A stretch of DNA of 63,124 nucleotides, counting the filler, from Olpidium bornovanus S191 (lineage: Eukaryota; Fungi; Olpidiomycota), in NCBI GenBank assembly GCA_017911155.1. It is 27 parts of 27 records of this genome, joined end to end, with 100 filler letters (N's around TTAATTAATTAA, not from the genome) between each part and the next. Parts side by side here need not be neighbours in the genome. Positions count along the whole stretch, not along the records: positions 40,991 to 44,222 come from JAEFCI010006839.1; 26 more parts are not named here. The stretch is one strand, 5' to 3'. Under the pieces are notes generated by a model. The model searched no databases. It was not told the origin of the DNA and saw only the letters and a list, made by a program, of their open reading frames with translations. Position numbers and translations under genes: made by a program. Below are positions 1-63,124 of this stretch, piece after piece (the stretch's first letter is position 1; each line of letters begins with the position of its first letter).

Positions 1-1
1 G

Positions 2-136
2 GAGACCAAGGGTGAGAACGAGCTGATCGCATTCTTCGACTCGGACTGGGCAGGATGCCGGACCACGAGGGCATCTATGACGGGGATCATCGTGCAATTC
101 GCCGGCGGGCCCGTGTCATGGCAGAGGAAAATTCCC
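2..136 (+). mobile_element. Ty1/copia RNase H N-terminal fragment
   Basis: Translates as ELIAFFDSDWAGCRTTRASMTGIIVQFAGGPVSWQRK. This matches the copia L.(A/G)Y.D(S/A)DWAG...RRS.TG.....GGP(V/I)SW.SK motif; similarity ends after about 136. Confidence 0.85.
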
Positions 137-1704
137 CCGCGAGTCGGAGCCGGGCAAGCCGGGTTAAGGGGGGGAGGGGGGCGGAGGGGCGAGGTCGCCC
201 CAGGACGGGACGGGAGGAACGGGGGAAAAGCCGCCTTGTTCCGTTTCGGGGCGGCGGCCTCTCCTCTCCGCACCCGCGTCCGCGCCCCAAAATTCACACG
301 CGCTGCCAACGCGCGCTTTCCCCCTTCCATTCCCCCCCGCGGCCCACTTCACGTGGTCAACAGAGCAACCGAGCGCCCGGGGGGGGGACACCGCGCAGCG
401 GACCCGAAACGGCGCGGCGCAGCGGGGCGGGGCGGTCGCCGGGTCCTCTGCGGTTCGGAGTCGCGCCGCGGTATGGGCGCGGCTTTTTTGCCGGCACCGC
501 GTTTCCGGCCTGCTGCGGGGTAGCCGAGGGTGGTTCCGAGCGCGCACATCCCCCGCGGGCTAGCACAAGATCTTTCCTCTCCAAAAACCGGGGGCCTGGC
601 TCGCCAAACTCCCCGCGCGCCCGCCAACAAGGCTGCAAAAACGAAAGAGCGCCAGCGCGGACCGCGCCGCCGTCCCTTTTTTTTCGGCGGCACGAGGTCG
701 AAACAGAGAGGTAGGGTCGAATGTAACTCGTTCTTTCTAGCTGACGCTGATAGTGGCGGGAGGGACGCTTCCGCCCAGCGGACCGGATCTGCGGGCCGGC
801 AGTGCCGCTTTTTTTCTCTTAACGCCAGCCGTCTCAGACCCTCTTCGTCCCGATCCATCCCTCGTGGCGCCCTTTGACGCGTTCTTCGATGCGGCGTTGC
901 GCTGCGGCGAGGTTTCGGGTCGTTCGGGCGTTAATTTTTAATGGCCCCCCACCCTTCCCGAAGTCACCCCCACCCGCCCGTCGCCGACGTAAACAAAATA
1001 CAAACGCTCGAATTCGTCCGACGAAGCGTTCTAGAGATATAGAGACCAGTGTTCAATTCGGATTAACGGTGTAATTAGTCGGGACCTGGGAGTAAGGACA
1101 AGACGTTCTGACGGCCTTGCGGCCGCGACGCTTACGGCGACAGGTGTTGGCGCGCTCCGCGGGTTGTGAGATCTCTGGCCCCCCACCACTCCCCTTCCCC
1201 CCTCCGCCAGTCCGATCGAAAACGGACTGCGAGGAGAGGGTGTCGGCAATGAACGGCGACTCTGCGTTTCGCTCCCTGACCAAATTTCGCGGCCTCCTTG
1301 TAAGCCAGCCCGCTGTGCGGCCCGTCTGCTCCCACAGAGTCCCGTCGCAGCGGATTTGTTTTTTTTTTTTTTTGGTCGACGTATCGGCGGCTGTTGCCTG
1401 GCAGGAGCGGTGGGACGAGCAAGGCTGAAGGACCCTCCGTTAGGTTTATGGTCCACAGGAGTTTCTTTCGCTTTTGGCGTCACGCCCGTGACTCTAACCG
1501 TCACGCCACGCGACCGTAACCTTCTGCTGGAACTGGAATTGCGCGGTACCACTACGTGGAGAGTAGCTAGTAGTAGACACGTGAACAACACACACAAAAG
1601 GGGCTCTGCCTCACGGGCAGGTGAACCATCTTTCCCAGCTCAGAAGAGGCGCGATTTCTTCCCAACGTTCCACGCCCGTCAAGAAGCAACGGGGGAAGCT
1701 GGAA

Positions 1705-1830
1705 ATTGGAGAACTAGGTGCTGTATATATTCGCGGCAGCTTCCAGGAGTTCCTTCTGAGTGCGTTGCCTGAGCGTCGGGTGGTCGTCATGGGCGGTTTC
1801 GTGATTCACCTTGATGAATTAACACCCAGT
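1705..1830 (+). mobile_element. Possible degenerate non-LTR retrotransposon AP-endonuclease fragment
   Basis: LGAVYIRGSFQEFLLSALPERRVVVMGGFVIHLD resembles APE ...AVYRPP....FL......(V/I)(I/L)GDFN(I)H, but the catalytic D and N are substituted. Confidence 0.3.
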
Positions 1831-2460
1831 GTGGCAGTGGGAGGAAGAAAGTTGAACACCGCCTGGTTGCAGCATCTGTGGACGACTGAGCTGATGGCGG
1901 AAAACACGGACGGCTGAATGCCGTCGGAGGTGAACACGGCTGAACGCGGTCGATGGCGAACACGGCGGAAGGAAGTCAGCGGTGAACGCGGTGTGGATGG
2001 CTGAAGGCCACAGCCCATGCATGTAGCGGTGAACACACCGTCGGCACGGTGACAGCAGGCACGCGTACGCACGTCGGCTTTGGCTGCAAGCTGCACCCTG
2101 GTCGGCGAAAAAAGCGAACGGTGCCTTCTGCTCGTAGCAGCTGAACGCGATGCGCGGGGAAAGCGGAGGGCTGAAAGCGCTACTCTGTGACTCTGCAAAA
2201 ACCGGAAGGGAACTAAAAATGCCATCTTCCTCCTGCCATCCTCTGTCTCCGTTCACCGGAATGGACTTCCAAGTGCTCTTCTGCTAAATTTTACTCTTTT
2301 CTTTCTCCATTGTAGCGGTTTGGACCCGCCGTGAAGTCGGCTTACTCCTTCATAACCTTTTTCAAAAGGTTGGGAATTTATTACCTCTTCGAAGCTCTAT
2401 GGAGGATCGATGGGGGGCGGGGGGCTTCGAAAGAGGAAGGGTTTTTCTAGTGTCACATGA

Positions 2461-2560
2461 NNNNNNNNNNNNNNNNNNNNNNNNNNNNNNNNNNNNNNNN
2501 NNNNTTAATTAATTAANNNNNNNNNNNNNNNNNNNNNNNNNNNNNNNNNNNNNNNNNNNN
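2461..2560. other. Artificial contig-joining spacer (first of 26)
   Basis: N-run + TTAATTAATTAA (stops in all six frames) + N-run. The same spacer starts at 2461, 3871, 6596, 8853, 10444, 12417, 14512, 17217, 20982, 22273, 27385, 29910, 32963, 35597, 38379, 40891, 44223, 46941, 48112, 50174, 52050, 54117, 57388, 59241, 60453 and 61671. Confidence 0.98.
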
Positions 2561-3486
2561 GGAGGCATGGTTACTGGACGCGTTCTACGGGAGTCTTCTA
2601 GCTTTTTTGAATTTTTTTTTTCTTTTTTTTTTTGAAATTTGGCCGTTTTTTGGGGGGCGGTAGTTGGCTTTAAGTGTCGTGCACCGTAGCGCTTTATTTT
2701 AGTGTTTCCTGTTTTATTTTTTCAAGGTATTCTGCCCACCGTGTTATGTTTATTCCCCGTTGGGCTATCTGGTGTCCCTCCTTCTGTGCAGTCCAGGGGT
2801 ATCCGGGCAGCATATTTTCATTTATTTCCTATTTCCTCCGCCTCTTCCTTACCCGACCCCTGGCACTCAACCCCCTTCCGCACCCCCTCTGCCTCCTCTC
2901 CCCTTCCCCCGCCTTCCCCGTTCCCGTCTTCCTCATCGCCCACCCTCCAGCCCACCGCGGCGGGGAATTTCCGGTCCGAGAGGGTGGGAGGGGTGGAGCG
3001 GGAAGTGGAAAAGTGGGGGGAGCTTCGGGGGTGTGGAGGGCGTGTGCCAAGTGGAAGGGCTGGGTGCGGGGCCACGTGGCCGGGCTGGCTGGCAGGCAGA
3101 GTAGCCCGTGGCGGAAAATCTCCGATTGGGCGCACTTCCGTCACCGGACCACCCTCGCCTTCACCCCACACTCGCCCACCGCCAGCCCCTTTCCCCCTTT
3201 TCCCCTCTTGCCTGCCGCGGCAAGCCTTTTCTCTACATCCCGCCCGCCGAGATCCTCTCTCCGTGTGTGCCGGCCACGCCCAAGGCGCCGCTGGAAACAA
3301 AGCAGCAACAAAGCTCGTTGCCGCCGCCGCTTCCCCGTTGCTCGCTGCAGCCTTCAAGTGCTGGCCACTTGCGTATAACGGGAGCCGTGGGATCACCACC
3401 GTAGGGACGGTTCTCTCGCTCTTCGTCCCCCCACGCCTATCCCCCCCTCCCCCCCTCCTCCCCGTAATTCGAAACGTGAGGCCAGA

Positions 3487-3776
3487 ATGGATCTGCGGCC
3501 GTTTGCCAGAGCAAGTCGCGGACGACCGCCGCCTCTGTCCGCCTTCCTGCTGGTCGTTCTGCTCGGCGTCGCTTGCGACGCAAAGGCCGATTCGTGTTCT
3601 GGGACGGACGTGGACTGCGGCTACTACGGATGTTTCCCTGTTGGCACCACATGTCCAGCCGACTGCGATACGTTCCTCGACCCGGCATCATGTCATGCCG
3701 TGAGGACTGCCAACGGCCGGCAGGCTTGCATGTACAATCCCCAATATTCATTGGGCAAGGGCCTTTGTCAAAAAGG
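3487..3776 (+). CDS. Small Cys-rich, probably secreted protein (5' exon, truncated)
   Basis: ATG, a basic N-terminus, a hydrophobic stretch (LSAFLLVVLLGVACDAKA), then 8 Cys in about 62 aa (DSCSGTDVDCGYYGCFPVGTTCPADCDTFLDPASCHAVRTANGRQACMYNPQYSLGKGLCQK). A likely GT donor near 3777 precedes a poly-C contig end. Confidence 0.6.
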
Positions 3777-3797
3777 TGAATCTCCCTCTCTCTCCCC

Positions 3798-3870
<73 letters not shown>

Positions 3871-4007
3871 NNNNNNNNNNNNNNNNNNNNNNNNNNNNNN
3901 NNNNNNNNNNNNNNTTAATTAATTAANNNNNNNNNNNNNNNNNNNNNNNNNNNNNNNNNNNNNNNNNNNNATTTGTTGGGGGGGGCGCGCGTTTTCTCTG
4001 TCGAGCG

Positions 4008-4042
<35 letters not shown>

Positions 4043-4329
4043 CTTTGGTTGCTCCTGGTCGAGGGTAGGAAGAGGGCCCGGGGCTTCTTCCCTCTCACCC
4101 CCCATCGTGTCCCCCCCACGGGTTTTCTCGTTCGCGCGGTTTTTTTTTTTTTTTTTTTTCCGTCCCGCCGAGAAAATTAGAAGGAGGCGGGCGAGAGAGA
4201 GAGAGAGAGAGAGAGAGAAAGAAAGCGCGTCCCGCGAGAAGAAAAAAGAAGGGAACACATTGTATATTATAACGTATCTCTCCAGGCAATACATACATAC
4301 ATACTTGCGTACATACATGCGTGCGTGCG

Positions 4330-4343
4330 ATGTCGCGGCTTCC

Positions 4344-4389
<46 letters not shown>

Positions 4390-6595
4390 GGCAGCAGCGA
4401 CGGCCGGCCGAGTGCGGGGACGCCCGCTTCGCCCTTGGCGCGCGGAGGTGGTGGCGCGCACGCCGTGGTGGGGCGCGCCGGAGCCGCCCACATGTCGCCT
4501 GCTGCCGTTGCTGCCGCTCCCGCCCCGGGTGCCGCCGAGCCCGGGCAGAACCCGCTGCCGCCGCCCGAGCTTCCGGCGCCGCAGAGGACGCCGACATCCG
4601 CCCGGCGTTCGCTGTCCGGCGGGGACGACGGCGCCGCCGCGCTGGGCGGGTGGGGCGGCGGCGACCGCGGAACTCTTCCCACCCGCGGAACCCCTCCGCC
4701 GGAGGCAGGCCCCGCGCCTGTCATCCAGTTCGACACGCTTCCGCACCGGCGCCGCCCGCCGACCCCGCCGTCTTCGGTGTCTTCGCCGCACGGGAGCCGC
4801 CGGGAGGGCCGTGACGGGAAGCAGCAGCACCACCACCACCACGATCACCACCGCCGCCCCAAGCACCAGCTCCAGAGACAACGGCAGCAGCCGCAGCAGC
4901 ACGGCAAGCCGGAGCCCGCCTCCTCGTCGCTGCCGCCGCCGCCGCGGGCGGAAGGGCCCGCAACACGCTCTTCCTTACGAACCGCCGGAACCAGGCTCCC
5001 GAAGCGCATTCCGTCCTCTGCGACCGGCGCCCTGTCCTCCAACCGGGCAACCACCGACCAGCAACCTCGACCAAAACCGCCCATGGGCGTCAGGAGGATG
5101 TTCCAGGACCCCGGCTCGCTCAACTTTGGCAGCGGCGCAGGCCCCTCCCACAAGACGAGAGCCGCCTTCGAGCACTTCTTCCGTGAGATCACGCCGGCCC
5201 ACGCCCGGCGGAAGAAGGACCGCCACGGGAAGCAGCGCCTTGGCCCAAGCTCCATCTTCGAGGTGTACGCCACCGAAGAGTCATCGGTGGCCTCCGCCCC
5301 AGGAATGGAGTTCGACCTCGGCGAGGTCAGTGTGCTGGCACCCTTTTGTTGTTTTCCCGGATTTTTCGCCGTCTGTCACGGCTCCGTGTTCACCTGCGAC
5401 GCGCCCAGTTTTTAAACTTTTTTCCGTTGGGTTGGAGTTCTGTTGAGCCTTGCCTTCCTCGGACACGCCCTTTGGACGATCGTTCCCAATATTCTATACT
5501 GATAATTATGTTCGATTTTTTGTTTTTTCTTCTTTTCTCCTTTTTAAACACTTTTTCTTTTTTTTTCTCTCCTTTCTCTCATTTTTTTCTTTCTTTCCTT
5601 TTTTTCCTTCATTTTTTTCTTTCTTTCTGTTTTCTTCTTTCTTTTCTTTTTTTTTTTTCTTTTTCCTTTCTTTTTTTCCTTTTTTTCCCTTTTCTTTTCT
5701 TTTCTTTCTTTCTTCTTTTTTTCCGTTTTTTTTCGTTTTTTTCGGACTTTTTTTCGCTTTCTTTTCGCTTTTTTCCCTTTCATTTCTTTCTTTGTTCTTT
5801 TAAAAAATTTTCCTTCCCCCCCTTTTTCTTGTTCGTTCCTGTTTTTCCTTTTTATTTCTTTGCCCTTTTCCCCCTGGATTCCGGTTTTTTACGGTGGCGC
5901 CGGGATTGCAACCACGTCGGCCATGTGGGTGCGCTTACCAATTATAACGGACATTGGTTTCAACCTTTCCAGCAAGGACCGGGCACGTTCACCGGGGATC
6001 ACAGGCCGCCCATGTCGAGTGAGGAGTATCACGTTGTGGTCGGGTCAATCAAGGCGGCGATAGACGCTGGAATATACCCAGAAAGAATTAGTCAGGGGTC
6101 GTCCGGATCATACTTCTGCCGTAATACGGAAGGAGAGGTCGTAGGCGTGTTTAAACCCAAGAACGAAGAGCCATACGGGCATGTGAGTGGCGGCGGTCAG
6201 AGGAAGGCAGCGTCATGCGCAGGATTCTTTGTAAATTCGTCTAACGCGGGCCGCCGGGCACGTCAAATGTCCGACGTGGGCCGCCGAACACGTAACCTGC
6301 GCCACAGCTTAACCCCAAATGGGCGAAATGGATCCATAGGAATTGCTTTCCGTGCTGTTTTGGTCGCAGCTGGTCCGTTTATTTCACGGGCTGTTCCTTC
6401 TGTTATGTTGCCGCTGTAAGCGCGAGCAGTCTCCAACGTTACCTGACGCCGCCTCAAATTGCAGCTTAATACCTAACCTCGGCTACATTTCGGAAGCGGC
6501 CGCGTCATTGGTCGACCGGCGGCTCGGCTTCAACATTGTTCCGCGGACAGAGGTGATATTCCTTTCCTGCCCGTCGTTCTACTATTCATACATGG
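4330..6595 (+). CDS. LSB6: Phosphatidylinositol 4-kinase type II (Lsb6/PI4K2), 3' truncated
   Basis: Spliced core: GIYPERISQGSSGSYF...VGVFKPKNEEPYGH | intron 6183-6307 | [22 protein letters not shown] | intron 6373-6464 | LIPNLGYISEAAASLVDRRLGFNIVPRTEVIFLSCPSFYY. The CFPCC motif corresponds to the CCPCC palmitoylation motif. Linking the low-complexity 5' exon (4330-5325, GT donor at 5326) to the kinase is less certain. Confidence 0.9.
4343..4388 (+). repeat. (CAG)n trinucleotide repeat
   Basis: About 14 tandem CAG/AGC units; poly-Ser in the frame that continues into the putative PI4K 5' exon. Confidence 0.9.
5505..5875 (+). repeat. Long T/C-rich polypyrimidine tract (intronic)
   Basis: About 370 nt dominated by T-runs broken by C, with very few purines. 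Confidence 0.9.
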
Positions 6596-6695
6596 NNNNN
6601 NNNNNNNNNNNNNNNNNNNNNNNNNNNNNNNNNNNNNNNTTAATTAATTAANNNNNNNNNNNNNNNNNNNNNNNNNNNNNNNNNNNNNNNNNNNN

Positions 6696-8852
6696 CATGT
6701 GCTGAATAACGTCAATGCGCCCCGAAGCGGCCGCCCAGTGGAGCGCCGTGTTCCCCGTCTGGTCAATGCTCATGTTGATGTCCAGGTTCGGCGGCGGCGT
6801 CAAGAGAAGCTGCGGGATCCGATAATCCGCGGAAGTGAAGTGCTTCAAGAGGACTGTCGCTGCTCGGCTCTGGAGGAACGTCGAATCGTTAGGTCCGGTG
6901 TCTGATCCGGACTCACATGACATGTCGGATGAGCTGCATTCCGTCTCCGAGCTGCTGCCGTCGTCGTCTCCGCTGCAAGAGCCGGAAACGGGGACGCCCA
7001 GGTCGAGAGTAGCGTACAGCTCGGCCGCCTCACGGAAGCTGGTGATGAGCTTCCGTTCGGTGCGACCGGTAGCCCCAGCCTTACCATTGCCCTGAATCAC
7101 GCAAGTTCGTCTTGCCGCGTCATGGGTGACGCCCGGTTTCGCCACACGGGAAGCCGCGGCGCAGGGTCCCCTGACTACCTCTTTAACCTTCCTCTCGATC
7201 TGTCTCCCGGCGGGGCCGTACTTGACGGTAGGAGCGGCCGGTGTCTTCCCCGCGTACCGCTTGGCGGGCCTTATCACCGCCGCGTTCGGCGGCACAGGCT
7301 GTTGGGGTGTCGCCAGCGCACCCCTCGACCTCCTGACCGCCGCCGCAGTCTGACCGGGACGCCTGGCTCCAGCCGCAGGCTGACCGGGATGGTTGACGGC
7401 GGTGGCAACGGGATTGGTTTTCCCGGCGGCGGCGGCGGCGGCTGCGGCGGCCGCCGGCGCAATGTGCCGGCCGGCGGCGGATGTCGGATTGGCACCCCTG
7501 GCGGCGGCCGCGGCCGGATGGTTCCGCGCAGAGCCGGCCAGGGCGCCGGGAGCGGCGCGAGGCCGCCTGGCGGCTTTCAGGCCCGGGTCGGCCGGCAACC
7601 TCTTCGGGTGCAGAGAGGACTTGATGTTGTTGTTCGCCTCTATCGCGGCGGCCCTCTTCCCCAGCAGCTTTTGCGGCGGGACGCCCGGCGGACGGACGCC
7701 GCCGGCGGGAGCGCCAACGCCCGCGCCGGCTCCCGCCGCAGGCGGCGCGGCGCCCGGTCCGGGGAAAGCGGCGGCCGGGGCGGCGCCGCCCGCTTCGGCT
7801 CCAGAAGGCGGCGCCGCCGCCGCGTCCGGCGGAGCGCCCGGCCCCGCTCCGGCGGGCGGCGCGCATCGCGGCGCAAGATCGCCGGCGGCCGGAACGACGC
7901 CGGCGGCGGAACCCCGCGGCGCGGCCTCCGGCGCGGGGACGCCGGGAGCCGAGGGCGCCGCCCCCGGCGCTCCGGTCGCAGCCTGCGATGAAGTCGGCAG
8001 CGATCCGGGACGGCCCGCGCCGCTCGAAAACGGCGCGGCGGCCGCCGCAACCGCCGCCGCCGGCCCCGGAACGGCCGCGCCGCCGGGCGATGTGGGCGGA
8101 CCGAAGCCGACCCGCGCGCCGCCGGCGGCACGGTCGGGAAGCGGCACCGCCGGCTTCCTCGCCCTCACGGAGATCTTCGGCTTGGCGTGCGCTTGCACGG
8201 GGCTCGGGCTGCGAGGGACGTAGTCGAAAAGCGGGCGGATCTCGTCCTCGACCGCAAACCGCCTCGCGATCTCGATGGCCCGCGGAAGCGGCACCCAAGT
8301 CCCTGCGAGATGAGGCGCAGGGCGCGAAAGGAGGGGGGAGGGGGAAAGAAAAGAGAAAGATGATTTTGCCCGGGTGTCACGCGAAAAGGATCCCGGCACC
8401 ACCGAGGGGGGGGGGGGGGCGTCATTAGTGGGGGATCCTTCCCCCCCCTCTTCTCCCCGCCTCACGTTCCACTTTTTCGTCCAAACGGCGTTCTCTCGCC
8501 GAGTCGGGGAAAATTTTTCTCTTTCTATAGCATTTCTATAGCAAAGGACCGAATTCCGCCAGGTGTGTCGTTTTTTTTTTATGGCCCCGCGAGGAAACGG
8601 AGGAAAGGAAGGGGGAAACAGTCTCTCATCCCGACGTCTCACCCTGGTATTTCCCGTATCCGCCCTGCACCTTCTGATGATGACCGACGTGGACCTCGCA
8701 CTCGAGGATCTTGGTCCTCTGCGGCTTGCTCAAGTTTGCCACCTTCAGGATGTGGGTGGCGTTGACGTACGCATCGCTCTTCCTGCGCATCACGCCGACT
8801 CCCTTGCAGCTGTACTCGTAAACCGGGACGTGGCTGTAGGTCGCCATGAAAA
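6696..8852 (-). CDS. MBP1: APSES (KilA-N) + ankyrin G1/S transcription factor of the Mbp1/Swi4/Res family, truncated at both ends
   Basis: [68 protein letters not shown] | intron 8642-8303 | [28 protein letters not shown] long Pro/Ala/Gly linker follows, then the ankyrin start [27 protein letters not shown]. Confidence 0.93.
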
Positions 8853-9977
8853 NNNNNNNNNNNNNNNNNNNNNNNNNNNNNNNNNNNNNNNNNNNNTTAA
8901 TTAATTAANNNNNNNNNNNNNNNNNNNNNNNNNNNNNNNNNNNNNNNNNNNNCCGCGCCCCCCCCCGCCTCCCCGACGCCCCACCCAAAAAAATGATCCC
9001 GGACCACCCCCCCCCCCCCCCCCCCCTCTCCCCTTCCCCGAGGAAAGTTCTGTTGGCGGACAGCGGTGCTAAGTTGCCGTGCGGGTACCCTTTTTGATCC
9101 CCGTAAGTGCGTGTCAGCGTGATTGGCGGGAAACACCCAAAATTAGCGTCCGCCTCTCCTTAAGTAGCGCCTCTTCTCTATCCTTTTCCGCGCTCGCTCC
9201 TTCACTGGACAAAATAAACATATTAGTCCATCCAAGCCCCCAAACCGGATCCTGCTGGAATGTGGGAGCACAAGGGTGGGGAAAGATGATGAACACCTCA
9301 CTTCATTTTTTCTGCTGACAATCCCTCACCCCCTCCTTCCTAGCAACGACCTGTGCACACACATATTCACATCTCGTGCAGCCGCACTGACAGCATCCCT
9401 TCCCGCTCCCTTTTAGCATTGCCTGCGGCGAAAGATTGACGACATTGTGGGTTGGACTCCCGGCAAAGTTGCACCGCTTGGCCAAGACCTGTGTTGTGTA
9501 GTGATTGCGCGTGCGTGTGATTGTGCGTGGACGTGGGTGTATGCGTGTGCGTGTTTGGAGATCGACAATGGGATGATGCACTGCTGCAGACAATACACGG
9601 CGGAACCCTTGGGTTACGTCCCGCTTCAAGGTTGTTTGGCGAGCCTGTTTCAATGAGAAAGCTTCGCAGTCGAAGAGTTCTCTGGCGGACCGGCATATTT
9701 CGGTGCGAGGGGATACGCAATTTAGCCGCTTTTTGAGGAGGATCGCTGGTCGCAGCAAGCCGGAGGGATCCTTTGCGCGCCCTCGTGGCACCAACGCGAA
9801 TTCCCCTCTGGAGTATAAGACAAGTTGTGTAATGACGAAAACGTCTGTAGTCGCGGAAATTCTGATTATATACTGGGCCATAACAGCGGTTAAAGGTTCA
9901 GGCGATCTGTCGTTCTGGACTGACTTGCAAGTGAATGTGCATTAGTCCTTTCTGCCACCGGGGCTTCCAATCAGGAA

Positions 9978-10443
9978 TCACCCGCACTGCTCCAGATACT
10001 CCGAGTGGAGCTTCCGTTGTGCGTCGAGCTCCTTGGCGAGCTTCTTCCGGCGGGCCTTGGGCAACTCCTCCCCGGCAGCGTCGTGTGTGGGCAGTCCTTG
10101 ATCATCGTAACGCGAGTACTTGCCAGCGTGATCGGCATGCTCGCGGAAGAAGAGGCCGGGGACAATGCGTCCGCGCTCCAAACGCTCGCGTCGCTTAGCT
10201 TCCGCTTCTGCCGCTGCCCGCGCCTTCTTCGCCAGTCGCTCATCCTCCTTCCGCCGCTTCTCCTCTCGTTCTCGAAGAAGCTCCTCACGAGAAACAAGCT
10301 TGACCAAAGCGCGTCCGCCTTGTCATGATTTACAATGGGAATTTAGTATTCCCCGTAGGACAACAACAAACAATAATCTGCAGAAAGGTAAATGCACTGA
10401 GCGGCGCGAACACTCACTATCATAATCATCCAGTGCGACTCCA
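9978..10443 (-). CDS. CRS1: Cysteinyl-tRNA synthetase C-terminal fragment
   Basis: Upstream exon GVALDDYD, then ALVKLVSREELLREREEK...KYSRYDDQGLPTHDAAGEELPKARRKKLAKELDAQRKLHSEYL*. This is the typical eukaryotic cytosolic CysRS C-terminal extension. Confidence 0.88.
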
Positions 10444-12786
10444 NNNNNNNNNNNNNNNNNNNNNNNNNNNNNNNNNNNNNNNNNNNNTTAATTAATTAAN
10501 NNNNNNNNNNNNNNNNNNNNNNNNNNNNNNNNNNNNNNNNNNNCTGCTCAACTGTCGTGCGTCCTGATCTTTTTTTTTTTTTTTTTGCGTGAAACTGGCT
10601 GCCGCGGGCACAAGCTACGCAGAAACCGTCTTGACGCGGTTCTGGAAGGCAATTTGCCGGCATGCCGAGAGCGTCAAGCGACGCGGCTTTTGTTCGCAGC
10701 GAGAGCGAAAGCAAGGAGCGAACCGGGTGGCTGCGTCGTTTTCAGGAAGGGAAGGCGTATCTCCAGGCTTTCAAAAAGTTTTTGTTCGCCCGTTCTGTCC
10801 GGAGACGACCTTCACGTCAAACACAAAATGTTGAAATGCGGAGCGTACATGCGTGATGGCACAACCCCTCCGTAGTCCTCGGCGTTGCGCTGGCAGGTGA
10901 TATGAGGAAGTGACACCGGTGCTGCAGGCACAACGGCACGAATGATGTTCCCAAACATCGTACTCTGATAAGTACAAACGCTGGACGCAGCCAAATTCAA
11001 TAACGCATCCACTTTGGAGGTTTTTAGGCAGAAAGTCATTTAGTTTGGGGTCTAAAAAAGCGTCGGACATGTCCACTTTCGCCCCTTCGTCCCTCCCCCC
11101 ACCCCCCCACACACACACACACATTCACTCACACCTCTACAAAGCAACCAACAAAAAAACAAACCGGACAATCGCGACTCAGTTGTCCTGTCCGCGATTT
11201 TCCTGGCCTTTAGGCGTGATCTAAATGACAAATGATCGAAAGAGAATTAAGTTTGGCTCTAAATCGGGGGCCGGCATTGGAATAGAGGAGAATATAGCTG
11301 TTTAATCTACAAATCCAGAGTTTTGGGCACCTAGGTCTTGTTCATGCAGATGACGTCCTTGACGTCCGGCGGTCGACAGGGAAAACGAGAGGTGAATCGA
11401 TGTAAGGCGGTACATCGAAGGAAGGCAGCACACCATCGTTAGGGTAGTCGATGGAAAAGTCGATCGGTGCATCGAAGGGAGCACCGAAGGGGAGACCGAT
11501 AAATACCTGCGCGCGCACAGAGGCTAAAGGCTTTACCGATCGGGCCCCCTTTCTCTTTTCCCCACGTTTTTTTTTGATAATCAGTGTTTGCAATATTCTA
11601 TTGTATACCTAGTATACACATTGTTTAGCATTTAGCATTAAGCATTAGCAATCAATAGTTAGCAACTACACCGACTGGCCACAAAATAGCACGGGCAGGA
11701 TCGCCGTGGCGAACAACGGGGCCCCGTCGAACGCCCCCCCCCGATCCCCCCCCCCCACCTCCCTTGCATATACATAACCCTGCGAGCGAAAGACGGCAAA
11801 AAAAAACAACGATCACTCGGTCCTCGTTTACCACATCGGGCCCGCGTTGCGCGCCCTTTTCTGCAGGCCGGTTGCCGTTGGCCATCCGGACGGACCGGGG
11901 GACCGGCCTCACGATCTCTTCCTCCTCTCCTTCCCTAGTCACTTGAAAGCTCGTTGCACCCTCCCGTCACCTCACTCAAAAGGGGTGGCTACCGAACACA
12001 CAGAGTCTATCGAAAACAGTCGGTTTCCCGACAGCGGGCAGGGAGCGCGGCAGCGGTCAAGCGGCAGGGGCGGCCGGGGCGGGAGCGGGCGGTCGAAAGG
12101 CAGCAGCAGCATACGAAGCCGAAGCCCCGTTATGCAGTCTGATATCGACCGCGCGGCGGAGCATGCGCTCCTTCAACCACGTCCACGTGCGCAAGCGGTT
12201 TTAACGCATATTGTGGAATGTCGGTGCGAGACCCCGGAGGAAGGCCGGGATCAGCGTTTTGCCCGCCCATCGGTCGTATCGTTTGCGGTCGGAGCAGTCA
12301 TTCAGGCCGAGTTTGCGATCAGCGATATACTTGTTGAGCAAGTCTGGCCCTTGGCGACGTATGCCAGCATTGAATCGGTTGGGGCTTGCGCCGATGCTTC
12401 GAAGCAGGCACGGAGCNNNNNNNNNNNNNNNNNNNNNNNNNNNNNNNNNNNNNNNNNNNNTTAATTAATTAANNNNNNNNNNNNNNNNNNNNNNNNNNNN
12501 NNNNNNNNNNNNNNNNCCCCCGCCCCCCCCCCCGCGCGCCTCTTTTCCACGGCGCTGCTGGTGCTGCTGCTGCTGCCTACGTTTTGCTTTTCCTTTTTTT
12601 TTCCTCCTCGGTTTCGGTGTGTTTTGGTTTGGTTATTTCTTGGGGAGAAGGGGAGGGCGGGGGAGGGGGGACGGACGGAAGAGAAGGGCGGCGGCGGGGG
12701 GGGGAAGGGGAAGAAGAAGGGGAAGAAGAAGGGGAAGAAGAAGGGGAGAGAGAGGGGGAGGAGGAGGAGGAGAAGAACCCCCCCCC

Positions 12787-12821
<35 letters not shown>

Positions 12822-13032
12822 CGGAAGAAAGCGAGAGAGCGAGAGCCGGATCTCTCGCGGGTGCGTGGGACAAACGGGGCAAAGTCACGTGATCACTCCT
12901 CCGATGGTCCCCCCCATTCCCCGTGTCGCAACGGCGGAAAATTCACGCCCCGTCGTCAGACAGCAAATAAAGAGAGAGAGAGAGAGGGAGAGAGAGAAAA
13001 AAATATTCGTGGCAACGAAGGAGCTCACGCCG

Positions 13033-14378
13033 ATGACGAGCGCAAGCGCACAAGCTTTCCAACACGCCTCCGGGTGCCCCGTTCGCGACCAGCCGGCCCG
13101 GCGAGAGCAGCAGCAGCAGGACCAGCGGGAGTCGGCGGGCGGCGGCCACCGCCAAGCCGCGGCCGACGGCCCTGCGCCGGCGGCCCCGGAGTCCCGCTGT
13201 CCCGTGGAGCACAACGGGTCGTCCTCGCCCTTCCTGAACCCGCTGAACAACATCCCCGCCGGCCTGTCGCAGCAGCCGAGCCCCGGGCAGAAGATAAGCC
13301 TGCCCACGGAGCGCTCCGTCAGCTCGATACCCAGGGGACGGCTCTCCCCGGAAGAGACCGGCAAGCCGCAGGCGGAAGGGGAGGTCCGCGGAGGCGAAGC
13401 GTACGGCCTCGGCGACAAGTGGGAGTACCCCAGCCCGCAGCAGTTCTACAACGCGCTCAAGCGCAAGGTTAGCCGGGCCACTGAGCAAACGGCTCGGGCT
13501 TGCGTTTCGCTTGTTGCGCCCGGCGGGTTTTTCTGCTGCCCGTTCTCTGAGAGGGTCCGCTCGTCCGTGAAAATCGAGCGTCCGTCAAAAGTCGCGCGGC
13601 TCACGCTCCCTCACCCCGACGGCCGCGGGATCGCGGGAAATGCGTAGTTTTGCCTTCGGGTTATCCGACGCTGCGTTGGCTGTAACCTGCTGCGTTTGTT
13701 TCCGCCGCATTCAAGGGGTGGGAAACTCCCGAAGAACACGTCGAGACAATGGTCGACATCCATAATTTCCTGAACGAGGGAGCGTGGGAGAAGGTGCTCG
13801 AATGGGAAAAACGGCATGACTCGTGAGTCTTGGTTTCCGTTGCCGCGAAATAAGATTGTTACGGGAGCGGAATTCCGAACCCTTTTTTCCCGCGTTCGCC
13901 GTCATTTTTTGCATTCAGGCAGTGCTGCGAGCCGAGAAGCCTGCTGAAATTCCGAGGCCGGCCGAACGACCTGACGCCAAAAGCTCGATTGATGATGTGG
14001 TTTTACGGGTGAGCGAATCGGGGTCAACCTTAGAAACCAGCCGGGGGCGTCCCAAGAAAAAATAAAACAAAGGATATAACAGATTAGCGCCGGAAGTAAT
14101 TAAGCCCTAACGAAATGTATACCCCCCCCCGCCTCTCCCGCAGTTCCCCTCGCCCATTCGATCGCCACGACTGGGTCGTCGACCGCTGCGGCCGGCATGT
14201 GCGCTACGTCATCGACTACTATTCTGCGCCGGAGGAGCCCGGCAACGCGCCCGCGTTCTACCTCGACGTTCGTCCGGCGCTCGACAGCCCGGAAGCGTTC
14301 TTGAGCCGGGCGAAGGCAGGGTTTTGGAACGCCTACGAGCGATTTACCGGAAGGACCGGCGGGAACGAGCCACAATAG
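13033..14378 (+). CDS. CYC3: Holocytochrome c synthase (cytochrome c heme lyase)
   Basis: Two CPV heme-regulatory motifs (SGCPV, SRCPV), [20 protein letters not shown] and [16 protein letters not shown]. Later exons give [40 protein letters not shown] and [23 protein letters not shown]...LDVRPALD. The HNFLNEG.W motif is Cyc3-type. Confidence 0.95.
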
Positions 14379-14426
14379 CGCCCAATCCGGGTGCTGCCCG
14401 TACGCGCGCGCTGCTCCACCTTTCTC

Positions 14427-14494
<68 letters not shown>

Positions 14495-15860
14495 CCCCGC
14501 CCCCCGCCCCCNNNNNNNNNNNNNNNNNNNNNNNNNNNNNNNNNNNNNNNNNNNNTTAATTAATTAANNNNNNNNNNNNNNNNNNNNNNNNNNNNNNNNN
14601 NNNNNNNNNNNCATGATTCCAAAGGGTTGAAAGCTGTGTCAGGGGCGTACTCGTGCTTAGGGTTAGGCTAGTGGTGTTGTCGCGACCGTGCGTTCTTTCC
14701 AACGCGGCTCTGCCGGCACAAGCCGGGTCATCGGTGCATTGTCAACACCTTCGCCGCCGAGTGGCAGCAGGCGTTGGCTTCCGGCACCTACCGGCAGTGG
14801 GTGCACGAAAACGACGATCAGCCATTTGGTGGGGGCGAGGAGACATATGTGGACAGAATTCCACCCCAACGAGCCGCCAACGGGAGGGCGTTGGCGGTGG
14901 ACGAATCGCGACACAGGACGGTTCCGTCCGGATGAAGTGTGGCCAGGAGATCTCTGGGCGCCGAAACCTCATCTTCTAGTAGTTGCTTCACCAGCTGCAC
15001 GGCCATACTGGAGTCAAAAAGCGGCTTGGAGGAGTCTGCCAAGGGAAGCTGGGGCAAGACGACTGGCAACGCAGGTTGGAAGTCGGAATACGGACATTCG
15101 GCAAGGATTACGCGCTGTTCATTTCCTCTGCGGTCAGGTGCGGTGGCCTGCCGTCCGTTTGCAACGTTTTTTTTTCCTTTGGCTTTAGTTACCATTTTAC
15201 TGCAATTCTACGCTTAAGTAGGATAGAAATGTGCTGGAATAGCATTTAGCTCAATAGCGTCGGGCCTCCTGATTCTGTACCGGGCCAGGAGGAGAGGCGG
15301 TTGCAGAGCGGTTAGGGCGCTCGGCTGGCCCCCTCCCCGAACCTCATCATCGCACCACAGCAATAAACAAAACTAGCCCCGCCGGCCAGGAAGACGTTTT
15401 CGACGGGCTTGGGGCCTTCGGCCGGTTCTCAGTCCGACGCCTTGCGACCGCGGCACCCACGACGACGGGCGGTCGGCACGCTCCGTCGGTCGGGAGAACA
15501 ACGCGCGAGGCGGTGGTCCTGTCAAGGGTCGGCTTCGAGGAAGCCTTGGCGAGGTGCGGGGACAATTCGGAGATTCATCTTTTTCGGCACCTCGTAAGCC
15601 AGCCCGGCAGCTGCCCGTCCAACCCTGCCGAAAATCCGGTCCTTACGCTTCGTGGTCGGACATACGACTGGACGTTCCTCCGCTTTCCGGGACAGTTATA
15701 TGCTTTGCTTTCATGCACATTTTGTAAATAATTGGGGAAAATCATGCACGTTGCGTATTTGGCAAAAATAAAAATCCACATAAACAAATTATTATTCCCC
15801 TTAATCTATACATTGCTGCTGGCTATCTAAAGCAGAGTGGATTCCTATTTTGTACAAAAC

Positions 15861-15943
15861 GGGGAGATGGCCGAGTTGGTCTAAGGCGTCAGATTAAGGC
15901 TCTGATCTCTTCGGAGGCAAGGGTTCGAATCCCTTTCTCCTCA
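15861..15943 (+). tRNA. tRNA-Leu (AAG)
   Basis: GGGGAGA/TCTCCTC acceptor stem, D-loop TGGCCGAGTTGGTCTAAGGC, anticodon arm TCAGA-TTAAGGC-TCTGA, long variable arm and GGTTCGAATCC T-loop. No encoded CCA; a TTTTT Pol III terminator follows. Confidence 0.97.
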
Positions 15944-17316
15944 TTTTTGTTTTCTGTTGGTTTTTTTTTTTTTTTTCATCAAAGCTTTCCTTTTCTATTT
16001 TCATTGTTACCGAAAGTACCCGCCCTGGCCTCTTTGCCCTCCCCATCCCAGCAGCTCACTCCACCGTCTCCTCTCTTCCCTACCATCCCCTTATTGTCAG
16101 ACCATCTACAAGTTGGAGAAATTGCTTTCGACAATTGCCTATTGCCCCACGTGCGTTGGTTAGACTCACGGAGGGCCCCCACCGTGCCTTGCCGCAAGCA
16201 CCGCCAGCGAGGTTTCGCTGGCCTCAGGCTAGCCTCCGAAACGCCGCTGAACCAACTCGGACACCGAGTTCGCGGCAAGCTGCCGTATGCAACGATGTTA
16301 AACTGGCGTGAAAATCGAACCCGGGCTGACACGATGTCGGGAAGCCGGATGCTCCCGGCCCTCTCGTTCGGTACCCGCACCGGGCGAAAGCAAGGATAAC
16401 CTGATCTTAACTGAATTAACGCCAGGAATTCAGCGTGTTCGGCTGGACGCGGTGGTAAGCCGGCGGAAGTTCGTCACGCCTGTTCAAACGTGCGCAGCCC
16501 GCTGACGAGCTCGTCGCGCCAACCCCAGGGCAACTAGTTGGCCCCCGGGACCAACGACAAGACTCCACCGGCGATGGAGGAACTTGCTGGTCTAACACCT
16601 TGTATCGAATCGCGTACATTTGGTGAGGATACAATTCTCAGATGACTCCAAAACCGCGATGGCGTCGCGGCAGCCGAACGGACGCCGCCACAGCAGAGCG
16701 CCTCAGCCGCTTCCGGCGGGAGGCGACTCCGCCGCCAAACGTCGAGCACGCCGGGATTTGAGGCAACGCGGCGCATACGTGGGAAATGTGGTGCGGCCAC
16801 CCAGGCCGCTGTCCCCAGGCTGTCGTCGGCTCGGCGCGCGCCGCACGGCGCGGCTCTTTCGCCAAGGCTAAAACGAGAGCCGCCTCGTTTGCGGGTTAGC
16901 GGGTTTGTACGTAATTTTTCGTTCGTGAAGGGATCGGTTCGTTTTAATCGCCGAGGGATCATTGGGGGGTTTATATCCTAATCTGCAATCGTTTTTGGAT
17001 ACAGTCGAAAAACATTGTTTATGGGATTGTGAAATCGAATGAATGATCAGTGAAATAGTCGGTGAAGCAAACGAGGCTAATGGCAGATGCGTGCATCGAT
17101 AAAACTTTTGGGGCCGGTGCAAAAGTATCTTCGCACCACGCTCTGTCCGCCCGTACAATTTCAAGCGCGGCGTCGCTCTGGATACACCGTGTGCCAATGT
17201 TTACGGCGAAAACATGNNNNNNNNNNNNNNNNNNNNNNNNNNNNNNNNNNNNNNNNNNNNTTAATTAATTAANNNNNNNNNNNNNNNNNNNNNNNNNNNN
17301 NNNNNNNNNNNNNNNN

Positions 17317-17367
<51 letters not shown>

Positions 17368-17382
17368 GTCCGGGACGCAAAC

Positions 17383-17889
17383 ATGGGCACGCGCAACAAC
17401 CCGCACAAGAAGACCCGCAAATTCGAGAGCGAGAAAAGGGCGCAGCGGAAGAGGGCGAAGCTCGCCGCCGCCGCCGCCGCGCTCGGCCCCCGGAAAACCT
17501 CGAGCGTGGTCGTGGCGAAGAGGGCAAGGAGAGACAGGATCCTGGCAAAAAACGTGCGTTTTTGTTCTTGTTCTTTTCGTTCCTTTCGTTTTGTTTTGTG
17601 CCTTTCTTTCTTTTTTCTTTACTCCCTTTCACCCGCTTCACCCCTCACGCAGTTCGCGAACGACCTGGTCAAGAAGGGCCTGCGGGAGCCCGACGCGACC
17701 ATGGTAGACGTCGGCGCCGAGGAGGAGGCGTGCATGGTCCTTACCAGAAGAACAACAGCCGACGCCAAGAAAGTTTCTAAGAAGCGGCTGAGGCTCGAGC
17801 GCTTGCGGCGCGAGGCGGAGGACGACCTCGCAGGCTTGACCGTCGTGGAAGACGGCATGGGCCCCGTCCTCGGCGGGCCGTCGTCCTGA
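17383..17889 (+). CDS. ALB1: Alb1-like 60S ribosome biogenesis protein
   Basis: Short basic protein with a 99-nt GT-AG intron (17554-17652). It has KRAQRKRA near the N-terminus and a C-terminal GLTVVEDGMGPVLGGP resembling the Alb1 G.GTTLGGP tail. Confidence 0.6.
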   Translation: MGTRNNPHKKTRKFESEKRAQRKRAKLAAAAAALGPRKTSSVVVAKRARRDRILAKNVRFCSCSFRSFRFVLCLSFFFLYSLSPASPLTQFANDLVKKGLREPDATMVDVGAEEEACMVLTRRTTADAKKVSKKRLRLERLRREAEDDLAGLTVVEDGMGPVLGGPSS

Positions 17890-18623
17890 AAAAAAAAAGG
17901 AGGAAAGACAGGAAGAAAAAAAAAGGAAAAAAAAACAAAAAGGACCATGCCCTTGTCCTGTTCGAAGCGGCCGCGGTATTTATCCCAGCCGCGGCTGTTT
18001 TCGCCGGTCCGCTTCGATTCCTGCGCGCGCAACCGCAGGCGCGGCGGATGCCTTTCTAGGTATCCCCGTTGTTGCTTTTTGGAATGTCCCCGTTATATAC
18101 ATGCACTTATCCTGCTGGTGGATACCCGGCCGCTTTTCGCCCCGAATATGCCCGCGCACGCAAAACATCAATGATCACGCCTGCGTGGCGTTACGGCCGC
18201 TCCCTTCTAAACCCGTGACGGGCGGCGGCATAAAGTCTTCGACACCACCCCGACGTCCTTTAATTACGCTTCGTCAAATTCTGTCTGGTGCATAATCCCG
18301 CGCGGAAAAGTTTCGAGACCTAAAGTCCGCGTGAAATTTTGCGAGGGATCGGATCGCGCAAATTTCGGCGCGCTGGAGAGAGTTGAATCCATCGACGAAA
18401 AGAAGGTTCGGACTTCGTCGTTGCAAAAAGTCGAGACGCCGCGAAGCATTTGGCGAGTCGGACGAAACTAAGAAAAAATTGGCGAAGTAATCCTGTGTAC
18501 TGGTTATTTACACGCGGGCTTCACGGCGGCGCGGTCCGGCCGCGGCAGCGCTGTGCGCCCGAACCCACAACCCTTCGTTGAGCCCTGCTTCTGCCCGCCG
18601 GCGGGTCCGCCGGAGACTTTCTC

Positions 18624-20206
18624 TCAAGGACGGGATGTCAGCGCCGCCGCACTCCCCGTCCCCGCCGCGGGCGTCTTCGACAGGAGGAACAACTGTGGTG
18701 TTCTGGCTCCGAGCCGACGCTTGCTTTCCTCCTCGTGTTTCCACGGCTGACGTTGCTCCCCGGCCGCCGCCGCCCCGTCGTCGCAGGTCCTGACGGCGGG
18801 CTGATGATTCCGTCGGCTCGGCGGCCGGCCATAATTGTCTGCCGCGGCCGAACCTGTTCCTCCCCTGACGCCGCCGGCCCTGCTCTGCGCCACGCGGTCT
18901 GCCGCGACAAGCACCGAAACCCTGGTGTCCGCTAACGCCGCCAGCGTCTGCAGGTTCCGGAGCTCCTCCTCTGCAGGAGGAGGCCGGCAGAAAACCCCCG
19001 GCCGTGGACCTCGCCCGCTTGCAGCGCCGTCTGTAAGTCCCGCCAGCGGGTAGGCGGCCTGCGGTTGCGTGCGCCGCCGGAAGTCGATGTCGAAAGCCTG
19101 GACAGATGAGTATGCGGATGCGGCCGCCACAGTCGGCGGCGCCTGCGGCCGCTCTTGGTGTTGGAATTGCCGGAGCTGCTCGTTCAGCTGGTGCTGCTGC
19201 TCCTGCTGCTGCTTCTGCTTCTGCTGCTGCTGCTGCTGCTGCTGAGTCGGAAACGAGAGGGGAGCGAGCGGCACGATGAAGTACCCCGGTTGGCCTCGCG
19301 GCGGGAACCCCGGCTCGCCCGTGGGTCGAGAAAGCAGCGGTGTCGGAAGTGGCCGCAGAGAACCAAACTCTGCGGGATCCGCCGGTGAGAGCGATGCCTG
19401 CGCCCTCGACTGCCGGAAAACGCGGTGCACGGGGCCGGAGCCGAGGTCTCTGCCGAAATTCGGAGAAAGTTGGGAATCCGTCAGCTCACGAAGTCTCCGA
19501 GGCGTCTCGGCCGGAAGCCGTCAAAAAAAGAGGAAAAACAAAGTAAAAACAAAAAAAAAAAAAAACGAGAGAGAGAGAGAGGGGGAAAAAGAGAGAACGC
19601 GCGCGCGTTTTTCGGGGAAACGTACCGGGCGTCTGCCGGGCAAAGCGGGTGGTTGTGCGTCATGACGGTGCCGCGTCTGAATGCCCACGACTTCTCCGCG
19701 GCGAGGTGCAGGGTCACCCTCCAGGGGCACCCGCAGCGGTCGCTGGCCCGGTTGCGCCTGCGCCTGCCGGTGTCCTTCTTCGCCTCGGGAATGCCCTCGC
19801 GCGAGCACACGACGTAGACGAAGTTCTCCTTCGAGGAGCGGCGGCGGACGCCGAAGCCGCGGTGCTCGGTGGCGACGCGGAGCGAGGCCAGGGCGTCGTC
19901 GGCGGAGGCGAACAAGCGCCCGAAGACGACCTCTTCCCCGCCGCCCCCGTCGTCGAGATCCTGGACCGGCGGCCAGGCGCGCGGCGCAGCCCCGACTTCT
20001 TCCCCGCCGGCGCCGGCGCCGTCGAGATCCTGGGCCGGCGGCCAGGCGCGCGGCGCAGCCCCGCGGCTGGGGCGTCGGGCGCCGGGGCCCCCCGGTTCTT
20101 CCGGCGGCAAGCTCTCCCCTTTCACGAGCGCCGGCGGGGAGGACGCCGGGCGACCGTGGGACGCGATCGCGGTCGCGGCCGCGCCGGTTGGATCGGCGGA
20201 GGTCAT
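18624..20206 (-). CDS. FAR1/AFT-type (WRKY-GCM1 fold) DNA-binding protein with a polyQ C-terminal region
   Basis: Exon 1: FASADDALASL...GFGVRRRSSKENFVYVVCSREG...RASDRCGCPWRVTLHLAAEKSWAFRRGTVMTHNHPL (C..C..HxH). A GTACGT...CAG intron at 19625-19450 splices in frame to the polyQ ORF 18624-19430. Confidence 0.8.
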
Positions 20207-20624
20207 ATTTGCGGCGATCTGCGAGGAAGTCGCGGACGGAGAAAAAAAATGTCGGGAGGCGGATCGGCCGGCGATTGGGCGGACGCGGCGGGGATCTGGC
20301 CGCCTTCGAGGAAGAGAGAGGGGAGGTGGCCGAAGACGGCAAGCCGGGGCAAAGGGCGAGGCGAGGCGGGCGAGGTTTGCGGGGGCGGGATCCGATCGGC
20401 GGTCGCCGCTTGAGAGGAGAAGGTAAGTCCTCCCACCCTCCTCCGTCCTTTCGGGACGGCGGCGAGCAGACACAGACCGCTCGCGCGAACAAGGGCGGGA
20501 ACGACGCGGCCCGGGCAGGTGGTGTTGTGACGGCGAGAAAATGAGGGGAAATGAGTGAAGCCTCTCCAACCGCCCGAATCTGATGCGCGTTCTGCGGTCG
20601 GTCCCCCCTTCTCCCGCCTGGCTA

Positions 20625-20664
<40 letters not shown>

Positions 20665-21097
20665 GCTTTCTCTCTCCCTCCGCTCGTCCGCGTGGTCCCT
20701 TTGTTGATCGAGCTGACCTCCGGAAGGTTGGGGGGTGGTGGAGGGGGGGACGCGGCGGGGACGCGGTCTGGTGGGTGGGGGGGGGGGAACAGGCTCGTAA
20801 ATGTATTGGAACCGCCGTGCGTGCAGTACTTTACCCCGCAGTCTACCCCGCAGTGCTTTAACGAACGTACCATAAAAGGAGGAGGAGGGGGCGCTGGCCG
20901 TTTCTCTTTTTTCCCTTTCCTTCGTTTGGGGTCGCGACAATGGCGCGCTGCAGCGAATGCTCAGTTTGCTTTCCACACATGNNNNNNNNNNNNNNNNNNN
21001 NNNNNNNNNNNNNNNNNNNNNNNNNTTAATTAATTAANNNNNNNNNNNNNNNNNNNNNNNNNNNNNNNNNNNNNNNNNNNNAATCATCTGGCTTACA

Positions 21098-21900
21098 CTG
21101 GACAATCTTCTCCACGTCCACCGCATCAAGAGCATCGTGGAGAACGAGGATCTGCACAGCGCTCAACGTGTAGAGAAGATGCGGGTCGTGCCGAACATGG
21201 CCGCAGAAACCGCCTGACGCGACATAATTTCGAGTACCCCAGAACGGCTGTCAGCCGGGAAGCCTCGACAGCGGAACATGACGGCGGGAGGAGTGGTGCA
21301 ACTCGCATGGAATATGAACACGAGGTGGGGCGATGCGGGGTAAAGGGGCGGTATCTAAATAGAGGGAGGACTGAGGCAAATAAAACGGAGGCAACAAAGC
21401 ACAAGAGAACACGCTACCGTTCTCGGCCTGACAGCTCGCAACGTACGCGATCACGTCTTCCCGCTTCAACGCGTCGAGATGACCGAGCAGGTCCAGCGCC
21501 ACCAGGCCCCAGTATACACCGCTGAGCCGCAGGTGTTCGGTTGCCAAGTATTCGTATTCGTCAGTTTTCTGCGTCGAGCGGACGGAGTATTGCGTCGGAA
21601 CGGGTGGACGTAAACCTCGGGGAACGCGGAAGGGCTCCTCTCTCTGCTGACGAAAAAAAATGAAAAAAAAAATGAAAAGAAAGAAAGAAACAGGCGCGCG
21701 CGCGCGCAGCGCCGCCCTGTAGCCTGAGGCTCAAAAATGCACGGTCGTGATGGGCACGAACGACCGAGGAGGTTTTTCTTCTGTTTTTTTTTCTTATTTT
21801 TTTTTTGGAGCTCAACTCCGGCGTACGCACGGTGCCCAGACTCTGTATGTACTTGACGTGCAGGTCCGCCAATAGCTTCGGCTTGGTTACTGCCGGCTTC
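21098..21900 (-). CDS. BET2: Rab geranylgeranyltransferase (GGTase II) beta subunit, partial
   Basis: [15 protein letters not shown] | [51 protein letters not shown] | [26 protein letters not shown] introns at 21830-21569 and 21417-21214. The start codon was not located. Confidence 0.93.
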
Positions 21901-22395
21901 GAATCGTCAGCCGATCGCGGGCGACGTTGCGATACGACAAAGGGGCCAACGATCTGTCCCGTGTCCGCAGACGCTGCACCAGCAGCGCAAAAACCGTGGC
22001 CGGAACCCGCGTAGGGGCGGCCCTCAAACCAGCGCTGCCGTTAGGCCGCGGAACTCCCCGGGGCACCCTTCCGCTTCCCTCCTCTTCCGTCAAGTTGCCC
22101 TTTCGGCTCTCCTCCCAGCCGCTGCAAGAATCGTTTGTCGTTTGTACCGTTCATGGTTCTTGTTCTTTTCTCGGTTTTTTCCCCCCCCCCCCCCCCCCCC
22201 CTCCGCCCCCCCCCCCCTCCTCCCCCCCCCCCCCCGCCCCCTCGCCCCCCCCCCCCCCCCCCCCGCCGCGCCNNNNNNNNNNNNNNNNNNNNNNNNNNNN
22301 NNNNNNNNNNNNNNNNTTAATTAATTAANNNNNNNNNNNNNNNNNNNNNNNNNNNNNNNNNNNNNNNNNNNNAGCCTTGCTTCTGTTTCCCCGTC

Positions 22396-22600
22396 TTGTG
22401 TCTTTGGCACGAATTGCAGAAAGCCACCCAAGTGGCGACATCGTTCCGCATCTTCGGCCAGAAATACTTCTTGTCGAGGGCCAAAAACATGGATGTCTAC
22501 AGGAAAAATCTCACAGGAAAGGCTGCTGAATATGCAGTTAAAAAATCCGGATCACACCGGAGAATCCCTGCATCAGTGCTTCTAAATATCAATGCATTGT
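22396..22600 (+). mobile_element. Remnant of a fungal DDE (Tc1/IS630-like) transposase C-terminus
   Basis: KYFLSRAKNMDVYRKNLTGKAAEYAVKKSGSHRRIP resembles the ...R(F/Y)MDAYR.GL.G..A.(W/Y)AVKK..(S/G)HR tail recalled from fungal DDE transposases. No upstream catalytic part on this contig. Confidence 0.4.
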
Positions 22601-23159
22601 TGACGTAGCAGACCGACGTTTTGCACAGTTTGGCACAGCGGCCAAATTTCCGCTCCGTCATACAAATTTAAAAAAACTGGACCTTTATTGACCGCTGATA
22701 ATTCGGCCAAAAAAAAGATACCAGGAATCCGCTTCTATTAGGATGTTTGTTGATGTCAAAACATCAACTTTATGGAGTGTTTTTAGCTTTAGCGCAGCTG
22801 TGGTCGACGCAGATACGTGGCTACGATGGTAGCTGGCTTTAAGTGTCACGCACTATAGTGGGATAAAGAGCAGTCAAAAGAGCGAAAAAAAAACCAGGGA
22901 AAAAAGTGTTGTGAACCGAAAGATTTGCGCTCTACGGTCACGTGATCAACAATGATGCCAAGGACCGGGAGGGGAGTCCCCCTGGGCTTCTTCCTCCCGT
23001 TGCCAACGCAAACACAAACAAAAGAGAGAGAGAGAGAGCGAAGTGCCCCTTTTCCGCAACACGTTATCAGCACCATTGCCGGCGCCAGCCCCATTGCCAA
23101 GCGCCCGTAGCTTTGCCCTCTCTCCCGCCGCTTTGCCGACGCACCTCCGCCTAGCGGAG

Positions 23160-23450
23160 GGAACAGGGAGATACTGCTGAAGATCCCAGAGCAGCGCCCC
23201 GTGGGGCCTGCGCCAGAGAGACATGCGGCCCAGCCGCTCGGGGGTGGCTGCGAACGAACCCAGAACAAGAAGAACGCCAAGGGAAAGGCCAAGCCCAAGG
23301 CCAAGGCGGGTGCACTCGGCGCCCGTACTGGCGGCGGCGTCGCGAAGCGGGCCCAGCCCGCCGACACTCCCATTTGCAACCGGTGCGGTCGCCAGGGTCA
23401 CCTGGCCAACGTCTGTAGAGCCTCCGAATACCTGGTGAACATCCATCTTC
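23160..23450 (+). mobile_element. Ty1/copia gag C-terminal remnant with CCHC zinc knuckle
   Basis: NREILLKIPEQRPVGPAPE...CNRCGRQGHLANVCRASEYLVNIH. CX2CX4HX4C with copia-type flanks; an in-frame stop lies upstream and no pol follows. Confidence 0.7.
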
Positions 23451-23745
23451 CAGGAGCTCCACAAGCTTTGGGAGGAGGTTGCGGCCGCGCGCCGTCAAAC
23501 CTGTTAGATTCCTCGTCCTCTTCTCTTTTCTCTTCGTTTTATTACCTGTAGTCGGAACCCCTGAATGTTCCCGTACTACTACTAAAAGGCCTATTCAAGG
23601 GCTTTAAAACGGGCTTTACGCCACCCTGGTCCGGTCAAGCCTTGCCGAGAACCAACAGTACCATGTCAGGAGTCATATCCACGCCTAACACGGCGTACCT
23701 GGCGACGCGCCGTTGGTCAGAACCCCTGAATTTGGGACCGGTGGA

Positions 23746-23876
23746 CGGGCGGGACGGGCGGCGACGGGCGGCAACGGGCTGCGATGGGCAGTGACGGGCG
23801 GGAACGGGCGGGACGGGGGGGGACGGGCAGGACGGGGCAAGATGGGACGGGCAGGACGGGGCGGGATGGGACGGGA
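23746..23876 (+). repeat. Degenerate 9-10 bp GC-rich tandem repeat (GACGGGCGG-like)
   Basis: More than 10 imperfect GGACGGG/GGCGACGGG units in a row. Confidence 0.8.
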
Positions 23877-24056
23877 AGGGTTTTTTTTTTTGGGAGAAAA
23901 AAGGGAAGGCTGTCAAACAGCCTGTGGCAGGCGAGCGTGTTTCCTCCCGTGCCGCCCGATCGGCACCGGGACGAAAGGGGTCACGTGACCTCCCTACCCG
24001 CCACCGACCGACCCCGGAGCACGCCGAGGACCGGCCGGGACGCGACCGTCGACCTG

Positions 24057-24900
24057 GGTTTTCTCGGCCCACAGGCAGCCGATCGGGACGATTTTAGGCT
24101 CATTCGAACGGCCTCTTCTCGCTCCATAAGCGTGCCGAGTTTCGCGAAAAACGACGCGCTTTTAACGGACCAGGATGGGTTTGAATGACCCGGGGGGGCG
24201 GACTCCCCCCGGACAAGGGTCGCGATCGCCGCGATGTTTGACCGAAAAAATTTTAACGCCCACCGCTTGTACACCAATCGATAGCCCTCTCCGAGAGCTT
24301 TCGAACGTATCCGGGCTCGCCGCGTTTGGCCGCCCCTGCGCCGAGAACGAGCTCGAAACGACCACCGACTCCGCCGACCACCCTGCGCCGACGGCGGCCC
24401 AGCACCCCGTACCCCCCGGCCCCGGTTTTCTCGGCACCCCGGAAGCCGACAACGACGAGCCTGGGCTCGTTCGAACCGCCTCGCCGAGACCTATCCAACG
24501 ACCCAAGAATCACGGCGAACGGACCCCGGACCGCCGAGAAAACCGCCCGCCGACGACCCTCCATGCTAGCGCGCCCTCACCGCCCGAGGGTGCCCCCTTT
24601 CACCACCGGGGTGGGTCACGTTACCCCGCCGCCGGTATTTGGTGTGCCCGGTCCCCAACGCCACCGGCAACCGGCCCGTACACCAAGAATTCTCCGAGAT
24701 CACCTGGCAACACGGTGAGGACGCCCACCCACCCGCACCGACAAGGGAAGAACCTACCGGTTCACCCGGTTGCGGTTTTCTCGGCGCCCAGCCCTCGGAC
24801 AGCACCGCGCAAAAAATCGCCGGAACCGCCTCGCCAAGGCCTTTCCAACGAGCCCAAAATCACCCGGATCCGACAACCCCCTGCCAAGAAATCACGGCCG
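24057..24900 (+). repeat. Three diverged ~350-370 bp monomers
   Basis: The anchor GGTTTTCTCGGC occurs at 24057, 24424 and 24774. Each is followed by GAAC(G/C)GCCTC; AGCCGA..GACGA is shared by copies 1-2 and CCAACGA.CC..AATCAC by copies 2-3. Confidence 0.7.
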
Positions 24901-25109
24901 GAGGGTCATGCCTTGCACCGGCCCACCCGGTGCACCCGCCGGCGTCCCTGCCGACACCCCCGATGAGCTCATAACGGCCCCTGAGACCATCGCCGAGTCC
25001 GCCGAGACCCCCCCCGGGGCCCCGGGGGTCCCGCCCGGAACAAGACTTAGCGATAATGCCCCCGTTTCCACCATCATAACACCCGCCCCCCCTATTTCAC
25101 TAGGAGACA

Positions 25110-25800
25110 GTGCCCTGTAGAGCGGTAGAAAATCCCCCCGCCCCCGCCTCTGTCGCCCCCCTCTCCATAAGGGCGTGGGCGCTCCAAAACATAGCCTCGG
25201 TCCCCTGCCCCGGCTGTCACATAGCCGGCCACGCCGCACCCGACCCCCGCCCCCGCCACGCTCACCGCTTTCGGTGCCGCTGCCCCGATTGCGGGAAGTC
25301 GTTCGGGCCCGAACATGTACGCAACTTCCGTAGTTCCCTTAATCCCCACCGGCGGCGAATCGCCTTCCCCCGGGCCGGCGCGCAAGCGGCCCCACCGCCG
25401 CTGGCCTTCCCCACCCCGGTTGCAGTCCAAGCCCAGGCTCAGCTGCCCACACCCCCAGCCGCCACAGCCACCACCCCTCCCCCCACCATCACTCAGCCCC
25501 CTCAGCAACGCGTCCCCGAGCTAGAGGCACGCATTGCGGCTCTAGAGGCAGCTGTGGCGCGCCTCTTGGCGGAGAACGCGCAGCTCCGGGCTGAGCGCCG
25601 GCCCCAGCGCCCGTCTCCCCACCTCTCCCTTCCCCGACCGGCAACTCCAGCGGTCACCCCGGCCGGCAACGCCAGCGGCCCTCCCGGTTTTGCCCTGCAC
25701 ATACGCCGACGTAGCCGCTATTCGGCATCAGAGCTCCGTCGTTCAATATCCATGGCTAGGTCTAGGTTAATTCTGGGTCTATATATCGCGTTCCCCGCAG
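25110..25800 (+). mobile_element. Retroelement ORF1/gag-like protein remnant (zinc ribbon + coiled coil)
   Basis: CPGC-x19-CRCPDCGK zinc-ribbon, Pro-rich linker, coiled coil VPELEARIAALEAAVARLLAENAQLRAE, then GFALHIRRRSRYSASELRR...ILGLYIAFP. The architecture recalls LINE ORF1 proteins of early-diverging fungi (from memory, not searched). No clean ATG start. Confidence 0.45.
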
Positions 25801-25806
25801 TCTCGA

Positions 25807-26073
25807 ATGCAGGTGGACGAGGCCGTGCATCATCTGGTCGTGGGCTTCTGCATGGAGCACGGCAGGCCGATCTCGGGAGGGGAATTCGTACTGCCGGAGT
25901 ACGACGTCTTTTGGCCCATGGAGGATAACCTCCTGTGGTGGTTCGCCAACGCCGTCATCTACGGGGCTGCCATGTTGGAGCATCCCGAGGGCACGGAAGG
26001 GCGGCTGACCATGGCCCACTCGATCCCTCGGCGCCTGTGGTCTTGTATGATCACAAATAGCGTTTATTCTTGA
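25807..26073 (+). CDS. Hypothetical 88-aa ORF
   Basis: ATG-started ORF with protein-like composition (VLPEYDVFWPMEDNLLWWFANAVIYGAAMLEHP); no motif recognised; lies between TE remnants. Confidence 0.25.
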   Translation: MQVDEAVHHLVVGFCMEHGRPISGGEFVLPEYDVFWPMEDNLLWWFANAVIYGAAMLEHPEGTEGRLTMAHSIPRRLWSCMITNSVYS

Positions 26074-26161
26074 TCGGCGCCAGGCTGGCGCTCTGAGCCT
26101 TCGGGCGATGATGACGACAGGGCTGCCAGCGAGGCGGAATTGGTGCAGGTTGTGGAGCTTT

Positions 26162-27000
26162 CTACGACTTTGTAGACGTAGTTGGTGAGTGCGATCTCTG
26201 GAAGTCCGCGATGATTTCTTGCGCGTTTGCCATGTTCTCCTTATACTCCCAGGTGGCTTCCGACGCGTCGTATCCCAGCCATAGGACGAGGTATTGTCTC
26301 CTGCCTTGGCGTAGCCGAGTTGCGAGGATCTTGTCTACTTCATACTCGTCGTCCTTGGTGGGACCTGGTCTATTGACGCGCCTTCCTTCTTCTGCGGCAG
26401 TGTACCTCCGTAGATTGGAGACGTGGAAGACGGGGTGAATGCGCATGCCTGGTGGGAGCTTGAGGCAATAATTGTCCTTTTTGGCCTCGACGTGAGTGAC
26501 CTTGTAGGGCCCAATGTATGGGGCCCTGTATTTGGCCGCAAGGCGGGGGTCGTGCGTGATGGCGTCTCGGCGGAGGAGTACTTGATCTCCTTCCCGGATT
26601 TTTGCATCACGTCTTTTCTTATTGTATGCGACTTCTTGAGCTTCCTGAGCTTTTTTGAGGGCGGCACGGGCGTCTTGTAGCACATGTGGTAAGTGCTCCA
26701 GCGGAGTCCCTCGGCGCAGTGAATCGACGCTGCGCAGGTCCGTCCCTTATGCCAGCATATGTGGAGATTGACCTGTTGTCGTGTGCGGCGTAGAATTATG
26801 CGCAAATTCCAACATAGGGAGCGCCGCGAGCCAGTCGGATTTTTTGGATCCGACATGCATGACGATCATCGTCTTGATGATCCCGATGGCGCGTTCAGCT
26901 TGGCCATTCGTCTGCTGGTGACGTGCCGTGGCCAGCTGCCGTTGTATGCCAAGATTGTGGCACAGAGCCGTCCAAAAATTGGACGTCCAGACCGCTGTTG
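26162..27000 (-). mobile_element. Ty3/gypsy chromovirus integrase + chromodomain, pseudogenised
   Basis: TSNFWTALCHNLGIQRQLATARHQQTNGQAER...LPMLEFAHNSTPHTTTGQSPHMLA* (in-frame TAA). It continues with YNKKRR...GDQVLL, PYIGPYKV, LKLPPGMRIHPVFHVSNLRRY (GPY/F module) and chromodomain EYEVDKIL...YLVLWLGYDASEATWE. Confidence 0.93.
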
Positions 27001-27484
27001 GGTATTAACTCAACCCGTCGTGAGTTTGCAGGTTGCTGTTGAAGATAGCCCGAGGCTCTATCGCTGCCGGGCGGCAAGGAACTTCTCCGCTGTCGAGCAC
27101 GCGCGCCCTCTGTAGGCCTTTGAAGGAGCCTTCGATCGTACAAGTGCCCAGCCGAGGTTCTTGAACCTGAGGAGCACGCAAATCCTCTGCTGTAGGAGGG
27201 TCACGGTCGCGCGGCGTCCGGACCAAACGGTTGCTACCCGCTTCGAAGCTGCCTTTGTTTGTTTATTATTTTGTGTGGTTGTTCGATGCGGGGGTTTTCG
27301 AACGAGGGGGGGAAAACAAGGGCTCCGTTTGGGCGCCCCGGCCGCCCGGGGAAGAAATTGCCCGACACCGCGCCGCGATCCATGNNNNNNNNNNNNNNNN
27401 NNNNNNNNNNNNNNNNNNNNNNNNNNNNTTAATTAATTAANNNNNNNNNNNNNNNNNNNNNNNNNNNNNNNNNNNNNNNNNNNN

Positions 27485-28797
27485 CATGCACGTAGTTGAT
27501 GCGCTTAGTCCACTCGTTTGCGTCGACGGAACACGCCGAGAGAACGGACGATACGCTCTCGTGGTCGCCGTCCAGCGCAAGGAGACTCTGCAAGCCCAGC
27601 GTGGTTCCGAACTCTCTGAATGCCAAGCGGAGGTTCTCATCGTGTTGGAAGTACCCTGCCCTAAACAGCATATCTACACAAAAGGTTTTGTCAGCCGGCC
27701 AAAAAAGGGACCAAGGGCTATTTCAGCCAAACGCAGGCCCTTCGACGTTATCAACGCGAGCGAACTCCGTACGTACCTATCGACCGAAAAGACTCGTGCG
27801 CAATATGTCGAGCCCACGGCTTTTCGATCTCAAAATGAGCAAGCCACAGGGCCTCTCCCAAATCCAAAGGGTCGTGGCTCTTATACGAGCGGTACTTTGC
27901 TTCCACCATCCGTTCGAAAGTGGCAACCTCATCGCTGAGATCCGGGGCGCCTTGGACTCCTTGCGCAGCAAAGATTGAATTCTGTAGGATCCGGTAGGTT
28001 ACCAACCCATCAAAAGGGTCCAGGTTTCTATGCGTTGAAAACGCGCGGTCAAAGGCAGCGTGCTCCCGCCGCGAGAAAAACTTTCAGGCGAGCAAAATTC
28101 ATTCCCAGCTCACCCCTCGCTTGGAACGAGCTGACGTAAGAGCTTGATATCCATCTTCCAGTACATCTTCAGCTGGCGAGCCTCAGTGCGGACGAACTTC
28201 GGAAAAATGTTTTTTGCCATGCAAGCTGCCCACTTCAGGTAACGAAGGTCTTTGGTAACGGCGCTCATTCGCTGAAGTGCGAAAGCCCACTTTGTCAAGT
28301 AGTGGAAGTATTGGCCTTGGAACGGGTAAACAAAAAAAGCCTGTTTGTGAGAATTACCAACGAACAACGCAACGAAACGGTTTCTGCCGCTGAAAAGCGC
28401 AAAATTTCACGGCGGTGGAAACGGGCAACTAACCGTCACCGTCCGCGTGCTCTTCCGGGTGGCGCTTCCCGATGCGCAAGCCTCCTAGGGTCGGGTCCTC
28501 GTCTGTGGCAGGTTCCAGGCGTCGGGACCCGTCGCGCGTTTTCCCGAGGGTGTCATGCACGGCGCGAACGAGCGCCTCGGCGCAGGCCAGAAACCTCTTC
28601 TCGCCGGTTCGCGCATGAAGGGTCAGAAAGTTGCAGACTCCAAACGCGTCGGTCCACAGGTAGCGCGGGGTGCGGTCGTACGCCTGCGGAACCCAGCCGC
28701 CCGCGGTCTGCTCGTCGAGCGGGAGCTTTCCGTACACCTCCTCCGTGACCCTCAGGACGGGGCCGAGGACGGCAGCAGCGGCTGCGGTATGTGGCAT
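27485..28797 (-). CDS. Uncharacterised conserved protein of the RYLWTDAF family, multi-exon, 3' truncated
   Basis: RYLWTDAFGVCNFLTL...VHDTLGKTRDGSRRL...GGLRIGK...DGDG | intron 28433-28316 | QYFHYLTKWAFALQRMS...MYWKMDIKL..LVPSEG | intron 28113-28028 | NLDPFDGLVTYRILQ...SHDPLDLGEALWLAH | ...RLAFREFGTTLGLQ. The first two GT-AG introns were checked and keep frame; the third was not resolved. Confidence 0.8.
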
Positions 28798-30009
28798 CGC
28801 CGACGACCAGACTCCCCACTGTCGCGGTCGCCAGCCTTCCTTTTGCGGACGTTGTGGTTTGTAAGGTTTTCTTACCCCCGCACTTTTCCGCAGCATCGCA
28901 GGGAAAAAGATTAAGTATGCCGGCGGCGGCTGTCAAGAAAAAAAAAAAAAAAAAAGGCCTTTTGGCGAGTCCTACCTCAAATCTTGCCATGAATCCCCAC
29001 TCCTTTTTCCCCACCAACGAATTCCGCCTTAACATGCCGCGATTTCGGCACTTTCTGCCGGAAAGCCGCACTTGCTGCGGATAATAACTGTCGCGAATGT
29101 TGTCGCGAATCCTATCGCGAGTCCTGCGGCAAATTTTGCGGCAAATCTTGCCGCCGGCTCCGGCTACGTGAAACGGATCCTGCAAATCAGAATCTGCAAA
29201 TCCCTCAAACCTGCGAATGTCGGTACGGTGAGGAGACGCAGGACTCTACGGGCTGTGTGGTGCCCTTCCTTGGAGAGATCGAGCATAGAGGCCGTGATCC
29301 CAGGGCTTTAGAGTTTTTCTACCTTTGTAAACTGCACGACTGACTCCTCGTCATCAGCCTCCTCCTCTTTTTCACCCTCCTTGAAAAAGTTGATTCTCGC
29401 TTTGTTGTTCAGCTATACGTGAGCTGTTTCATCTGTTCGATACAAAGCTCTTTTGTGTTACACGTCGAGGAAACAGCGTGTGTGCGTGTGTGTGTTCTGA
29501 GAGCGGGGTCTTTACTGATCAATGAAGTCGGCCGAAGGGCACATCTAGGGATTGTATCGATGGTCTCATCGATAAAACTTAATTCGGGGTCGCCCACATC
29601 GTCCTCCTTAATATGATTTGGAAGGATTGCAATCTACGTGGGATTGTGCATTGGCGGCTGATCCAGAGCCGGCCGAAACTTCCTCGCTGTCCGCTCGCTC
29701 ATCCTTATTCTGCCGATGAAACGTTTGCGGACGCCTGATCCACCGCGGCACCGAGAAGTCACTGGCGCAAAATAACTATTGCCTACGGCATGGGATCCAT
29801 TATCTACTTCATAATCTGAATCATACGTATTTCATTGGACTGCATCGTAATCATAGAAGTACTCGCAGAAAAAGGAGGCGTGTTCCGATTCTGGACATTG
29901 AGAAACGTANNNNNNNNNNNNNNNNNNNNNNNNNNNNNNNNNNNNNNNNNNNNTTAATTAATTAANNNNNNNNNNNNNNNNNNNNNNNNNNNNNNNNNNN
30001 NNNNNNNNN

Positions 30010-32010
30010 ACAGGAAGCGGTGCACACCGCGTCGGTCCGGGACGCGAATGAAGCGTTGACGCGAGGGGAAGACCCGGTTGCAAGTCGCGCATTTGCCCTT
30101 CTGTCAGGCCACCTCGTCGAAGAGGCATGCCTAGTTCTCGTGAAGGGTGGAGACCGCCATCTGGCAAATCTCGTCGCCCAAGCCGGTCAGGACTCTGCCG
30201 TCTGCCAACTGATCGCCGACCAGCTTGCACGCTGGAACAAGCTGAAGGTTTCAGAGCACATGCCCCGCGAGACTCTCCGCGTTTTATCTCTTTTGTCCGG
30301 CAACACGCGGCGCGCAGTGGTCGATGGAGAGAAGGGCAAACAGGAGTTCCTAGTCGGTGAAGGTCTCGACTGGAAGCGGGCGTTCGGGCTGGAACTGTGG
30401 TACGGCCAGTACCGGCACGACGGTGTGCGGGAATGCGTGCTGGAGTTTGACTCGAGCTGGACAGACTCCGTGTCTGCTGCGCCGGCCCTGCGCGTGGCGC
30501 CTCCCGTCCCTTGGTACGTTGAGGAGGCAGGGACGAACAACCTTGACGGACCTGCGGTGGTCCGCATGCCGCGCGACGCCCCGTGGGAGCTGCTTCAGCT
30601 CTACTCGCAGCCCGAACGACCGCTTGACCTCGTCTGCCAGCCGGCGGGGTTCTCCTCGGACCTGATGGATTACCGTATGCCCTGGCTGTTATATACGAAG
30701 TTGTCGGGATCGCTGGCAGTCCGCGAGTTTATGGATGTGGAATCGGAGCACGGCAGCCGGCTCGCCGAGTACATTACCGCATCGCTATCGTTTCAGCTGG
30801 AGAACCTCGGTCTGTGGCACTGGGCGGTGTTCGTCAGCTTGCACCACGTTCAACCGGACATGTACGTCGCCGTTTCGGTCGTCTTCTACGGGCTTGGCGC
30901 CTGATTGTAAGGACACTGTTTTCCGGTCGCTGACCATTTCAGCTTGCCGGTTTCTTTTTTTTTCCAGGCGTGAGAAAGCCGTCCGTGAGTTAATCTTTCG
31001 AAACGTGCCGGCCTGCAACGAGGACCAGTCGGAGGAGTGGCAAGAGCGCGTCCGGTTCCTCCGCGAGACGCTGCACATACCGGCGTCGTGGTTATACGAG
31101 GCCAAAGCCCTGCGGGCCCGCTACGAAGGCGACGTGCGCGAGGAGACGCTGGCGCTCCTTGCTGCCGGCCGGCACGCTGCTGCACACATGAGGATTGTGA
31201 TGATCCTTGCCCCCGAGATGATAATGAAAGGTGAGGCTGCCGCGACAATCCAGTGTTTTTTTTGCGTTTGTGGCCGATGGCTTGAACGTTTTGCCGGCCG
31301 AGTTGACGGGGTTCCTGGATTTCTCATAATGCGGACGCGATCACTTGCCTGTAGGGTCGTTTGATGAGCTCGTTCAACTGTTAAAAGCCGTCGATCCACA
31401 GGAAGTGCCAAACTGGCAGGCTGAGGGCAAGGTGTGTCAGCGATGCGGCAAAATACCCCGCGCTCCCCGCTCTCCCTTTCCCCCACCCCCCATCCCGGCA
31501 TATTCCAGCGGCTCATTTTCGTCTCACCTGCGCAGATGTACCTCAATTATGTGGAGGTCGTGGACAAAGTGCCGAAGGTGGTGGCGCGCGGCGCCGAACC
31601 GGCCGATGTACTCGAAATGAAGGAGCGCCTTCAGCTCCTGCTCAAGCTGGTATCGGATGCTATGGGGGCCAAGCGGTCCGAAGGGTACCCCTTTGCCAGC
31701 GTGCAGTTCGACCTCCGCCGGAACGTGGCGCTCGCAGACATGGCGGCGAACCTCTCAAACTCTCTGCAGGACCTGGAGTCGCTGGTGGGCTTTCCGTTCG
31801 CTTTCCGTGTGTTTTGAAGGGGGTCGGGGGGCGGTGCTGTCCGTCATGTCGAGTAACCGCCAGGTGTTCGGACCTTCCTAGGTTCAGACCAAAGACATTG
31901 TTGAGCAAAATGACGAGTGCCTTAACCGTATCAGCCTCCCCGTTGATCAGCGCATCCACCGCCTGCATAAGCTTACGACCACCTATTTCAGTAGCCTGGC
32001 CGCGTACTGA
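30010..32010 (+). CDS. NUP145: Nucleoporin Nup96 (Nup98-96/Nup145C) C-terminal part, 5' truncated
   Basis: FALLSGHLVEEAC...GDRHLANLVAQAG, LDWKRAFGLELWYG, WELLQLY, DYRMPWLL and QLENLGLWHWAVFVSLH, plus further spliced exons ending LPVDQRIHRLHKLTTTYFSSLAAY* at 32010. Confidence 0.9.
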
Positions 32011-32881
32011 GGATGCCCACGGAAACTGTAGATACGCCTCTCGAAATTGGGTTGTCGCACGGCTGGTCATATAAAAAGGAAATAACCAAAAAAAGGACGA
32101 AAAAGAAAAAGAAAACCCTGTTGTGTATTGAATTCACATTTTTTTTTTCCGGGGGAGGTGGGATGGAGGGCAATGACAGAGCACTTTTTCGCTGGAGTAT
32201 TTAAATGCTAAGCGCACTCACTATGAATCATGAAAGCACGGCTGTTTTTTTTCAAACGCCTTTTGACAAAAACCACATAAAAAAAAAGGCGGAACCGAAC
32301 CGATCTCCCCACAGCGCGGGTGGCTCTCGCTTCTGACGAATCCGCGTCACGCCGAGAAATGAAGAACGCGGGCAGCCCAGTGCGGGAGACAACTCGCTCT
32401 TTCATGCCGGGATTTTTCTTTTCAAAGGAAGCGTTTTGGATCAGCCGCGGCGTTTTTTTTAAGGACCCACGTCCCCATCCTGCCGGACCTCCCCTGGACT
32501 TCCCGCAGCCCATCCCACCGTCCCCGCCCCCGTCTCCGCCCCCGCCCCCGTCCCAATCCCCAATCCCTCTCTTGGTATTCGTTCGAACGCGCTCGCCGAG
32601 TGCCCCGCGCGCTGCTGGGTTCGTGGTTTCGGTTGGACCATCGCCGGTCGGGGCGCAGTCACGGGCAGCATTGCGAAAGGTCCGGGACCTTACGAAACGC
32701 ACCCGAGACAACAGGAGGCCACGCGGGCGGGTCCGTCTCTGCCCTCTATCACAGATTCGGGAAAGTTCGTCCACAGTTTCCGGAGAAGGTGGGGTCTCTC
32801 CCCGCGTCACCCTTTTTTTCCCCCGTCTTTTCATTCCCTTTATTCTCCCCACCTGAAATCCCGAACCGACGGCGGAGAAAG

Positions 32882-32953
<72 letters not shown>

Positions 32954-33413
32954 CGCCCTTTCNNNNNNNNNNNNNNNNNNNNNNNNNNNNNNNNNNNNNN
33001 NNNNNNTTAATTAATTAANNNNNNNNNNNNNNNNNNNNNNNNNNNNNNNNNNNNNNNNNNNNCGCGACGAGGTGTGCAGAAGTAATCAGATCGCTGCCTT
33101 GGTTGCCATTTAAACAACTGTGGCCCCGGTCTCTAGCCTTCGCTGAGCCGTTCTTTCCGCGTTTCTGCGCGAAATTCATGACGCGTCATTGGGCGAACGG
33201 CGAAACGGGTGTTGCACCGCCTCCAGAAATCTGCGCATTTTGAAATCCAGTACGACAGGCGCCGACGAGCACAACGGACAGCAAGAGGAGAGGACGATGC
33301 GCACTTTAGCAATTTTCAGCGGCTCGGACTAAGAAAGATGCCGCGACACCCGAGCGTCGACAACGGGCTTTGCAGCAACGCAAAATGGCAGACTCATCTC
33401 TTGGGGGTCTGCG

Positions 33414-33730
33414 CGCGACAGAAGTGCGTCGTAACGTCGTCATGCGAGGCCGAGTCCGTCGCCGGGTCCGCCGCTGCGCCGGAGACGGGCATGGGTATGG
33501 TCAGTCTTCAAGGCCATAGACCCCAAGATCGCAAAAGAGCCAACGCCACTCCGCACAGACAACAACGGGGCGGCTGAGCTTGTGGCTGACAATGAGGCAT
33601 CGGAGAGCTCCCAGCATGTTGATATCAGGTTCCATCATTTTGACGCAATGCGCCGCGAATGGAATTATCCCGGTTGCTGAGAACTTAGCTGACCTTCTCA
33701 CAAAGCCGCTAGACAAAGAAAGTTTACCGA
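33414..33730 (+). mobile_element. Ty1/copia RNase H remnant with frameshifts
   Basis: RQKCVVTSSCEAESVAGSAAAPE (frame 1), PTPLRTDNNGAAELV...SQHVDIRFH (frame 2) and ENLADLLTKPL (frame 3). These match KQ..VA.S..EAEY / DN.GA / KHIDIRYH / ADILTKPL. Confidence 0.85.
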
Positions 33731-34456
33731 GTTCGGGAATATGCGTGGGACGCGCGACATCCGGGGCAATGGTGTCGTTATATGACAAGCCGGCCCGGAG
33801 TTCAGCAGCCGGAAAGAAGAAAGCATTGTGTCTCGCGTCTCGGGCGCAACCGTGGGTTCAAAACTAGAGTATACAGCATGGTTACAGGATTACGTTGCGC
33901 GCGATGAGGAGTGTTGGAAAAAAAAAGGGGGGGGGGGGGAAACGGGGGTTCAGGCGGAATTCAACGGGCATCGCACGGCAGGAACCACTTGCCCCCGTAA
34001 ACTCCCTGGAGCTTCTTTGGAAGTCTTCTAACAAAACAGATTAAAAGTAGATAACGCAACGACGGCTTGCTAACGGAGGCTCGCAAGAGAGACCGCCTTC
34101 AACCCTGCTTCCCATGTCGCCTTGGATCCGCGGCTTCCTCTTTTCGGGGCTTGTTTACGGTTGCGTTTTGTGACATGGGGGGGGGCGGGAGGGGGAAGGG
34201 GAAATACGGCCGCGCCCAAAATCGCAAACAGAACGGGCATTGGACGGAAGTCCTACGCCAGGGGAGATTTTGTCGCGTAGCGGAGGAGCGTCAGGTGGGC
34301 CGTCAGTTCCCGCGGGCTACTCGACATCCGAAGCCCGCGGAAAACGGCAGGTCAGCGGTCATCCCCAACAGCTCCTGATCATCAAAAAAGGTTGAGTTGT
34401 CTCGCCGGCTGTGCGGCGGTCAACAACCGAGTGGGTTGGTTTTTTTTTTAGAAAAG

Positions 34457-34458
<2 letters not shown>

Positions 34459-34492
<34 letters not shown>
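34459..34492. repeat. (TA)n microsatellite
   Basis: About 16 consecutive TA units. Confidence 0.95.
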
Positions 34493-34499
<7 letters not shown>

Positions 34500-35294
34500 A
34501 GGCTGCTCAAAACCGTCATTGGTCCGGCCAGACCATTTGCGCCCGTTTCGAGAGTTTTTCTCGGGAGAAATACCCCGAGGCGGCCAAAGTGGCCTGGATC
34601 GAACGAAGCCCCACTTCTTCATCTTCCAGTCCGGTTGTTTTCACCCGGGGTTTTTGACAAATTTCGAGTTTATGGAAAAATTTTCTGACAGTGTCTCAGA
34701 CACAAACGACGGTAACTTTCTCACCAACGTCCCGCCGGACAGGAAAGGCATCTCCGACAGAACTGTCGACCAACAGGAAAAAATTGAGGTTGCTCGAATA
34801 AAGGACGAGGCGGTTTCTGCTTTTCGGTCCTTCTAGGACCGCCTTGTGTTTCGCGCCAAATGTCCGACTTTAAATGTTTTGCCGGGCCGCGCGTTCGCGG
34901 GCGCTCGCGTTTAACTCACCAAGCGCCTGGCAGGGCGGGCACGCGGCCTCCACAAAAAAAAAAAAAAAAGAAAACAAAAAAAAAGAGAAACGCTCGTCAT
35001 CAGACCCGCAACACAAACCCTGTTTGCTTCCCTTTTCCGCAACACAAACCCTATTTGCTTCCCTTTTTATTTTCTTTTTTTTGTTTGTTCTTACTGGAAT
35101 GACGGGAGGAACAAGCTCGGATATACGACCGCCGCAACAAACAAACAAAAAAAAATAAAAAAACAAGCCGGAGGTGAGAAGCCGGCGAAATAAAAAGAGA
35201 GACCGTGAATTGCTGCTCTTGTTCTCTATTGCCCGAAAATTTTCTTGATCCCACGTTTGAAAAGGCAGAAAAAAAAAACAAGGAAAAACGAGAA

Positions 35295-35405
35295 TTTTGG
35301 AGGCCGCGTTCCCCGCTGCTCCTGAGATAAATGCTGCCCGTCGCCGACCGGTTTTTGGAGGCCGCGTTCCCCGTTGCTCCTGAGATAATGCTGCCCGTCG
35401 CAGAC
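35295..35405. repeat. ~57-bp tandem duplication
   Basis: TTTTGGAGGCCGCGTTCCCCG(C/T)TGCTCCTGAGATAA(A)TGCTGCCCGTCGC occurs twice in tandem. Confidence 0.9.
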
Positions 35406-35516
35406 CGTGGCTTGTCCAAAAGTGCGCGGGTGGTGGGCGGGGTGGGGAGGGTGGGGGGAGTGGGCCACGGGCTTGACTTCCGAGTTGCGGTTGGAGAGAG
35501 ACGACGGGCCCGCAAG

Positions 35517-35576
<60 letters not shown>

Positions 35577-35699
35577 AAAAAAAAAAAAAAAGGACGNNNN
35601 NNNNNNNNNNNNNNNNNNNNNNNNNNNNNNNNNNNNNNNNTTAATTAATTAANNNNNNNNNNNNNNNNNNNNNNNNNNNNNNNNNNNNNNNNNNNNAAA

Positions 35700-37529
35700 A
35701 AAAAAAAACAAAAACAAAGGAGAAGATCGTGACGTACTCAAGATGTTCGATGCACCGTGGAGGCGTCCGGTTTCGCCGATCCTTGCCGTCGTCGCCACGT
35801 ACGAAGGGTTCAAATATCTGAGACACTCCGTCAATCTCATCCACAAGCGGCCTCTTCCGGTTAGGCGGACAGTTATCCTTTATACTGAGACTAGAATCTC
35901 TTTCCACATCCCTAGAGAAATGTCGAACCGCGGTGTCGTGGTTAATCGCGCACTTCGCCTGCCGAATGTCCCGGAAGTCCTAGATGGCCTCGCTTGGAAG
36001 GCAGTATGTCCGGCTCCGCTCGGGCAGCAAACAAAACAGTGTCTCGTTACACACATGGGAATAGGATCCCGGAACTTGCCACCGCGACTGGTGGAAAGCC
36101 GATGAATGGAGCGCGAATCTGCCTTTTCGACTTCAATTGCGGATCCGCGTCGTTTTCCCCATCTGTTACCTTCCAGGTCAGGATGGCGATTTATATGCCG
36201 CCAGTGATCCCGAGAAGCGCCCATAGATTCTTCAGTCGAGCGTGACGACGATTCTTGCCCCCGCCGTCGCAAATCTCTGACTGGGCTGGGCGTATCGTAG
36301 TAGCGGTCCGTGGCCGATGACATCCGCAAATCCGGTACAAAACCTCTGCTATAATTGAACGCGCGAAACTCCCAGTTTTCTCCAATAACGCTGCTACCGT
36401 CGAACCCGTGCGGAGAACCACCACGCTGGGAACCGCTGTTTTCTTGCCTGCGTGGGGTAGGCGACCGTTCGCGGTTCTCGAAAGCAAAATTGCCGTGAGT
36501 GACATCAAGGGCGCTGTTCGGACGAACATCCAGCCTTGATCGCGGCTCCAGACCTGAGGAATTCTGCACAATCTTTGCGCCTACCAGAGTCGCGTTTGAG
36601 CGGTGGGTCTCTCGGCTATGGCGTCGCTGTCCAAGAGAAGCCTCGTGAAGCGCGGCGTTCCTCACAGAGTGCCGCGGCCGGACGTCCCACGGCACCGGTG
36701 GTGCGCTGACGCGCTCGCTGTGCACACAGTTTGAAATCGCACCGGAACGGACGGATGGTCCTTCGTATACATATCTTTGCCGTGCGCGGGATTCCTGGTG
36801 TCGGCGCGAGTACATTATGTCCGCCGCTGATCCAAGGGGCGAGCTTCGTGTGGGCCGCCTCATTCGAGACTGACCCGGGTGTCGCGAGTCCCGGGACACA
36901 GAAGCACGCTTCGGCGACGTTTCCGTGCTTGCGCCGCGGCGGCAGCTCGTGTACGTGCCGCTCTCCATCTCCACAGCCGCAAACAAAGCAGCGAACGCAG
37001 GATGCTCTCTGTTGCTTTCCAATGTTAGGGACAGTCCCGACGGAACCCGCGAGCTTCTCCCGCTATCCAGGCAAGGGTGGGATTCAACACTCGTGCCTAG
37101 CTCTAGATCGTGTGGTGCTTTTTCGGGCGGCATCACCGCGCAGACTAAACAAGAAGTAAACACGTTATCTTAGTCGGCGGTTCCGCGATCGCAAAACAAA
37201 TCGGGATTTCAAAACTTCTACGTACAGCTGGAGTCGTTCTCGTCACAACCGGCCAGTCGTCCATTGGACGCAAACGGGCGTTTGTCCGCGTTCAAAAAAT
37301 CAATCTTCTCTGCAACGGCAATTTCGCTTCCCACTGGTTCCAAGGCAGGAGCTCCGGCTTTTGAAGACTTTGCTTCCAGGTTGTTCACCAGAACGGGGGT
37401 TGACGGCGCCTTCGGCGGCGGAAAAGGAGGTGCGTCCTCGACAACGTTATTCGCCAAGATGTGCTTTAGAATATCATCTTCGTCGCCGCTGTAATCCACT
37501 TCGTCATATATAGTTTGGAACGAAACCAT
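35700..37529 (-). CDS. Hypothetical Ser/Arg-rich, probably disordered protein (multi-exon)
   Basis: ATG at 37529 (MVSFQTIYDEVDYSGDEDDILK...), a 427-codon open frame at 35880-37163 and a further open segment to the contig end, all on the minus strand. No domain recognised; exon joins not resolved. Confidence 0.4.
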
Positions 37530-38204
37530 GGTAGCTTTTTCAGAGGCACAAAATTTTGGAGCGGTGACAAAACACCAGTCAGCACCAATCAGGCCGCTTG
37601 GATAAATCCGCAGAGCGATCGAAGAAACACGTCTGGTAAACCTTCCAAACCGAACGACTAAGAAATCGGCCGAGGTGCAACAAAAGTGAGGAAAAACTTG
37701 GTTAGTAAAGCGCGCGGCGTCCCATCCCCCCTTCCCTCTCTGCACTGCTCCAAAAATGTGAGTCTGAGCCCTGCGTTTTGAAGGAAACAGCACCCGTCTG
37801 GCTAAAAAACATACGTTCGCCATGGTGGTGATATTTGATTGGTAACGGTGGCCACAGGAAACCCCGGTAATGGGCGCCCGTGGGCGCGCGCGTAGCTCCT
37901 CTGCAGAAAAGCGAATTACGGAGCCGATGCAGGTGTGCTGGTGGACCCGACCTTTTCGCGCGAGTCCTACAAGGCTCCCCCTTTTCTGACAAGCGTGCGA
38001 AATAAGCCTTTTCCAGTCCCTCAGCAAGGCCTGCGCTCCCGACGGCCGCCAAACCGCGCAGCGGGTCAGGGCGGAGTTGCCGTTTCCGTGCGAAGCTATT
38101 CTGGCGCAAGAGCCCCGTTTTCTTCCGACCGTGTCCGGCGCCTGCGGCGAGGCAAATTGCCTGAGCGTTGGCGGTTACAGCAACAACTGGCGTTTTTCTT
38201 TTTT

Positions 38205-38243
<39 letters not shown>

Positions 38244-38270
38244 CCTTCGGGGGGGGGGGGGGGGGGGGGG

Positions 38271-38346
<76 letters not shown>

Positions 38347-38502
38347 GGAGAAAAAAAAAAAAAAAAAAAAAGAGGCGANNNNNNNNNNNNNNNNNNNNNN
38401 NNNNNNNNNNNNNNNNNNNNNNTTAATTAATTAANNNNNNNNNNNNNNNNNNNNNNNNNNNNNNNNNNNNNNNNNNNNCAATAAACCAATCGTTTGGCGC
38501 AC

Positions 38503-40354
38503 CTCTACGCAAGCCTTTGAAAACTCGATCCAAGTCAGGCAGAATATTAGACTTTATGCCAGCAAACGATCGAGGATTTAGGATGTACTGGTGAACATGT
38601 CTTCTTAAGTCGGAAAAGCGCAGTACGTCCTTATGAGCCAACTTTTCGGCACGCCTTTTGATGTTGAGAAGGTCATAATTTCCTTTCAAAGCTTCGGAGG
38701 GTGTCAGGGGACCCGAATCCCTGTCGCACAACGTTGAGATCTAGCCCGAAATAATACACATTGTCAGTCATCGATACCGTATCACATGCAATAGCTGCAA
38801 GATGTCTGCTCACGATCCAAGTCCGATTGACACCGAGCTTCGCGGCGTGAGATTCTGCAGCAGCTCGGCCAGTTGGAGTGTCTTCAAACCATAATTCAAT
38901 CCGAACAAACCGCTCGAGAAGGGGAAGCACGTTCAGCGGTAGTTGGTTGAAGAGGTCTAATGCGACCGCAGGTTCTCCAGTTGCCTAATGCCACATAATG
39001 TGATGAGGTTCGTGCCAAATTAACAAAAGGCCAATAAGCCCCTCAAGATGAAAGCGCTCATCGCGTAGCCATTATTCCGACAGAATCTACACCACACCTT
39101 ATAAACAGCCATTGCATCAATTTCGCTGCCGCAAATCGTGATTTTGGCCTGGTTCAACGGTACAGTGTGCAATCCGAATAACCCAGGCGTAACGGGCTCC
39201 TTTGGAGGATCCATTATGCCAGCTTTGTCGTCGTTAAGCCCGCCATGTTCATACGGAAGCAGCCGTAGGCGAACGACCTGTGGATCTCCCCCTTCATCGG
39301 GGGCGATGCCTGTCCTCGGGAATGTGATGTATGACCGCGAGGAATTCAGTCGTTTAGGATCTGGGTTGATCTGAGGCTTGGCAGGAAGCGCTGGGTATCC
39401 GACGCCTTCATTTTCAGGAGAGTATGTCTCCATTGGCATAGCTTCGCTGTCAGCCTTTCGGTTGGCGTGAGGCCCAGCAGGCCATGTGACGTACCCGACG
39501 CCGTATTTCTTTAAGGTTTCGCGAGGTACCCCCATTAATTTTTCAATCCCTTTTATCATTTCTTCTGGGAGGGCCTGCAGGTTTCTCGAATAGTTCTGCA
39601 CGTTGGCGTACGCGTCGCGGAAGTTGTTGATTTCGCCTTGCGCGACCAGCCTCGCCTGCTGGGCCGCAGGACTCACGGCAGCGGCACGGTTCGCGAAGCA
39701 GGCCCAGCCTCCTCGCAACTTGCACTCTGTGCAATAAAAACTTCCGTCCTCCCGCGAGAGGCGCCCTGTCGCCAACAGATTTTTCTCCTGGTGACTCTCC
39801 GGGCACTTGACACAAAGCTCGTTATTCGTATACCTGGATTGGACATGGTACCAGCAGTTGCGGCGGAGGAACGCTGCGATCTCAAGCTCGCTTGGAATGT
39901 GGCCATTCGGGTAGTACTCTCTGACCAAAGCGGGCGGCGGCACCGACGCTGGGCTCAAAGAAGAATGGGGCGCTTCCTTCGAAGAAGCTTGGCGTTCCCC
40001 TTCGTTCCGTGTTTGCAGATTCAGGCGACTCGGAGATGGCTGAGGACGGTCGGCCAACGCCCGCGGGGGCGAGAACGGAACAGAAAGCGAAACGCCGCTC
40101 AGATGATCGTTCGCCTGTAAGCGGTCGTAAGGAGCAGCTATTGTCGCCTGACTGCGTCGCGGACTGTTCGCAGCCCCCGGTTCGCGTGTCCGGCCGCTCG
40201 CGGGTTCCTGGTGCCACCAGCGGGGCGCCGAGGAGACCGGCAGCGCCGGGGTACCGGAGTTGAGGACGCGCTTTGCGCGCGACAAGGCGCAGCACCGAGC
40301 GAACCGGCTGCCCGCCGCCGCCCGGCGGCTGACGACGTCGATAAGGCGCGACAT
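38503..40354 (-). CDS. TWNK: Twinkle (T7 gp4-like) mitochondrial primase-helicase, 3' truncated before the helicase Walker A
   Basis: Arg/Ser-rich presequence-like start (MSRLIDVVSRRAAAGSRF), ZBD LCVKCP...FYCTEC, TLKKYGVG, YITFP and GLFGLHTVP...ICGSEIDAMAVYK | intron 39097-38985 | ATGEPAVALDLFNQLPLNVLPLLERFVRIELWFEDTPTGRAAAESHAAKLGVNRTWIV. The linker follows as SEALKGNYDL...FSDLRRHV...LDRVFKGLRRG. Confidence 0.88.
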
Positions 40355-41047
40355 CGCGCTGCCGACGAGAGTGACGGGTTTGGGGGGGCGGGGTTGAGCT
40401 ACCCGCCCACTCGCGGGCGCGGAGAGGAAGTTTGTCCCGGAAGGCGGGAAATTCGGACCGCCCAATTTCTTCGCGCACACGCCATCGCGCACCATTTACA
40501 CGTTTCATCAGCTTTTTCCGAATGAGGAAGCAGCACGGGCAGCGTGCGAAACCCCAGGCGCGTAATGTGCCAGAGGCAGCGCACGCCCACGGGCTGCAAA
40601 ATCCCCCTGCCCTGCGCGGCGGTTGGGGGAAAAGAGGCCCTGGGAATTTGCTGCGCCTCGCTGTGTTTGGCCGCGGCGGCAGGCTTTCCTCGCAAGCACC
40701 CGGCTGGCCACTAATAGGACGCGTGCGTGGTCGAAAACGCCTCCCGCGTCGGCGCCGAGGGTCGGCCCCGCCTGTGCTGAAGCCGCTTTATTCTGAATCG
40801 GATGAACGCTGGGCCATCTTTGCCAAATTTGAGCACCTGCAGATGTTTCGTTTGCCTTGAAGCGGACGGAAACCGCAACGCTGGTCCATGNNNNNNNNNN
40901 NNNNNNNNNNNNNNNNNNNNNNNNNNNNNNNNNNTTAATTAATTAANNNNNNNNNNNNNNNNNNNNNNNNNNNNNNNNNNNNNNNNNNNNAACGCGTCCG
41001 CAAGTTAGATAGCCAGCAACCGCGAGGTGAGACACACGCTTCCTTAC

Positions 41048-42399
41048 TTTCTTATGAGCAATCGCCTCAATGATTTTCTCGTCTCTTTCCCGCTTGGCAG
41101 AGCGGAGCATGCGACAATAGTTTTTTATACCAAACTCCGTCGCGTCTTGGTTGAGTTTCGTCTGAGCTGCTTCCGTTAAATCGTCCACGTATTCCAGGAT
41201 GTCGGTTTGTGCTGCGCAATCAGAGATAACTTGGAGCCCACGCGTCGAAACAGATGGCACGAGGACCCCATAAAAACAAAAAAAGGATATCACGCAGGAG
41301 GTCGTCCTCGTCTAACAGGCCCTTGCGAAACGCGTGCCCAGCTTCCACCCCACTTTAGATGCGTCGTGTTACCGGGTTTGGCGTCGAGGAAATTTCCGAG
41401 TTTTGCAAGCGCCGCAAACCGTTCTCCGCAGCGGATATTTACCCTGAGCTCCAATTATTTTGCGCGGTTTTGTTAGCAACCATAGCGTCCATCTCCTTCT
41501 GGTGCTTCAAAAGGTCAGTCCATTCCTCGTCGATCTGCTGCAGGCAGTCTTCCTCTTCGACTGGGGCAAGATGCGCGAAGCGTGTAAGCCAATCGGTCGT
41601 TGACCTGGCAAACCCGGGTCGTCCTGCGGTCACACCTTCCAAGCGTTCGTTTTCGACAAGATCTCGGTACCGCTCGAACTGAAGCTCTTGTTCGAGGTCC
41701 GGCTCATCGGCATCCGGTTCGGCTTCCCGCGAGAGCGGGAGGATGTCGAGCAGATTTCGGCCGTCGAAACGGTCCACTCTTGTTTCAGTGTCGCCCTGCC
41801 ACGGCATGCTGACAGACAAATCCGGAAACCATGAAATTTCTTCAACGCCTAAACAACACTCCAATACCACTTTGTTGCGATATGGTGTGCGTCGTTGCTC
41901 ACCGACCGCTTCCACTCACAGGTTGGAGGGATCTTCGTGGAAGTAGTGCTGTTTCGGCCGAGAGCGTATGTATTAGTTGTCGCTTTTGGACGGCTTTCGC
42001 GTTTCACGTGCGAGAACGTTCCGCATTGTACCAACTGTTCAACTCCCATCCCACCACCACCACCACCAACGGACCGACCTGTTCGGCGTCCAAGTAGGTC
42101 TTGCAAGTCATCCCAGTGATGCGGAGGAACTGGACAGGGTCACTCATCTTCGACACAGAAAACGACGCGACGGCAAAATGCAACAAATTAGCCGGCGCGT
42201 TCCGGCCACCTGCAAAAGTGCGGCACCCCGCATTCTGCGCGCCCGCGAGCCGAAAGCCGAGGGGGCCATCCGGGGGTGTCGCGCATAGCCTTTGCCGCAC
42301 CTTCTTTTCGAGGTCGGCCTTCCTCGCCTCTGCCCTGGCCTTTGCTCTGTCCATGGCCTTTTCCAGTTTCTTCCCCTGGCGGCGGGCTGCCCTCCACAT
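41048..42399 (-). CDS. CLASRP: CLK4-associating SR-rich protein (CLASRP/SFRS16, SWAP-like DRY_EERY domain), 3' truncated
   Basis: MWRAARRQGKKLEKAMDRAKARAEARK | MSDPVQFLRITGMTCK | MPWQGDTETRVDRFDGRNLLD...ELQFERYRDLV...KLNQDATEFGIKNY. This parallels CLASRP MWHEARK...DPAQFLQVHG..MPWQGD...IDRFD.R..LD...YERYR. Confidence 0.85.
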
Positions 42400-43690
42400 G
42401 GCGACGACGACGCCCTCAACGGGGTTCCCCGGTCGGTGATGTGGGAGGTCGGAAGGTGGGGGCGGGGAACGGGGGACCTGAGCCGACGAGGAAAGAGTGG
42501 GAGACCGAACGTCCGACAGCGGAAGTCGAGCCGACGCGAGGCTATAAGTCCGCCCGCGGGGAGCCCAGGGGTGGCGGAGAGAGGGGTAAAAGAGCGGGGA
42601 AAATCCGCGCGCAGACGCGGGGGTCTGCTGGGGGTGAGTTAACTGGACCCCGGACGCGGGCGGGGGAGGAAGCAGGGGGGGGGGCGTTTTGCCCAGGGGA
42701 GCTTGCGCCCGTTCGGACCCCGTTCGGCAGCATTCAGAAACCCACTTTTTGTTCGAGTTCGGTGCCCGGAAGGCACGGGCATAAACAAACAATTGCTGAG
42801 AACAACGTGAAACATCGTCGGCACATTCAAGTCACCGCGACGCGGTCGCCTTTGAAGAGCGCACTTCCGTCACTGACGGCAAAAGAAGAGAGAATGTTCT
42901 GTTTCTGGTACAGTGCATCGTCCCGTGCCGGCGCCAACCGGAGGAACCGCCAGGTGTGGCCTGGTCATCGGTATGCTACGAAGTTGTCCGGGGTAAAAGT
43001 TGTCTTGCCCCAGATGCAACTGTCCCGAAGGTGCAGCAAGCAGACCCGCCGGCTTAGATCATGAGGCGGACTCAAAGGTGTTGGCTGGCTTCCTGACAAA
43101 AGTACAGAATATTTTACATCGGGCATCTTAAGCGCTTAGATTGCGGTTGATTTTCCATTTTGGTGAGGCCACTGCTTCTTCATCATCCACTAGTCCCCCC
43201 CTGTAGCGCTAGACGAAAACTCCGCCTATGGAAAAAAAAAAAAAAAAAAAAAAAAAACGAAGGCCCACGATGCGAAGATCAAAACGGGATAAAAAGCAGA
43301 GAAATTTTTGCTCGATTGCTCTTACGGAACTAGCCTCTGCTTTGTCCGTCCAGTATATTTTATATGTGGAGCAGCTAGCCCATTTATGGCTTTGAAGGCC
43401 TGCCGGGAAACGGGGTTTTCCTTTTCGCGCTTGTCCTGCGCCCCACTTTCTCCGACGCCCGATCTCATACGGCGGAAAAGGAGGAACATAAATTTCCAAG
43501 ACTAAACTCCATATCCTCCGTGGTCGCGCCAAATTATCGTTTTTTTTTTTTTCTTTGCCTCCCTTGGAATCCTTTCTCCGGAGTGACCCTTTCGATGCCG
43601 TACCGATCTTAAACTTCGCACACTCCGAGCATCGTCAACCTCGCAAGCATCGTTGTCTCCAAGTGTTTGATGATTACGTCCGCGGGACTT

Positions 43691-43750
43691 TCGGCAGATG
43701 CGGCCCATTCGACAATGGTATCGGCAGGGGCGGCCCATTCGACAATGGTA
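43691..43750. repeat. 30-bp tandem duplication
   Basis: TCGGCAG(AT/GG)GCGGCCCATTCGACAATGGTA twice, 28/30 identical. Confidence 0.9.
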
Positions 43751-45073
43751 GCGTTATCTGCAACGCGTTAACGGATATGGTGGTACCGGGTGTTAATAAG
43801 TTTCGACCTCTTCGACGTCGTGAAGTCCTTTGTCCAGCTCTAAGGCGCTGTTGTTGTTTATGTGCAGCTTCGTTGCCTACCTGATGGCGAATTCCATGTT
43901 TTACTTGTTACAATAGGCGGTCATCGATCCTTGCCTCGCCGCGGTCAATCGTTTGACAGAGGTCTTCGCACTCGCGTCTCAAGCGGCCTTCGCGATCACA
44001 CCACATACAGACGCGCGCCTGACGCGAATGCGGTCGAGGCTCCCTTGCGGCGCGGGCTCCCCCCGCCGCGGGTGCCGCCGCCGCCGGCGGCTTGAGCGGT
44101 TATCGCTGAACTTCATTGCGGCGCTGGAGCGAATGCACCAGACAAACACGCAGGTCTCCTGCCTTTTCCCTTCGGTTTCGGTGCTGTTTCGCCCGGCATC
44201 CGGCGTCCCGCCGGTTGCCATGNNNNNNNNNNNNNNNNNNNNNNNNNNNNNNNNNNNNNNNNNNNNTTAATTAATTAANNNNNNNNNNNNNNNNNNNNNN
44301 NNNNNNNNNNNNNNNNNNNNNNCATGTTCTGCAGGATTTCAATTAAATCTTCCCATTCTTCTGCTGGACCTTTGCAAGTCACAACCATCGGTCACAAGAA
44401 GAAAAGTTTTAGCCGCCGATTCAATTTTTTCTTTCGCTTTAAAAAAGGCTGGGCACGGCACTTTCCGCAAAGAACGTCGAAAATCCGGCACCTTTTCGCC
44501 CTCTTCGGTCTGCATAGGGTCAGTATCGTGGCAGAAGAATTTTTCTTTTCTAGTTTCTTTTTCTCGTCCTAATCACATCGGCAGTCAAACGGTCATCGGT
44601 AAAATGTTTATCAAGTCCGTACGCACCTCGTACACTACTCACCACTTCTATGGGCTCCGCTCTACCTGACTTCTCATTTTTTTTCGCCCTTGCCTTGGCT
44701 TTGGCTGTGGTTGAAAGAACCGCGGTGGCAACCTATACAAAAGGGAGGCAATACCAAAGGCTTGTGAATTTTGAGACAGTCCGAAAAAGAACGCAAAACC
44801 AAAAACGAGGTTGTCCGCTCCATGCCTTCTCAATAATATTGGCGCTTGGCAGTTTCGTCTCGGCAGGGTAGGCAAACAGCGACGCCACCACCCTCCTCCC
44901 CACGCCCAACTTCCGCGGACGGAACCGAGAATGTCCTGAACTCTGCGCAGACAGACCGCCTTTCCCGCAACCTCCCCGAAAAAACCAAAAAAAAGAAAAG
45001 AAAAACGCCCGGCACGGCGGACGAACCGGGGTCAGCGCCATGACGGCTGCGTATCTCTGTCTCTCTCTCTCTG

Positions 45074-45106
<33 letters not shown>

Positions 45107-45349
45107 GCTCTCTCTCTCTCTCTGCTCTCTCTCTCGTCTCTCTCTCTCTCACTTTTTCTCTCTCCGCTTTCAATCTCTCTCTCTGCTTTCTCTCTCGCCC
45201 TCTGTGCTCTCTTCGAGTGCGGAGCGTAGGGGAAGCGGCGGGGGCACCCCCCAAAAAAAAAAAAAAAAAAAAATTCCCGGGGAAGAAGGGTTGTAAAATT
45301 CCGGGAGTCGTTTCCCTCCCACCTCTTATTCCGAAATCGCGGACGAAAA

Positions 45350-45382
<33 letters not shown>

Positions 45383-47715
45383 AAGGGCCCCCCCCCCCCC
45401 CCCCCCCTCACTCCCCATGCTGTGCTGTCCGGCGGCGCGCGGATCTATCGGAAGGGGCAGCGTTTCCGCGCGCGACGAACTCTTTTGCGAATCCGCTCTG
45501 CCGGGGCGGCGGAGAGCACGCGAAACAGTTCATCGGCCGCCGTCTCGGAAACAAAAAACAAAAAAAAAAAAAAAACTCCCGAACACGCCGGGGAAAGAAC
45601 AGGAGACGCCGCGGGGGTGGGGGGAAGGGGGGGGGGGTGTGGGGGACTCTGAGGCTTTGTTTTCGCCTCGGAACGGAATGCTTGCGGCAGGCGGGTCGCA
45701 TCAACGACTCAACGGCGAGTCACGCCGTGCCGCCGAGCCGCTACCCAAAAAAAAAAAAAAAAAAAAAATCACCGAGAGAGAGAGAGAGAGAGCGAGCGTG
45801 GAGGAGCGGAGCTTTACGCCATTGCAGGCAGCAGCGGCAGCGCTGCTCTGCCTTGTGGTTGGTCGTTTTAGGTTCGGACCGGCCTTGGTAAAAAAAAAAA
45901 AAAGGTTTCATGGTTGACAAGGCCGAGAGCGAGAGGAGTGCGGCAGCAAGTCACCGACAGAGAGAGAGAGCAAAAGGTTTTTTTTTGGCCTTTGGGCTCA
46001 TTAACCTATTGTGGGTCGAACGATGGTGGACAGCATGAGGAAGAGCACCTTTTGAGGGTGTCTGTTTTGTTCTGGACGCGGGAGAGAGAGGGGGGGGGGG
46101 GGGGAGGGGGAGCGGTTCTATCGCGTGGTTGTTGGTTGCCATATACGACACACAGATGTCTCACATTTCCGCATCGTTGGTCACTAAGTTTCTTTTGTTT
46201 TCGCCACATATTTGAAGGAGCAAGAGAGAGCACGAAAAGCCGGGGCATTCTGACGACATCAGAAACTTATCGGCTCCCGGAGTCCGCGCCCGGAGAACCC
46301 GGCGAAAAGCTTTCGCGGGCTTAGCATCAAAGTAATTGGTAGAAAGCTCCTCCGTACTTTTAGGATCAGGGGGGACCCCGGGAGCCGAAGCTGTTCGAAA
46401 AAATCGACGCGGAGGAGGGGAGGGGGGGGGGGGGGAAGGGGGGGGGGGGGGGCGCTTCTTGCGGAAAATCTGGCAGGGCGACCGGCCGCGCGCCCCCCGG
46501 AAAGAAGCGCGAGGGCACCTGCGCAAACCGATCTCCTCGACTGTTCTGCGCGGTCGGTGGAACCCCCCTCCGTTACGCGGTTCGAGTGGTTTGATCAGCA
46601 GTCGACTTTATTTTATTATCATTATTAACTTTTTTTTTTTTTTTTTTTTTTTGCTTTGCCCTCCCCCCACCCCCCAAACTCGGGTCCTCCGCTCCCTGCG
46701 GCTTCCCCTGCGCGCACTTTGTTTGGTCGGTTTTTTTTTCCCGTGCGCACTCTCGACTTCAGAATTTCCCCCCGGGGTGGAAGGGAGGGAGTGGCCGGTG
46801 TCAGGAACAAAAGGGGAGGCATGGCAAACGCTCGGGCCTCGAGGCGGGCTTTTCCGCCCTTCAAAATAAAGAAGCTGTGGAACCGCCGCATAGATTTTTA
46901 TAGACTGGACAGACACGGCACGGCTGTTCCCCGCCTTTGGNNNNNNNNNNNNNNNNNNNNNNNNNNNNNNNNNNNNNNNNNNNNTTAATTAATTAANNNN
47001 NNNNNNNNNNNNNNNNNNNNNNNNNNNNNNNNNNNNNNNNGGCAAAGGCCTCTAAGACTGGAGACTGACCCGGAGATCCGGAGAACGACAGACACGGAGA
47101 CGACCTATGGCTCTCCACGGCCAAAATGAGGAGAAGCACTCCGAAGAGCACCACCCTCGACTAGAGTGAAAGGGTAACTTCCCAGCGCACTGGGTAGCGC
47201 CGGACCGCCAGCTACCTCTACCGTCGACGGGAAACGAAATGAAACGCAGAAAAATGCACATCTCTAACTCGGAGAAAAGTCACCCAGAGAAACGAGTCTG
47301 GACGTGGTTGCGGATGTATGAGAGGTCTGCACGGGCTGTACGTGAGAGGCGGTAGAGAGTTCGGTGTGGTTGGTGGTTGGTTCGCCGCGGAGGCGGAAGA
47401 GGAGGAAAGAACCGCGAGGGGAGGAGAGGAAGATCCGGTTACCGGAGTTCATGTTTTTTCGTCGTGGTGGTGGTTGGGGAAGGGGGGGGGGGGGCTTCCA
47501 GGCCGCGAGAGCGTAAAATGTCCTTCTTTTTCCTGTTCGGCGAGACCGGCGGAGAGTCCGAAGGCGACGAGTAACAAGCTTGGTGCGCGTGCCACGTGCA
47601 TGTCACGTACACCAAGCTAGTTCAGCCCGTCCGCAGACGGGAAGAAACCAAAAGGGTGCATAAACCGGACCGCACCGACCCCCATCCGCCTTGGAGAAAC
47701 CGCCGGAAGCACGCA

Positions 47716-48111
47716 ATGGCGTCCCCCTCCGAAGACATGCCGAGGCGCCCAGCCCAGCAAACTCCGATGCTTACTCCTGAGCAAGTATCCAAAGCCGTAT
47801 CCGATGTCCTTCGCGACAAGACCATCCCAGCCGGCAAGAAGTTCACTGAGGTCAAGCGTCACGTTCCTCTCCTCAGCCTTCACGCGTTTCAAAAAAACAT
47901 CAACAAAGCCGATTTGCCGTGTTGAATTAAGTCGCTGGGAACAAGGACTTTCCGCTGAGCAAGGTCTGTCTTCAAAATTCAATGGTCTTAACATGCTGGG
48001 AATGTGTACTGCCCAGAAAATTGGCCCGTGTCAGCAGGCCTTTAGATTTTCGCAAAGGGCCGGCTCTGCAAGGTACTCCGTGAAGCTAGTGGATACCCTT
48101 AGGGAGGTGCG
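47716..48111 (+). CDS. Hypothetical protein fragment
   Basis: MASPSEDMPRRPAQQTPMLTPEQVSKAVSDVLRDK... looks coding, but the frame changes near 47900; no family recognised. Confidence 0.25.
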
Positions 48112-50538
48112 ANNNNNNNNNNNNNNNNNNNNNNNNNNNNNNNNNNNNNNNNNNNNTTAATTAATTAANNNNNNNNNNNNNNNNNNNNNNNNNNNNNNNN
48201 NNNNNNNNNNNNCATGTTGGTCACTCTCGGGTGCACCCGGGGCAGGTGAACGCGTATTAACATGCGTCCCCTTCGGCCAGTGTTCGCAGTCCGGTCGCTG
48301 ACGGTAATTTCTTTGATAGGACCCACCAGGCTGTGCCGGTGGGCGCGCCAGCAGTCCTGCTTCCCTTCTGCGTGACGGCCCTTTCGTCGACGCGGGAATG
48401 GCAGCGATCGCCAGATGCAGCCAAGACAGCAGAGTTAGGGCCGTTGTCCGTGAGTCCCTCGTCATTGTGGATAGGTTCTTGCTTCATTGAAGTCTTTGAT
48501 GCCTTTGGAGTGTCGCCGGGAAAAGTTCCAGGCGCACGAGCACCTGGGGGGTCTCAGTGTCACTGGTGACGCCAAGATGTTTAAGACGATACAACACGTT
48601 GGGGTTAACGTCAACGTTGCTGTCTGGTTGTGTGGGAACTTGTGTGACTTCCAGAACAGGTTGGGGTCTCCCGTGGTTCCGTAACCTGCTTTTGGACCTT
48701 GTGGCTGTGGCCATGGCGGGTGGCACGGCGGGGATTGCGCGCGGCGGTGATTGCGCGGCGACGGCGGGTGCGCGGCGGAGGTGCGAAGCCGGCGGAAGGC
48801 GGTGCTGGCACGCGACGGCGGAGGGCGCGGCGACGGTGCGCGGCGACGGCGACTGCGCGGTGACGGTGCGCGACGGAGGGGCGTGTGACGCAAAAGGCGG
48901 CTCGGCGATGGAGCGCGCGGCGAGCGGAAAAAAAAAAGGCGATGGTGCTCGAAAGATGCGGCGCGCGCGGATGGCGGCGCGGCGGCGACTGTGCGGCAAC
49001 GAGTGCGGCGGCCCGTGCGTGGCGCGGCGGGCGATAGAAAGCGCGCGGCAACGAGCGCAGCGGCTCGTGCGTGGCGCGGTGGTCGTCGGGAAAGAATGCC
49101 GTCAGTGGGCGGACGGCACGCGCGCGGAAGGCGGCGATGGGGGGTGCGCGGCAACGAGCGTAGCTGCTTGTGCGTGACACGGCGGAGACGTCGGGTGAAG
49201 CTTTCCTTCCTTCGCGTGGGTGACGGCGGAAGGGCCGGTGACGGCGGTGGAAGGGAGGCGCGGCAGGGGCGCGACGGCGGTGGCGACAGCGGGCGGGAGG
49301 GCTCGCTGCGGCACGTCGAAGGCGGTCAGAGGAGTCGCCTTGGGCTCATAACCCTTTGCGTTTGTCTTTGCCGTAATGTGTATTTCGCCCGTGAAGGGAA
49401 GGGGAGAGAGAGAGACGGGGTGCAGGAGGTACAACAACCACTACTACTGCTATAATTGATGTCAATCGTCTGGTCTCCCGTGGTCTCGGTCCTCCCGACG
49501 TTCCCGGCTACCATCGATTCACCGCGGAATTCCGTGCTCGTTGCCTTTCGAGCTTGTGCAGACGGCTTCCTTCCAGAGATACGTTGATGACCAGCCATTG
49601 TTCGATGGGGGTCTTCGAGGTAATGGTTTGGCCACCTGATTTTTGGAGCTTCTGCATCTGTCCGCATGGATTTCCTGCTTCAAAGGGTTTTCCATGACTC
49701 ATCATTGTCTTCTCATGTCCGGGTGTTTTTTTTCCCTCTTTTGACTTTGTTTTTCAGCTTTGCTGTGCTCGTCGTCCAGGTGTCGTTCGTCATCCAGTCC
49801 ATCGTCGATGAGTTTCTCTTCTTGTTGTTATGGTTCTTGCTTTCGTCGTCGAGTTTCGGACTCATAGCTTTCTCCCGCTACTACGGTTTTTTCTCCCGGG
49901 CAAAAAGCAGATGACGGGTTTGGTACGGCTAGCGTCCCTTTTCTTTTTTTTTGCGCCTCCATTGTCCCCATCGCCTACTGCGCGGGGACGTGCGTCTCCT
50001 TGGAGGAGGGGGGATTGTTGTGAACCGTATCGATTGCACTATTGCAAATTGACATGGCATCTACATCGATTACTTTCACAATGAGTCACTCGATCGTCCC
50101 TTCAATGATTTGTTTGAAGAGGAGAGGGAGAAGCCAAACATATAACCCCCTCGCCCGGCTCCTAATTTGCTAGNNNNNNNNNNNNNNNNNNNNNNNNNNN
50201 NNNNNNNNNNNNNNNNNTTAATTAATTAANNNNNNNNNNNNNNNNNNNNNNNNNNNNNNNNNNNNNNNNNNNNCGTAAAAAAGGGCAACAACAGTTTCTA
50301 ATGTCGACGGGATTCGGGCCGGTGAGCGGGCGTGTTGCGCCGGGCGTCGTGGAGGAGCGGTAACGGGTTCCAAAAGACGGGTTCCAATGACATGAAGGGA
50401 CCCCGCGCGGTCTGCGTAGTCTCGCTGTCCCGTGAAGCGAAAAAGATTCCGCGTTGTCGAGACCTTCGACCGTGCCGTCTACTAGTCTCCGTCCGCTTTC
50501 CCCCCTCCTCCAGCCCCTCACGCGTCTGACCTTTGGAC

Positions 50539-51061
50539 TTATCTGGTGCGCCACATGTACCCCATCTCCTCGCGGAGCGGGATTCCGAGCTCCTTCCTGA
50601 GCGGGCCAAGTACCTCGAGGTAGTCGTTGTATTGCTTCATGTCCTCCGTCTTCTCCAACAGGGCCTCGAAGATGCGAACTGCAGTGGCAAAATCGTTGAG
50701 ACGCCTCGACGCATAGAGGGCGGCCTCGATGACGGTAGGCGCCGGCACAAGGTCGTAGGAGAAGACGTTCTGGCAGCCGCGGCGGAGCTCCTGGTTCTCC
50801 TCGCACTCGTTGAAGAACTCGATGTACCGCGTGGTGACCTCATCATACGATTCATCCATGAACGTTCGCCGGCCCTGCGCGGCGACTGGCGGAGTTCGAC
50901 AGGGAAAAATGGAAATAAGCATAAGGAAAGCGAGCATGACCGGAGGCAGATGGTGCGCCGGCGCCAGTTAGCCGCCAGAAGCTAAAAGGCGGGTCAGCTT
51001 CACGGAAACCGACAAAGTTGACAGCGCGACCCCCGCGTCGGCGCAGAACGACTGACGGCAT
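50539..51061 (-). CDS. COX6: Cytochrome c oxidase subunit Va (yeast Cox6)
   Basis: ESYDEVTTRYIEFF...ELRRGCQNVFSYDLVPAPTVIEAALYASRRLNDFATAVRIFE...QYNDYLEVLGPLRKELGI, with an Arg-rich presequence exon starting at ATG 51061. Confidence 0.93.
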
Positions 51062-52006
51062 TCGCACGGCAACGTTATACCGAGATTGACGCGTTCCCCC
51101 GCAACCCAACACGGCAAGCAGACCACGGCTGAACTGCAGGGCGGGCAACAAATTCGCCGACGCTATCTTCTATCCGCTTCGCAACACGCAAACGGCCGAT
51201 CTGAACTGCGCCCGCGGCGAAACGGCTGCCCGCGGTCTTCTAGGCCGCGTCTCTGCAACGCAAAACGCGGACAGCGGCGGCAAAACCGGCGCTTGCCGCT
51301 CGCAGCTCGCTCTTTCCCCCTCACGCCTCCCCAACCCCACCCAAAAAAAAGAAAAAGAAAAAAAGAAAAAACACACCCTGCCCACACTTACCCCTGACAG
51401 CAGCGGCGGCATTTGCGGCAGGGAACCGCACAGGCTGGACGAGCGCCGCGCGGAAAGCGGCGGCGCGGGCTCCGAGCCGGAAGGCCTCCATTGTTGCGGG
51501 TTTGGGGCCCCTGTCTGGTTCTCCGGGGGGGAGGGGAGGGGGAGTTCGCGGGCAGGAGAGGGGAGGTTGCGCGGAGGTCTCTCCTTCCCCCCTCCCACCC
51601 CGCAACTTCTTCTCGTTTGCTCACGTGAGCGTCACGTGATTGACCGCCAAAGAGAGGCGTCTTCGAGCCGACCCCGTTAAACCCGCTTCGGTTTCCGCCG
51701 CCGCGAACGTCCCCGATATGCGACCGAGCCCTCGCGCTGTCACGGAGCCCTCCAGCCGCCCACGCCGCCTCTCGGGACAAACCGCCGCCGCCCGCCCGCG
51801 TCCGAACGGCCCGCGTGCAGAAAGGAAAGGTTGTCGAAAACACAGCGCGGAAGTTCCAAGGCGGCGTGCGCGCCGGCCGCTTCGTCTGCTGCGCCTCTTC
51901 CCCGCCCTCCGCCCCTCCCGCGCGTGCCGTGAGTGGGCCCGTGCGCGCGAGAGGGGGCCACCACCCTTATGTGTGGAACCGGTCCCCCGTCCCTCCCCCC
52001 TTCCCT

Positions 52007-52041
<35 letters not shown>

Positions 52042-52164
52042 CCCGCGACNNNNNNNNNNNNNNNNNNNNNNNNNNNNNNNNNNNNNNNNNNNNTTAATTA
52101 ATTAANNNNNNNNNNNNNNNNNNNNNNNNNNNNNNNNNNNNNNNNNNNNCATGTCGTTGACAGA

Positions 52165-52380
52165 GTCAGCGAACTTGATGCGAGAGCTTGGCCAAGTCAT
52201 CGGCGATGTTCTTGTGCGTCCGGACGACCCTGGTCTCGGCGGTCTTGCCCGCAACGAGACGACATAGGTGACGATAGCGGAGATCTATGTGTTTAGATTT
52301 CTTGCAAATGTGTCTGTCGCCAGGAAACTCCACCTCGCCCGTGTTGTCGATTTCCAGTGGAGCTGGATCCTGGACGAGCG
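52165..52380 (-). mobile_element. Ty1/copia RNase H C-terminal remnant
   Basis: DPAPLEIDNTGEVEF...KKSKHIDLRYRHLCRLV...VVRTHKNIADDLAK matches P..L..DN.GA / KHID.RYH / T..N.AD.LTK. Confidence 0.8.
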
Positions 52381-52685
52381 ATGGATTGGTGCGAAGCGGC
52401 AGATTGGTCTGAGCCGGGGGCAGAAGATGTCTTGGTGTTGTAGTCGACGTGGCGGCAAATTCCGCTTCGGGAAGGGGCGAGTCGGGGAGCAGGGGAGACC
52501 TCCCCCTTGTTGCTCTCTCTCGGCAGCACGCGCGCCGAAAAGGGCTGGCGCCCGCGGTCGTTTACTACCCGCCCGCGCGGACGGCACGCACCCCCCCCCG
52601 GGGGCCAGGGGAGGAGGGAACGGGACCCGGGAGCGCGAGCGGCCGGAGAGAGAAAACGTGGGGCAAAGCAGCCCGCGTTTTCGGC

Positions 52686-53416
52686 ATGGCCGCGCCTGGC
52701 CCCGCGGCCGCCGCGCCGAGCCCGCACGAGGAGCAGCAGTTCCACCTGCTGGACAGGATCGTGATAAACCTGGTGCGCGACTTCGCAGGACCAAACCACG
52801 TTTCCTTTCCCAACACGCGCGCGCGCGCGCGCGCACGCACACACACACACACACACACACAGACGCTCCGCATCTTCCGACTTTTTCTGTCCAAACCCCG
52901 GGGGTCCTTTCGCGGGGAAGCGAGGCCGGTTCGCGGGAGGGGCCACCGACGGCGGAGGACACCGGGGCGGTCCGGAGGGCCACGCTTTGGTAACGAAGTT
53001 ACGCCCGTCCTCTGCGCCTCGGCACTGCTGACGTGCGCGTCTTCCCCCCTTCTCCCCCGGCGACCCGCTTCCACTTTTCGTGATTTTAACACCACAGACG
53101 AAGCTCAACGAGGTCGTCGATGAGTTGAACGACAAGCTTGTTGTGCGTCTCCGCGGCAGGCAAACCTCGGGAAGCGCCTCCCGACTTTCCCCGCCTCTTC
53201 CCCACACACACACCCCCCCACCCCCAAAATCCCCCCGCCAACTTACCCGAAAACACTCTTTCGCATTCACGCAGTCCTGATATCTACCCTCTCTCTCCCT
53301 GTGGCGCTCGCCTGCTCTCCTCGGTCGTCCTGTCCTCCGGAGCAGGAGATCAACGAGTACAACTCCGACTTGTCTCTCGTGTCAAGAATATGGCAGGTCT
53401 ACACGCAGAACGCGAG
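52686..53416 (+). CDS. DAD4: DASH/Dam1 complex subunit Dad4
   Basis: Exons 52686-52772, 53098-53142 and 53346-53416 splice in frame through GT-AG introns. They give SPHEEQQFHLLDRIVINL-TKLNEVVDELNDKLV-EINEYNSDLSLVSRIWQVYTQNA, matching Dad4 (NPHEQVQ..IL.RII.NV..LNE.V..LN..L..IN..N..L......Y). The last exon probably starts at 53726. Confidence 0.85.
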
Positions 53417-54314
53417 GTATGCCGTCGAGGCCTTGCACGAGGGACGCCAAGCGGACGCCGAGCGGTGACGAACGGCGCCGGCGGGGGCGGGAAAAAAAAA
53501 TGGCGGGAGGGCGCACCCCGAATTTGGCATCGGCCCCGATCCCCGTCCGGACACCGTTTTTTCGACGTGCGAGATCCGAAATACGCCGCTGGGGAAGTCC
53601 CGCGCGAATGGGGAAGATCCCCCTGCACGTTGGATCCCGTGCCCGGTTTATTTAGGGAAGGGTAGACCGCGACGTTTTTTGCCGCGGATCGTACGCGATG
53701 TTTGCTGACGCGGCCGGTCAATCAGCTTCGAAGCGGCGGGGGGGGGGGTTGCAGGGGAACCAACAAATGATATGACTACTAGGATTCATTGGCTGCTAGT
53801 TGTGTCAAAGGCGCTGGGGATATTTGCAGCTAACTGCCAGTCAAATCTCCCCGCCGCGCAACGCCGGCAGATTGGAGGTTTCCTGAATAAGCTTTCCTGT
53901 ACTGGTTCCCGCACAGCGTTCGGCACATAGTCGAAGTGCCGTACCATCCTCCGTCAGCCGACTACAATGGCGACTAATCGTTTCGTAGAAAATTCTGCGG
54001 GATATCTCGAGAATGACACGCATTACGTCTTCCGGAGTTGAAAGCGCCGTAGAAACCTCGATACGGGTGCGGGTACGGTTCGCAGAACGCAGCATCGGCA
54101 AATGTAAAGAGCATGAANNNNNNNNNNNNNNNNNNNNNNNNNNNNNNNNNNNNNNNNNNNNTTAATTAATTAANNNNNNNNNNNNNNNNNNNNNNNNNNN
54201 NNNNNNNNNNNNNNNNNTCGCGAGTAAGCCGCGAACTCGGGGCCTTGCGAAAGAAAGTTCGAGTGGGGTGAGGGGTTTTTGGATCCATCAATAACTCTTC
54301 CGTTACGCTCGCAG

Positions 54315-55734
54315 TCGCTTATTGTCAGCAATTCATGAACATCGCCGCCGTCATAGCCCACTGCTTCCTCTGGCACGGATCCACAATCGTCAAGGAGACC
54401 AAGGCCATGCTCCGCGGAGCCGGCCGCGGCGGAGACGACATCCACAACCAGCTCATGAGGGCGTATCCCGAAGTCTCCGAATACGTCTACCTCGGCTTGC
54501 TCATGGTCTTCACGGTCATCATGTGCCTGGTTGGGACCTTCACCCCGTTCACTCTTCCGATCTGGGCCGTCCTGCTTGCCGTTGCCATCGCGGCTGTTTT
54601 CATGCTCCCTACCGGCATTATCATTGCGATCACCGGCCAAGGCATCTACCTGAACGTTTTTACTGAATTCATAATTGGTCTCATCATCCCTGGACAGACC
54701 GGTACTGAAGTGCATCGACCGTGTCAGATGCGTCCGTTGTCGTACGCCGAAACTAAACTCGTCGTTTTTTTTTTCGTTTTTCTTTTTCCCAGTTGCCGTC
54801 ATGGCTTTCAAATCTTTCGGAATGAACCTCCAGATGCAGGCGATGACCCTTTTGAGCGATCTTAAGCTGGGGCATTATTTAAAGGCACGACCGACTTCTA
54901 CGCTTGTGATTTCTCTGTTCTTGGTGTGAAACCGACGTTGACCCCGTGTCATGTTTCGATGGCAGATCCCTCCGCGGCAGATGCTAATCACCCAGCTTTA
55001 CGGCACCACCGTTGGCGCCATCATCAGCACGGTGGTATGCTACAACATCATTGTGGACGAGGATTGGCTGAAGGACCTGAACAACGAGGACAGCGCTTGG
55101 AACGGCATCAACTTTCGGATTTTCACGAACGCCGGCGCCATCTGGGGAGCGATCGGGCCCGCCCGTTTTTTCAGCGGCCACTACACGAAGCTTTTCTACA
55201 GTTTTCTCATCGGGCCCCTCCTCTGCCTCATTCCCTATTTTGGCAACAAGATGCGCCCGTCCAGGCTTTGGAAGTACTGTAACATCCCGCTCTTGACCAT
55301 GCCGCTTGGAGGAGCCGGCATGCCGCAAAACATGATCGTCATGTCCTTTGTGACAGCCTTCGTCTTTCAGTATTGGCTGTAAGTCCCCCTGCGTGATCTC
55401 TCCTCTTTTCCTCTTTTTGCCTGCAATTTTTTGCGGAGCGTCTGGGCCATTCTCGCCTGGGTCATTCCGCTGAAACGCGTGGTTTGGCCCAAAAACGTTG
55501 TTTCGCAGCTTCCGCCACCGCTACGACTGGTACTCCAAGTACAACTACGTGCTGGCTGCCGCGCTAGACACCGGGACGGCGATCGCGGTCCTCGTCACCA
55601 GCCAGCTGGCTGGATACATCGTCCCGCCAATCTGGTCCGGCAACCCGCTCGCGGTAACCCCGGACTATTACTGTTACACCCCCGGCAGGATGTGCGCAGG
55701 CAAAGCGTACTGCTCGAAGTTCAACGATCCTTAG
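54315..55734 (+). CDS. OPT-family oligopeptide transporter, 5' truncated
   Basis: DDIHNQLMRAYPEV, PTGIIIAITG..IYLNVFTEFIIG, LLSDLKLGHYLK|IPPR, WGAIGPARFF and WYSKYNYVLAAALDTG, joined by GT-AG introns. Confidence 0.95.
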
Positions 55735-56765
55735 GGATTGCGGGGCAGCGGGACGAAAAATTCCCGCGCCCGCGGCCCGCACAAAACGACTTGTCGGAAC
55801 CGCGGTGGAGGGAGGGCCGTTCCGATGCGGGAGACGGCCGATAAACACATCCTTTCCTTTCTATCGTATTTCGTAGACAGATACCCCTTTCCAACTGTGT
55901 AGATCCTATCCATCTGTAAACTCCCCGCATTCCCCCGGACCGTACACTCCACCTAATCCTTTCGCGCGGCTGTGCCCGCGCCTCGGCTGCTCCCCGCAAT
56001 TCAAACGGAGCGTCGATTTCTGTCAGTTTCCCGGCCGCGCGCGCAAGTGCCAAAGAGAGTGTGTGGGAAGGGTGAGGGTGGAAGTTGGTGGGCGAGGGAG
56101 AGTCGTACGCAACAACAGTCCCGGGAAAAGTGAAAACAAACATTCCTTTGTCTCGATCCACGTATCTGCCAAGGCTGTGGCCTTCCCCACCTTAACGAGC
56201 TGTTCTCGTGGACGGTCAACTTGAAGCACCTCATCAGTTCCGTGTCAGACAGCTCCCATTGACGGACCGTTGTCTCAAATAGCCGCAAATGCCAGGGTTA
56301 CCTGGTATTTCATAGTGGAGCCGGGGTGGGGCCCGTTCGAGCAAAACATAACTGAGTATTAGGTTTAGGATAAGCACGGACAAGGAAAAAGCCCCTGAAT
56401 TTTATTCTTATTGTTCTTGGTCTATTTTTGTGGGGTGATCTCGTTTGGGCTGGAAGGGCCCCGCTGTAGGCCCTTTCAGGGTGGTATCAGGTTTTGGGTG
56501 CCCCCCCTTGAAAGGGGGACTATCTCTTCCGGGGTGCCCCCTTACCGGTCAACAGGGGGATGTTCCACAACTCCCTTCTTTTCCAAACTTTCGATGCTGC
56601 CCCTCCCCCTCTGCCCCTCCTTCAGCCCAACCACCCCCCCACCCTTCTTTCAACCCGAACCCCCCTTCCAACCCTCCTTGCCCCCCTTTATCGTGAACTC
56701 CCCCGGCCCCCTTCAACCCAAACCCCCCCCTTTTCAACCCGAATTCCCCTTTGCCCCCTTGAATT

Positions 56766-56848
56766 CATTGACAATGGACGTGACAATTGACGATTGACAA
56801 TTGACAAAATTCACAATGGATGATTGACAATTGACGCTTGACAATTGG
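56766..56848. repeat. TTGACAA / CAATTG short repeat cluster
   Basis: About 8 TTGAC(A/G) units with palindromic CAATTG cores. Confidence 0.8.
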
Positions 56849-56850
56849 CC

Positions 56851-57387
56851 CCGTCAAAGAAGATGCTTTGCAACAAAAAAGAAGATCGTGCACTTCGCAA
56901 AAAAATGATTCACACATTGCAAAAAAAGAAGGTTTGCACGCTCGCAAGCCACATAAAAAGAAGATTCGCACGTAGCAAAAAAAGAAGATTCCCACGTGGA
57001 AAAAAATGGTGTGCCCGTCGCAAAAAAAAGAAGACGCGCCGGTCAAAAGATGATGTGCGCATCAAAAGACAATTCGCCTATCTCAAAAAAAAGAAGATGT
57101 GCGCGTGGCAAAAAAAAAGAAGATGCGCATCAAAAAAATTAATTTCCAAGCGCGCGGACGGCGCAAAAAAAAAATATTTGCCAGTCGCAAAAAAAAGGAG
57201 ATGCGCCGTCGCAGAAAAAAAGAAGATGTGCCCGTCAAAAAAAAATGCGCCCGGCAGAAAATATAACATGCGACCGTTGCAAAAGGAAAAAGGATACGCC
57301 TGTTGCAAAAAAAAAATCGCCCCCGTTGGAAAAAAAAGAAGATGCGCCCGTTAAAAAAGAAAGAAGATGCGCTCGTCGCAAAAAGAA
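56851..57387. repeat. Degenerate A-tract minisatellite, unit ~20-25 bp (A5-8GAAGATGCGCCCGTCGC-like)
   Basis: About 20 imperfect units (AAGAAGAT anchors at 56857, 56879, 56958, 56982 and others) running to the contig end. Confidence 0.85.
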
Positions 57388-58003
57388 NNNNNNNNNNNNN
57401 NNNNNNNNNNNNNNNNNNNNNNNNNNNNNNNTTAATTAATTAANNNNNNNNNNNNNNNNNNNNNNNNNNNNNNNNNNNNNNNNNNNNCCCATGCGCTTAA
57501 GTTTTAGCAGAACTGCACCAAACGCTGTGAAACAATTTGGGTGATTTGCAAGCCGTTCGGAGCTGAAATTTTGACACCGAGGTGTTTTCACAAGCTCTAA
57601 TTGTGGTTGGATTAGGAAGCAAAAGGCGGTCATTGTGGCGCCAGCGCTTCTACGGAGCTGTTTGAGATAGGGTGTAGTGAGACGATTTTGCATTGAAATT
57701 GATTGTCGGCACCAATTTTAGGGGGTCCATTTTTTTGGATGCTTTGAGCGTGCACCTCTTGTGACCTTCGCTGTGAACTAGCTAGACTCGCATCCGCGGC
57801 CATCCGGGGTGGCGGATGGGTGGCAGATGGGCCAGGCTTGCCCAGCTCGTTTTTGCACGTGACCAGGCTCGGTTTAAAGGAGGGTTGGCGTGCGAAACAA
57901 AAAAAACGGGGACAACGTCGAAAAGCATAACCGCGCCACTTCTCGAAACGCTCAGCGCATAGGCGCACGGCCCCTTGCGGCGGGGAGGGTGGACAATCCC
58001 GGC

Positions 58004-58644
58004 ATGCCTGACTGGATTTGCCGCCGCGAGGACGGCCGCAAGCGGGAGCCGGAACGGGAGCGGGAGCTGGATTTCTTCACGCGTCTTCCGGACGGGGACT
58101 TCTCCTTCTTCCCCGAAGAGCAGCGGGCGGCGGGACCGGAGCCTGCTTTCAGCTTTTTCCGGGACGACCGCGGCGGCGGTCCCGGGCTCCCGTCGCCGGG
58201 GCGACCTCCAAGTACGCGCTGAATGGATTACGGCGGACAGTCGAGGGCGGAAACATGTTTTCTCTTTCCGCTCTGTTGGCTTCTCCAGCCCCCTGTTTCC
58301 AACGTGGGGGGTGTGGGCGGGGAGGGGGTCGGGCAAAACTGGCCGTCTCTGACCGTGCGTACACGGCTCGGCTCTCCGGGCTCCTCCGGGGGGCAATGCG
58401 GGGGGGGGGTGGTTCTGCGGGCGCCTTTCGCGTCCAAAAAAAAAAGCCGACGAATATTCGCTGGATAGGTTCCTCGCGGACATCCCGGAGCTTCCGACGT
58501 ACGACGTGCGTGTCCCCCCCCCTCCCCCCCCCCTCCCCCGGTTTTGCGTTTTTTGTTGGACTTTTTCTTTTTTCCTTCTTTCTTTTCCGTTGGGCATCCT
58601 CCGCGCGCTTCCGTTAAAAACCCGGTGGGATGCACCCTCAACCC

Positions 58645-58675
<31 letters not shown>

Positions 58676-59043
58676 ATTTTTTTTTGGTTTACATGGTTGT
58701 TTGAACCCCCCAAAAACGTCGCGCAGGCCGTTTTCGACAAGGCCCACAGAGACAATGAGCTGGTGCCCCTTGCGGGGGAGGTCCCCATCCGGATACTGAG
58801 GCCGAGTCCGGACGAGCTCGCCGCGATCTCGAAGGTCGCGGCCAACTGCTGCCTCGTGTGCAGGGAGGCTTTCGCTCCGGCGGACGTCCTGGTCGGGCTA
58901 CCCCTCTGCGAACACCGGTGAGCAGTACCCCCCCCCCCCCAACCTTTTCCCCGGTCGGCGAAGTTTGAACCTTTTTGCGCGCCGCGTCGACCCTCCGCAC
59001 GCCGGACTCCTTCGCCCCTTCCCCGCCCCGCTATCACCAACCT

Positions 59044-59099
<56 letters not shown>

Positions 59100-59190
59100 C
59101 CCCCCCCCCCCCCCCCCCCCCCGCCGATTCCCCGCTGTGCCGCAGCGAACTCGACCATTCTCCCCCTCACCGACGAAATGCGCTCGATGT
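58004..59190 (+). CDS. RING-H2 E3 ligase-like protein, incomplete
   Basis: CCLVCREAFAPADVLVGLPLCEH, followed after a poly-C stretch by FPLCRSEL. The central H..C..W part is missing, probably because of misassembly or an unresolved exon. Confidence 0.5.
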
Positions 59191-59352
59191 TTTAAAAGTC
59201 AATCTGATTGATTCAAGATAAAAGACATTGCATTGTACACNNNNNNNNNNNNNNNNNNNNNNNNNNNNNNNNNNNNNNNNNNNNTTAATTAATTAANNNN
59301 NNNNNNNNNNNNNNNNNNNNNNNNNNNNNNNNNNNNNNNNAGAAAACTCTTT

Positions 59353-59422
<70 letters not shown>

Positions 59423-59613
59423 TTTCCTCCCCAACGGCGGAGGGGTTGGCGTGTTAACCACCGCGCGCACGCGCATGCACCCCGCGAAATCACACACACA
59501 CACACACAAAAAAAACATTAACCCCGCACGCACAGATAACCCGCACCGCACGCACTCGCACTCACACAAAAACCACACGCACACGAACACGCGCGCAAAC
59601 GCACCGGTCTCTC

Positions 59614-59647
<34 letters not shown>

Positions 59648-60552
59648 GCTCGCTCTTTTCTTTCCTCCCGTCGAACGTTCGCCCTCTGAAATTGGTGAAG
59701 GGGAAAAGGAGGGCGCGCGCGGAAATAAAAAAAAAATTAAAAAAAAGGTCGGCGATATCCCTTCTTCTAATACCCCTCCCTCACACACACGCGCACGCGC
59801 GCAAACCGCAAACGACCACCAATATGTGATGAGCCTCCGAGGCCTCTTTCTCCCCAAATTTGGAAAATTTTGAAGACGAAAATATCGTGACGGTAGCGAA
59901 AAAAAGCGGAACGACAAAGGGGGCGAGAGAGATGATGATGGTAATGGCGGTCTGCCGGACCTTAAATTACGCGTAACGGTAGTTTCGGCGGCCTTCCCCG
60001 CAACCCCCTCCTTTTCCCTCTCCCGTCCTGCCTCGCCTCGGCCGTTCGCCCCGCGCACAACTGGGAAAATAAAAACCGCCCTGTAAGTATAATGGGGGCA
60101 ATCTCGGGGTTTTCCCGATTTTTTTTTCCCTTTTTTTGTTGCAGCGGTCAAAATCTTCGCGGATCAGTGCACCCATCCCCCTCCCCTCCGGGGGGGGCGT
60201 TCTGCGCTGCCGCCGCCGCGCCCGCCTAACGGACGATCAGGATGCCTGCCGCGGCGCCGAAGCAGACCGCCCCGGCGGCGGACCAGGCCCGCCATTTCCA
60301 CTCCAGGCTGTTGATCAGGGTCTCCTCGGAGACCCCGGATATCAGGAACCACCGGACTGTCGGTTTCGACACGACGAGCCGGGGCTGGGGTGGCGCAGGC
60401 GGCGGCGGCGGCGGCCGCCCCGGGTTATACTGCGCTCGGCGTGCCTCGCATGNNNNNNNNNNNNNNNNNNNNNNNNNNNNNNNNNNNNNNNNNNNNTTAA
60501 TTAATTAANNNNNNNNNNNNNNNNNNNNNNNNNNNNNNNNNNNNNNNNNNNN

Positions 60553-61670
60553 CATGCTTCGGTGCAAGGTTCTTTACGTACAGCGTCCGTGAAGGCTCGC
60601 CGGGAGCATAATTTTTGTATGCGGCCGTGCCTTCCATTTCTGAAGAAGGCCAAAAAAAACCAGAAAGAAAGTAGCCGAGGAAAACGCGGCAGTGAGACGT
60701 TTTGCCGTCAGCGGCGCGTCGGTCACGCCCGGCAACCGCAACAGAAACAGTAGGCGTTGGCCTTGGGGAATTACAACGCGATCTTTCCCAATGTTGGCAA
60801 ACATCAAACTTACCCGCAGGGGACATCCGGTGGACCTCGAGCTCGGCGAGAGTTATGCACTCTTTGGTGAACTCCGGGTCAAATGCATACTCTTCGTCGC
60901 TGCGCGGTGGCTGGACGTCCAACTGTTCCCGGGGCTGAAGCTGCGCAGCACTCGTCGATTGCGGTTGCAATCCCAACCGCGCAACCTGTGCGCTCTGAGG
61001 CAAAGATCGGCGGGATTGCGATCCGTCCGCTTCCTTGCCCTGCGCAGGCTTCTCCGCGGAGGAAGGCAATGGCGGGATCCCGGTGCGTTCCGGCCGCTTC
61101 CCTTTCGTCTCACCGTTCGCCGGCGTGCCAATGGGCTCACCAACTCCAGCCATCTGTCCCGCCTCAGTCTGCGTCGCTGCGTCCACGCGCTCGCGCTCCT
61201 CTTTCTTCAGCCGCTTCTTCGGCGTGCTCACCGCGCCTGCCGTTTTCACGCAGGGGTCCCTTTGCGGCGCTGACTTTAAGCCCAGCGGCGCGGTCAGGTA
61301 GTTCGCGCCCGTCGCCAGCTTGGGGCGCAAATTCGCGGCCTCGTCCCCAGACTCCCACTCAGACTCTTCGCTAGAGAGGAGCTCGTCGCGCCGCCTCTTG
61401 CCGTAGCGCGAAGAGACTCGGACCTGCGTAAAGCGGAGAACTCCGTCAGGCCCAAACCACCGCCCACTTCCTCGCACGATAGCTAAATGCGCTCACAATA
61501 GCCGCGGCCGGCGTCGGTGCATCAAAAGGCGGCGGGAGGTTCATTTTGTTCATGAGATGTAAAACCTGAACATACAGCTTCGGCACAGCCGCTATCGCGT
61601 GGCCGATGTTTGTCAGGATCGAAGTCGTAGGCGCCGGGTAGTCATAGTAAAGGGTAGGTGGCGGCGGATA
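60553..61670 (-). CDS. RNPC3: U11/U12 snRNP 65-kDa protein (minor spliceosome), partial
   Basis: YPPPPTLYYDYPAPTTSILTNIGHAIAAVPKLYVQVLHLMNKMNLPPPF (61670-61520) matches the 65K-specific YPPP...IL.NI..AL..VPKFYVQVLHLMNKMNLP.PF block. After the linker come CITLAELEVHRMSPA | intron 60813-60640 | EMEGTAAYKNYAPGEPSRTLYVKNLAPKH, the start of the C-terminal RRM. Confidence 0.92.
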
Positions 61671-62207
61671 NNNNNNNNNNNNNNNNNNNNNNNNNNNNNN
61701 NNNNNNNNNNNNNNTTAATTAATTAANNNNNNNNNNNNNNNNNNNNNNNNNNNNNNNNNNNNNNNNNNNNCATGTTTGGTCACTTGTTGCTTTCGACCTG
61801 CTTACCTTGCTTTGAGCAGCTGCCGAGTCGTCGTCGACCAGTGCAAGTTTTCATCGACCAGCGCAAGTTCTGTCCCCGTCGATTAGCTCCCGTCCTGCTA
61901 GTACCCTTTTCCCTCCCGGGGAAAAAGCAAATGTCTGGCTGGGTTTTTGGTGCGGCTAGCTTCCCATTCTGCCTTTTTCTTTTCTTTTTCTCTCTCTCTC
62001 TCCTCGAACATCCCCTCGTCGACCGCCCTCTATCGTCCTTTCTGTCCCCCATCGATTGATACCGCGCGGGGACGCGCGTCTCTGTAGAGGGGGGGGGTTG
62101 TAGTGTGCCCTCGACATCAACTGCACGTGACCTGTACCTATATAACCAGTTGGCCCCCCGGGCACACCGGAATAGACTCCGAAGTCCTTCCTCCCTCCGA
62201 CGTCCCA

Positions 62208-62780
62208 CTACACCAGCAAGTCGCCCAGGATTCGGTTGATCCAGCGCTGGAAGGTCGCTGGAGCATTGCAGAGGCCGAACGGCATCACCACCCACTCGAA
62301 ATGGCCGTAGCGGGTGTTGAATGCCGTTTTCGGGATATCCTCTGCCCGAATCCAGAGTTGATGATAGCACGACATCAAATCGAAGGCCGAGAAGCGCGTC
62401 GCGCCTCGAAGGCGCTGGCGGATCTCGTCGATTTGTCCGAGGGGGGTTGCGTCCTTTATTGTTGATTTGTTGAGGTAACGGAAGTCCATGCACGTGCGGA
62501 GCTTGCCGTTAGCTTTCTGAACGAAGAGGACGGACGCCCCCCACGGAGACTTGCTGTAGCGTATGTGCCCGGCGCGCAGGAGTTCGGTCAGTTGTTGCTT
62601 CATCTCCCCGAGTTCTAGCTCAGAGAGATGGTACAACGAGAAAGACTTCGCCCTGGCGCAGAGTTCCAAGTTGATTTCATGCTCGGCGGTCAAAGACAGC
62701 TGCGCTACGGGCGGCAGCTTGTCCGGCATGACGGGGGCGAGGCGCAGAAAAAGTTCTTCGAAGCGCTTGCGGAGAGGCCC
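62208..62780 (-). mobile_element. Ty3/gypsy reverse transcriptase fragment, truncated before YxDD
   Basis: LYHLSELELGEMKQQLTELLRAGHIRYSKSPWGASVLFVQKANGKLRTCMDFRYLNK...FDLMSCYHQL...KTAFNTRYGHFEWVVMPFGLCNAPATFQRW, then a TAG and non-RT sequence. Confidence 0.95.
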
Positions 62781-63124
62781 CCGCAGCTCGCCGAGCTTGG
62801 CCTTTATACGCGCTGCCGTGTCGGTGGCGGCACGGTGTGTGTCGAAGTAAACGAGGGGGTTTTGGGCTTCCCCCTCGTTACGGGTCGGGTCGGTCTCGGT
62901 GTAACAAGTGTATTGTTTATCTGCGCAATGCGCTATCTGGAGATAATGTATACACGAGTCTAGCTCTAGAATCTGGATCTGGGTCTGGATATTGTGCTGG
63001 GACTTTTTATGCTAACTGAGAGCGTAGCTCTAAAGGTACGTCTACATACGCTATATATGCGGCCGCCATGGCCGGCGCCGTAGCTGTTATATGGTGTGCG
63101 TACGTGTGCTTACGCAGTACCACG

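Follow-up and report, generated by a model that had tools for sequence, protein, structure and literature searches.

A probable U12-type AT-AC intron in a CLASRP-like gene of Olpidium bornovanus: RNA junction, incomplete removal and counterparts in Mucorales and Glomeromycotina

The 82-nt segment 41290-41209 on the minus strand of the analysed window (the whole stretch of DNA under study, 63,124 nucleotides with filler included) is, with a probability of about 0.9, a U12-type AT-AC intron in a CLASRP-like gene of the root-parasitic fungus Olpidium bornovanus. Its removal is the sole spliced junction found in RNA at this site, and AT-AC introns are present at the orthologous place in four other fungi; these two lines of evidence favour a genuine minor intron, which was the first of three options put forward in an earlier sequence-only reading of this DNA. 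Dependence of its splicing on the minor spliceosome (the U11/U12 snRNP) in Olpidium is probable, as judged from the sequence class of the intron and its conservation. U12-type introns are a known rare class, and the literature searched contained no report of minor splicing in Olpidium or of a minor intron in CLASRP/SFRS16.

The intron lies in JAEFCI010006839.1 of assembly GCA_017911155.1, a complete contig of 3,232 bases which occupies positions 40991-44222 of the window and whose GC content varies from 46 to 68% along its length. The JAEFCI01 sequences were binned as the genome of Olpidium bornovanus S191 from a non-axenic preparation of zoospores, which had been washed from the roots of cucumber (PMC7865070). 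Since this is a bin from a metagenome, the binning by the depositors and the fungal best hits are the grounds for assigning it to Olpidium. The minus strand of the contig was found to carry the 5' part of a CLASRP-like gene, whose DRY_EERY domain (Pfam PF09750) is located in the N-terminal part, in exon 4 (E = 4.8e-16; 59.7 bits against a cut-off of 25), and the contig breaks off at 40991, some 236 codons into this gene, so that the part in which a C-terminal Arg/Ser-rich region would be expected lies beyond it. The full HMMER search has given 104 relatives of the product, the best of which are fungal proteins of 370-580 residues with 42-59% identity over the matched stretches, and the phmmer matches include animal proteins named CLK4-associating serine/arginine rich protein (in Mercenaria and Periophthalmus). 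The only identical protein in the library searched is KAG5459441.1, "MAG: hypothetical protein [Olpidium bornovanus]". In the alignment, the spliced product, which starts with MWRAARRQGKKLEK..., is collinear with its relatives and has the shared motifs as well. The gene is designated here, at the level of homology, as a putative CLASRP-like splicing regulator of the DRY_EERY type.

The exon-intron structure of the gene is given in Table 1. The RNA contig has confirmed the upstream exon boundary which had earlier been placed from sequence only (acceptor ...CTAAAG/TGGGG at 41353/41352; here and below, a slash marks a splice site or joint), and from the unitig length the 5' UTR extends upstream to about 42682. 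In exon 7, RNA coverage is confined to 41179-41208. Intron 4 is a multiple of three in length and free of stop codons, so that its retention would add 25 in-frame residues; it is fully spliced in the RNA contigs. Upstream of the gene there is a run of 26 T (43232-43257, minus strand), and a run of 13 A is located at about 43540-43552. At about 43691-43750 on the minus strand, a unit containing CCATTGTCGAATGGGCCGC is present in two tandem copies 30 nt apart, which fall within a dubious called gene of 78 residues (43502-43738).

Table 1. Exons, introns and splicing signals of the CLASRP-like gene (window positions; X1 is the RNA contig run)
Feature	Position	Strand	Remarks and basis
Exon 1, coding part	42301..42399	-	ATG 42399-42397; MWRAARRQGKKLEK...; RNA contig and translation
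Intron 1, GT-AG, 153 nt	42148..42300	-	RNA contig
Exon 2	42079..42147	-	RNA contig
Intron 2, GT-AG, 130 nt	41949..42078	-	RNA contig
Exon 3, 29 nt	41920..41948	-	RNA contig
Intron 3, GT-AG, 111 nt	41809..41919	-	RNA contig
Exon 4	41636..41808	-	DRY_EERY core (MPWQGDTETRVDRFDGR...); RNA contig; Pfam PF09750
Intron 4, GT-AG, 75 nt	41561..41635	-	Joint 41560/41636 in RNA contig
Exon 5	41443..41560	-	RNA contig
Intron 5, GT-AG, 90 nt	41353..41442	-	Joint 41352/41443 in RNA contig
Exon 6, 62 nt	41291..41352	-	...GVEAGHAFRKGLLDEDDLLR + G; RNA contig and translation
Intron 6, AT-AC, probably U12 type, 82 nt	41209..41290	-	Phase 1, within Glu codon G/AA; X1 unitig, sequence and orthologues
Exon 7	41050..41208	-	AA + TDILEYVDDLTEAAQTKLNQDATEFGIKNYCRMLRSAKRERDEKIIEAIAHKK; 3' end at about 41050, placed by a putative GTAAGG donor
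5' splice-site motif ATATCCTTT	41282..41290	-	Full match to U12-type AT-AC consensus
Candidate branch-site element ATCTCTGAT	41219..41227	-	6/9 against TTCCTTRAY; putative branch A 41220
Alternative GT-AG pair shifted by 3 nt, GTGATA...GCAG	41212..41293	-	Present in sequence; use not seen in X1

On the minus strand the text at intron 6 reads ...GAC CTC CTG CGT G/ATATCCTTTTTTTG...TTATCTCTGATTGCGCAGCAC/AA ACC GAC ATC CTG. Two overlapping segments had been recognised here, 41290-41209 with AT-AC ends and 41293-41212 with GT-AG ends, and translation agrees that each is 82 nt long and each is in frame, the AT-AC product being ...DDLLRETDIL... and the GT-AG product ...DDLLPQTDIL.... The U12 5' consensus, which had been called perfect, is indeed perfect, and ATATCCTTT starts exactly at the junction seen in RNA. 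The motif ATATCCTT is present once in the 3.2-kb piece, and any match to it arose in just 2 of 100 dinucleotide shuffles. In U12-type introns, the branch consensus TTCCTTRAY usually lies about 10-15 nt, and up to about 30 nt, from the 3' splice site. The possible branch A pointed out earlier (41220) is 11 nt before the last intron base, a distance to the AC which suits introns of this type, and the weakness of its sequence match was confirmed. From the same candidate branch A to the alternative AG there are only 8 nt; branch-like CTRAY/GTAAC elements in three of the GT-AG introns of the gene were located by eye roughly 15-25 nt from their AG.

RNA mapping covered two contig runs (X1 and X4) and two raw-read runs (X21 and X15), out of which only X1 aligned: nothing from X4 did so, and X21 and X15, chosen by species label, had no reads on the gene. 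In X1, a unitig of 834 nt (depth 88.1) runs unbranched across the five GT-AG junctions and ends at 41290, where it forks into a spliced unitig of 59 nt (depth 47.2) and an intron-keeping unitig of 141 nt (41179-41319, depth 58.7). The spliced unitig joins 41207/41290 with an ambiguity of 1 nt, which is equal to removal of 41290-41209 (junction 41291/41208), and the mRNA at the junction reads ...CTGCGTGAAACCG..., as given by AT-AC removal; the support for the spliced junction is this single unitig, which comes from one run and extends 29-30 nt to either side. Thus, in a transcript check across 41209-41293, the AT-AC junction coding for Arg-Glu was found, and the GT-AG junction coding for Pro-Gln, ...CTGCCACAAACCG..., was not seen in the X1 contigs, which drop rare variants and could hide low-level GT-AG use. 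The large RNA runs of 2026 (X12-X24, with X21 and X15 empty for the gene) carry the same organism label as X1, and our guess is that this label may be that of the plant host and not of the fungus. In the soil metagenomes X28 and X29, two of the seven sampled intron-region words were present.

The removal of intron 6 is much less complete in X1 than that of the five GT-AG introns. Its unspliced share is about 55% of the k-mer depth (58.7 against 47.2), a rough figure as it is taken from assembler depths, and no retained path was found in X1 at introns 1-5, where the bins lying wholly inside the introns are at zero depth. The unbranched 834-nt unitig and the zero depth within these introns argue that the unspliced path at intron 6 is not a carry-over of genomic DNA. 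Moreover, all seven of the words sampled for the unspliced form alone (41195-41304) were found in nine RNA-like runs from three data sets, and these runs contain only 0.23-0.42 of the words of the whole contig; hence retention recurs across data sets. The RNA runs in which the gene is present are X1-X3, X27, X5/X7/X25/X26 and X9. The unspliced RNA reads ...DDLLRDILFLFLWGPRAICFDAWAPSYL and runs into the stop codon TGA at 41222-41220 once 27 residues have been read from the intron, and these residues are without homology.

The junction could in principle be an artefact, produced by template switching of the reverse transcriptase or by misassembly, with the segment being in reality coding or retained. 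The single short unitig which supports the junction and the deposited protein model which reads into the segment would fit with this. However, the two sides of the junction share 1 nt only, which leaves no repeat to switch on, and the junction falls exactly on AT and AC. It restores both the frame and the homology, whereas read-through gives the short tail described above, and orthologues have an intron at the same place. These points make an artefact barely conceivable, and removal of an AT-AC intron is retained as the explanation of the spliced unitig.

For the comparison with orthologues, annotated proteins were mapped on eleven loci, ten of them fungal and one from the annelid Owenia fusiformis, and the introns were read from genome sequence and gene models. 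The comparison has revealed an AT-AC intron at the same position in two Mucorales and two Glomeromycotina: Pilobolus umbonatus (L005; AAA G/ATATCCTTTTTTTG...ATCTTTAAC...TTTAC/AG GTC GAT), Halteromyces radiatus (L006; AAT G/ATATCCTTTTAC...ATCCTTAAC...CCTTAC/AG ACC GAC), Racocetra persica (L003; GAT G/ATATCCATTC...TATCTTAAC...TATAC/AG GAA GAT) and Ambispora gerdemannii (L004; GAT G/ATATTCTTTT...TTCCTTGAC...TTTAC/AG GAG GAT). The six remaining fungal orthologues among the ten examined have no intron at the site, namely the three chytrids Powellomyces hirtus (L002), Spizellomyces 'palustris' (L008) and Nowakowskiella sp. (L011), together with Paraphysoderma sedebokerense (L012), Calcarisporiella thermophila (L009) and Linnemannia elongata (L010). 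All four AT-AC orthologues interrupt the same Glu codon in phase 1, splitting it after the first base as in Olpidium, and follow the pattern G/ATAT(C/T)C(T/A)TT...AC/AG, with a 5' motif which is identical or has one mismatch; their lengths are 69-95 nt, compared to 82 nt in Olpidium. When the five introns are aligned, only the start G/ATAT.C.TT and the end AC/A are invariant and the rest does not align. The four also differ from the Olpidium intron in certain respects. Their branch sites are closer to the consensus (7-9/9) but at a greater distance from the 3' end (13-26 nt), they finish with ...TAC/AG whereas Olpidium has ...GCAC/AA, and they are AT-rich (22-24% GC) in comparison to the 48% GC of intron 6. 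As the AT-AC intron is common to Olpidium, Mucorales and Glomeromycotina, its age is at least that of the ancestor which Olpidium shares with Mucoromycota.

In the annelid (L007), a GT-AG intron in phase 1 is found two codons downstream (L007 4508-4775). It has a U2-type donor, G/GTAACT, and interrupts an acidic codon within an ungapped part of the alignment; it could be a shifted descendant of the fungal intron or could have arisen independently. In a cluster of Logan contigs of 3.2-4.3 kb (P0007), which are probably transcript contigs, uninterrupted relatives of the Pilobolus protein with 576-577 residues were observed, and these read ...LLKEVDIL..., as AT-AC splicing would be expected to give in a relative from the Mucorales.

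At the protein level, the AT-AC reading gives LLxE.DIL.YV.DL in all five fungi, as part of the motif LLxE.DIL.YV.DLT, and Glu occupies this column in all aligned fungal rows except three, of which one has His, another has Gln and the third is the Ambispora model before correction, also with Gln. This has a direct bearing on the second option of the sequence-only reading, a twin site at which the major spliceosome also removes 41293-41212 and a Pro-Gln isoform is made beside the Arg-Glu one. The GT and the AG are present, the frame is kept, and a minor isoform could be hidden by contigs which drop rare variants. Against this, X1 contains AT-AC-spliced and unspliced forms only, GTGATA is a weak donor, only 8 nt would separate the branch A from the AG, none of the four AT-AC orthologues has the upstream GT, and the change from Arg-Glu to Pro-Gln loses the conserved Glu. 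Since this GT, three bases upstream of the AT, is simply part of the Arg codon CGT, has no equivalent in the orthologues, costs the Glu and is not used in the RNA contigs, the GT-AG pair looks coincidental. The twin site thus lacks support and is considered improbable, and removal of the AT-AC segment stays the preferred account of the locus.

The AT-AC ends do not by themselves decide the spliceosome, and removal of this segment by the major (U2-type) machinery has also been considered. AT-AC introns of U2 type do exist, and with the Olpidium intron they have the AT and AC termini in common; the 6/9 match of the Olpidium branch site to the U12 consensus may also be taken in their favour. Known U2-type AT-AC introns, however, begin with a 5' site that is GTRAGT-like save for the A at +1, and are without ATATCCTT. 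The Olpidium site, ATATCCTTT, is the U12 motif and not ATAAGT-like, conservation of this full 5' motif extends over about five lineages, and orthologues have strong TCCTTRAC branch sites. A U2-type AT-AC intron is therefore regarded as highly unlikely.

A conversion intermediate between U12 and U2 types, the third option of the sequence-only reading, is disfavoured to the same degree. The branch site of the Olpidium intron is degenerate compared to those of the orthologues and a GT-AG pair overlaps it at -3, as might be expected of such an intermediate. On the other hand, the 5' site, which is the main determinant of intron type, is a perfect U12 match, and the AT-AC junction is the one used in RNA. 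Moreover, the usual route of conversion is from AT-AC to GT-AG at the same boundaries and not by a shift of 3 nt which alters the protein. The perfect 5' site and the use of the AT-AC junction thus leave this option unsupported as well, and a U12-type intron remains the best explanation of intron 6.

If spliced as U12-type introns are, the 5' site ATATCCTTT would be recognised by U11 and then by U6atac, and the branch site near the 3' end, probably A 41220, would be recognised by U12. Excision between ...CGT G and AA ACC... would then restore the conserved Glu codon; these steps are drawn from the established knowledge of the U12-type class. Slow minor splicing would in that case limit the output of full-length protein. 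An Rfam scan has given no snRNA in the 3.2-kb contig, its one match being to an lncRNA at chance level (E = 0.19, 14 bits against a gathering threshold of 90).

In comparison to the U12-type AT-AC introns of animals and plants, the Olpidium intron has the same AT-AC termini, the same /ATATCCTT start and a candidate branch site near the 3' end without the need for a polypyrimidine tract. It is likewise in a non-zero phase, is removed slowly or incompletely and lies in a gene of RNA processing. It differs in its degenerate branch element (ATCTCTGAT, 6/9) and in its zoosporic fungal host. According to PMC10639083 and PMC4133162, early-diverging fungi, among them Mucorales, Glomeromycota and some chytrids, possess minor introns and minor snRNAs, which Dikarya lack; the minor snRNAs of Mucorales are reported in PMC4133162. 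Larue & Roy 2023 (PMC10639083) describe minor introns in Rhizophagus irregularis, Basidiobolus, Spizellomyces and Neocallimastigomycetes; the main text and one supplement of that paper do not name Olpidium, this intron or the CLASRP-like family. The minor introns of early-diverging fungi belong to the same class and to the same part of the fungal tree as the Olpidium intron, are likewise absent from Dikarya, and have consensus signals which follow those of animals and plants.

With the RNA contig, this study provides direct evidence from a transcript for splicing of the minor type in Olpidium bornovanus, a lineage at the transition from flagellated to terrestrial fungi. As minor introns have already been documented in early-diverging fungi, current views are not overturned. 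The intron common to Olpidium, Mucorales and Glomeromycotina can serve as a datable marker for the loss of minor introns in fungi. A wider combination of these observations can be put forward as a speculation, rather doubtful when taken as a whole. In it, the intron would be an ancient minor intron which goes back to the Olpidium-Mucoromycota ancestor or beyond and is maybe of opisthokont age, with the GT-AG intron of Owenia as its converted and shifted descendant. The stop-containing unspliced RNA, about half of the total, would be a conserved switch which ties the dose of an SR-type regulator to the activity of the minor spliceosome, and the junction would be the first evidence of a working minor spliceosome in Olpidiomycota, the closest zoosporic relatives of land fungi.

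The deposited annotations of these genes show the practical consequence, in that pipelines which ignore AT-AC introns mis-model such genes and undercount the minor introns of early fungi. The CLASRP-like gene of Olpidium is divided between two models, both truncated, with 66 and 165 residues. The shorter one takes in exons 1-3 and breaks off where intron 3 begins (42399-41916; L001 1824-2307). The longer one (41807-41220; L001 2416-3003) opens at an internal Met in exon 4, translates through intron 4 and terminates at the TGA within the AT-AC intron, and exon 7 is in neither of them. Similarly, the public models of Racocetra persica, Ambispora gerdemannii and Pilobolus umbonatus bypass the AT-AC sites (at L003 1713-1798, L004 3039-3133 and L005 3022-3090, respectively), with probable local errors in the protein. 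A weak GTTAAA donor lying 17 nt downstream is chosen in the Racocetra model, which thereby gains DIHSYN, the Ambispora model takes another GT-AG pair with residues dropped, and the Pilobolus model has Asp where the AT-AC reading gives Glu.

Follow-up and report, generated by a model that had tools for sequence, protein, structure and literature searches.

The locus raises two questions: whether a short contig assigned to the fungus Olpidium bornovanus carries part of the gene for U11/U12-65K (RNPC3), and, if so, whether this organism has a working U12-dependent system. The contig occupies positions 60553 to 61670 of the window, i.e., the whole stretch of DNA that was analysed (63,124 nt, filler included), and all coordinates count along that window. 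A sequence-only reading had noticed two peptide blocks here and had assigned them to RNPC3, as opposed to RBM41, in an early-diverging fungus. The gene is almost certainly that of U11/U12-65K. In a fuller statement, the contig very probably represents the middle third of a single-copy nuclear U11/U12-65K gene from a GC-rich early-diverging fungus, most likely O. bornovanus.

The interval 60553-61670 is an entire Olpidium bornovanus contig of 1118 bp, with 0 N and 60% GC. The RNPC3 gene lies on its minus strand and extends past both contig ends. Both peptide blocks seen earlier were recovered on this strand, VPKLYVQVLHLMNKMNLPPPF at 61586..61524 in frame 0, counted from 61670, and YKNYAPGEPSRTLYVKNL at 60619..60566 in frame 1. 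The two different frames are linked through two GT-AG introns and a 203-codon middle exon. Our best reading of the minus strand consists of three predicted exons and two GT-AG introns, with the following features.

61497..61670, minus strand: predicted exon A, 58 codons, phase 0, 5′-truncated at the contig end; RNPC3-specific inter-RRM block
61524..61586, minus strand: core motif VPKLYVQVLHLMNKMNLPPPF, inside exon A
61424..61496, minus strand: predicted intron 1, 73 nt, GTGAGC...CTGAC...CAG, phase 0, U2-type
60814..61423, minus strand: predicted exon B, 203 codons and the leading base of a split codon; linker, for the most part of low complexity, that holds two conserved blocks
61340..61402, minus strand: basic patch and acidic serine motif GKRRRDELLSSEESEWESGDE (with LLSSEESEWES), from the family alignment
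60815..60862, minus strand: ECITLAELEVHRMSPA (CITLAELE...RM), the N-terminal extension ahead of the C-terminal RRM, from the family alignment
60640..60813, minus strand: predicted intron 2, 174 nt, GTAAGT...TTCAG, phase 1, U2-type, open in frame
60553..60639, minus strand: predicted exon C, 3′-truncated at the contig end; E followed by MEGTAAYKNYAPGEPSRTLYVKNLAPKH

The visible part of the gene amounts to about 290 codons (289) without a frameshift or stop, and its four conserved blocks are intact. These lie on one strand in the order found in RNPC3, i.e., VPKLYVQVLHLMNKMNLPPPF, the basic patch with LLSSEESEWES, CITLAELE...RM, and YKNYAPGEPSRTLYVKNL. In exon C (28 aa), the extension ends and the C-terminal RRM begins with its first β-strand (RNP2-type LYVKNL). 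The N-terminal RRM, expected upstream of 61670, and most of the C-terminal RRM (~70 residues) are off the contig.

Neither intron 1 nor intron 2 displays a U12-type 5′ splice site or branch site. The length of intron 2 is a multiple of three and it has no in-frame stop, which accounts for a 326-aa open frame that runs across it; retention would add 58 residues to the RRM extension without truncation. This openness may be due to chance in GC-rich DNA. On the plus strand there are two open reading frames antisense to exon B, of 193 aa (60692-61273) and 163 aa (60883-61374), neither with a Pfam family, and these are most likely antisense by-products of a GC-rich, stop-poor sequence. An Rfam scan of 60553-61670 gave no match at E ≤ 1. 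The USSE element RTATCCTT, with up to one mismatch allowed, is not present on either strand of 60553-61670; its expected site, the 3′ part of the gene, lies beyond the contig.

The deposited product of the contig, 'MAG: hypothetical protein BJ554DRAFT_653, partial', is 100% identical to exon B over 185 residues. Its gene model, also on the minus strand, starts at 61414 inside exon B and runs in frame 1 to 60860. It then removes a 25-nt 'intron', 60859..60835, thereby deleting the CITLAELE block, and continues in frame 2 from 60834 to 60577, reading across intron 2 and exon C until it reaches a TAA at 60576..60574. An intron of 25 nt is implausible, and the model is mis-spliced: exon A is omitted and exon C is out of frame. 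The deposited protein lacks three of the four conserved blocks, VPKLYVQVLHLMNKMNLPPPF and YKNYAPGEPSRTLYVKNL among them, and has no Pfam match. Because of the mis-spliced model, proteome-based presence/absence surveys would score Olpidium as having no 65K. In surveys of fragmented bins, translated DNA should be searched.

For the identification of the gene, each exon was searched on its own, and no joined protein was used in searches or trees. Pfam assigned no family to exons A, B or C, since the contig holds too short a stretch of the RRM. A word-index protein search, queried with the open frame that runs from exon B through intron 2 into exon C, recovered the deposited Olpidium protein alone and no other Olpidium fragment, a result of the length window and the low-complexity query. 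Since Pfam was blank and the word search returned only the sequence itself, an exhaustive HMMER search was done with exon A alone.

A phmmer search of exon A (58 aa) against 1.84e9 representative proteins gave 429 matches at E ≤ 1e-3, including 139 at E ≤ 1e-10; the best has E 6.4e-16 and 76% identity. The similarity is far beyond chance. Matches cover approximately residues 130-210 of proteins that are mostly 400-570 aa long. RRM_1 was present in all ten full-length matches scanned, with two matched stretches in eight of them. Those matches that carry a name are termed 'RNA-binding region-containing protein 3' or 'U11/U12 small nuclear ribonucleoprotein 65 kDa protein', and come from Aplysia, Anabrus, Patella, Quaeritorhiza, Rhizophagus irregularis, R. 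clarus, many plants, and JGI entries termed SNRNP65. Exon A is 69% identical to residues 135-192 of Aplysia RNPC3. When aligned with 39 RNPC3 proteins, it is free of gaps through PPPF, and gaps are found only in a variable 9-residue tail. It contains the inter-RRM motif ...VP-K/R-L/F-Y-x-QVLHLMNKMNLP-x-PF, which defines RNPC3 and has no counterpart in RBM41, and in the alignment VPKLYVQVLHLMNKMNLPPPF is nearly invariant among fungi, animals, plants and Pythium. The assignment to RNPC3 over RBM41, made earlier from the first peptide block, is thus borne out by exon A, which is the 65K block.

The remaining blocks agree with the same family. Exon C matches Aplysia RNPC3 at residues 457-483, adjoining the C-terminal RRM_1 domain (Pfam 477-551), and matches the Geosiphon homologue at 393-424, where RRM_1 covers 416-489; pairwise E values are 1e-6 to 2e-6 in both cases. 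Exons A and C are collinear on the Aplysia protein (135-192 and 457-483). For the C-terminal RRM plus its extension, the extension and the first strand LYVKNL align, and the remaining ~70 residues of the RRM are beyond the contig end. In exon B, GKRRRDELLSSEESEWESGDE matches a family motif that the alignment shows as KKRKKRDELLS-DESEIDSEDEE in Glomeromycota and SSEESE-ESD in animals. ECITLAELEVHRMSPA fits the pattern C-I-T/S-x-x-E-L-x-x-x-K/R-M/L of fungal and animal RNPC3, the Rhizophagus form being CITLEELNSNKMP. Among PDB chains, the best matches to exon C are 3EGN and 5OBN, both the C-terminal RRM of RBM40/RNPC3, at E 0.04, a value that reflects a 28-aa query too short for significance alone. 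A phmmer search of exon A against PDB chains gave chance matches only (E about 1, cytochrome P450 reductase); the 65K matches in PDB consist of C-terminal RRM chains only.

Some unusual proteins were seen among the matches. In one 522-aa protein (P0090), exon A is matched in seven separate stretches at 43% identity, which suggests a repeated proline-rich or LPPPF-like unit rather than RNPC3. Two RNPC3-like proteins, one of 867 aa from Lineus (P0170) and one of 808 aa from JGI (P0171), are far longer than the rest and show PF28441, a further Pfam family, next to RRM_1; gene fusion or the merging of gene models may explain them.

For comparison, the exons of the RNPC3 genes of Spizellomyces punctatus and Phycomyces blakesleeanus were mapped onto their own loci. 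Intron 2 is in phase 1 at alignment column 681 in Olpidium, and both fungi have a phase 1 intron at the same column 681, after residue 388 in Spizellomyces and after residue 335 in Phycomyces. No column-by-column alignment is possible around intron 1, where the comparison is by phase and by distance from PPPF. Intron 1 is in phase 0 and is situated 9 residues after PPPF in Olpidium; its counterparts are likewise in phase 0, 9 residues after PPPF in Spizellomyces (after residue 183) and 11 residues after it in Phycomyces (after residue 206). The shared phases and positions support both the splice model and orthology.

Spizellomyces and Phycomyces RNPC3 have a further intron in common, in phase 2 and directly before the start of the G-I/L-N-W/Y-x motif (column 243); the equivalent site in Olpidium is just past the contig end at 61670. 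At the Geosiphon pyriformis RNPC3 locus (L001:1001-2943), exact-match mapping that allowed GT/GC/AT-AG/AC introns of 30-1500 nt did not thread the annotated 498-aa product, as it did at the other two loci; the reason may be a short intron, an unusual splice site or an exon of very small size.

The source of the DNA has to be considered with care. The Olpidium assembly is a metagenome bin: zoospores were washed from cucumber roots grown in sand, under non-axenic conditions, and the DNA is of mixed origin (PMC7865070). From a raw assembly of 187 Mb, binning by tetramers and by similarity to fungal proteomes left 13,695 contigs (29 Mb), with a BUSCO score of 75% (PMC7865070). Contamination must therefore be weighed. 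A tree was made from 63 kept columns of exon A, with exon A and 39 hand-picked named homologues (21 fungi, 8 animals, 9 plants and Pythium); it left out the exon B and exon C rows and all unnamed matches. The tree puts exon A among the fungi, apart from both the plant clade (99/98) and a group of plants and animals (86/88). It is poorly resolved, with 20 of 36 inner forks open. The row nearest to exon A is the chytrid Quaeritorhiza (74% identity), and Pythium is at 54%.

The motif states are of the fungal type as well. Exon A has VPKLY and LPPPF, and the states VP-x-LY and LPPPF are common to all 21 fungi; animals and plants mostly have FY and LPAPF at these positions of the alignment. The coding GC is 62% and GC3 is 71%, and the loci of Geosiphon, Spizellomyces and Phycomyces have 37%, 49% and 33% GC, respectively. 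The RNPC3 genes most closely related to it are those of chytrids, Glomeromycota and Mucorales. Together, the tree, the motif states, the GC content and an identity of 76% at most point to a GC-rich early-diverging fungus without a sequenced close relative, which fits Olpidium. A plant, animal or oomycete origin is unlikely. The earlier placement in an early-diverging fungus agrees with these relatives and with the contig being that of O. bornovanus BJ554DRAFT_653.

The alternative that survives best, though we consider it quite improbable, is that the contig is a genuine RNPC3 fragment from some other eukaryote in the zoospore wash, i.e., a zoosporic or soil fungus or a protist, and was misbinned into Olpidium. 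The contig is only 1118 bp long, and with mixed DNA, tetramer binning of contigs >1 kb followed by the retention of fungal matches would not remove other fungi (PMC7865070). Against such an origin, the best identity in about 15 billion proteins is 76%, within a block where even plants, animals and fungi show 57-74% identity; a ceiling of 76% in so conserved a block argues that the source is not a sequenced genus. The gap between 62% coding GC (71% GC3) and the 33-49% GC at the loci of the closest homologues speaks against Glomeromycota or Mucorales. The tree (plant clade 99/98) excludes the plant host, as does GC, and Pythium, which has FY in place of the contig's LY, is only 54% identical. 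An origin in Olpidium itself, rather than in a co-sampled fungus, is highly probable.

As to function, 65K is specific to the minor spliceosome and links the two snRNPs of the U11/U12 di-snRNP, with its N-terminal half bound to U11-59K (PDCD7) and its C-terminal RRM to the U12 3′ stem-loop (PMC11039992). In the human protein, the N-terminal extension of this RRM is reported to be essential for RRM stability and for U12 binding (PMC11039992). A cryo-EM preprint on the U11 snRNP describes an interface, predicted with confidence by AlphaFold2, in which PDCD7 415-450 meets RNPC3 175-190, with ZMAT5, and the RNPC3 segment modelled there is 143-192 (10.1101/2023.12.22.573053). In the light of that modelling, VPKLYVQVLHLMNKMNLPPPF is probably a helix that docks on U11-59K (PDCD7) and ZMAT5. 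Residues 175-190 of human RNPC3 are what we take to be the core of the exon A motif. If this correspondence holds, the element that docks on U11 would be the most strongly conserved segment of the contig, and conservation of the motif in Olpidium would imply a conserved PDCD7 partner and, through it, a U11 snRNP. By homology with the human protein, the Olpidium product would connect the U12 and U11 snRNPs, the exon A motif serving as the docking site for U11-59K (PDCD7) and the C-terminal RRM with its extension (the end of exon B, exon C and the rest beyond the contig) as the part that binds the U12 snRNA 3′ stem-loop. A 65K protein is expected to bind U11-59K and the 3′ stem-loop of U12 (and U6atac), and to occur together with the minor snRNAs and U12-type introns. 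The analysis shows the sequence identity, block order, intron positions and fungal affinity; the binding partners of the Olpidium 65K and continued U12-type splicing are what we infer.

The Olpidium gene and human U11/U12-65K (RNPC3, also RBM40) share the same order of partner-binding motif, acidic serine motif, extension and start of the C-terminal RRM. They differ in the exon B linker, which in Olpidium is unrelated except for its two blocks, and of the Olpidium gene a fragment is visible, both the N-terminal RRM and the bulk of the C-terminal one lying off the contig. Animal RNPC3 is close over exon A, as the Aplysia identity shows, yet most animal proteins have FY and LPAPF as opposed to the fungal-type LY and LPPPF of Olpidium. 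The highest identities over exon A (62-74%) are those to the fungal orthologues compared, from Quaeritorhiza, Cladochytrium, Spizellomyces, Polychytrium, Piromyces, Geosiphon, Rhizophagus, Phycomyces and Umbelopsis. With these, the Olpidium protein has in common the fungal states of the motif as well as KRK-RDELLS-DESE, and with those of Spizellomyces and Phycomyces also both intron phases and the alignment column of intron 2. Unlike the Olpidium sequence (62% coding GC), the orthologous loci have 33-49% GC, and none is from a close relative. More distant are U1A and U2B'' (SNRPA and SNRPB2), RRM relatives of 65K in the major spliceosome (10.1101/2023.12.22.573053), which lack the PDCD7-binding motif and did not appear in any of the exon searches made here.

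It is plausible, and in our estimate probable, that Olpidium has a working U12-dependent system; this is a reasonable reading of the conserved gene. Minor snRNAs or introns are found in chytrids (Spizellomyces, Batrachochytrium), Allomyces, Neocallimastigomycetes and Mucorales, and are absent in Dikarya (PMC2396436, PMC10639083). In Glomeromycota, Rhizophagus has 205 minor introns, and in Zoopagomycota, Basidiobolus has 249 (PMC10639083, PMC2396436). Olpidium branches between zoosporic and terrestrial fungal groups (PMC7865070), with minor introns kept in chytrids on one side and in Zoopagomycota, Mucoromycota and Glomeromycota on the other (PMC10639083). Retention of 65K is predicted from this position between retaining lineages, and the finding thus fills a gap rather than being a surprise. 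The degree of surprise attached to it by the sequence-only reading was overrated, given the minor introns already known on both sides of Olpidium (PMC10639083). The same reading had suggested that the system may be undocumented for this lineage, which fits the literature searched: no paper pairing Olpidium with 'minor spliceosome' was found. Co-mentions of Olpidium with U12, and of Olpidiomycota with spliceosom*, appear unrelated as judged by titles and term counts (one occurrence per term), and Olpidium does not occur in the main text and one supplementary file of a pan-eukaryotic minor-intron survey (PMC10639083). As far as the literature searched shows, this would be the first RNPC3 from Olpidiomycota.

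Two other histories of the gene should be considered. It is very unlikely that an intact 65K is still kept under selection while the snRNAs and U12-type introns have been lost or drastically reduced. If this were true, a PDCD7-type docking motif and RRM would serve another RNP. Also very unlikely is a decaying or repurposed relic, in which U12-type introns and minor snRNAs are lost and the 65K gene is a pseudogene elsewhere in its sequence or has taken on another function. Loss of the minor spliceosome is frequent in fungi and elsewhere (PMC2396436, PMC10639083), just one third of the 65K gene is visible, and nothing else of the U12 system is seen on the contig. Yet all four conserved blocks are intact, no frameshift or stop interrupts the 289 codons, and the splice sites and conserved intron positions are preserved. 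The putative partner-binding motif is 66-74% identical to those of chytrids and animals, a level that speaks for ongoing selection on the same interaction, and lineages on both sides of Olpidium keep the minor-spliceosome system (PMC10639083).

That the locus is instead an RBM41 gene has a negligible probability, and RBM41 is excluded by exon A, which lies upstream of the RRM start on the same strand and is the 65K block. Like 65K, RBM41 works in the minor spliceosome and carries a C-terminal RRM of similar type, preceded by an N-terminal extension; the N-terminal parts of the two proteins are without similarity (PMC11039992), and RBM41 lacks the exon A motif. The helical N-terminal region that defines RBM41 upstream of its RRM is absent here, its place being taken by the exon with the 65K motif. 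Exon C also weakly matches RBM41 chains in PDB (2CPX, E 0.16; 9XU3_y, E 0.81), but the RBM40/RNPC3 chains rank above them, and exon A has no match to a full-length 413-aa RBM41 PDB chain even at E ≤ 10.

With the gene read as U11/U12-65K, its conservation adds the fungal phylum Olpidiomycota to those that keep parts of the minor spliceosome. This fits a picture in which the minor spliceosome was still present after the move onto land and disappeared at a later stage, particularly in Dikarya.
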